Position numbers and translations under genes: made by a program. The notes beneath the pieces were generated by a model. That model made no database searches. It saw nothing but the letters and a program-made list of their open reading frames with translations, and was not told the origin of the DNA. DNA of 63,986 nt, counting the filler, from Reticulomyxa filosa (lineage: Eukaryota; Protista; Foraminifera): NCBI GenBank assembly GCA_000512085.1. It is 19 parts of 19 records of this genome, joined end to end, with 100 filler letters (N's around TTAATTAATTAA, not from the genome) between each part and the next. Parts side by side here need not be neighbours in the genome. Positions count along the whole stretch, not along the records: positions 39,240 to 42,605 come from ASPP01009843.1; 18 more parts are not named here. One strand, 5' to 3'. Positions 1 through 63,986 of this stretch are shown here, in pieces. Within the stretch, counting starts at the first letter, position 1; every line of letters starts with the position of its first letter.

Positions 1-12530: not shown

Positions 12531-13766
12531 TAGAATGGAATAAGCCTCATTTGAGACGTGAAGACAGTCTGAACGTGAGCACCAGCATGACAATAAACGC
12601 GAATGACAATGACACGTGCAATGGAGGGAAGGTGAGTAAGCTGATCGATTGTAGTAAAAAAAAAGGGACTCACTCGTTCGATCGTCCGTCGGACTTGTGG
12701 ATCGGTCGACAAGTGGAGATGTTTGAATTGCTGGAGTCAATCTGCGATGGGTTGTCGAAGAAGAAGAAGTGCTCGGTGGTAATGGGCGAGAAAGGGATGG
12801 GCAAGTCGGCATTGGTGAATCAGGTGTTTGAATATGTGTGGGAAAGACGAATGTTCGAAGGGATTGTTTTGATCGACGTATTCAAACTCTGGCAAGAGAA
12901 AAAGAGTCAGAGCATCGCGGAAGTGATCAGTGATCAATTGCGCGAGGCGAATATGAAGATTAGCAAATGTTACACGAATAAAGAATTGGTGAGAGAATTG
13001 AAAGGACGAAGAATATTACTTGGAATTGAAAATATTGATAGTTATTATGTCCCATATTCGGGACAACGAATGGATGAATGTTTATATCGACTGTGGCAAC
13101 AAAAGACAATTTCAATTGTAGTGACAACAAGTACCAATCATTTTCAAAAGAGATATGAATATATGCCTATGTTACAGTTGATCCCTCAGCGCGTCATTGT
13201 ATTGAAGCCACTATCGGACTCCCAAATGGCTCAAATCTTTACACTGCAGATCCAAAAGACCCATCACAAGCCTATTTTGCAACAAATGGGAAACGACAAG
13301 ATCGAGAAATTGGCTCGGGATTGCAAAGGTGTCCCGGAACTTGTTCACTACGCCCTGTTTGTTTGTACACAAAAGGACATAGCCGTTGACCGCTACAAAG
13401 TGACCAATTTTACCAGAGTTCTCATTGACAACGTCGCCGAATACAGACAATCATTGGACAAGTGGCAATACTTTGTCCCTCTTCACGACATTCGGCCTTT
13501 GCTCACTCCTCAACAACTTCAACACAAGATTCAAGATAAACACGCTCGCGAATTTTGGGTGAAAAAGTTTCAATATAATCCCATTGGCGATTGGCCGACA
13601 ATTGCTACTTTCATTCAAACCAAATACAAACAAAGGGTCGGTCACAAATACTATAAACTCCGACCTTTGGACATTCTGTCTCCACTTTCTCTCGACTTTC
13701 AATTCTTTGTTCAGGACCTATTTCCTGACTTTGCTGAGGAAGCTCGTGTCAACTTTTCATCCTTCC

Positions 13767-13799
<33 letters not shown>

Positions 13800-14642
13800 T
13801 CTCTGCTTCCTCGAAAGAAAACAAAGAACCCAAAAAAACAAAAGGCTTTTTGGATTGGCTCAAGCCCACAAAACCACATGCGTCGAATCAACATATTGAT
13901 ACCACGGACAACCACGAAGACAGTAACAGCAAAAATGAAATTTCCACCACTTACGATCGCTCTTCAATATTGAACCTTCCCGACACCAATGACTTGAAAA
14001 CGTGCACCGATGTGGACCAAAAACATACAAATGACATAATCGATAACAGTCACCACTTTTTACGTGATTCCATCGCTGTGGAAATCTTTGGTCTGTTCAT
14101 TGACTATTTCAACAATCTTTTAGATTGCATCTTACTTCCTGAAATCGCACCCTTTTATTTTCGAAATGATCTCACTTTGATCGCCGGAATGATTCCAATT
14201 GCAAAGGCTTTCGATTATCTTTGTGACAAAGTAAGTTTACATATATATATATATATAAATAATACATTGTTTTTTTTTTTTTTCATTAATTTGTTGACTT
14301 TGTTTTGTCGTTTTAAAGAAACAGAATTGGAATATCAAACCTGGCACTTGTTTATTTCGTTTTAGTCGAAAAAGTGGGTCATCTTTGGTTTTAATGTTTA
14401 CGCAAAAAATGGAACACAAAGAGTATTTGCAAATCGAACAACGGAAAATTCAAATACACAAACAACAAGGCAAAGCCTTTTTTGAACTCATTAACCCTGA
14501 TTGCGACGTTCCCAGATCCTCTTTATATGATATTGTGCAAGATGTCGAAGAGCTTCAATTCCTACTTCATTTCAAAAATAACACCACGGTTGACCTTATT
14601 CCAAGACAACAAATCCTGGAGCTTTTTGGGAGTTATCAGTAA
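11848..14642 (+). CDS. Pseudo-CHAT (caspase-like) + STAND/NB-ARC-type P-loop NTPase + STAT-type SH2 protein, 5'-partial
   Basis: Exons 11848-12245, 12350-14230 and 14319 (or 14325)-14642 join in frame. CHAT motifs IIHFSGYG..LAFE..LIFISTSHS..AFVQAGAKHVV; Walker A GEKGMGKS; Walker B ILLGIENID; GxP (CKGVP); SH2 IAGMIPIAKAFDYL..PGTCLFRFSRK. Confidence 0.8.
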
Positions 14643-15189
14643 TTTAACAACCGTTTTTTTTTTATCACAACATTGTTTTTTTTATTTTTATTTTTTTTTT
14701 GGTTGCATGTTTTCTTAGTCGTTATTTTTTTTTCTTGTGTTTATTTGTTTGTTTGTGTCGTATCGGTTTGATTTTTCTTTTTTTAGTCATTTTTGCTGTT
14801 GTTGTCTTTTTTTTGTCCAAAGTTTTGCTTGTAAGAGACAAAAAGAACATTTAAAAAAACCTTACATTTTTTTTTATGTTTGTTTAGGTTGTTTGTTCCA
14901 TTTTTAATTTTTTTGTTTGTAATTTTTTTCGGGTGTCTATTGTTGTGTTGATGATTGATATTGTGCAAAACCTTTTTTAAGAACATGTCTTTTGACAGCT
15001 ATTTCTAGTTACAAAAACGCTGACAATTTTCATTCGCGTTTTTGTCTCAAGCTTAGAAAAAAGTCAATATAAATATTGACATGTCTATTCTTTTGAATAA
15101 AGCAAATGAGCGACTAATCGAATGTTTTCTGAGTTTTGAGCACTAGATAGTGTGTTGCGACTTGTGTGGCTTTCACAAAAAGCAAATTC

Positions 15190-15514
15190 AACATATAAAA
15201 AACTTTAAAAAAAATAACGACCAAATTTATATAAAAGGCAATTCAAAATTTGATTGATAGTTAGTGGTCTATACAACATGATTTTTTTTTCAAACTGTAT
15301 TTTCTAAATTTATCGCATTTCATACTGCACTCGATCTAAATGTATGTGAAAAAGTACTTACACTAACTCAAAAATCAACATTTTTTCAAATGTTTGTTTA
15401 GTATCTAGGGATATTCAAGTGTTTCAAAATGCATTTAATTTTTTTCTACAATTTTTTGTTAATACCATTTATATAAATTTGGTCGTTATTTTTTTATAAT
15501 TTTTTTTTACAGTG
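15190..15514. mobile_element. MITE-like element with long inverted repeats and a CACTG terminus (CACTA/CMC-like)
   Basis: Perfect 28-bp inverted repeat at 15208-15235 / 15468-15495. The right end reads CACTGTAAAAAA on the minus strand; the left end is degenerate. Confidence 0.6.
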
Positions 15515-16747
15515 TAAAAAGTATAATAAATTTGTCAATAAACATTTTTGTTGATTTTTGTATTGACTCAATGTTGGCTTTTTTCATATTCTAAATTCTC
15601 TTTTCCAAACAATGACAAAAAAAAAGGCAAGTGGCACATAAACCAGTCTAAACAAGCTTAACATGCTTTCACACCGGACAGTTGACAGACGTAGTAACAG
15701 TATGCGACAGACACATGTTGTATGTCTAATCCACATGACAAGTACGTGATAGTCTAACTTGGTAGTACTGACTCACAAGACACTTATTCGTTAATACCTT
15801 TTTGAAATAATACAAAACATCTTTTTTACATTTGTATGTTTTGGACATAGCAAGCAATATCAAGTTATTTTTCATACTCACTTAATTTTTGGGTTCACGA
15901 CCTTCCTAAAAAGAAAAAAAGTCTTTACTTAAGTTTAAGTTAAAAAATTTGCAACATTTGTTTGGGACTCTATTATATTATCAAATAAACTATGCAATTA
16001 TCTGCGAATAATTTTATTATATGATGAGTAAATAACATTACAACGATAGTCATAATTATCGTTTTAATCAAAACTTTACACAATGTACATGATTTCAAGC
16101 TTATTGAATCATTGAATTTGTTTGTTACTTTTCATAGATTATGTAAACATACTGTAACAGCATTTTTTAATTTCTTTCTTTGTCTCTTTTTCTTTTTTTG
16201 AAAAGATTATACACTCTGATATCCAGATGCCATAAAAAATGTCAAATCTTTGTCGATCTGTCATTGAACTAGTTCTTTTCTTTCCTTGGTGTCTCAAATT
16301 GATAAAAAACAATGCCAAGGAAATGTAATAAAATTGGCCTGAAATAAAAAATTATATACGTTTTGAGTTGAAAAGAAAATTAGATATAATCGAAAAAATA
16401 TTATTAAAATATACGTTTCATAAATTTCTTTTTTGTATTGTCTATATGTTTTATTATTTCCCATTCATCGTGCCTTTATCCAAAATGAATAAATTCAAAA
16501 AATTGTTGAATATCTTGTTTGGAAACTTAAAAACGTTTGCATTGATATTTTGCCGTCTTCTTACGAAAATTACATTTTTTATTTGACAAGTACAAGTCAC
16601 ATTTAAAATTAAAAGGCCAGCAACGCCAAAAACGAAGTACTTAAAGAAGGGGTCAATAGGAATAACTTGCTCAAAACAATTCTTTAATAATTTTCAGTTG
16701 CTTAAAAAAAAAGATTATTGCCATATAAGGCAACTCATTAATTTCTG

Positions 16748-18718
16748 ATGTCACGCCAGCTCTATAATTTTGACAAAGGGGTAAGATAGCGGAAGGGTAT
16801 AGTTTGAAAAGAAAAGAAAGCTCCTTCTTTTAATCGCAAATTTTATTTTTTTTAAAAAATAATAATAACAAATGTGTATAGGTACGTATCGAAAAGGATA
16901 CAATGGGTGAAGTGAAAGTACCAGCAGATCGTCTCTGGGGTGCTCAAACTCAGCGTTCATTGGAGAACTTTGACATAGGACAGCCGCAGTTTCAAATGCC
17001 AACTGCGATGATCCGTGCATTTGGAGTTTTGAAAAAAGCATGTGCAGTAGCGAACTACAAATTGCAAAACCTTCCAAAAGACATCCACGACAGTATTGTC
17101 ACAGCGTGTGATGAAATAATTGCAGGGAAATGGGACAAAGAGTTTCCGTTGTCAATATTCCAAACCGGAAGTGGAACACAATCGAATATGAACGCCAATG
17201 AGGTGATTTCGAATCGAAGCATCCAATTGATGGGAGGAGTGATTGGCAGTAAAGTACCGGTCCATCCGAACGATCACGTCAACCGAAGTGCCAGTAGCAA
17301 TGATACTTTCCCGAGTGTTATGCACATCGCTGTCGCCATGGATTGCGTTAACAAATTGTTTCCAAGTTTGAGCAAGCTGATTCAAGCCTTGAAACAGAAA
17401 GAAACGGAATTTTCTAAAATTATTAAAATGGGGCGAACCCATTTGATGGACGCTACACCATTGACTCTGGGGCAAGAATTTTCTGGGTTATGTGCGTTCC
17501 TTACACACATATATTACATTACATATACAATATATACAATATATAAATATATATATATTTATTTATTGTGTATATGTATACATATATTATCTTATAACCA
17601 ATGTTGTATACAATATAAAGTCTCTATTTGTATGTATAATATTCATTTATCTGTTATTTTAAATTTTATTTTTCAATCGTCTTATTGTTTTTTTTTTTTT
17701 TGAGGAAAGCTATGTGGCACAATTGGAAAATGGAGCAAGTCGCATAAAACAGTCCTTACCTCGAATCTATGAATTAGCGCAAGGTGGGACGGCCGTAGGT
17801 ACGGGATTGAACACGATTGAAGGATTTGATGTCGCTGTCGCGAAAGAAGTGGCGGTGATGACGGGTCTGCCATTTATTTCTGGCAAGAACAAATTCGAGC
17901 TGTTGGCATCGCATGACAGCCTTGTGGACCTTAGTGGGACCTTAAACACTCTTAGTGTTTCTTTAATGAAAATTGCAAACGATATTCGATTGCTTGGTAA
18001 TTTGCTTTTTACATTTGTTTGTCAAATTATTATTATTATTATCATTATTTTTCTTTCCTCTCTTGTTTCACAATAATTACTTTTTTTTTGCGTGTGTGTG
18101 TGTGTGAAAGGGAGTGGTCCTCGAGGTGGCATTAACGAGCTGTTGCTACCAGAAAACGAACCAGGCTCAAGCATCATGCCCGGGAAGGTCAATCCTACTC
18201 AATGTGAATCATTGACAATGGTTTGTGCCCAAGTAATGGGCAATCACATCGCTGTTACCATTGGCGGCAGCAATGGGCATTTTGAATTAAATGTATTCAA
18301 GCCTCTTATTGTCAGTAATGTGTTAAATAGCATCCAATTGTTGGCCGACGCTATGAACTCATTTACCGACAATTGCGTTGTTGGAATTCAACCCAACAAA
18401 AATAAAATTGCCGAGTATGTGCATACGAGTCTGATGTTGGTCACCGCTTTGAATCCACACATTGGATATGACAGTTAACACTAGATTCCAAAAAACAAAA
18501 AAAAAATGCAAATACAAATTACACAAACAAATTGCAACTGACACCACAACTTCTTACTATTGTTCAAACGTTGTTCAGATGCAGCAAAGATTGCAAAGAA
18601 AGCACATGAAGAAGGGACAACACTTAAAGAGGCCGCAGTGGCTCTGGGCTTATTAACTGAGGATGAGTTTGATTCGTTTGTACGACCAGAACAAATGATT
18701 GGACCATCAAAGCTTTGA
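16748..18718 (+). CDS. fumC: Class II fumarate hydratase with C-terminal SKL
   Basis: Exons 16748-16780, 16882-17486, 17710-17996, 18111-18473 and 18579-18718. Motifs [42 protein letters not shown] and [15 protein letters not shown]; ends MIGPSKL*. Confidence 0.96.
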
Positions 18719-19257
18719 TACATAGTGGACTGAATACTTTATGCACATCTTTTTCTCTTGTGGGTTAATTTACACTACAAACCGCAGCTATTTTTGATAC
18801 CATTGTGAACCAACACTCCTCCCTTTCCCTCTCTTCATACACTCACACTATCTTGTGCAGTGTTTGCAGTGCAAAATGCGCAAGCGTAATAGCAGAAAAC
18901 AACACTATATGCCTAAATATTGTTTTCAATGGCTTTCACATTTAAAAAATGATACCATTCATTGAATAACAATTTCCTTAAAAATCTTGCCAAAAAATAT
19001 TTTGAACCACAAAATAAAAAACTGGTTTCAATCACTTTTTTTTTTTTTAAGAAAACAAGCGGATTTGTTCCTTGTTTCTAAACTTTCAGAAACTTTTCTA
19101 ATTATCTAAAAAAGTCATTGTTTGTCGAGATGCAATCTTTGCCTGAGTTAAGTAGTTTTATTTGATAATTTGTTGTCTTTGATTAAACAAAGTTCACGGG
19201 AGGGCTGAACTTTTTTTGTTCACTTTGTTCTCGCGAGTTCGCAAATTCAAGCAAATA

Positions 19258-19710
19258 ATGTCTTTTGAGGGCTCAGAATCCGAAAATGACGGTCCACAGG
19301 AAGAAGCAAAGCGAAAATCTGGACAATATCAAATGGACGACAATGATTTCAGTGATGAAGAAGACAAACCAAAGAAAGTGCAATCAGCCAAAACAAAAGC
19401 GTGGAACAAATTGCAATTGCACAGCATTGACCTCGTTAACCATGCAAAAAACCATCAATTTATTGACTGTCGTGAAGACTTAGCTCAAATCAACAATTTA
19501 CTCAAAGTGCCACAGCACGCCAAATACTTTGATGGAGTCATTTTTCCGAAGTGGTTTGTGAAGCACGTCGGTAACACTTTGCAAGATATCCAGAACTTTG
19601 GCAAAGAAGAGTCAGAAAAATTGATTAAAGAGGAAGGATTGGAATTGAAAAAATTGAAGCGAACTGACCTGTTTAAATTTGGTGCTGAGCAAATTGAATT
19701 GTTCCGAAAA
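19258..19710 (+). CDS. eIF3 subunit c-like N-terminal region, first exon (3'-partial)
   Basis: Acidic N-terminus followed by SDEEDKPKKVQSAKTKAWNKL...FPKWFVK, matching the eIF3c/NIP1 'RVVRSAKDKRFEEL...PRFYIR' pattern. Probable GT donor near 19711. Confidence 0.65.
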
Positions 19711-20473
19711 GTTGAGTTTTTAAGATTGAGATTAAGTTCACCAAATTTTTTTTTTGTTTCCCTCCCCCCTTTTTTTTTTTTTTTCCTTTGTGCCAAAATG
19801 AAAGACAGAGACACAAAAACTTGAACTTTTTGTGACCCTCCCCTTATAATTGAACGTCTTTTTTTAACCTCGGTTTTTTTTTTTTTTTTTTAAAAAAAAA
19901 AAGAAGAGGTTATAAAAGAGTCATGGGACCCAAGAGGGAAGGAAAATTAAGNNNNNNNNNNNNNNNNNNNNNNNNNNNNNNNNNNNNNNNNNNNNTTAAT
20001 TAATTAANNNNNNNNNNNNNNNNNNNNNNNNNNNNNNNNNNNNNNNNNNNNAAAAATCATATTTTTGATCAACATAGGAAAAACTTATCATAAAACCAAT
20101 TTCATATTTAAAAACTACAAGATTAGTAGATATTTTTTTTAAAAATTAGGTTTAAATCTTTATTTTTCATGGAGAAAATCGATTCTCTTTATATAGTGCC
20201 ATTTAGGTATGGCAGTTTTTTTTGCAATCTAATGTAGTAGCAAATCGGCAAATAAAAAAAGTTTTTAAACAAAAAATATTTTGTAAGAAAAAAGAAAAAA
20301 TATAATGAAAACGTATATCAATTTTTTGATCATTGACAAAAAAAAAGTATAAATTTATTCAAATAATATCTTCATCAGTCGGGCAAATGATAAGTACATC
20401 AGTCGGCCCAATGGACAAGACAAAATCTCAACAGTCTGTCCAGTGGATAAGGCCCAGCAAATCAACAAATAAT

Positions 20474-20518
20474 TTTGTAACTACTTCAAGATTTGCAACC
20501 ACTTGAGGTAGTTACAAA
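20474..20518. repeat. 17-bp inverted repeat (hairpin), adjacent to short direct repeats
   Basis: tttgtaactacttcaag (20474-20490) and cttgaggtagttacaaa (20502-20518), 16/17 match with an 11-nt loop. catcagtcgg is repeated at about 20373 and 20397. Confidence 0.7.
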
Positions 20519-20973
20519 TCATATAATGGTCCTGCTCACTTACCTTTTATAAAATCTCGTGAATCACCCTTTTTTTTGTTACCAAAACTAGTTGGAACAT
20601 TTTATCTAAAGAGAAGTTTTGCTTGTGCTTATGCATATTATTATGTGATGTTATGCCAAGAGATGTGTTATCTTTTTGTGTGTGATTGTATCAACAGATC
20701 TTTTTATTGTGAATGTTATTGAGTATGTTTGTATATGATGGTCGTGATAGTCAATAATCAACAAACAAAAAAAAAGTAATACAGAATTTGGAAATGAAAA
20801 TATGCTTGATATAAACACTTAAAAATGAGTGGAACTGCAGTTCTTTCTGATTATTCAACTGCTGATTTCACAAAATAGAAAAAAAGGATCAATTGCATAC
20901 AAAAAAAATTCTTTTGATTGAAAACAAACGATGCCAAAAAAAAAACAATCACAAAGTAATCTTTTTTTTAATA

Positions 20974-21856
20974 TTATACACGGTATGTAATTTTCCAAGA
21001 ATGTGCAGTTTCAAGATCTTTTGGATCATTCCAATCAATGAATGGTTTTTGTACTTCTTCTAACATCAATTTGCCACATAATGGGCATTCTTTGTATGCC
21101 ATTTCCAATACTTCGTTGGAACGCATTGCTGATTCGTCCTTTTATATTAAAAAAAAAAAATTAACATTTAAAAAAAAAGGAAAAAAAAAAAATTACATAC
21201 CATATTATAATGAGATATTATTTTTCTAACAACAGCGTCCAATCGAAACATATGTCGACACGGGAACAACAAATAATTGGAAAGCAAAACCGGAAGTTGA
21301 GACAAGCTGCATTTTTTATTACTAAAAAAAAAAGTAGATCTTTGTCTCAGAGTATCAGTATCTTTTCGAATTTCTTCAGCAGTATCTGTATAAGTTTTCA
21401 TATGATCTTGTAGCTTTTTGATATTAACACTATATCTTTCCAAGCTGGATTTGATTTCTGGTTTGAATAATCCAATATTAGTGAAATCACTCAAATATGG
21501 TAAAATATCTTCAATACTTAGACATTTGCTTTCATTGATAAGACTCAATGCCTGATCTAGATCCTCTTGACTATCTTTCACAACATATCGAGCAATGATT
21601 AGCCATAATTTTTTCTGTTCATCAGCAGCCATCGGTTCTTTTCGTTTCAAATTTTCTACAACAGATCTGGCCAATTCAAAGAGATTGTCAGGAACATTTA
21701 AAGCCAAATTCACAGCTTCTTCATAAAGGCCCATTTTTTCATAAAGTCTCACACAACTTTTTGTACGTTTTTCTTGATGACACAAGCGCAAGGCGTATTT
21801 TGTGTCGTAATGTGGTTCGTCTCCTATTTGGTTATGTGTTTAGTTTGTATTGAAAC

Positions 21857-21891
<35 letters not shown>

Positions 21892-23101
21892 AATAACACT
21901 AACAATGATCTTTACCTTGCCAATCAATAAACTTAAGCAAAGGTCGTTCATCTTCGTGTTTGCAATAGAGCGTAATCAAATAATTGTGAACGGCTGGATC
22001 TTTAGACTGTGGGAGATTCGAGCGAACAACATCCTCTAAATATCTAACAGCTTGTCTGGTATGCTCTTGAGATATAGTCAAAGCAGTACGAGCAGTGCCG
22101 CGTTCTCGTCCTTGAATGTTGATAACATCGAGATTGGTTGATTGTCTATTATCGTCGTCTATCGAATTCTTGTTATTCACGACAACGCTATGACCATTGG
22201 TAACACGATAGCGATTTTTCTTATTTTTTTTATGCTTTCCATCATCGTCATGGTGACGATCATCATCATAATCATTGTGATCATTGTGATCATGATTATC
22301 ATGATTATCATGATTATCTTCTTCCTCGATCTGAAAATCCATACTATTTACTTGTGGCTGTTGCAAACCGGGAACAGACTTTTCGTCGAAATCAAAGTCC
22401 ATGCCTTTGTGATTGTCAGTATGGATTGGACGCATTACATTGTTTTGTTGCTTCGACTGCTGTAACAACTCGTCATTGATGTCCGTGCTATCCAATCCCT
22501 TCAAAGATTGCTTAAACTCTTGGTCCGATTCGAATCTCATCAATGCCGGAATTAACTTCTTTGGATCCAATACTTTGATTTGGATAATCATGTCAATGGT
22601 CTCTTTCGGATATGCGTGCATGAGCACTGGCACAAAGTCATAATACAATTGTTCATGTTGATTGGGATTCGTCAAACTGCTCAGACGCTTAATCGCCTCT
22701 TTCATTTGCCCATGCTCGATGTAATAACGTATGATCCACGCCCAATCATTTTGAATTTCTCCCAATTTTATCAGCTGTTGCGTTCTGCCATAGCTAGCAA
22801 TCAGGTCAAACACTACGTCCTTGCATTGCGATAGCGTCGTCTTTTCTTGTTTCAAAAAGTTTCAAATGCCTCAATCGCCGCATTCTTACCTATTTTCCCC
22901 ATTGAGGAAGGAGGCTGGCTTGACGTTGTCGAAGCAGCTGCCGTCTCTGTTGAATATTTCACATCAGAGTGCTGTTGAAAATCCATCTCCTCCGTCTCAC
23001 TGATTTTCGCCAAATGCAATTCCGTCAGCCAGGTTGCCAACATTGTGCGTTGACTTTTGTCCTCTGCTCGTGTTCGAGACAACGTCTCTTGCAAAAATAT
23101 C
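20974..23101 (-). CDS. VPS18: Vps18/PEP3 (HOPS/CORVET subunit), 5'-partial, spliced, one homopolymer frameshift at about 22855
   Basis: QRTMLATWLTELHL, DPKKLIPALM, AVHNYLITLY, LSIEDILPY..FT.IG.FK.EI..SLE.Y, FPCRHMF; final exon ECPLCGKLMLEEVQKPFI...SWKITYRV*. Confidence 0.9.
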
Positions 23102-23143
23102 TGACCCCAATCATATAAATAAACAATACTAATGAGCAAAAAG

Positions 23144-23179
<36 letters not shown>

Positions 23180-23287
23180 TGTATATANNNNNNNNNNNNN
23201 NNNNNNNNNNNNNNNNNNNNNNNNNNNNNNNTTAATTAATTAANNNNNNNNNNNNNNNNNNNNNNNNNNNNNNNNNNNNNNNNNNNN

Positions 23288-24967
23288 AGTATGTTGTAAT
23301 TTTAAAGGGAAAATCAAAGAATTAAATAATCACTTAAATGATACCTGTCTTTGAAAAAGCGTGATTGTTGGTATAAACCATTTGGATGTGAGCACAGTTG
23401 CCCTAATCAGCAATTGCAAGATCATTTATATTCAGGAATAAAACTTCATTTCGATTTGATTGTAAAATTTGTTGAAACATTGCAAGTTCAATTATTTCGT
23501 TTGAAAATATTAAACAAAGAAGTGCAAGTGATTATAAACAAAATAAAATAGGAGGAAATAAAACAACTGAAAATGCAATTGAATCAAAAAAAGAATGAAG
23601 ATGAACAAAATATACTTCGAGTTAATTATCAGACAGAACTGTTGGAAAAAGACAATGCAATGAAGAAAATACAAAGAGAATTACAACAAGAATTACTCAA
23701 ACTTCGTGCCGACATTGAAATAATGAAAAAGAATTTTATTGAAAAAGAAAAATATTGCAATGAGTTTATCAAGACATTGCAAGAAAAGGACGAGAAACTT
23801 ATACAATATATCCAAAATGTTTCCAGCACAGAAGAGAAAAAAGATAATGATAACACTCCATCTTTTAATCCTAAATATTCTTCCACCTTCTCTTTTGATC
23901 TGTTTTGTGCATCATCCAAACTGCTCAAGACATTCACTGGACATACCAGTTGGGTATGGAGTATTGATTATGCGACATTTGATTGTGGTCAATTCCTTTG
24001 CTCTGGATCAGAAGATAGAACAGTTCGAGTATGGAATGTAGAAACCGCCAAGCAAATCCAATTATTCAATGGGCATTCTCACCATTTGCGCTGTGTGAAA
24101 TTTTCACCATTTCATCATCATTGTCATGGAGTGGATAATCGTTATCCTACTATTTGTTCTTCGTCTGTTGACAAAACTATTCGCTTTTGGGACTTTGAAA
24201 CATCCAAAGAATTTCAAGTATTGAAGGGACACACTGAAGGAGTTGCTGGTATTACGTTTTCCCCATTCCACAATAGTCGATATTTGTGTTCTGGATCGTA
24301 TGACAAAACTATTCGCTTATGGGACGTTGAGACATCCAAATCATTACATGCTTTCAATGGACATACAAATTGTGTTTGGTGTGTAGATATTTCACCATTG
24401 CAAAGCAATGACAACAATAAAAGTAATAATATTGGTGTGATTGGTGGTAACGGATATACCATTTGTTCTGGATCACATGATAAAACTATTCGAATATGGG
24501 ATATTGAAACTGCCAAAGAATTAATCTTATTCAACGAACATGAAAATGTAGTCAGGAGTGTAAAATATTCACCATATGAAACAAATACAATATGTTCTGG
24601 CTCAAATGATTACAGTGTTCGTTTGTGGGATATTCGATCAAAAAAGGCAATCCATGTGTTTAAAGGACATACAAATACTGTATGGGCCATCGAATTTGTA
24701 GGTAATAATAGTGGGGAAACAGCAATTTGTAATACAAACATAATATGTTCTGGATCAGAAGATAATACCGTCCGTTTTTGGGACATTCGAACAAATAGAC
24801 AATTACATGTGATCAAAGGAAATGGTAATGAAGATAATGGAATAATATCTCTTTATTTTTCACTACCAAAAAATAAAGACCAAAAAAACAAAAATACTGA
24901 TGACCATGTTTGTGGAGTCGATTTATGTTATGGCTCAAACCGAGGTCCCATTCGTATTTGGGGATAG
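23288..24967 (+). CDS. TRAF-type zinc finger + coiled coil + WD40 protein, 5'-partial
   Basis: CNFKGKIKELNNHL..CWYKPFGCEHSC..LQDHL; in-frame intron 23486-23551; coiled coil; multiple GH...WD repeats ending IRIWG*. Confidence 0.88.
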
Positions 24968-25581
24968 TACAAACAAAAAATATTTTTACGGTTTCTCAAA
25001 ACAAATAAAGCAATCAAATTAAATTAAATTTTGCTTTTTTTTTTTTACACAAATTCAAATTGTGGGGTCGCCAGAAATAATGCAATTTTATTGTTATTTG
25101 ATTAGATATTCCTCTATTTTATCACCAGGGCAAGATACAATAGCTTTACTAGTTGAAAAATATGTCAAATCATAGCAATATCATGTGATCATCTTTAATT
25201 GTCTTCCTGATATAACGTCTCTATGCGAACTATATTGTTAACAGATGACGAAACAATCCCTTTTATTTCTTTTTCACGTTCTTTTAAAATTCTTAACAAT
25301 TAAAAATATTTAATCTATTTAGATTATGAACAATAACATTCTCAGAAGAAAAAAAAACAAAACAACTATACTTGAAAGTCACAAACGAAGGCCAAGTTCT
25401 TAAGTTGCAGTCAAATAAATCAAGCCAACTGATACATTGACATAAACAACTATTACCTTAAAAACTTGACAAAGTAAACAACTGAACTGGGGAGTGAGGG
25501 ACAAACTGAACGTTGTTTTTATATGAGGTCACTATGTGTCCCTTTTAACAATCAAAAGTCCGTATTTCTTTTTTTGAATAG

Positions 25582-26705
25582 TATGACCAAACTTTGTCCG
25601 GATTTTGAACTGCCAACTCGTCCGCTTGGGGCGTATATACTTTTTTTTATTATACTAGCAGGGGTAGAAACATTTGTTTGCATATACGGCTTTTATCATT
25701 TGTGGAAGCCAAAGGACGTGCATCCGAGTCTCCAAATCACATGTTTGTTTTACCAGGCCATGATGTGGATAGTATTATGCATAGAGTGTTTGTACTTTGT
25801 TGGTTGCGGACAGAATTGGTGGTTGCATGAAGTCCCAACTTGTCAGACATTATTTTTTTTGCTGTCTTCAATATTAACTTTATTATAGGTGCTGGAGTAT
25901 TTTTTTGGTTAAAAAGATTAAGTTCGATAACACATATGTACACATTCATACATATGCATATATGCATATGATCTGCACATGTTATGTACATGCGCATATG
26001 CAGATGTACAAAATGTGCAAGCATGAATGTGTACATTGTCGATTGTGTGTGTCAGTGATCGTGTTTGAAAATTCATTATTCGGAATTAAAAAACATCATC
26101 TTTGGGGAATGTATTTAGCAGGGATATTAGTAATGGCGATTGTGATCGGATTAAATGGTTGGTTTGCATCTGTCGCTGGATGCTTGCAATATTTCAAAAT
26201 GAAAGGTTTCGTAATATCTTCCTCTTCAAGTAGTGAGATAAATGGAGAATGAGTGTATTGGACATGTCGTCGCACTTCAGTACCTTTTAATGTAAGCAGT
26301 AGATTTGAAATTTGTGGTGTAATTATGATCAATATCATAATCGGCTATATGTATATTACCAGAATGATCCGGACTGCACGTGTGGCACACAAAAATGAAA
26401 AACTCGATCTTGCACATCTTGGAGGCAATCCATCCGAACATGAAATTTCAGAGAAAACAATGAAAATACTTATGCATGTTAAGAAATGTGGTATTATTGC
26501 TTTGACCAGTACCATTTGCTCTTTTTTTTGTTTCGTACTTACTTGGATCTCTAACATTGATTTTCTTATTTTTGCTGACTGTCTTTTCAATGGTATTTTG
26601 ATGCTGTGCAGCTTCACATTTGCTGAAAATATCTTTCAATTTTGTTTTGGTTGTTGTGATAAGCCGTCACAGATATTATTAAGCAGATTCATTAAAGACA
26701 CATAA
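25582..26705 (+). pseudogene. Multi-pass (about 7TM, GPCR-like) membrane protein with one poly-T frameshift and an in-frame TGA
   Basis: About 7 hydrophobic segments across ORFs 25523-25888, 25905-26252 and 26253-26705. The last two are in the same frame, separated only by TGA at 26250-26252. TA/CA-rich intron at about 25922-26055. Confidence 0.55.
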
Positions 26706-27659
26706 TTTTTGTTTTAAAATTTTGATCAGAACCAAGTCTTTGAATATTCTATAAAAAGAGCAATCTCGGAAATAATATCATTTCTTTATGTGTTCAAAAG
26801 AAGATTTGAATATAATATAAGACACATAGTACTTGTGGAAAAATAAATTCGATTATTACTTTTTTTAGTAAAAAAATTTTTGGTTGAGGTGTTAGTCTTA
26901 CGCTTTTCAGGAATGGTCAGTCAAAATATTTGTGAATAATGGAACTTTGCCAATACATTTTACGAACACTTAGCAAGCTCCTATTATACAAAAGGTATTA
27001 CAGGAAGACGTTAGGAAACATGAACGTAAATGTTGCTGTTACTTTTTACTATTTCGGAAGGGCTTGACAATATTTAGAAAAAACACGGAAGATATCCCGT
27101 GTATTATTGGGAGAATAGGGTAGAGTGACATCTTGTTTAAAAAGAGATGCAGAACGACGAGTAAACTAGAAAAAAACTTGTTTACTTTTTAGAATTTACA
27201 TTGATTGAAAGAATATTATTGCACTAATCGTTTATTAATTCAATAACATAATCTACAAAACCAATCTTTACAAAAAATAAAATATTTCTTGACATTTGCT
27301 TGACGGTGATTAATTTAGTCCAACAGAACAAAAAACAGTGTCGTGTACACTAGAGATTGCCATATCAGTTCAATATATTATTTCCGTATGTTTTTGGCCT
27401 CGGTTGAAAAAATTTGATGGAAGCATTCAGACGTGATATTTACAATAGATTAAAGTTGTGACAGAAAAAAGATCAATAAACAAAGCTTAAGGATTATACT
27501 TTTGATGTATATATTCTTTTTTCTAAAAAAGTTAAGTTCAATTTTTTTTTTTGGCAGTCATAAATAACAACAATAAAAGACTGTCCATATCAGCATAAGA
27601 GATATTTTCAGAATCTCGTTTTGTAATCCATTGTAAATTTATAATTTTAAATGATTGCA

Positions 27660-29179
27660 CTATTTGCTTAATACTTTGGCTTTTGCTTTAACTGTCAAAG
27701 TTTTTTTTTCGAATTGGCCCAACACAACACTATATATCCTCCATGCTTCTTCATAATATTTATAAGCTGTTTTTATTTCGCCATTAGTTTCAAACACCAT
27801 TGCTAAATTACAAATTACATCAGCAACTAATCTATTCTTATTTCCAAAATGATGTTGTCGAATATGTAATGCCTTTTCATAACAGTTAATAGCTTGATTA
27901 TAATGTTTTCTCTTATTATAAGCAGTCCCCAAATTATTGTAAGATGTAGCGACATTAATATGATTAGTTCCAAATATATTCAACTCAATTGCTAATTGTT
28001 TTTCATAACAGTTAATTGCTTGTTCGTATTGATGTTTATGCATGTAAACAGCTCCTAAATGATCATAAGATGTAGCAATGTAAAAATGGTTATTTCCAAA
28101 AATATTTAATCTAATATTTAGTGATGTTTCATAATATTCAATTGCTTTATCATATATTTTTTTTTGTAATAAACAACGCCCAAATTATGATAAGCCGTAG
28201 AAACATCATTATGATTCACTCCAAATAGTCGAATTCTAATATATAATGATTGCTCATAACACTCAATTGCTTTGTCATATTTTCCTTTTTTATCATAAGC
28301 AATTCCCAAATAATTTTTTGCATCAGCAATGTAAGGATGTTCAAATCCAAAAGTATCCGTAGAAATTTTTACAGCTTTTTTGCAGTGAGAAATTGCTTCA
28401 TTGAATTGTTTATTTTTTGAACATTTTCTCGATTGTTTAAATAAACGCTTCAATCGAACTGGGATTTCATAATGAAGGTTTGTATTCCATTGAATTGTTG
28501 AAATTGATAATCGCAATTTATTATCAATTATTGTATCTTTTGAAATAAAAAATTGTTGAAATGCAATTTCTATATTTTCATTTTCGTGTTGGCATTGAAG
28601 TTTGCAATTAACTGCATACACATTTCCATCAATATTTATATTATTCGGCAATATTACTAATTTACTTTTAATATTGTATATCCAAAATTCTCCAACTTTT
28701 TTCTTTTCAGTATTGTCATTTTTTATTAATGTAGTGAATAAATATAGATTATTGTCATCTTTATCTTGCATTTCAAATGTATCCTTTGATACTGTAATTA
28801 ATCCTTTTTCATTACTTTTTATCATTTTTTCGACCATTTTGCACGCTTTTACATTTGCTTTTCTCCAATTTGAGTCCCAGAATTTCTTAAAACCTAAACT
28901 ATTTATTATATTATTATCTGTCATTTCATCTTTTTTCTCTTCGTTGCGAATTCTATTCAAATTTGATACCCCTTTTGATTGATGTTTTTTAGTTTTTTCT
29001 TTTGGTAGTTGTTGAATGGGTTGATCTGCCTTCATGTCTTGATCACTATTGCTCTCTTGTTGATCAGTGTTACTGTCTTCACCTGTGCGTTCGTCTGTAA
29101 TTTCTCTTGACGGGGTAATCAGCGTTTCAAATGGAACTGTGTGAGGAAATAGCACTATTTTGTCGTCATCTTCATTCAT
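27660..29179 (-). CDS. TPR-repeat protein (kinesin-light-chain-type 42-aa TPRs) with lineage-specific N-terminal domain; poly-A frameshift at about 28160
   Basis: Repeats such as HPYIADAKNYLGIAYDKKGKYDKAIECYEQSLYIR and NHINVATSYNNLGTAY. The two ORFs join across an A-run. Confidence 0.85.
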
Positions 29180-29803
29180 TTCTACTGATCTTTTTTTAAT
29201 ACAATATTATTATTATTGGGATAGTTTTTCAAAGGGCAACCAAGCTCAAAAAAAGTTCTTTAAAATAAACCTTGTGTAATATGATTTTGGGACATTACTT
29301 TCAATGCAAAATTTTTATTGCGGTTCTACAGAATGTGTTATAATTTTTAAAAATTACATTTTTTCACGTTTCGTAAAAGAAAGAAGCCCCTGAAAAATCT
29401 TGGAACTTACACTCGAAGATTATAATCTCAATTTGTATGAGCATGTTAACACCACAAAGGTTGATATTAAAACATCACTAAGTTATCAATCCAAGGATAA
29501 TGCTAGAGACAGCGCAAATAACTTGCGTATTTAGCACTTTCTTTGGATTTTTCTGTTAGAAAATAATGATATGCTATACCAGAAGACAAACAATAAATAA
29601 TTCTATTGATTTTAAAAGGAATGAACCACGAAGAGAGAAGAACGTAGAAAAAATTAAAAAAGGGCAAGAAATTAATACGCCGTTTTTGGTAAAAATTCTA
29701 CGATGCGTTCTACTTTTTTAAAATTATATGAATCTGTCACAAAATATTTTGACTTTGTCAGATGACTCCTTTGTCAATACATAAAAAAAAAAAAAAAAAA
29801 TAG

Positions 29804-29902
29804 ACTGAAAAAAAAGTAAAAATGATTTTAAGACAATGGCATAGATTATCATTAATTAATCTTGGATGGATTGACGAGTTCAATAAGATCATTTCACGAT
29901 AT
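29804..29902 (+). CDS. Isolated HWIR-module exon of a truncated gene
   Basis: AG|TEKKVKMILRQWHRLSLINLGWIDEFNKIISRY|GT, 99 bp, phase 0-0. Confidence 0.7.
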
Positions 29903-29916
29903 GTTTCGTTTGTCAT

Positions 29917-29958
<42 letters not shown>

Positions 29959-30058
29959 NNNNNNNNNNNNNNNNNNNNNNNNNNNNNNNNNNNNNNNNNN
30001 NNTTAATTAATTAANNNNNNNNNNNNNNNNNNNNNNNNNNNNNNNNNNNNNNNNNNNN

Positions 30059-30098
<40 letters not shown>

Positions 30099-30287
30099 CT
30101 CCCTAAAATTAACCCTTATAAACATGAACGATTTTTTTTTTTTATTATCTTCTACACTTTCATTAAAAATCAAATGCATTTTTTGGATTTTCCACAAAGT
30201 CTCTCAAAAATGACGAAGATATTAGTTTAGCCGAATAATAGCGCAAGAGTTCTTTAAAATTCAAATATTTAAAATGATAAATTATGT

Positions 30288-31620
30288 TTATTGTTTACAC
30301 TTAAGCAAAATTTTTCCTTGCGTTTGGCCGGCTTCAATATATTCGTGGGCCTGTGCAACTTGTTGCAAAGAATAAATTTTGTCAATTTTGATTTTCAATT
30401 GATCATTGGCGATCCATTCAAATATTTCTTGAGCACGCCATAACAACTCTTCTCTGTCACGGAGATAATGCGCCAGCATTGGTCTGGTTACAAAGAGACT
30501 GCCCCCACGAGATAATTGAAGCAAATCAAGAGGAGGTACCGGACCAGATGCATTTCCAAAAAATACTGCCAATCCACGAACACGCAGTACTTCCAGGCTT
30601 GTCGAATAAGTGGATGCACCAACCCCATCATAAACGACAGAGACGCCTTGCCCTTTGATTTATTGGGGTAATATTTACTATTTCTTTCGACATACTTACA
30701 AAAAAATAAAAAAATATAAGGCGAAATACCATTGGTCGCTGTCTTGACTGCCTTTTTTAAATCATTATAGTGAACAGCATGATCCGCCCCAATTTGCAAC
30801 GCTACTTGCGCCTTTTCTGGAGTACTTGTTGTTGCGATCACCTATACATATTCAATTCATGCCGTGAAATGGTTGGTTACCGATAGCTTAACAGAAAGTA
30901 TCCAAATATTTACCTTGGCTTGCAAGATTTTTGCCACTTGGACCAAGCATTGACCTACACCACCTGCTGCTGCATGCACTATTTTTGGTTTGGCATAAAT
31001 GAGTGGTCAAAATTCATAGTTATTGCTTTTTTTTTTTTTTTGCAAGGTAATGTATATATGCCAATTGGGGATGCAAACTTACCAACACACCATTCCCCTT
31101 TTTGCAAAGGATATGTACTTCTCATCAAATAATGTGCGGTCATGCCTTGCACTAGACTTGCACCAGCAACATCCATTGAAATTTTTGATGGTATAGGAAC
31201 TGTTTTTTCTGCGTTAACGATTTTGTGCTGAGAATAACTTCCAATGTCGTAATATGCGACTTTATCCCCTTCTTTCAATTTATATTGCGACTTGGCTTTG
31301 GGAGTCACTTGCGCCACTGTACCGCACCCCTCCACTCCCAAGGTTTGTGGCAACGGTAATGGATATAATCCACTTCGGTGATAAGTGTCAATGAAATTCA
31401 ATCCTGCAAATTCATTTTCAATCAATACCTGACCATCTACCAATTCAGGGAATTTCACACTTTCATACTTTAATACATTGCTCGTGCCTACTTGGTGAAT
31501 CCTCACACAATTGGTCGTAATAGAAGATTTATGACGAACACTGATCTGGATCGGACTGACTAAACGCGTGGTAAAGCTATTATTCAGTTTAGGACGTACA
31601 CAATCTAAAAATTTCAACAT
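30288..31620 (-). CDS. qor: NADPH:quinone oxidoreductase (Qor/zeta-crystallin, MDR family), spliced, with probable mitochondrial presequence
   Basis: AGLNFIDTYHRSGLYP..LGVEG.G, GMTAHYL, VHAAAGGVG, FGNASGPVPP, GSLFVTRP.L, T.GKILL. The N-terminus is rich in R/S/K. Confidence 0.9.
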
Positions 31621-31879
31621 ATCTTATGCCTATGGCAGTAAAAGAGTTTTTGTTTAAAAAAAGTAGACCACTTTCTTGTTTTTTTTCTTTCAAGTAACAA
31701 AAAACTTTCACAAAAAGGTTCAAACTTTATGCTGATATTGAAATTACAAAAAGGATTTCATTGAAAAAGAAAAACATTATAATGAATTTATCAAAGCATT
31801 GTAAGAAAAGAATGACAAACTTTTTAATAAGTAAAAAGATAATGACAATATTAAATATTCTTACAATTTTTCTTTTGCT

Positions 31880-32470
31880 TTATTTTGTTCATCATTCAAA
31901 TTATTCAATTTAGCGGACATACTAATGTTGTGTAGTATTGATTACCATATATTCGATGATTGTCAATATCTTTGTTCTGGATCAGGTAATAGAATAGTTT
32001 GTATATGATATATAGAAACAACCAAACAAATTCAATTATTCAATGGATATTCAAATCATGTTTATTGTGTAAAATTTTCATCATATTATTATATTATCAT
32101 CACTATAAGATAAATAATTGTTGTCATATTGTTTGTTCTTCATCATTTGATAAAACTATTTGTTTTTGGATTTTGAAACATCCAAAGAATTCCAAATATT
32201 AAATGGGCGGAATTACATTCTTACTATTTAATAATGATCGATATTTATGTTTTGGATCTGGTGATACTATTATTTGTTTATGGGATGTTGAAATATTTAA
32301 ATCATTACATATTTTAGTGGACATAAAGATGGTATTTGGTGTATGGAATTTTTATCATTACAAATTAATAACAATAAAAGTAATAGTGTTAGTGTAATTG
32401 ATGGTAATGGATACTATATTTGTTCTGGATCATTTGATTGTGATATTCGTTTATGGGATGTTGAAAAACT
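31880..32470 (+). pseudogene. Degenerate WD40 family gene
   Basis: Recognisable family segments ([39 protein letters not shown]) spread over several frames with stops and deletions. Confidence 0.8.
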
Positions 32471-33486
32471 CATTTCAAAAACAACACAGTCTTTATTCTT
32501 AAAATAATGAGTGACAAAATGGCAGAAATTGAAATTAGCAACATTTTGTCAACGTTAGTGTGAGCACATGTTGGTAACACATTGAATGTATATTTGATTG
32601 GATCACAAAGTGATATGCTGTCAATACCACAGATAAAGTATTTTAAAAAAAGTGAAAAAGAAAAAGTTTGATCCAGGAGGCGCCCTTTGGCTCATGGAAT
32701 ACATTATTTCTTTTTGATTTTTTTTTTCCGAATTACCAACAAAAAAATTTGATTGATAAATATTCTTTTCATATTGGAAAGTCAGAACGTTAGAACAGTT
32801 TTTTTTATTGAATGTGAGGTGATAAAATTTGTTTTTTGAGTTATATAAATGTCTCACCTTTAAAAGAATAAAAGATACAAAAAACTTACAGTAAAAAAAC
32901 TTGATGTGAATTGGAATAGAAGGACTTTTTCATACAAACGCATTTTGTTTTGTCATGATATTTTGTAACGCAATTGTGACTTTTTGATCATATTACTTCA
33001 AAAGTAGCGTTCGTTTAGTAGTTTAAAAGTTTAAAACTTTATTTACAAAACAATAATTAGAATATACATTTGCATTCTGTAATGGAGTTGCTGAATCGCA
33101 TAAGAAAAATTGGAAAAATTCAACGAATTGCAATATGCAGTCCTGAAATAGATTTTTTTTCAATGTTTAGTGTTTCTTTCGTTTTGATACTTATTGCTTA
33201 TGGTTAACATTGATAAATATCAAACATAAAAAATAACATTTTTTATTTTTTTTTGTGAGAAAACTGTTTATAGTTTAGTTTTAAAAAGTGACAGAATTAC
33301 AATTGAACAGCATAAAAATGAAAACAAAACTGTCGTCCGTCTTACGTATACTGAAAAATTTTCCCATAATTATAATGTGTTCATTCCAATCAAATATACA
33401 AGCAAAAAAATGGTACTTACTCAAGTAAAAAAAAACCAACACAACAAAAAAATTCCAAAATAACTATTTTTCATAGAGAAAAAGAC

Positions 33487-34344
33487 TCAAAAAGTTCCAC
33501 CATGTTGCTCTACAACTGACATCTGCAAAAGAGTTACACCTTTTGCATCTTTCCAAGTACTGCCCTTCAATGACAAACCAGTTATTTGAACACCACCTTG
33601 CCAAATGCATTTCCACAAAGACTTTTTATCTTGCAAATCTGATAATCTTCTGTTATCCACAGAAAAACGAGCGAAAATTGAATTACTCGAAACAGCAGAC
33701 ATGTCTGCAACACGAACGGAAGACGAATCATGCAAAGGAATGGTTTCATCATATGAATCGGATAAAATTCTGTTAACATCAGGTGAAAATTGAACAGAAT
33801 TAACATCATCTGAATGACCTCCTAAAGATTGAATTTGCTTTCCAGATGATACATCCCATAACCGAATGGTGTTATCATCTGAACCAGATAAAATTCTGTT
33901 ACCATCAGGTGAAAATTGAACAGAAGTAACACGATCTGAATGACCTTCTAAAGATTGAATTTGTTTTCCAGATGATGCATCCCATAATCGAATGGTTTTA
34001 TCACTTGAACCAGATACAATTCTGTTACCATCTGGTGAAAAATGAACAGAAGTAATAAAATCTGAATGACCTTTTAAAGATTGAATTTGTTTTCCAGATG
34101 ATGCATCCCACAATCGAATGGTTTCATCACCTGAGCTAGATACTATTTTGTTACCATCAGGTGAAAATTGAACCGAAGAAATAAAATCTGAATGACCTTC
34201 TAAAGATTGAATTTGTTTTCCAGATGTTGCATCCCACAATCGAATGGTTTTATCACCTGAACTAGATAAAATTCTGTTACCATCAGGTGAAAATTGAACC
34301 GAAGTAACAACATCTGAATGACCTTCTAAAGATTGAATTTGTTT
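33487..34344 (-). CDS. C-terminal part of an NWD/HET-E-like WD40 protein with near-identical repeats, 5'-partial
   Basis: 42-aa units [37 protein letters not shown]. The C-terminal [24 protein letters not shown] motif resembles NACHT/NB-ARC-WD40 tails. Confidence 0.85.
33760..34344. repeat. Tandem 126-bp repeat (more than 4.5 units), high nucleotide identity
   Basis: aaagattgaatttg recurs at about 33823, 33950, 34076, 34202 and 34328. Confidence 0.9.
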
Positions 34345-34779
34345 NNNNNNNNNNNNNNNNNNNNNNNNNNNNNNNNNNNNNNNNNNNNTTAATTAATTAA
34401 NNNNNNNNNNNNNNNNNNNNNNNNNNNNNNNNNNNNNNNNNNNNGACTCATTGCATTTATCAGTCAAAAACCTTTTTTTTTGTTTTTGTTGTGATAATTA
34501 TCAACAAAAGTAAAATTAAATTTTTTCATGTTTCTGTTGCATTTAACTGAAAAGGAAAGTGACTGTTTTTGGATGACATTTGTTAGCTATTACAACTTTT
34601 TCATAAATTTATTTGCGTTTTTTTTAGGTTGTACTATGCCTCGTTGTGGCAGTCATTATCATCATCCTAAAAAAAAAGTGTTTATTGATTAGAATAAATA
34701 TAAGCATTAGCTTTTCAAAATAAAAAACGAAAGTTAAATTAAAAACAAAAAACAAATATAACCAAACTTTTGTTACTTT

Positions 34780-36990
34780 TCAATTTTTAGCCAATTAAGA
34801 AAATTATTTGCAAACATTTTTGCACAGTGGGTATCTGATGTTGCGCCCAGCCCACTGAGTCTTTGTTCAAGTCAGACGGTATATTGTTGATGCAACTTGT
34901 GCCTATAGTCATATTTTCGGCGCCTTTCATCTTCATCGCAAATTGATCATTTACGATTCTATCAATTCAATTACGTTTCTTTGCATTCGTTGCAAATTTT
35001 GCATTTGTTGTATGTACTGCGTTTGCTGTACTTGTTGCATTTGTAGCATTTGTTGTATTTGTTCATCCAGTCCTTGTTGAATGTTCGAAGATGGATATAT
35101 CTTGTCTTCATTCAAATCTGATTTATGTTTTTTTTTGTTGGTATCAAAACTCGAGTTTTTTTGTGCAGCCACTATTCCTTCTTCCTCCATTTCACCAAAA
35201 TTTCGTTTTTTTGGTATATTTTTCTCGAACGAACTATCATTTTTTTTTTATAGATTGTAATTATTATTTTCATGTTCACAACATCTTTGTTGTTAGTGTG
35301 ATTGCCTATATAAATAACGATAATTGCATAAGATTATCATCTCTTGATAACATTGTACGAGCTTCTATTATAATATCTTTACAAACTCCAATTTGTGAAA
35401 GTTTCAAACCAAAGTCCAAATGCTCATTTCTTGTTTTCCAAAAATTAAAATAGCTAATATAATGTGTAAATATAGTTGCTGATGTTTCAGCAAATCAAGT
35501 AAGCACTCTTGGGAATTTTAATGATTTTTTCTGTGTCATCGTGACCAATAACAAAACTACGCACCTTTTTGCATTCGTCGTCATTGCAAGGGCAAAAAAT
35601 ATATTTGCCGCACAAATTTTTATCGTCTAAAGGTGCGATACATTTCTCTTCAATTAAACGAAGAAGTGTATATATTGCCTCGTTGGAATATTAGTGTTAT
35701 TAAGCATATGATGCCAAGCGAATTGTGATAAGTACGAAAAGCAGACAATATGTTTTGAAGCAATGAAATTACTTTGATAAAGCCATCAATACTCGAAAAC
35801 GAGTTTTTACATCTATTAGCGATATAATTGTTTTAGTCTTACATAAAGATAATTTTTATCTTAAAAATAAAACAAGCACAAAAGTAAATACTGCAGCGAA
35901 AACAATGACATTATTGACAATTTAATTGTGACATAAGTCAACATTTTGATTCAAACAAATAAAGTAAAGATATAGAAACTTAATAAAGAAAATGGATTAT
36001 TTAGAATCAAACTTGTGCTTTTGAACAACAGAAAAAAAAGATATTGTGTTTCTAGAATTTGCTAAAGTGGCAATGTTGTTGCCTAATGAAAACTTTCGTG
36101 TGATATCGCTGTGATTGCCACTGTTTGTCTAAAAGATATTATTATGGAAAAGGTCAAATGGAAAAAAATCAAGTACTATTATATAGTGGTGATCCACGCG
36201 ATCGTTTCGTTACATTATCTGACTCCACGTTATTTTATAGTAGCAACTGAAAAATCTAGTATTCAGATTTTCCGTTTCAATGTCGCATATCACTGCTAAC
36301 AATATTACCACAATTATAAAATAGTATAAACCATTGCAAAAAAGATAGTATGTTAGATGAAAATCATTCAATTAGTGATAATAGTTCAGATAATATTGTC
36401 AATTTGAATAAATAACTTCAAAAGAAAAGATTTAACAAAATTTTATGCCAGATAATCGTTTAATTGTTTATGATAGTTCATATGATAATATTGAAAAATT
36501 GAATCCAGATACAAAAGTAAACAATAAAAAAAAACGAAAATTATCGAATATTGTCTAACATTACGACTTGTTGTTTGTTGTCTGCATGCAGATATTTTCA
36601 TTGGAGCTTCTTTGAAAAGATCCATTTCTAAACTTTCCAATAGCAAAGAATTTTTATTTATTTTCCAGTGTAATGTTTTAAATATTGAGAAAAAATTTGT
36701 CCAGATTTGCGATTAAATTTAGAAATAAATTTTGTAAATTTTGTTCTTTGTTCGTTGTCACTACGACCAATAGCAAATGCACGTATTCTTTGTCAATCTT
36801 GATTATTGCATGGACAAAAGATAAAGTTTCCACATACACGATTCTCATACAAGATCGCATTACACTTTGCAGCAGCTAATTTTGTTAATGCAAATGCTGC
36901 ATCATCATCAAATTTTTTTTAGTATAACATAATGTGAATATAATCACTATGTAATTTTCGCAATGTTGCATCCAAATTTCTCTGATCATA
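34780..36990 (-). pseudogene. Disrupted gene(s) with a duplicated Cys-rich domain and a Gln-rich tail
   Basis: Two homologous blocks: KCNAILYENRVCGNFIFCPCNNQD*QRIRAFAIG (about 36870-36765) and KCIAPLDDKNLCGKYIFCPCNDDECKKVRSFVIG (about 35645-35545). Multiple stops. Boundaries approximate. Confidence 0.5.
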
Positions 36991-39900
36991 TTTTTTTCGA
37001 TATGTGCATATATAAACGAAATAAATTTATATTATTGTTGTTTTTTCATTTTTTTTGTTAATTACTAAGTTTGATCAATGCAAAGATTCACTTATTTATC
37101 TAAAGAAACTTAAAGTGCATTAAATGTGAAAAATACTTTTCATAATGATAATCCTACATATTCAATTAGCACAAATTCAACAATTTGCAAATGATTGTAA
37201 AACATATCATTTTTACTTAACTTTATGTATCATCAATTTCACTTTTCTATATTATGGTAATTATATTTTAAGTATTTCAAAAATCATATATTCTTGAATG
37301 TTCAAATTTGGTTTTTTTACAAATAATAAAGAAAAAATTTAATATATGCATATATTTATATATAATTGATTTTAAAGGTTCGACAAATAATAGAATACCT
37401 GGATCCTGAATTTTCATTTTTTTTTAAATTTGACATTATGTATCCTCAATTTTGCTTTTCTATAATCATGATAATTATTTCACAAAATATAGCAAATTGA
37501 TTTTAAGGATTCGATAAAATTATTGTTACATGATCATAGTTTTACTTTTTCAATAAATCTATTTAAAAGAAAAATGCTTTAATGATCTTGCACAAATTAT
37601 TATTGCTTCAACTAGTATAATCTTAATTTATTTAAATTGATTAATTTTATTCATTAGAAAAATAAATTTATATTTTAAAAAAATATGCAAATTTTGTAGT
37701 TTTTAAGTATAATTTTAACTGTTTATTAAACTATGACATATTTTAAAAATTTAAATATTTTAAATTTTTAAAAATTTTTGTTAAAAGTTTGTTAACTAAA
37801 AGTATATTTGTTGAATTTTATTTTCATTTAATTAAAGTATTTTTCAGTACTATTCAATGAACTAAATGAATAAAATAATTATTGTTTACTTTCTTTCTAA
37901 ATTATGCAAATTTAATAAAGTTTATTCCATCTTCTTTATAATCACTTCCTTTGATAAATAATTCTTCATTATTTGATCGAATATACCAAAAACCATAACA
38001 TATCACCATATTTTACACTAGACACATAACTTTCATGTCATTCGAATCATTGAATTGTTAAAACTAAAGTAGCTCCAGTTCCTTTTGGTCAACAATACTG
38101 TTTTGTTTGATATCTGTTTCATTTTTCAAAAAAATATGTTTTGTCAAACAGACACTGTCTATTTTTGCCATATAATGAGTTTCTGCGTATTTGTCATCAC
38201 TATTATTAATCCAATCGAATAACAGTTAACATCAGATTACCTATCTTTGAGAAATCAAATTTGAACAACAAATACTCAATGTAATTATCTTTGTAATGTG
38301 GGTTATTTCTTGTTATATAACAACAGCAAAGTATTGTTTTTATTTTTTTTTTGTTTTCTCTATGACAAAACCAGATCATTGAAAAGAATGTCAATAAAGT
38401 AGACAGTTCCTTTTATTTTGTTTTTGTCAAAGAAAAAACACAAACAGTGTCAAAAAGATTGCAACATTCGTTTTATCTACAAGAGTTTTCAAAACTTAAT
38501 CAAACAGTTGTACAAATATTTATGTATTTGCTCATTTACATTTCTATTTACATGAACAAAACAGTATCATTTTTAAAAATATGTTCAAAAACATTAAGTA
38601 TTCGTTGACGTCAAAAGTTATACATTTTGTTACTTTTTTTGTAAAAATAGTTGCTGTGAAGTTTGGTCAATAATTGATTATTGTGATCTTATCGTCATTT
38701 TTTTATTTGTTTTCATACAATGCATACGTCATCCAATAAAAAAGGTGAAAAAGCTCCTTTTTGAAAACTGTCGATCAAAAATTACTCGATAAAAAAAATT
38801 GTGAATTTTATATATTGATTATTTTGTGCACATCTTAAACACAAAAACATAATATCCGATTGTTGAATATTCGTATTGAGTACATGAAATTCAAAATTTG
38901 CGTGATTCACATTATTTCACTTTGAGTAATAATCTTCTTTGATTCATAACAGATTAAAAACAACAATGAGCTTCATAGTTTTTTTTAAAATTGGAATTAC
39001 TATGTGAGACGATAATTAGCAAATACAATAATACTATTTCATCTAACATGTAATGTGCCTATTCGTGTATTGATCATTTGCACACAACGAGATAATATAA
39101 ACGAGATTTTTAAAATAAGCAATATACATATGATCAAACNNNNNNNNNNNNNNNNNNNNNNNNNNNNNNNNNNNNNNNNNNNNTTAATTAATTAANNNNN
39201 NNNNNNNNNNNNNNNNNNNNNNNNNNNNNNNNNNNNNNNCCCTACAATTTTATGATTCGTTTTTTAATTTTTTAAGAATAATTTATCTTAACTGGGTTTT
39301 TTTTTTTACAAGCATGTGTTGTATCATTTTTAAATTCCATCCATACTAGAATAAAATTTATTGAATTGTCTTATTCTCGTCTATATATAAAAGGAAACTT
39401 GAATTTTTTTTATTTTTCTCCGATATTATATCCTATGATTGTTTTGTTTTATCCTTAGATGGTGAAATAGTCATGTTGCCATGTTATGAAAACGTACATT
39501 ATATTGTGGCTTTGCTTAATTAATAATAAATTTTACAATTTCAAAGCACGTTTGTTTTTGTACGTATTTTTTAATCTTTTTCAGCAAATAGAAAGTATAA
39601 AATGATTTTTATTTGTAATTTATGTTTGCACGTGTTTGAAGTTGTTGAATACGGATTCAATGGCTTTGTGTGTTCTGCTATCTATTATGAAGAATATAAA
39701 AGTCCCCGCAACGTTTTTGTTTGGAGCACATTTTGTCTTGGGTGGAGAGTATATTTGCATTCACTTTTAATATAATTCAATTTTTTATAAAAAATTATTA
39801 TTATAACGTTTTATCTTCAAATAAAGATTTTACAACATTTTTGCTGACAGTAATTGCATATTTCAATAAATTTTTTTCATAATAAAATAGTTTTATGAAA

Positions 39901-40221
39901 TATTACTCAATTAAAAAAAAGGTTAAACATATCTTTTTGAGCAGAAAAGATCAACTCTGTTTGTATTAATCTCTGGATTGATTAGACAAATGCAAGGACG
40001 TTTCGAGTTTTGTTGCAATGCAAAGTTATCAATAACAAAACAAAACAAAAAACAAATTTCAAGGCATTTACATTTCCAAATCGAATTCAACTAAATAAAT
40101 ACCCAAGCTAGAGACAATTGTTAGTTTTAAGTCTCTTAACATATTTCAAAATGTTGGTTAGCAGTAACCAAAAAATAAAAGAATTTTTTGCTTTGTTTTC
40201 CCTTATTTTACAACACCTTAC

Positions 40222-42501
40222 TCAAAACACAGTGCCATCAGAACGAATTTTAATTGGAGGAGCGCCACTTGGACGTAGTTTGAAAGCTAATTCACGTCCT
40301 GCTCTCCACGTGCCTCCTTCCAACACTTGGGACATAGGAAATTCGGCTTTTGTCTTTCCAAGTTGTTTCCTCACATGGTCTGCAATTTCGTCAATCAAGG
40401 CAACTGTCAAAGCTCTCCATTCCACAATCAATTCCGATCCAACGTGATACGTCATATCAGTGTCCACAGTGTCTTTTATGACAATCACGCCAGTGTCAAT
40501 GAGGAGACCTCCATTTCTGTATTCGGGCAAGCAAGTGAGATCGTCCAAATGTTCAAATTTGATTCCATACGTAGTAAACTCTTCTACAATCGAATAGCAC
40601 AACCACTGAATCAATTTATGGAATGGCACCATATCTGAGCCAGGTTTTCCAATGATCTTCAAATGGTTATGTGACCACACATCACCATTACGCACCCTTG
40701 ACACTCTTTGTGGCCAAATGGGTTCCAGTCCAATGACTAAAGCCTGCCACAATACTCGCAGCGACACTACTTTATCTTGATTTGCTTTCGAAAGAACAAA
40801 GTCCAGCAAATTGCCTGGTCGGTGGACCTGATTAACAATAAAAAAAAGATGAGTCATGTCAGTTGATCAATATACATACATACTATGATTAAAAAAATCG
40901 TTTACAAATTTCGAAACTTCGTGACCAAAATATTCTGGAAATTTCTCCAAAGCCTTTGCCAATCGCTTCAGCAAGCCAGCACGGCCATCCAGACCAATCA
41001 TAGGATTTGACTTTGAGGCTTGGAATCCCACCTTCAACTCTTGCACGGTCAGTTTTTGCAAACCTCGCGAGTTGACACGCGTTTTCAAAGCCTCGTCGCT
41101 GCTGAACATACCATCCAAAAACATTTGCAAAGAGGCAGCACCAATACCCTCACTGCGGGTCCACGTTCGTTGATGACGATCTACATATTTCCAATCGTCT
41201 CCTGCCCCAGCATCCAACAGCACCGAGACAAATGTCAAATCGATCAGTCGTCGAGTTTGTTCTCTTTTTTTTTTTTTTGATCGTTAATATACATTTACAT
41301 ACATAAGATGTATGCATAATAATGTGTGTATAAATATGTATATGTGTATTTGATTGAACCACTCCAAGAAATGTTTGACAAGTCTCAACTCTCGATCGAC
41401 TTCATGAAGAGCCCACTTTTTTCTCAAGTTATCAATGACCTTGGAATCAAAGTGTCGGAAGCGGCTATGCATAGGCACCTTCAAGTCCGGATAATGTTTT
41501 TTGATGCATGCGACTACTTCCTTGGCGCACCCCTCGATTTTGTCCGGGTTTACTCCAAAGTACTGCAGTTCGTCCTTTTTCGCCATTTCATACATCCGAA
41601 CACTTTGTTTGCGAACCGTCTGCAGCAGCCGTAGTTCTTCAATCAGTTCGTCTCCCTTCATTTCCTCGGCATGATATCTGTCATGGGTGAGAGAGAGAGA
41701 AAAGGTACGCACAACACACATGAATCCATTCAAGTTTGTTCATCATATATTGACTCGTTTTACAATTAAAAACTGTATACACAGTTGTTTAATCTTTTTT
41801 TTTTTTTTTAAAAAAACAACAACATACCCGGACATAACCTTGGCCGAGATTTCCACCAAAGCGTGCTTGGGGACATACATATTGGGAAGCGGGACGCGTT
41901 GTTGTACGCGAATGCCCGCCGACACAATACCGTCATACTTTTCGTTGCTCATCGAGAGCAACCAATCAATGCGTTCAATGCCGAGCCAATTGAGCACATC
42001 TCCCATCATATTTTGAAACCTGGCATCGCGAATGCCGGCAATGCTTTCCGTTTGATAGAAATACGTTTCCGCGCTGTCGCCACCACTCTGATTTTTACGC
42101 GCATTGTACACACGGAACTTGGTCACTTCTCCCAACGATCGTCCCTCTTTGCGGAAGTACACAATCAGGCCTACGCCTCCTCGTTGCGCGCATTCAATAC
42201 AGCTCTGCAATCCAAACACTAAGTACGGACGACACGTGCAAATGTCCGTCCCAAACACATCCGATCCGTTGCACTCGTCGTGCACCCTCACCGCCACTTC
42301 GCACTTCTTGTCACGGATCTTACGAGGGTCCCCGAAAAAGTAACACGTCAGGCCCCCGACCTGTGGCAGGTACGTACGTATACTCTTGTCTTTCAAGTCG
42401 CGGTTTTTCGTGTACTTGTACAATGCCTCGCGTAAGTCTGTCTCCGTTAGCTCAAGTCGATCCGCCAATGCCGGCAAATTCCACGCATATTGTACTGCTA
42501 C
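40222..42501 (-). CDS. URC1 (GTP cyclohydrolase II-like) - URC4 (DUF1688) fusion protein, 5'-partial, spliced
   Basis: URC1 motifs WNLPALADRL, YLPQVGGLT.YFFGDP, RVHDECNGSDVFGTDICTCRPYL, YFRKEGRSLGEVTK. Intron 41827-41678 joins in frame to URC4 motifs VPMHSRFRHF, RRLIDLTFVSVLLDAGAG, SEG...ASL.MF, PFHKL.QWL.YS, LPEYRNGGL.ID, EWRALTV, LEGGTW.AGR and SDGTVF*. Confidence 0.92.
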
Positions 42502-44257
42502 CTGGAAAGAGAGAGAAATGAGGGAGGGGAGGGGGGAAAAAAAAGGGGTGTTTTTTTTTTTTTTTGTTATTATAATTATTACTTTATTATTTGCAGTACA
42601 TCAAANNNNNNNNNNNNNNNNNNNNNNNNNNNNNNNNNNNNNNNNNNNNTTAATTAATTAANNNNNNNNNNNNNNNNNNNNNNNNNNNNNNNNNNNNNNN
42701 NNNNNAAAAAAAAAATTAAAAAATTAATAAAAAAAAAAAAAATTTAGGGACTTTCAAAACTAAAATTTAAAATTTTTAATGTGCCAATCAATCTCCACAT
42801 TGATTAAAAATCCTTTATCTTCAATGTATTGTCGACTGCATTCAATAGAAACAAACATAAAGGATGTGTCCTCGCATAAATTCAATATGCCATAAATGTT
42901 ACAACACATATATATATATATATATATATTAACACTAGATTTGATAGGACTATTCAACATAGCCCTTTACATACACATACATTAAATTTCCAATTATTAA
43001 TTCTTGTTTGTAGCACACACGATAACAATGATTGAAAAATGAACAGGATTATCACTGTTATGGAAAAACAATATAAACTCTTATTAACAAAATGGTATTC
43101 TAAACATAAACAACAACTCTATTTGACAGAAACTGATGCAATAATACAAATTCTAAATTCATGTGTCACTTTTTTTAAATCGCCTCAACGCTGAAAGTTT
43201 CTAGAATAAGTTTTTATGCTATAACTAATCTATTTCTTTTATGCTGACAAAGCATAAAAAAACTCTAGGTTTTATTTGCTGCTCAAAGCTTACAAGTTTT
43301 GTAGACTTTTCAAAAATGACACAATCTTGTAATTGGTGTCATTTTTATGAAAAGTTCAGCGTTTGTTTTATTCAAACAATAAATAGATACAAGCGAATGT
43401 ATGGTCTCTTTCGCTATATTTTAAAAAATATTTGTGCTAATGTTCTTCATTAAATAAAATTTTTTAAAATAATCATTGTGCTAAAAAGAAAAATTAATTA
43501 TTCTGAGTCAAATATCACTTAAGACTATTATAACATATTGCATTCTTTTGGTCAAAATATTTGAAAAAAAGAAAAGAAGCTGATTAGTCATTTTACTGGC
43601 AAGTCAGCTGAAATGTTGTTAAGGGCTAGTACAAGTCCTTTAATGAGCTTTCTGGTCGTGGAATAGTGATGTTTACAATGTTAAGCCAAATTTAATCACT
43701 TGTAATTCTTTGTTATCTTGTGCAAAATGAGATGGTTTGATATTGATGTCATAATAATGCTTTTCCAAATTTTTTTTTACAAAATGTCACTTGAACAGAG
43801 ATTACAAGTTGCGTAAAATGTTTTAAAACGAAAAAACTAGTGGAAAACACCGTTAAAAACTCCAGCCATTGTATAATGCAAAGAAATGCAAAGGATGAAT
43901 GGGTGGACTTTGTTTAAAATATCATAGAATTCTGTGTTTTTTTTAAATCTCACTAAAAAAGAACTTGTTCGCAAGTCTTGATACAAGGGCTTTGTACGGG
44001 CAAAAACTAAATGTGAATACAATTAAAGCTACATTGAGAAGATTTACACAAAGTGTAAATTATTTGAAGATTTTTAATAACTGATTTTTAACTGTCATTT
44101 TTTAAGAAACAAGTTAATTCAAAAAAAAAGGTGTGCAATTTCTATATTTTATTCAACAAATGAAAATTGTCCATGTAAAATATCTTCGCTATTTTAAAAG
44201 GGCCGCGTCCCCTTTTTAAAAAAGTTAAACTTAACAAACTTCAGCAACATTAACAAC

Positions 44258-45125
44258 ATGGGTACCTTTCAAACTTTGAAGGAGTTACCCACCACTTGAG
44301 CAAGCTCAATGTGTGCTACACAAACACGAAACTCTCATTTGCGGAGGTTATCAACAAAGAGCTTGTTATTCTTATCATATACTCAAAAATGAATACAAGT
44401 TTAGCTGTGAGTATCCAAGTCATGTTCAATTGTATGGACAATATGTATTGAAACTAGTAGATAACAACAAAGACAGCAATCAAATCACTTTGTTATCTTT
44501 TGATGGATGGGATAAACGGACGAGAAATGATGAAAACAAATAAAAAAATTGTCAAATGCTGTTTTGTTAAAAAACAGGATTATCAATCGAATATGATGAA
44601 GATAACAATACTTTTCAATTTCATCAAATACCTGCTTCTAAGAATATTGCATCATTCAATAGATATGCATATATGCGTATAAATGATGTCATTTTGTTCT
44701 TTGATGGATGGACTTGGAATCGTAATGAATGAATTTTTTCAAAATCAGTGCCAAGTATTCAGTTCGAGAAAATAAATGGATTATATTTAAAAACACTTTA
44801 CCCAGTCCATTGTTTTATTGTGTTGCAATATTGAGTAAAAAAGACAATCATATACACATTATTGGAGGAAGAGGTGATAAAGATGCATCAGTATCAACTC
44901 ACATGAAGACAAAAGTGAGTGTATGTGATCCTTCATTGTTGGTAATAATTTGTCTATTTATTTATTTATTTTGATAAAACACAAATAAATTGTATTGTTT
45001 AACAAATAATAAATAATAAACAGTCAAAAAATGAAATAAAGTGTATTATTCAATATTGGATTCGCATTTTAAAGATAAAATTGGATGGATCAATGATCTT
45101 AACAAAATTATTATAAAATATAGTT
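44258..45125 (+). pseudogene. Kelch-repeat gene with C-terminal HWIR module, frameshifted and internally deleted
   Basis: TFQTLKELP..QCVLHKHETLICGG...CYSYH.LKNEYKF.CEYP; LPSPL..CVAILS....HIHIIGG; final exon SKNEIKCIIQYWIRIL. Several frameshifts. Confidence 0.8.
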
Positions 45126-45989
45126 GAAAGAAATAAATTTTTACATATGAAGATAATTGATTTATTTTTCCGTGAATATCTACTTTAAATATGACTTTGA
45201 TTTGGTTTTTTATTTTAATTATTTTGCAGCACCATTTTTTTCTTTTTCGCTTGTCATTCTTTTGTCGTCGCAAATCTCTTCTTTGTTTTTTTCAGCTGAT
45301 TGTCATTACCTTCAACGTATGGATCGCTGTCACATAAATGGCAGATTTAGCATCAAAGAAAACGAATCATTTAATTCTTCAAAAAAACTCCAATAAATTG
45401 AAAGAAAATTCATAAATGTTTTTACTAAATCAAATAAATCAGTAACAACTCTTGCTTTCTTTAAATTCATTTAATATCTCACTCTTAAACAATCTTCACC
45501 TGGAGGCACTGTTTCAAAAAACAATTGAACATCTCCCTCATTCAAATACCACAATACTGGACTTTCTTTGTCTTGTTTCAATCGTATCCGTATCTTCCAT
45601 TTGTTCAATTCATCTTCAATACTCTTCTTTTTTGGAGATTCNNNNNNNNNNNNNNNNNNNNNNNNNNNNNNNNNNNNNNNNNNNNTTAATTAATTAANNN
45701 NNNNNNNNNNNNNNNNNNNNNNNNNNNNNNNNNNNNNNNNNTTTCAATCAAGAACTGCTTTTTAAAAAGCTTTTGTGATTTTTTTTTTTAATTTTCATGA
45801 ATACTTAAACAAAGCAGATAACACTCCTTTGTGAAAGATACACTGAAAAAAAAAAAACAAATCAATCCATTCAATAAATTTTGTTGAAAAAATCACGAAA
45901 CCAATTGATAAGAAAATTTTTTTTTTGCATACAATCGTATTGAGGTTCGAGTTAGTTATACCCCACAAATAAATTGAACATTTGTTTCC

Positions 45990-47190
45990 TTAGGATTCCT
46001 CTTGAGGAACACCAAAGAAGCGGATCCATTGTGCAAGTTCAATATCGAACCAACTTTCATATTCTTTCACATGTTCGATATCCGTGTTCGCCAGCTCTAC
46101 AATCTTTCTGAAAAGGAATTCTTTCTGCAATGGGGAGTGAAAATATGGCCTCAATCTTGGGGTTCTATAGTTTAATGCATGCAAAGCCGATGCAAAATTG
46201 TCTGGATCATTTCTATAAAACCAGAGCCGAGAGGCATGATCAATTCGTAATCCTAAACGAATATCGTTTCCATAACTGAGAGTCTCTGAGCGTGCATTAA
46301 TGGTTAGAATAATGGATCCATCCTTACTGAAATCGTACACAATCCTGTCATCTTTGGATAGTAGCAGTTGTGTATGATTCTCTATTGACGATAAAAACTC
46401 TTCCCTTGTTCCCCTCTTCTTATCCAGATATTTGATTGCAATACAGCCAATTTTCTGCGGTACGTCCGTTGAAAACCGCACCGATGAGAGAGATGTACCT
46501 TTTTTTTTTTTTTTTTTGTTGAGTAGTTTATATTAGATATTCTGTCCATTGATCAAATATATACATATATACATATATATACACATATATATATATATAC
46601 GTATACGTAGAGTAACCGTCCATATCAAGTCCACTGAGTTTCTTGCACTGACTTACATCAATGATGCCATATTCAGCAAAGTTTTGCACAAAAAGCCACT
46701 CTACGCTTGATGGAATGTGTAGACTCTTCCTGCTTGCCGACCGATTGGGTTTGAAAGACCAACGAAAAGACGAACTTAGTGAAGCCGTTGTTCCATTGTA
46801 AGTGTAATGCAAAGCCAATAAATTTGGACAGCTTTGCAAAATGGAGTTGACAAATTCGGTCTCCTTGTTGCTCTTCGTTAACTTGCCGTGTCTGTCTTTG
46901 ACCACGTCGATGGATTCATCGAATTCGTGCAAGACCGTGACCAGACGGGAGTCACTCACAAAGTGCAAGCTATCGACGATGAGATATCTCAAGTGTGGCA
47001 TATTGGCGGAGTTAATCCACTCCAACTTTTCTGTAAACAGCAACCCACTCAAGTGTAGATGGACAAGATTGGGAAAGCACCATTCTTTCAACTTGTAATT
47101 GTAGCCTTTTCGAATCGTAAGGGATCGAACTGATTTCAGTCCTCTTTTAATTGCATGGGATATCGTGATACCTCCATTTATGACCGTCCT
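45990..47190 (-). CDS. Hypothetical protein with LRR-like segments, 5'-partial, spliced
   Basis: FPNLVHLHLSG, MPHLRYLIV, CPNLLALHY, CKKLSGLDM. TA-repeat intron at about 46610-46499; last exon ends at 45990. Confidence 0.55.
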
Positions 47191-47665
47191 CTTTTTTTTT
47201 TTTTTTTTTTTTTTGGTTAATTCTTTTAAAACNNNNNNNNNNNNNNNNNNNNNNNNNNNNNNNNNNNNNNNNNNNNTTAATTAATTAANNNNNNNNNNNN
47301 NNNNNNNNNNNNNNNNNNNNNNNNNNNNNNNNTTTTTTTTTTTTGCACTAAAATAATCATATAATTTTGTTAAATTGCATCAGTATTCTTATTTCTATTA
47401 AAATATATAAATATATTTAATTACAAGTACAAATTCACTTTTATTGGACTGCAAACAACTTTTACGTTTACTTCTACAAATTTAATAACGTAATATTCAT
47501 TTTCGCTTTCTACTTTTGCATTTCATTGTGTATTCTTCTTTATGTGTTTTCCAAATACTAGTCCCTTTATGGAAAATGAGAGAAAAAAAGTTCAAGTTTT
47601 TTTTTTTTACTATTCATCATCATCATCTTGCTACCTTCAAGAAAAAAAACAACAAACTTGAAGAA

Positions 47666-48987
47666 ATGGGAAATTCTCTCAATAAAAAAGTAACTTCGAC
47701 ACAATTACCAGTCGTAAATTTGCTTTCAACACCTTTGTCAAAAGAAGAAGAAATTAAAATAATTGTCCAACACTGGATTCGAATATCAAACATCAAATTA
47801 GGATGGATAAATAATTTTGACAAACTTGTTGTCAATTATGTTACGTTTTTTATATTAAATAATAAACAAAATATTTAAATATTTATCACTATTTAATATA
47901 GGCTGCTATATTATTTATATTTGATACTTTTTGTTTATCATCTAAATTACTCAAGACTTTCTCTGGACATTCTAATAATGTGTGGAGTATTGATTATTCA
48001 ACATTAGATGATATGCATTTACTTTGTTCTGGATCAGGTGATAGAACAGTCCGTGTATGGGATATGGAAACTAATAGACAAATTCAATTATTTAATAAAC
48101 ATTCAGAATCTGTATTTTGTGTGAAATTTTCATCATATCATTATTATAATCATCGTCTTAATGTCATTTGTTCTTCATCATTTGATAATACAATTCGATT
48201 TTGGGATTTTAAAAATAATCAACAATTACAATTATTTAATGAACAAGTTGGTTGGATTGGTGGAATTGAATTTTCACCATTTAATGGTGGTAGATATTTA
48301 TGCTCTGGATCTGCTGATAATACTATTCGTTTATGGGATGTTGAAACATATAAATCATTACATATTTTTGATGGGCATAACGGAGTTATTCGACGTATTG
48401 CTATTTCACCATTACAAAGCAATAATAATAATAATAGTAATAATATTGGTGTTATTGGTGGTAATGGATATACAATTTGTTCTGGATCAAGTGATAAAAC
48501 TATTCGAATATGGGATATTGAAACAACAAAACAATTAACTTTATTTAAAGGACATGAAAATTGTGTATATGGTGTAAAATATGCATCAAATGGATTAGGA
48601 ACTATTGGTTGTTCAAATACAATATTATCTGGATCAGAAGATAAAAGTGTTCGTTTATGGGATATTCGATCTAGTAAACAAATTCAAGTTTTCAATGGAC
48701 ATAAAGGTATTGTATGGGCTGTTGAATATTCACCATTTGCTGTAGCTAATAGTGAAATTTATTTTAATTCAAATGTGATATGTTCTGGATCATCTGATAA
48801 TACAATTCGTTTTTGGGATATTCGATCAAATAAGAATCAATTGTATATGATTAAAGGAGATAATAAAGAATATGGTGGAATATTATGTCTTAAATTTTTA
48901 CAATTAAAAAAGAACAATAATGAATTTGATTGTGATATTAATCTGTGTTACGGTTCACTAAGTGGTCTAATTCATATTTGGGGGTAA
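47666..48987 (+). CDS. HWIR-module + WD40 family protein
   Basis: MGNSLNKK...EEEIKIIVQHWIRISNIKLGWINNFDKLVVNY | intron 47840-47901 | WD40 repeats ending IHIWG*. Confidence 0.9.
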
Positions 48988-49610
48988 TAGCATACAAATT
49001 TTATTGACTGCTTTTTTTTTTGTTGTTGCTGAATTGAGTAAATACATTTTCTAATCAATATAATACATATTTCAAATATTTCTTTCTTCAAAAATACTTC
49101 TCAAAATACATATAATATCATATCCAATTTGAATAAGCAACTTAACAAAGTAATTATTTGTGCCAATCCAAAAAAATAACATGCCACCTTTGGATTATTC
49201 ATCTTAACTTTTGGTTCCAAGCGTTTACTAACTCTATTTTTGATCCTTGACTACTTAAATATTTATTCTCCTTTATGTCTATTGACCAATTTTCAATTAA
49301 ATATCACGGTTTTAGTTTTACAATTTCGTTGAAAACTACTGTACTTCCATAACTTTTTTGTTTCGTCATTCTTTAGTTTTGATAAAAAACTTACAATTAT
49401 TGAAACCTTTGCTTGATTTGCATAATGAATGTTTTTTATTCAATATTTTGAGTTCATATCCAAAAATAACTCAATTAAAATAGATTTAATATCTTGTATG
49501 TTTGATTGACAAAGTAATGCATTAACGTGTCCGTTGAACTTGAAAAAAATTCAAAAATTCTTTATCATTTGTTATCAAAGATAATCCAAGCAAAAAAAAA
49601 GTTGAAAAAA

Positions 49611-50956
49611 ATGATCACTCTGAACAATGAAGTACCAATTTCAACACAACCAGTCTTGGTAAACTTCATTTCTGATTGTCTTGATGTTTTTATTACACTT
49701 ATTTTTTTTTAAATTTGTAATTGAGCCAGATAGAGGAAAAGAATATTCAAATAATTATTCAACATTGGATTCGAATATTACACATCCAATTTGGATGGAC
49801 CCATGACTTTGATAAATTTATCATTGATTATGTAATATGTATTTTTTCTTTTTTTCTATTTAATAACAATATTTGTTCATAATCATAGTCAATTCCTTTC
49901 TTCATACTGGACACGTTCTGCTCATCATCGAAATTACTCACAACACTTGTTGGACACACTGATCGTGTGTATAGCATTGATTATTCAACATTTGATGGAA
50001 ATAATTTACTTTGTTCTGGATCGGATGATAACACAATTCGTGTATGGAACACAGAGACAAACAAACAAATTCAATTATTCAATGGACATTCAGACTATGT
50101 GTCTTGTGTGAGATTTTCACCATATCATTATCATTATCATTGTCGTAATGTTATTTGTTCTTCATCATGGGACAATACCTTTCGTTGTTGGGATGTCAAA
50201 GATAATCAACAATCGAAAATTTTCAAAGGACGTGATTTTGGTATTTATTGCTTTGAGTTTTCACCATTTAATGGTAGTAGATATTTGTGTTGTGGATCCG
50301 ACTATACTATTTCTTTATTTGATGTTGAAACATTCAAATCATTACACACTTTCAAAGGACATGGTCGGAATGTTTGGTGTGTGGATTTTTCGCCATTGCA
50401 AGGTAGTAATAATATTGGTGTGATTGGTGGAAATGGATATACCATTTGTTCTGGATCAGATGATAATACCATCCGTATATGGGATATTGAAACAGCCAAA
50501 CAATTGATTGAATTTGATTGGCATGAATCTGCAGTGTGGAGTGTAAAATATGGATCAAATGAATTAGGAAATATTGGTGGTGCAAATACAATATTATCTG
50601 GATCAGGTGATTTCAGTGCTTGTTTGTGGGATATTCGATCTGGTGAACAAATTCAAGTGTTCAAAGGACATACAGGTGGAGTAATGGCTGTTGAATATTC
50701 ACCATTTGTAATCAAGAATAGTAGTGATTATTCAAATGTGATATGTTCTGGATCATTTGATAGTACAATCCGTTTTTGGGATATTCGATCAAATAAGAAA
50801 GAATTGTATATGATTAAGGGAAGTAATGAAGAAGATTTTGGTATATTTAGTCTTCAATTTGTACAATTAGAAGAGAAAAGGATAATCAATGATGATTGTT
50901 GTGATATTAATCTGTATTATGGTTTAGGCAATGGTTCTATTCGTATTTGGGGATAG
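49611..50956 (+). CDS. HWIR-module + WD40 family protein (tandem paralogue)
   Basis: Exons 49611-49658, 49730-49831 and 49889-50956 join in frame; WD40 repeats end IRIWG*. Confidence 0.9.
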
Positions 50957-51302
50957 TATTTTTTCAAAACAAAAATCTGTTTGGGTAAATTAAATGATCT
51001 CCAAGAAAAGATTATACTTGAGATTTACGTTGTACTAATATGTGTAATTTGCTAGAATGCTCTAAAATGCAAAATTAATTAGTACAATTGAAAAACAGTC
51101 TTTCATCCCATATTTTAATAGCTTTGTCATCAGAACATGATAAAATTATTATTTGCTAGCAAAGTAAATAAGATATATTTTTTTTTTTTTAATGAAAAGT
51201 AATAATTAAAAGCTATAATGCGTTTATATTTTGAAGACATTTGGAAAATAAGCAAACAAATTGATTCAAACGGATATAACTGTTTTTTAGCAAATCTTCA
51301 AA

Positions 51303-53297
51303 TCAACATATTCGATTATGTGACGCAATCTTCTCAATTATGTGTTGTATGCGCTTCAACCTGGGGCATGCCTTTCCTTTCCATGAAAAGCAAACATGTT
51401 TGCCAATAACATATTGACATACTATCTTGTCCTTACAAAGTGCACGCAGTACTCGTTTTGTGAAAGGCAAGTCGATATAAACATATCTAGGTAGATTGAA
51501 TAATTTACAAATCCTATTCCATCTGGTTTTAACTTCAGTTTCAGTCCAACAATAAATGCCTTGTGAAAAACAATGTTCAATTCCATATGTTTTAACTCTT
51601 TTGTCATCGTAATCACTTTCTTGAAGATCTTTTTCATTAAATCTTTCTTTATCTTTCATCTTTTCCATTTCTTTTTTATCTTTCCTTGTCATCTCTTTAT
51701 CCATTTCCTCATCTTTTTGACAGTAAATAATAAACAAATTAAGATTTACATTAGTTTGTTTTTTTTTTTTGGACATTTACATATATATGTAACATGAAAG
51801 TTTCGTGCCATTACAATAAATCAAATGGTTAATCCATAATTTGGGATTGCTTGTCATCAGATAATCCAATGCAATTCTGGCTTTTTCGCCCAGATCTCTC
51901 CATGTTTTTTCTGTTGTGTATCTTTCGATATTCTCTGTGCATTTTTTTTTCAAAAGAGTTTTATTTGACATAAGTGACAAAAAAAAAAAAAAAAAATTAT
52001 AGTTAGTTGATTTGTGTTTGGTGTGTGTGCATGTGCAAACGAAACGTAAGACAATATTGTCCATGAGAAATGCAACCCCTTTCAACCTGCTAGTGTTTTG
52101 CCTTTTGAGCCATTTATCAACATCTGAGGATGTGACCAAAGTATCATTGGGCACAATTTGGTAAGGCCACATAAGCATGCAAGACTCCCAATCGTGAATC
52201 TTCTCGTCGATATAAATCAACAAAAGAAGACACTGTTGTACAATGTCCAGTACAGTAATGTGTTTTTCGTCACTATGTACACTATCAATATTATTTCCTT
52301 TTGCTCCTCCACCATTTTTATCTTTATTTCTTTTTTTATTACTATTGCCTCTTGTTTTTTCTTCTTTTTCTTCTTCACTTTCTTCATCTTCTTCTGGCTG
52401 TTCCTGTAAACGTTGTGCAATAAGATATCTTGCACATACGCAAAGAACTTCAATACTTTGAATTAGTGTATCAAATCCTTGACGAAATAAGTAATATTGC
52501 CAAGATTTCAATAGCAAAATAGCAAGTCTGGTTTCGGTCCCAATTGATGACGCTCTCATATAATACACGTTCAAAATGGTCAGTGCGGTACTCATGTTCT
52601 GATTTAAAAAATCAATGTGTCTGTAATTGGTTGGATCTTTTTCCTCCACCACTTCAATGGCATCTTTGTACTGCTTATAATGATGCAACAAATCACCCGC
52701 GAGTAGTAATAATTCGCTGTTATTGAGCAAATATACATGCTGTTTATCTCCTTTGTAATGAAACCGGCAATACAATCGTACTTCATATGTAAATGCAACC
52801 AAAATATCAAACTCATACCCTCCATATTCAATTGTCATCTTATAATTAGATGTGGAAATGACTCGGAAATCATTGTGTCGCTCTTTTGCTTTTTTATTGA
52901 TACTGCCAGTGATCCAATCCAATATCTCCTTTTGCACTCCTTGCGCGTAATTAATGTCATTTTGATGCTTTCTTTTTAATTGATATAAAAATACAAGACT
53001 GCTCTCACATTTGTTTTGAATTGTCAATCTCTTTTGCAAGCTACCTCCCAACACTACCCCATACACTCGTCGAAATGCACATTCTTTCTTATTTTGTGAC
53101 GCTTCTATCAACTCTTGCACAAATTCATTTGCACTTTCGCATACATTACAATTTTCATAATCCAATGCTATTTCTGTTTCAATCTTTTTTTGGTAATATT
53201 CATTTGCTTCTTTGTCTTTTTTATAGTTGTTGCACAAGTATTTTGTCGTTATTCGATATTCCATTGGTACCTCCCATGCAATCAGCCCTTTCATCAC
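51303..53297 (-). CDS. 2'-5' oligoadenylate synthetase (OAS)-like nucleotidyltransferase, spliced; start uncertain
   Basis: [39 protein letters not shown]...RLAILLLKSWQ...SIEVLCV, MLMWPY...KWLKRQ...FLMD..WRDLGEKA are colinear with OAS1 NTase + OAS1_C motifs. Probable intron 52045-51935. Confidence 0.72.
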
Positions 53298-53760
53298 TTT
53301 GCCCTTTTTTTCTTTTCTCTTGGCTTTGAGTCTGATTATTGTGTCATTGATCTCACTTCACTCCAATTAATTTTTTTTTGGTCCCTTCAATCAGTTTTTT
53401 CGGTCTAACTAAATCTTTGGTTCGGTAATACTCTATTTTTTAAAAAAGGAAAATTATACTTTTTTTCTCAATTTAAAACGTAAAACGTTCAAAAAAACAA
53501 ATGATAAAGTCTTATTTCGAACACAAGAGTAAATAAGCTATATAGGAAAAAAGGAATGATAAAATGGAGAACTTTTCTTCACAATTTTATATGGCTCCTA
53601 CTGAACAGAAACCAGACCAAAAAAAATTATTTTTTGTTGCATTATTAGTTAAAATTTGATCTATTTGGAGAGGAATTAGATATTTTTTGAATGTATCCAA
53701 CAAACAAACGAATACTCAGTCTTTTACTTTTAAAAAAAAAAAAAGCTGTTTATTGCTTTG

Positions 53761-54926
53761 CTACTCCCAAATTCGGATTGTCTTGTCAAAAGAACTTGAT
53801 ACAATTACATTTCCATCTGGCGAAATATCCACACTTGTTAATGGATCAGAATGCCCTTTTAATTTTTGTATTTCTTGTCCTGTCTTTACATCCCATACAC
53901 GAATTGTGTTATCCCATGAACATGACACAATAGTTTGACAATCTGGAGAAAATGTCGCATCACTCACAGCGAGCAAATGTCCTTCAAATTTTTTCAATTC
54001 CTTTCCTGATGTAACATCCCATATCCGAATGGTCTTATCACGTGAACAAGACACAATAAATTGACTATCTGGAGAAAATTTTGCACGCATTACAGAAGTA
54101 GAATGCCCTTTCAGTTGCTTCAATATTTCACCTGTTTCTACATCCCATACACAAATTTTTTTATCACCAGACGCTGCTACAACCATTTGATCATTTGGTG
54201 AATATTGTACAGTCTGTACAGTCTGTACGGCCTCCACATGACCTAAAACACTTTGTATTACATTCTTAGATGTTATATCCCATACATATATTGCACTCTC
54301 TGAACACGATATAACATTTTTACTGTTCTTAGAAAAATTCACACTTAATGTCGGATAAAAAAAATGCTCTCCGAATCTTTTTATTTCTTTTCCTGATTTT
54401 ACATCCCAGATTCGAATTGTTTGGTCTGCTGAGCACGATACAACAGTATGTTCATCTTGAGAAAATTCTGCAACAAAGACTTTATTCAAGTGTCCTTCAA
54501 AACATTGGATTTGTTTTTTTAGTACAATATCCCATATTCGAATAGTTTTATCACTTGATGACGAAATAATTTTTTTGCCATCTCTTGAAAATCTTACACT
54601 CCTTACTGCGTCATCATGTCCTTGCAAAATACTGGATAATTTAAAATATTTGGCCTGTGGAAAATATCATATCATTCATCATTAATTCATGCAAAAAAAA
54701 AAAACAATGAACTTAACATATGTTGAAACGATTTTGTCAAAATCATTTATCCATCCTATTTTCACCTCCAAAAGACGGAGCCAGTTTTGAGTGATTATTT
54801 TTATTTCTTTTCCCGACTATTTTTTGTTATTCCATGAACACTCCTACTGTTAAATATTTTTGTAATGGATTATTATGACCCTACCGACAGCAGTATTATT
54901 CCTTCTCCGTTGGCATCAGCATTCAT
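53761..54926 (-). CDS. HWIR-module + WD40 protein (GH..V..FSPDG type repeats)
   Basis: [14 protein letters not shown] | exon 54816-54718 [33 protein letters not shown] | WD40 repeats ending TIRIWE*. Confidence 0.88.
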
Positions 54927-56044
54927 CCTCCGCGTTTTTTTGTTGTATGCAAATAAATAGCAAAAATAAACCTTGATGAGTATTAATAAACTTGAATTTT
55001 GTGTATTATCACCCCTTTTTTTCAAGAAATGTTTATCTCATTTATTTTAGTAGTTTGTAAGTTCAAACAATGATATTAGTACACATTGAGAAAAAATACT
55101 TATCTCATTGGAAATTAATTTTACTCTTTTTATTGTCACATATAAAAAAAAGTTCTATGCTTACACATTCAGTTACTCATCCCCGTTCTTTTTCTTTTGT
55201 TGGATATTTTGCGTTTATTTCTTTCAATCTATGTTATCCTTTATTTGGCAATTTGTTTGTTAAAGTCTTGAAACTAGAATGTAATTTTTACAATCGGCTT
55301 CACAGCCGAACTGTTCTATTATAGAAGATGACACAATTGTGTTACCATCTGGTGAAATATACAGTATGTTGCAAAGAAAACTGAACGCATAAAACGATAT
55401 NNNNNNNNNNNNNNNNNNNNNNNNNNNNNNNNNNNNNNNNNNNNTTAATTAATTAANNNNNNNNNNNNNNNNNNNNNNNNNNNNNNNNNNNNNNNNNNNN
55501 AAAAAAAATGAACATTATTGGCCAAATAACATAATGGTCAATCTCAAATAATTTTTTTTAAAAATAAAATAAAAAATGAATGCTATTGACTAGCACGAAG
55601 TGTTCTTGATTTTATTTGATTTGGGTCATTTTTTGTTATTTGTGGGTCATTTTTGATTTTATTTGAACCAATTTTTAAAAAATTAACCAGTTTTTTTTAA
55701 AAAAAGTGTCAGATGGGGGGATGCAGTTCAAGTTTTTTATTTTTTAGGTTTGTAATGTTTGTGTTTAGTAACAAACAACAAAGAGTTCACTGCTGCTTGT
55801 CTGTAGAACTGAAATGAAGAGTGAGGTCTTGCAGTCCTGACTTTTTTAAAAAGATTATCAAATGATTCGTTCTTTGATATGTCATATCGTTAATTATAAC
55901 CAAAGAGTACAACCATTTCACATAATCTCAACATTCACATTTCTCTTTGGTATCCATTTATGTAAACATACATTAGATATTATGTAATGTATATACTCTT
56001 TGATGAATATCCAATTGCTAAATTTCAGAAAAAAAAACAAAAAC

Positions 56045-56660
56045 CAGAAAGGACCATTAAGTGAACTAGTTGAAGAATTGAAGCACATAAAAGACGAAAT
56101 ATCGAAACTGAAATCGCAGCAACAAGCAATTTTGATTGAAGTGAAAGATATGTCGTCATCACTCGCTGAAATGAAACAAAATCATTCCAAAGATATTGGC
56201 GATCTCTTCTGTTATGACGAAATCCTGCTCGTGCCTGTTGTCAGTAGGGTCAAGTGCATCAGTTAATATTGCTTCTCTAATTTATATATACGTATATATT
56301 TGTTTATTTAAGCACCATAGCAAATATGGAATGTTTGTGTGTAAACTCTTCAGAAGAAAAGGCTCAAAAAGCATTAAAGAACTATGGACGTGAAGTGGCA
56401 CTTCGTCACCAGTACTTTAATGTGATTCAAGAGATGAAAGATAACATCAGTGTATGTTACCGTGTTCGATCGCTTTTGCAAAATGATATATCTCGAGTGA
56501 AATGAGTGTTGAATTTGTTGATGAATGCACCTTGCGTACATACAATCAAGAAGAGGTGCGAATGGATAATATCAACAATGTGATGTCGAATTTGCAGTCG
56601 CAAGCACGTGGTGGCAAAAATCGAAACAAAAACGTTTGAGTTTGACAAAGTGTACCAAAC
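56045..56660 (+). CDS. Hypothetical coiled-coil protein fragment (possibly a pseudogene)
   Basis: Heptad-like ELVEELKHIKDEISKLKSQQQAILIEVKDMSSSLAEMK, followed by further exon-like blocks. Confidence 0.35.
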
Positions 56661-57083
56661 CATTGTTTCTGTCACATTTCTTTAAAAATGTGAAAATGTG
56701 AATATTGAAATATTGTTTTAATTCTTGCACGAAAGTGAACAATCTCTTATTCCACGGAGTGAGTTTATCGAATTGCGACATATTTTGTACCTTTTTGAAA
56801 TATTGCAATTTTTAAAAAAAGAAACGGTTGATGATTGACAAATTTCATACTTTTTTTTAATTTTGGAAAATGATAAAAAAAAAAAAGAACAATTACAAAA
56901 AAAAAAAAAAAAAGAATACAATTGCAATTTTAAAAAAAATTTACTAAATGCATTTGTAGTTCCGAAATTTTTTTTTTGTCGCTTATTTACTTAATATATG
57001 CCATACGTATAAATAAATATATAAAAATAAAATTACGCTTTGGATGTGAATTAATATCAATTGTCAGCTCAAGGAATACATAT

Positions 57084-57499
57084 TTATGAAGAGTTTTGTT
57101 GAGGCGTAAATACAAATTCTTTTTCTGGACAAACAACACGTGATGGTGTGTGCTTGGACGCAGATAAAGTTTGTTGTATCAAAGTAGCCAAAGGTTTGCT
57201 GTACCTACGACTCATAGCATGATGGATTTGGCTTGGATTTAGCATGGAATCGGTCTCGTCCCATTTCAACACAAACGTATCGCATTTTGGCTGGATATTC
57301 TGACGGACTTGTCGAACTGCATCCGGAATATCCTTGTACATCCTAACTTTGGAGGCAGTAGCGTTCAACTCTAGCACAAGCAAATGAGGCGATAGCAAAG
57401 TGTGCGAGAAATGGAGTGTCGAAAGACCTCCCTCCATTGGCACAGCCACTGGCAATAATGGATTAAAGGTTTCATCTCGAAGTAAAGTTGATAATGAAT
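57084..57499 (-). CDS. Hypothetical protein, terminal exon, 5'-partial
   Basis: Open, higher-GC frame from the contig edge to the stop at 57084; no recognisable motif. Confidence 0.55.
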
Positions 57500-57599
57500 N
57501 NNNNNNNNNNNNNNNNNNNNNNNNNNNNNNNNNNNNNNNNNNNTTAATTAATTAANNNNNNNNNNNNNNNNNNNNNNNNNNNNNNNNNNNNNNNNNNNN

Positions 57600-60500
57600 T
57601 TTTTGAATTATCAAATTGGGTTTGCCATATTCAAGTCCACATGGGGGATGTATGAAGTTGCGTGTCACAATGTTTTTTTGAATTCACCCAAATATCGGAA
57701 AATACAGTCCCAAATTGAGTCAATGCCTTATTTTTTTCTACAACTTCAAATCTCCATTTTTCTACGAAAGGTAGCACATTAGAGAGACTGGGATCAATAC
57801 GTTGCAAAAACGGTAAAATAAATTTGGAGCAAAGTATTTCTCTGTGTTTCTGGCGACAACTCACAATATCATTTAATTTTTCGCAAAGACGATGTATTTC
57901 ATTGAATGTAAAGTAATTCAATATAGGATATTCTGTTCTCAATTTTACACATTCGTCTCGCCACTCTTTTAATTTTTTTTGCCATTCACTTTGGAGCTTT
58001 TTAAATTCACTCAATGGCTCTTTCACTTCCAACTGTAATTTTTCGATCACTTGTCGACCTCCTTTTCTCCAAAATGCCACGCGCAATGTCTGGATATCCT
58101 TGCACACTCCAAACTTTTCAATCAGTTTGGTTATTTCTTTGAGCTTTTTTTCTTTGGAAAATCCTAGCAATACATGATCGATAGCTTGTTCGACTTGATC
58201 ACAATTGAGTTTTTCCTTATCGATGTGCAAAACGAGCCACTCCTCTCTCTGTTCTTTCTCTGTACTATTGTCAATAACAATGGAGTTGACTTGTAACACT
58301 TGATCACATCCAACAAAATGCCATTGGCCATCTTTGATTGCTTTTATCAACAAATTGAAGCTTTGAACAGCTTGCAGTCGACCAGCCTTTTCGACAAGAA
58401 AAGAGATACGATTCAGATCCACATCGCAACATTGCTTAAATTTTGTAGTGAAATGTTCATTGTTTTTATAAATCGACAAAATCTCTTTTGCGACTTGACT
58501 CGTCTTTTGTATATTGGCATCCCAAATGTGCTCATGGATTTTTCCATTGACTGTACGTAGCGCATTCACTAACTCTTCGAATTGACCTTCCTTGCAGTTG
58601 TCCAATGTTTCCATGGTGTTCGCAAAGTGCTCTTTGTTTGCAAAGTTTTCGCTGGTGGCTAATTCTTTGATCACTTTTTCCTCATTTTTTATAATCAAAT
58701 AAAACAATTCTGCACACTCCAAAGTCTCTTTTCCAAAGTAGTTTATACACGTATCATAATGTTGGGATAATACTTGAATTGAAATCTTTTCATTTTTTAG
58801 TGCTTTTCGGCCGTCCTCCAATGAAGTAACAAAATTATTCCAACTTTTATCATTTTCAATTTTTTTATTTGACGTGTGATATTTTTTTACAATATCGGTG
58901 GCTTTTTTTAGTTCTGTCCAAGGCTCTATCATTTTTTCCAGTTGCGTGATCTTTTCACGATATTCGTTGATACTCTTTGCCATTGATTCAATGTATTGCT
59001 GAGTTTGATTTGGGAATAACAATCGCAACTCGAAATGTAAGTCACATCCTTCAAGCCAGCGTAACTCTTCCCTGGATAACGACTTGTCTCGAACGACCTG
59101 TTCCAACTCCCTCCACTTTTTATTCACATTCTTATATAGTTCATCCATACTCACTTCAAATGTCAATTTCTCTCGTTCTTTCATCTCTTTTCGATATTGA
59201 ATCCATATATTTTTAAATGCATTACCGCTGTTCATTTGTTCCAAATGCTGCATTTTCGACTTCAATTTTCGAAACATGTTTTGCTCATTTTGATACGTGT
59301 GGCTCGCTTTTGGGAATGACTCCAAATCCCGATTGTCAAAAAAGTGACTGAATTTTTGCAACTGTTCTGAAATATCTTCACTATCCATAAACTGTGTCGA
59401 TACCATCGTATATAGTTGTTTCAAATGAATAAACTCTTTGAATTCTGTCAATATGGTCGACAGTGCGTTGACCTTGTCTTGCACAATATTGCTATTACCC
59501 CATCCAGGCAAAGATGTGCAGATGACTTTGATATTGTTCTTGTTATTATCATGTTCTAGAAATTCGCATACATAAAACGCAATGGATTTATCATCGACCA
59601 TTGCAAATAACTTATTCAATGTTATCTTCATAAAATCTTGCAATTGTTCCAATTTCTTCACTTTCGTTGCTCCATATTGAATCAATGGTAACCAGGGCAT
59701 ACACAGAAAGCAATAGTCCAAATGACTTATCAACGACCTTAATTTACTCTCTTCTTTTTTGGACATCTCTTGTTTATCGTCTTTTCTTTTTTCGTCTTTG
59801 TTTTCTTTTTTTTCCTCGATTGCATTATTGTTTACATTGGAGTCTACTTGCACTGGAACATCCACAATAACTTCAAATATTTCGTCCAACAATTCCATAT
59901 CAATAAATTCTTTTTCCAAGAGTTCTTTCATTGACTTCAAAGTTTTCTCACTCCATCTTTTGCTGCTCAGCAATATGACTTTTCGCTGTTTTTTAATTTT
60001 AGCCAAAAACAAGTCTTTGTATTCTTTGAGGAGACTCCAAAATTCAGGATATAACAGCAAAAGCACAAGTTGTTGAGTAGAATCCATATCTTCTCTCACC
60101 ATCTTGTTGTCTATCCAGTCATATAAGCTTTTTGACAAAGAATCTTTCAAGGATTCTTTCTTTTCTTCGTTCAGCTCGTACTTAAACAGCTGCAGCCATA
60201 ATGCAAGCGAGCTCTCTTCCGTTGTCAATCTATTTAGCAACCGCTCAGAAGCAGCATTAGCCATTCTTTTAACGATCTCAGAGCAATGTTTCCAAAGCAC
60301 ATCAAAAATAGCTGTTAACGTAGAGCTATTATAAATCATATCGGTTTTGTCAATGTAATGTTCCAAAATTTGCAACATATGTTCCCAATTTTGCCAAATA
60401 ATATCTTTCTTGCTCAACATAAAAGAAATAAAGTTTATGAAGTTTTCATTGGATTGAACCACGGAATCTTGGAAATTCTTTTCACGGAATACATCCAATA

Positions 60501-61146
60501 GTCGTTCACGAACTCGCTCGTTTTTTAACGCTCCAGTAGTTTGGAGTCGCTCAACAAACTGGCTCCACTTTTCAAAATGACATTTATACAAATTACAAAT
60601 AACATCGATATATTTCAAGTCTGGGGTTGTCCACAGTTTAACCCACGTCTCAACCGTCATAAATTCTTTCTTGGAGAAGAGAAATTCCAATACTTTCTCC
60701 GACAAATCATCATCGTTTTGAGAATGCACAATCTGCATCACATATATCTCTGCAAATAGCATTGGAGAAATATTGGGCAGATATCGAATTTTTAAATCTG
60801 TCTCAATCACATCTATGCATCGCGCGGCCAGGTTTGGATCTTTCTTTACATTTTTGAAGTCGAAACGCTTCAAAAGATCTTCATTTGCTTGCGTCCTATT
60901 TCTGCTTGCCAAAAGGTTGAAACAAGGGATCAACATAAACTGGTCAAAGCCATTTGCTCTATTTTGTTCTTTTTCCGCACGTATACTACGTTCTAAGTCA
61001 CTCCAAAACTCATTTCTCATAGTTGTAATTATGTTGTTCATTGATGTTGCTACTATGTACTTCACCACAGTAAACAAACAGCATGGAAGCAGCAGGTTTT
61101 GTCGCTGCGCTCCAAGCTGCTCACTTACAAATAGAAGTTGATATAT
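57600..61146 (-). CDS. RNF213/mysterin-like giant helical protein, internal fragment (partial at both ends)
   Basis: Exon of more than 1150 codons. WRDECVKLRTEYPILNYFTFNEIHRL, GRLQAVQSFNLLIKAIKDG and, after a C5 frameshift, GLEYGKPNLII parallel the pre-AAA stalk region of RNF213. Confidence 0.62.
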
Positions 61147-63059
61147 CTATTTTTTTTTTTTTTTTTTAACTAAAAACTTGTAATGATTTAATTGTACAAA
61201 AAAAAAAAANNNNNNNNNNNNNNNNNNNNNNNNNNNNNNNNNNNNNNNNNNNNTTAATTAATTAANNNNNNNNNNNNNNNNNNNNNNNNNNNNNNNNNNN
61301 NNNNNNNNNTAAAGGAACATGGTCATCTCTTTTCTTCAACAATCTAAGAAATCTCAAATGGAGCTTTTAAAATAATAATCGAGTTTCTTTTTTTCAAAAC
61401 TAGAGTTTTTAAACAAAAACCACGATGTTTGTCGTTATTAATACTTTATTGAAAAAAGCTCAAGTTTTAATCATTAAATATAATTCAACTTTTTTGGCAG
61501 CAAAGTCTTTTTCGAATAAGGAAGAGGATGCTAATTAACAAAACTAAATGCTGCAATTATGAAAAATACATCTTGCAATGTGAAAAAAGTAAAATTGCAT
61601 AATTTCAACATAGAAAAAATTGTAAACCGTGAAATTCTACATTTTTGCCTTATAACCCGGTTTCCTCCTGAAAAAAATTCTTTATAAAAAGGATAGGAAT
61701 AGAGAATGTATGAAAAAAAGGCTAGCAAAGACTTGAAAGTACAAATAACGCGAGAAGGCCTAATTTTTGGTGCCACTTCACGAGGCAAAAGCATGAATCA
61801 GAAATTAAATTTCGGTTTCCAGTAAACCTGTTCATCAAAAGAATTGTGTTTTTTTTGGCCGAAAAAGAAATCTTGAATACATTGTGGTTTCATTTGTTGA
61901 TTGAAGAAGTTAAGTTATTTTTTGTTGGTATTTTACATATAATACATTCACAATTCAATATTGCCTCTTTTCGCTCTTAAAAAAATAGTGACAAAAAAAG
62001 AAAGACCATGCAAAATTGATTGGGAAAAATTTATGGACGAAATGACAGCGACAAAAAAGAATTAGATTTGAACAACAACAAGGATTGGAAAAATTTGAAA
62101 CCAAGGCCAACACCATAAGAATGGGAAGCGCATAGCAAATATGACGATATTTATGTTTTCCCACATAAGAAAAGGAAAATGAAAATAAAAAAGAGGAGAC
62201 AAATGTGGCTCCCAATGCAAGCGACAAGGAACAAAAAGAAGTGCTGTCACAACAGAAATGCTTTTTTTTTTTAAAATTCACTGGCTTGCTCAATTCACCA
62301 AATATCATTAAATAATTATTAAAAAAGCAATACTTTGAATTTGTCAGATCAGCACAAAAATAATAATATGTTTTCGCACCTGCTGCCCCTTGCATTTGTC
62401 ATTTTTTTTTATTAAAAATTGTAACGAAAAGGACGAGATCATTTTCGTCTATACAGCAGTATGTGGAGGGCTTGAGAAATGTTGCGCTGTGCTGAAATTG
62501 TTGGGTGAACTGTTTGACTGAAAGAGCTAAAAGGGGTCTTGAGTGAAAAATGAGCAAGATAAACGGGCAATTGGAAAAGGGAAGAACAATCGTACTTATT
62601 ATTGAAAGAAAAGATGTGCAGCGCATACTTGCGCATAGCATCAACGGACAAAGTCCTCCGAGCAAATGTGCATTTGCATATATTTTCCTTTCTGGAGACC
62701 AGCTCTTTGGCCTGGCTGCATGTGCTTTCTCGTTATTTTCATCAATTGTTTATTTCCAACCCTTTCGTGTACAAATCAATTTTGAACAAACACCACCATT
62801 TCTATTTCCATTATTATTATTATTAATTAATTAATTAATTTATTTTTATCAATACAATCAAATGGTGCATGTACGCATGTGCAATGNNNNNNNNNNNNNN
62901 NNNNNNNNNNNNNNNNNNNNNNNNNNNNNNTTAATTAATTAANNNNNNNNNNNNNNNNNNNNNNNNNNNNNNNNNNNNNNNNNNNNACAATGTTTTTTTT
63001 GGAATACAAAAAAACTAGTTGTGTATTTTCATTATTGACACTTTGTTTGTTTAGTTAAC

Positions 63060-63415
63060 TTGAGTATCGTATGTAACATCTGCAATCTTGATATCCAACA
63101 CTTCGGTTCCATTTCGAATTTGAATTTTCAATAAAGACAAGTCCACAGTATTTAATGTAATAAAATCGCTATCTTCTTTTACCAATAGATCAATTTCGAC
63201 GCGTCCAAAAAATCGAAAATGCTTGACCAAATCGGGGGTAATTGAAAGGAAGTAATGGGTAGGGATTACATTTTTTGGCAAAACTTCTTTTTCTTTTTCT
63301 TTCTGCTTTCATCACACACACAAAAAAGCATTCTTTTCTTCAAATTCCCACAAATGACATACATATTCGAGAAATAGAGAAACACTGGCTTTACCTCTTC
63401 TGGTTTTTGAGACAT
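63060..63415 (-). CDS. M1-family (puromycin-sensitive/aminopeptidase N-like) aminopeptidase, N-terminal exons, 3'-partial
   Basis: MSQKPEE | ..EVLPKNVIPTHYFLSITPDL...F.F.GRVEIDL.VKE....ITLNTVDL, the typical M1 N-terminal domain start. Confidence 0.8.
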
Positions 63416-63986
63416 CTCAGAATATTATAGAAATTTTTTTAAAGTTCTAAAAAAACAAGCCCCATAACAACAATAAAAGCAAATAATAACAAAACTCAAG
63501 CAGATCAGAATAAACAAGTATCATTGAAATCACAAATATTCCTTTTTTTCTTCCCAAATATGTAGTGATTGCATCGAATATAAAAAAATATTAATGTTTG
63601 TGGAAGTTTCTTCTATCAAATATAATTATAATATGCAAACTACATACGCGTCTTTGCAATAAAAGAATTGTATCGAATATTTCATTGACTTCAGCAATGT
63701 GTACCTTCTTCTAAACGTTTGACTCGCAAATCAACTTTGAAAGAAATTGAAACAGAGGACCACGAACCTTCGCTCGTTTCTTCTTGCGCTAAAAAATTGA
63801 GGTCCAAACCCCAAAATTTTTTGTTTTAATTTTTTCTTCAAATTGAAAGTTGTGATGGCTTTTATTGCAAGATTTGCAGGAACATCCCTGTTTGTTAACT
63901 ATAAAAATATACTCTTGTTAATGGATCTTTGTTGCTGAAAGTGTGTTGTATGTCATAGACAACGAAGTGCGAAAGGATGGGGGCCA

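What the first reader, a model, noticed from the sequence alone, without database searches (positions are those of the whole stretch)
40222..42501. URC1-URC4 gene fusion: two uracil-catabolism enzymes in one polypeptide
Seen: the URC1-like frame ends ...EISAKVMS-GG|gtatgt (donor 41827) and resumes after cag|A-TAT-CAT (acceptor 41678), giving SGYHAEEMKGDELIEELRLL... with no stop, straight into DUF1688. Known: in Lachancea kluyveri the URC pathway uses separate URC1 (GTP cyclohydrolase II-like) and URC4 (DUF1688) genes plus UPRT (URC6), and the S. pombe urg1/urg3 homologues are also separate genes. Inference: this is a Rosetta-stone fusion implying consecutive steps or channelling (ring opening of a uridine nucleotide, then breakdown of the ribosyl-urea intermediate), and a URC-type pyrimidine nitrogen-salvage route in this protist. 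The 5' end is missing, so further fused domains such as UPRT are possible. I cannot verify whether this fusion is already reported in other protists.
Basis: partly seen in the sequence, partly recalled or inferred. Interest (0 to 1): 0.85.

Follow-up and report, generated by a model that had tools for sequence, protein, structure and literature searches.

The report
Fused uracil-breakdown enzymes in a foraminiferan
A foraminiferan gene joins two uracil-degrading enzymes into one protein; the fusion is real but common in microbial eukaryotes and some giant viruses, and it gives a testable reaction for the poorly understood second enzyme: cutting urea off ribose phosphate.

Summary
The fusion is real. 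The piece is Reticulomyxa filosa contig ASPP01009843.1. Four minus-strand exons (42501-40222) encode the C-terminal half of URC1 (UTP cyclohydrolase type) and a complete URC4 (DUF1688) in one frame. A 97%-identical contig from a probable RNA run joins 41828 to 41677 exactly, and a paralogue has the same junction intron. The fusion is not special to this protist: 208 fused proteins were recovered, from Rhizaria, a dinoflagellate, a centrohelid, Ancoracysta, a red alga, giant-virus contigs and one bacterial-looking contig. GenBank already calls this locus one hypothetical protein (RFI_13605), with wrong splice sites. No paper describing the fusion was found. An upstream UPRT is unlikely: none of the 208 has one, and in bacterial operons UPRT follows URC4. 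The useful addition concerns URC4. Its predicted fold matches the nucleotide N-glycosylase Qng1 (Z 28), with Lys199 and Tyr232 kept, Asp231 replaced by Glu, and a free C-terminus. URC4 therefore probably hydrolyses 5'-phosphoribosyl-urea, the presumed URC1 product, to urea and ribose 5-phosphate. This is inferred, not assayed; channelling is untested.

The parts
41828..42501 (-). Exon 1 of the visible gene: end of GTP_CH_N plus the GTP cyclohydrolase II-like catalytic domain of URC1. Earlier exons (about 130-140 aa expected) lie off the contig.
42232..42273 (-). Three zinc-ligand cysteines (HDEC...CTC), aligned to E. coli GCH II Cys54, Cys65, Cys67
   Evidence: residue roles from own knowledge
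42019..42108 (-). Tyr (42108-42106) and Arg (42021-42019) aligned to E. coli GCH II Tyr105 and Arg128
   Evidence: residue roles from own knowledge
41678..41827 (-). Intron at the URC1/URC4 junction, 150 nt, GT-AG, phase 2, with an in-frame stop if retained
   Evidence: same position in paralogue RFI_27134
41390..41677 (-). Exon 2: last URC1 residues (GYH), short linker, start of URC4/DUF1688
41264..41389 (-). Intron, 126 nt, GT-AG, phase 2
40918..41263 (-). Exon 3: DUF1688 positions 88-202 (DAGAG and RSEG motifs)
40828..40917 (-). Intron, 90 nt, GT-AG, phase 0
40222..40827 (-). Exon 4: DUF1688 positions 204-420. Holds the Qng1-equivalent Lys (40617-40615), Glu-Tyr (40524-40519) and the C-terminal GTVF, then TGA.
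42502..42605 (-). 3' part of an upstream intron, cut by the contig edge
   Evidence: X2 loose end continues as NEDGSVNTTK; same acceptor in RFI_37409

Best explanation
A spliced gene encodes one bifunctional protein of about 770 aa for two consecutive steps of URC-type pyrimidine breakdown. The URC1 half is a zinc cyclohydrolase that opens the uracil ring of UTP and releases pyrophosphate and a three-carbon fragment, leaving 5'-phosphoribosyl-urea (inferred from homology to UrcA; the reaction details are recalled from the literature). The URC4 half is a Qng1-like nucleotide N-glycosylase that hydrolyses the ribose-nitrogen bond to give urea and ribose 5-phosphate (inferred from fold and residues). 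The order URC1 then URC4 follows the bacterial operon and leaves the URC4 C-terminal carboxylate free, which Qng1 needs for activity. Shown: gene structure, splicing in close relatives, domains, motifs, distribution. Inferred: both reactions and the physiological role.
For: Junction-spanning contigs. Junction intron shared with paralogue RFI_27134, 88% identical in exon 1. Match to PDB 7EJ3/7EEV at E 3.5e-80 against 1.9e-10 for E. coli RibA. Zinc cysteine motif in 202 of 208 fused proteins. URC4 model of a relative (pLDDT 93.9) matches Qng1: Foldseek E 2e-9, TM 0.63/0.81; Z 28.4 and 27.8, rmsd 2.9, next hit Z 10.8, aligned through to the C-termini. Pfam Q_salvage hits 85 of 109 URC4 domains. 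K199, D231, Y232 of Qng1 align to invariant K, E, Y (PMC9881137). 202 of 203 fused proteins have no extension beyond the DUF1688 end, nearly all ending in G-x-x-F; Qng1 is inactivated by a C-terminal tag. 63 of 80 bacterial loci read URC1-URC4-UPRT. The yeast literature assigns ribosylurea-to-urea to URC4 (PMC7530994).
Against: No enzyme assay. The 5' exons of this copy are missing. The sequence alignment to Qng1 is weak alone (E 0.055), identity is 16-18%, and the key Asp is Glu. The primary URC papers could not be read. UPRT, urea amidolyase or urease and the 3-hydroxypropionate step were not looked for in this genome. The supporting runs are of relatives and only guessed to be RNA.
Confidence: 0.72

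Rival explanations
1. The fusion is real and in the URC pathway, but URC4 has another substrate or chemistry, for example dephosphorylated ribosylurea, or an opened-ring intermediate that still carries the three-carbon unit.
For: The yeast summary names ribosylurea rather than its phosphate. Qng1 also turns over the nucleoside. The phosphate-pocket residues were not mapped. Asp is replaced by Glu.
Against: Qng1 prefers the 5'-monophosphate (PMC9881137). No phosphatase recurs in the three-gene bacterial operon. Direct fusion fits direct hand-over.
Confidence: 0.17
2. The fused subfamily has moved to another job, such as clearing damaged or modified pyrimidine nucleotides or recovering ribose phosphate, rather than nitrogen salvage.
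For: The fused URC1 N-terminal region is shorter and differs from the canonical one. Fused proteins form a separate branch. Giant-virus copies have no UPRT next to them.
Against: The catalytic domain is about 55-58% identical to operon-encoded bacterial URC1, with the motifs intact.
Confidence: 0.08
3. Two adjacent genes, or a mis-prediction: URC1 ends at the stop in the retained intron and URC4 starts separately.
For: An in-frame stop lies at 41745-41743 and ATGs are present early in exon 2.
Against: Exact junction-spanning contig; conserved junction intron in a paralogue; 208 continuous fused homologues, including an Ammonia transcript and intron-free viral genes.
Confidence: 0.02
4. The cyclohydrolase half is a riboflavin-pathway GTP cyclohydrolase II (RibA), as some database names suggest.
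For: Pfam PF00925 hit and automatic names 'GTP cyclohydrolase II'.
Against: PRK07198 scores 323 bits against 65 for RibA; the GTP_CH_N segment is present; it is fused to URC4.
Confidence: 0.01

Closest known systems
URC pathway genes URC1 and URC4 of Lachancea kluyveri; urg1 and urg3 of Schizosaccharomyces pombe
   Same: Same two families (GTP_CH_N + GTP_cyclohydro2; DUF1688) (PMC2174524, PMC3869809).
   Different: Separate genes in yeasts, one polypeptide here. The fused URC1 has a shorter N-terminal region.
Bacterial URC1 (UrcA, PRK07198; PDB 7EJ3/7EEV, recalled as UTP cyclohydrolase of Zhang et al., ACS Catal 2021) in the URC1-URC4-UPRT operon
   Same: About 55-58% identity over the catalytic part, same motifs, same gene order.
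   Different: 0 of 80 sampled bacterial loci are fused; UPRT is a third gene downstream and is not part of the eukaryotic fusion.
Qng1/QNG1 (DUF2419), queuosine-5'-monophosphate N-glycosylase, HhH fold
   Same: Same fold (Z 28), Lys, acidic residue and Tyr at the same places, aromatic last residue at a free C-terminus (PMC9881137).
   Different: 16-18% identity, Glu for Asp231, Phe for Tyr323, about 90 residues longer, different pathway.
GenBank RFI_13605 (this locus) and RFI_27134 of R. filosa; CEP02690 of Plasmodiophora brassicae; KAJ8908582 of Rhodosorus marinus
   Same: Already deposited as single proteins with both domains.
   Different: Labelled hypothetical or 'GTP cyclohydrolase II domain-containing'. 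The RFI_13605 model translates intron sequence at all three introns.

Membership tests
URC1/UrcA UTP cyclohydrolase | GCH II-like domain preceded by GTP_CH_N; best match PRK07198 rather than RibA | tested here: met
   the curated cut-off of 403 bits is not reached (323) because only half the domain is on the contig
URC1/UrcA UTP cyclohydrolase | Three zinc cysteines plus the Tyr105 and Arg128 equivalents | tested here: met
URC1/UrcA UTP cyclohydrolase | Complete N-terminal GTP_CH_N domain | tested here: inconclusive
   off the contig; relatives have a shorter, divergent version
URC1/UrcA UTP cyclohydrolase | Hydrolyses UTP | not testable with these tools
   needs an assay
URC4/urg3 (DUF1688) | Full-length PF07958 match ending at GTVF | tested here: met
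   exons 2-4 cover profile 2-420; model of a relative matches the URC4/urg3 Atlas cluster at TM 0.94
Qng1-like HhH nucleotide N-glycosylase (works like) | HhH two-lobe fold with the Qng1 C-terminal tail | tested here: met
   model made from relative P0269, not from the window's own joined sequence
Qng1-like HhH nucleotide N-glycosylase (works like) | Ribose-positioning Lys199, catalytic acid at 231, Tyr232 | tested here: met
   K, E, Y invariant in 109 URC4 domains and present in the window; Glu, not Asp
Qng1/QNG1 family (membership) | PF10343 above its cut-off, with Asp231 and C-terminal Tyr | tested here: not met
   window exon 4 scores 24.7 against a cut-off of 25, but DUF1688 242; Glu and Phe instead. 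Not a Qng1, only a relative.
Riboflavin GTP cyclohydrolase II (RibA) | RibA models above cut-off | tested here: not met
   65 bits against 148; 52.5 against 205.85
Complete URC pathway | UPRT, urea amidolyase or urease, and 3-hydroxypropionate step in the same genome | not tested
   only this 3.4 kb contig and three related contigs were seen; no UPRT on the two searched
Complete URC pathway | Growth on or induction by uracil | not testable with these tools
   needs culture or expression data

The most novel reading that the evidence does not exclude
An old, apparently undescribed bifunctional UTP-degrading enzyme, spread across several eukaryotic supergroups and captured by giant viruses, hands phosphoribosyl-urea directly from a zinc cyclohydrolase to a Qng1-like N-glycosylase with a glutamate in place of the catalytic aspartate. 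That would define DUF1688 as a second nucleotide-hydrolase branch of the HhH glycosylase fold and make the URC route a common source of urea in microbial eukaryotes.
Probability: 0.4. Interest if true: 0.62.

Novelty: new variant of a known kind. Interest (0 to 1): 0.45.

Why it matters
The URC route is known from yeasts and bacteria, and its URC4 step has no characterised mechanism in the papers that could be searched. The fusion, the operon order and the Qng1-like fold together give a specific reaction, specific residues to mutate and a practical warning (do not tag the C-terminus). The spread of the fusion suggests the pathway is common in protists and is carried by some giant viruses, which bears on nitrogen recycling in plankton and sediments. 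The fusion itself is less surprising than first thought: the genes are neighbours in bacteria and the architecture is already in public databases.

Tried and rejected
Earlier findings of the scan were not open. A single-sequence structure of a full fusion failed (pLDDT 33) and its fold search was meaningless, so domain packing and any tunnel are untested. A single-sequence PDB search with URC4 found nothing; only the profile and the structure reached Qng1. Scans with single queries found nothing in viral and genome contigs; alignments were needed. Phage collection: only weak GCH II-type matches. Paper searches found no description of the fusion or of a DUF1688-Qng1 link; subscription papers are not covered, and two primary URC papers were not held. 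The careful tree and the one-clade test did not finish, so the number of fusion events is open. UPRT fusion rejected as unlikely. GenBank's splice sites rejected.

Full report
Source and gene structure. The 3366-nt piece is identical to Reticulomyxa filosa contig ASPP01009843.1. One gene lies on the minus strand: exons 42501-41828, 41677-41390, 41263-40918 and 40827-40222, with GT-AG introns of 150, 126 and 90 nt. The exons total 1914 nt, that is 637 codons and a stop. Each intron holds an in-frame stop. The last 980 nt hold no comparable frame and no contig coverage.

Splicing. Contigs from three studies, 92-97% identical at best, cover the exons and not the intergenic DNA or the interior of intron 2. 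X1 record 5 continues from 41677 to 41828 with no letters between, with 285 and 414 nt on the two sides. X3 gives 12 nt across the same joint. Introns 2 and 3 are supported too. These runs are guessed to be RNA and come from close relatives, so they show that the joined form exists, not its level in this strain. A paralogue, RFI_27134, has introns at the same three places with unrelated intron sequence.

Domains. Exon 1 matches GTP_cyclohydro2 and the tail of GTP_CH_N, PRK07198 far better than RibA, and PDB 7EJ3/7EEV at E 3.5e-80. From memory these entries are the UTP cyclohydrolase UrcA of Zhang et al., ACS Catal 2021; only the citation could be seen (PMC12507026). The alignment to E. coli GCH II places Cys, Cys, Cys, Tyr and Arg at 54, 65, 67, 105 and 128 (their roles are from own knowledge). 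Exons 2-4 cover DUF1688 from position 2 to 420.

Distribution. A search with exon 1 returned proteins that continue into DUF1688. Two searches with such proteins gave top-120 lists almost wholly of this architecture; 208 fused proteins were collected. Named sources: Plasmodiophora brassicae, Paulinella micropora and P. chromatophora, Lapot gusevi, Mataza, Euglypha, Ammonia, Yihiella, Pterocystis, Ancoracysta twista, Rhodosorus marinus and a Euplotes focardii library; transcriptome labels can reflect prey or contaminants. Intron-free copies sit on two IMG/VR giant-virus bins and on a 363-kb, 24% GC contig with MutS and Erv1/Alr neighbours. One divergent copy lies on a bacterial-looking contig. 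The ESM Atlas has an 81-member cluster with this architecture. GenBank already models this locus as one 691-aa hypothetical protein, RFI_13605, though with intron text translated. In a quick tree of the URC1 part, 31 fused eukaryotic and viral rows form one branch (SH-aLRT 96), apart from the canonical unfused proteins; two other virus-like fusions and the bacterial one fall elsewhere, and the number of origins is unresolved (48 long-branch, truncated or redundant rows were left out of the second tree).

No UPRT expected. In fused proteins the part before exon 1 has a median of 142 aa, and none matches UPRT. The R. filosa relative RFI_37409 (90% identical) starts at Met about 130 aa upstream and uses the same acceptor. 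Of the best 80 bacterial loci none is fused, 63 read URC1-URC4-UPRT and 9 more URC1-URC4. The fusion thus keeps the operon order, and UPRT would be expected downstream, where the gene stops. A separate UPRT-URC1 fusion exists in another lineage (P0009).

What URC4 probably does. A model of the URC4 domain of the closest complete relative, built on 109 sequences (pLDDT 93.9), matches Qng1 structures at E 2e-9 and TM 0.63/0.81, and at Z 28 with rmsd 2.9, followed by HhH DNA glycosylases at Z 8-11. Qng1 releases queuine from queuosine 5'-monophosphate using Asp231, Lys199, Tyr232 and its C-terminal carboxylate; a C-terminal tag inactivates it (PMC9881137). The profile alignment puts Lys, Glu and Tyr at these positions (weak alone at E 0.055); they are invariant in 109 fused URC4 domains, present in 73 of 75 bacterial URC4 frames and present in the window. 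The structural alignment runs to the last residue of both proteins, and 202 of 203 fused proteins stop there. The yeast literature assigns URC4 the step from ribosylurea to urea and calls the earlier steps uncharacterised (PMC7530994). A GCH II-type enzyme leaves a 5'-monophosphate (own knowledge). The simplest reading is that URC4 hydrolyses 5'-phosphoribosyl-urea to urea and ribose 5-phosphate. It also explains why URC4 is always last in the fusion (208 of 208, although the searches were seeded with that order). All of this is inference.

Verdict. It is a variant of a known pathway, widespread and already visible in databases, and not found described in the searchable literature. Channelling, growth on uracil and the rest of the pathway in this organism are untested. 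The main value is the testable mechanism for DUF1688 and the reach of the pathway into protists and giant viruses.

Noticed in passing
L004:3178-5442, L005:2565-4826, L009:8001-10262, L002:10001-12148: Giant-virus bins and virus-like contigs carry intact, intron-free URC1-URC4 fusions; the L004/L005/L009 type falls on the eukaryotic fused branch. A possible auxiliary metabolic gene; no paper found.
   Followed up: partly
L006:3085-4110: A giant-virus bin has a stand-alone 341-aa URC1 with the short N-terminus of the fused type. Several similar 335-350 aa proteins (P0014, P0026, P0029, P0032, P0038) exist; fission or the pre-fusion state. A cytidine-deaminase-like ORF lies nearby at L006:1195-1593 (by eye, not tested).
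   Followed up: partly
L013:205-2655 (P0009): A different fusion, UPRT-URC1, 816 aa, on a JGI contig; its URC1 is of the canonical type.
   Followed up: partly
L003:10001-13096 (P0062): Bacterial-looking contig with a divergent 1031-aa URC1-URC4 fusion that has about 230 extra N-terminal residues; an 846-aa protein with a GTP_cyclohydro2 hit lies at L003:4854-7394 on the other strand.
   Followed up: no
L001:3789-5005, L012:58-2316, window 40222-42501: R. filosa has at least three copies, 78-80% identical to each other in DNA over exon 1 (RFI_37409, RFI_27134, RFI_13605); all three GenBank models translate intron sequence.
   Followed up: partly
P0001 (810 aa), P0036 (590 aa): P0001 has two URC1 units in tandem; P0036 has a CDP-alcohol phosphatidyltransferase domain before URC1, possibly a gene-model artefact.
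   Followed up: no
window 41678-41827, 41264-41389, 40828-40917: All three introns are multiples of three, each with an in-frame stop; the paralogue's junction intron is 107 nt, so this is probably chance.
   Followed up: partly
window 40185-40221: Contigs from three runs end 23-37 nt after the stop, which suggests a very short 3' untranslated region.
   Followed up: no
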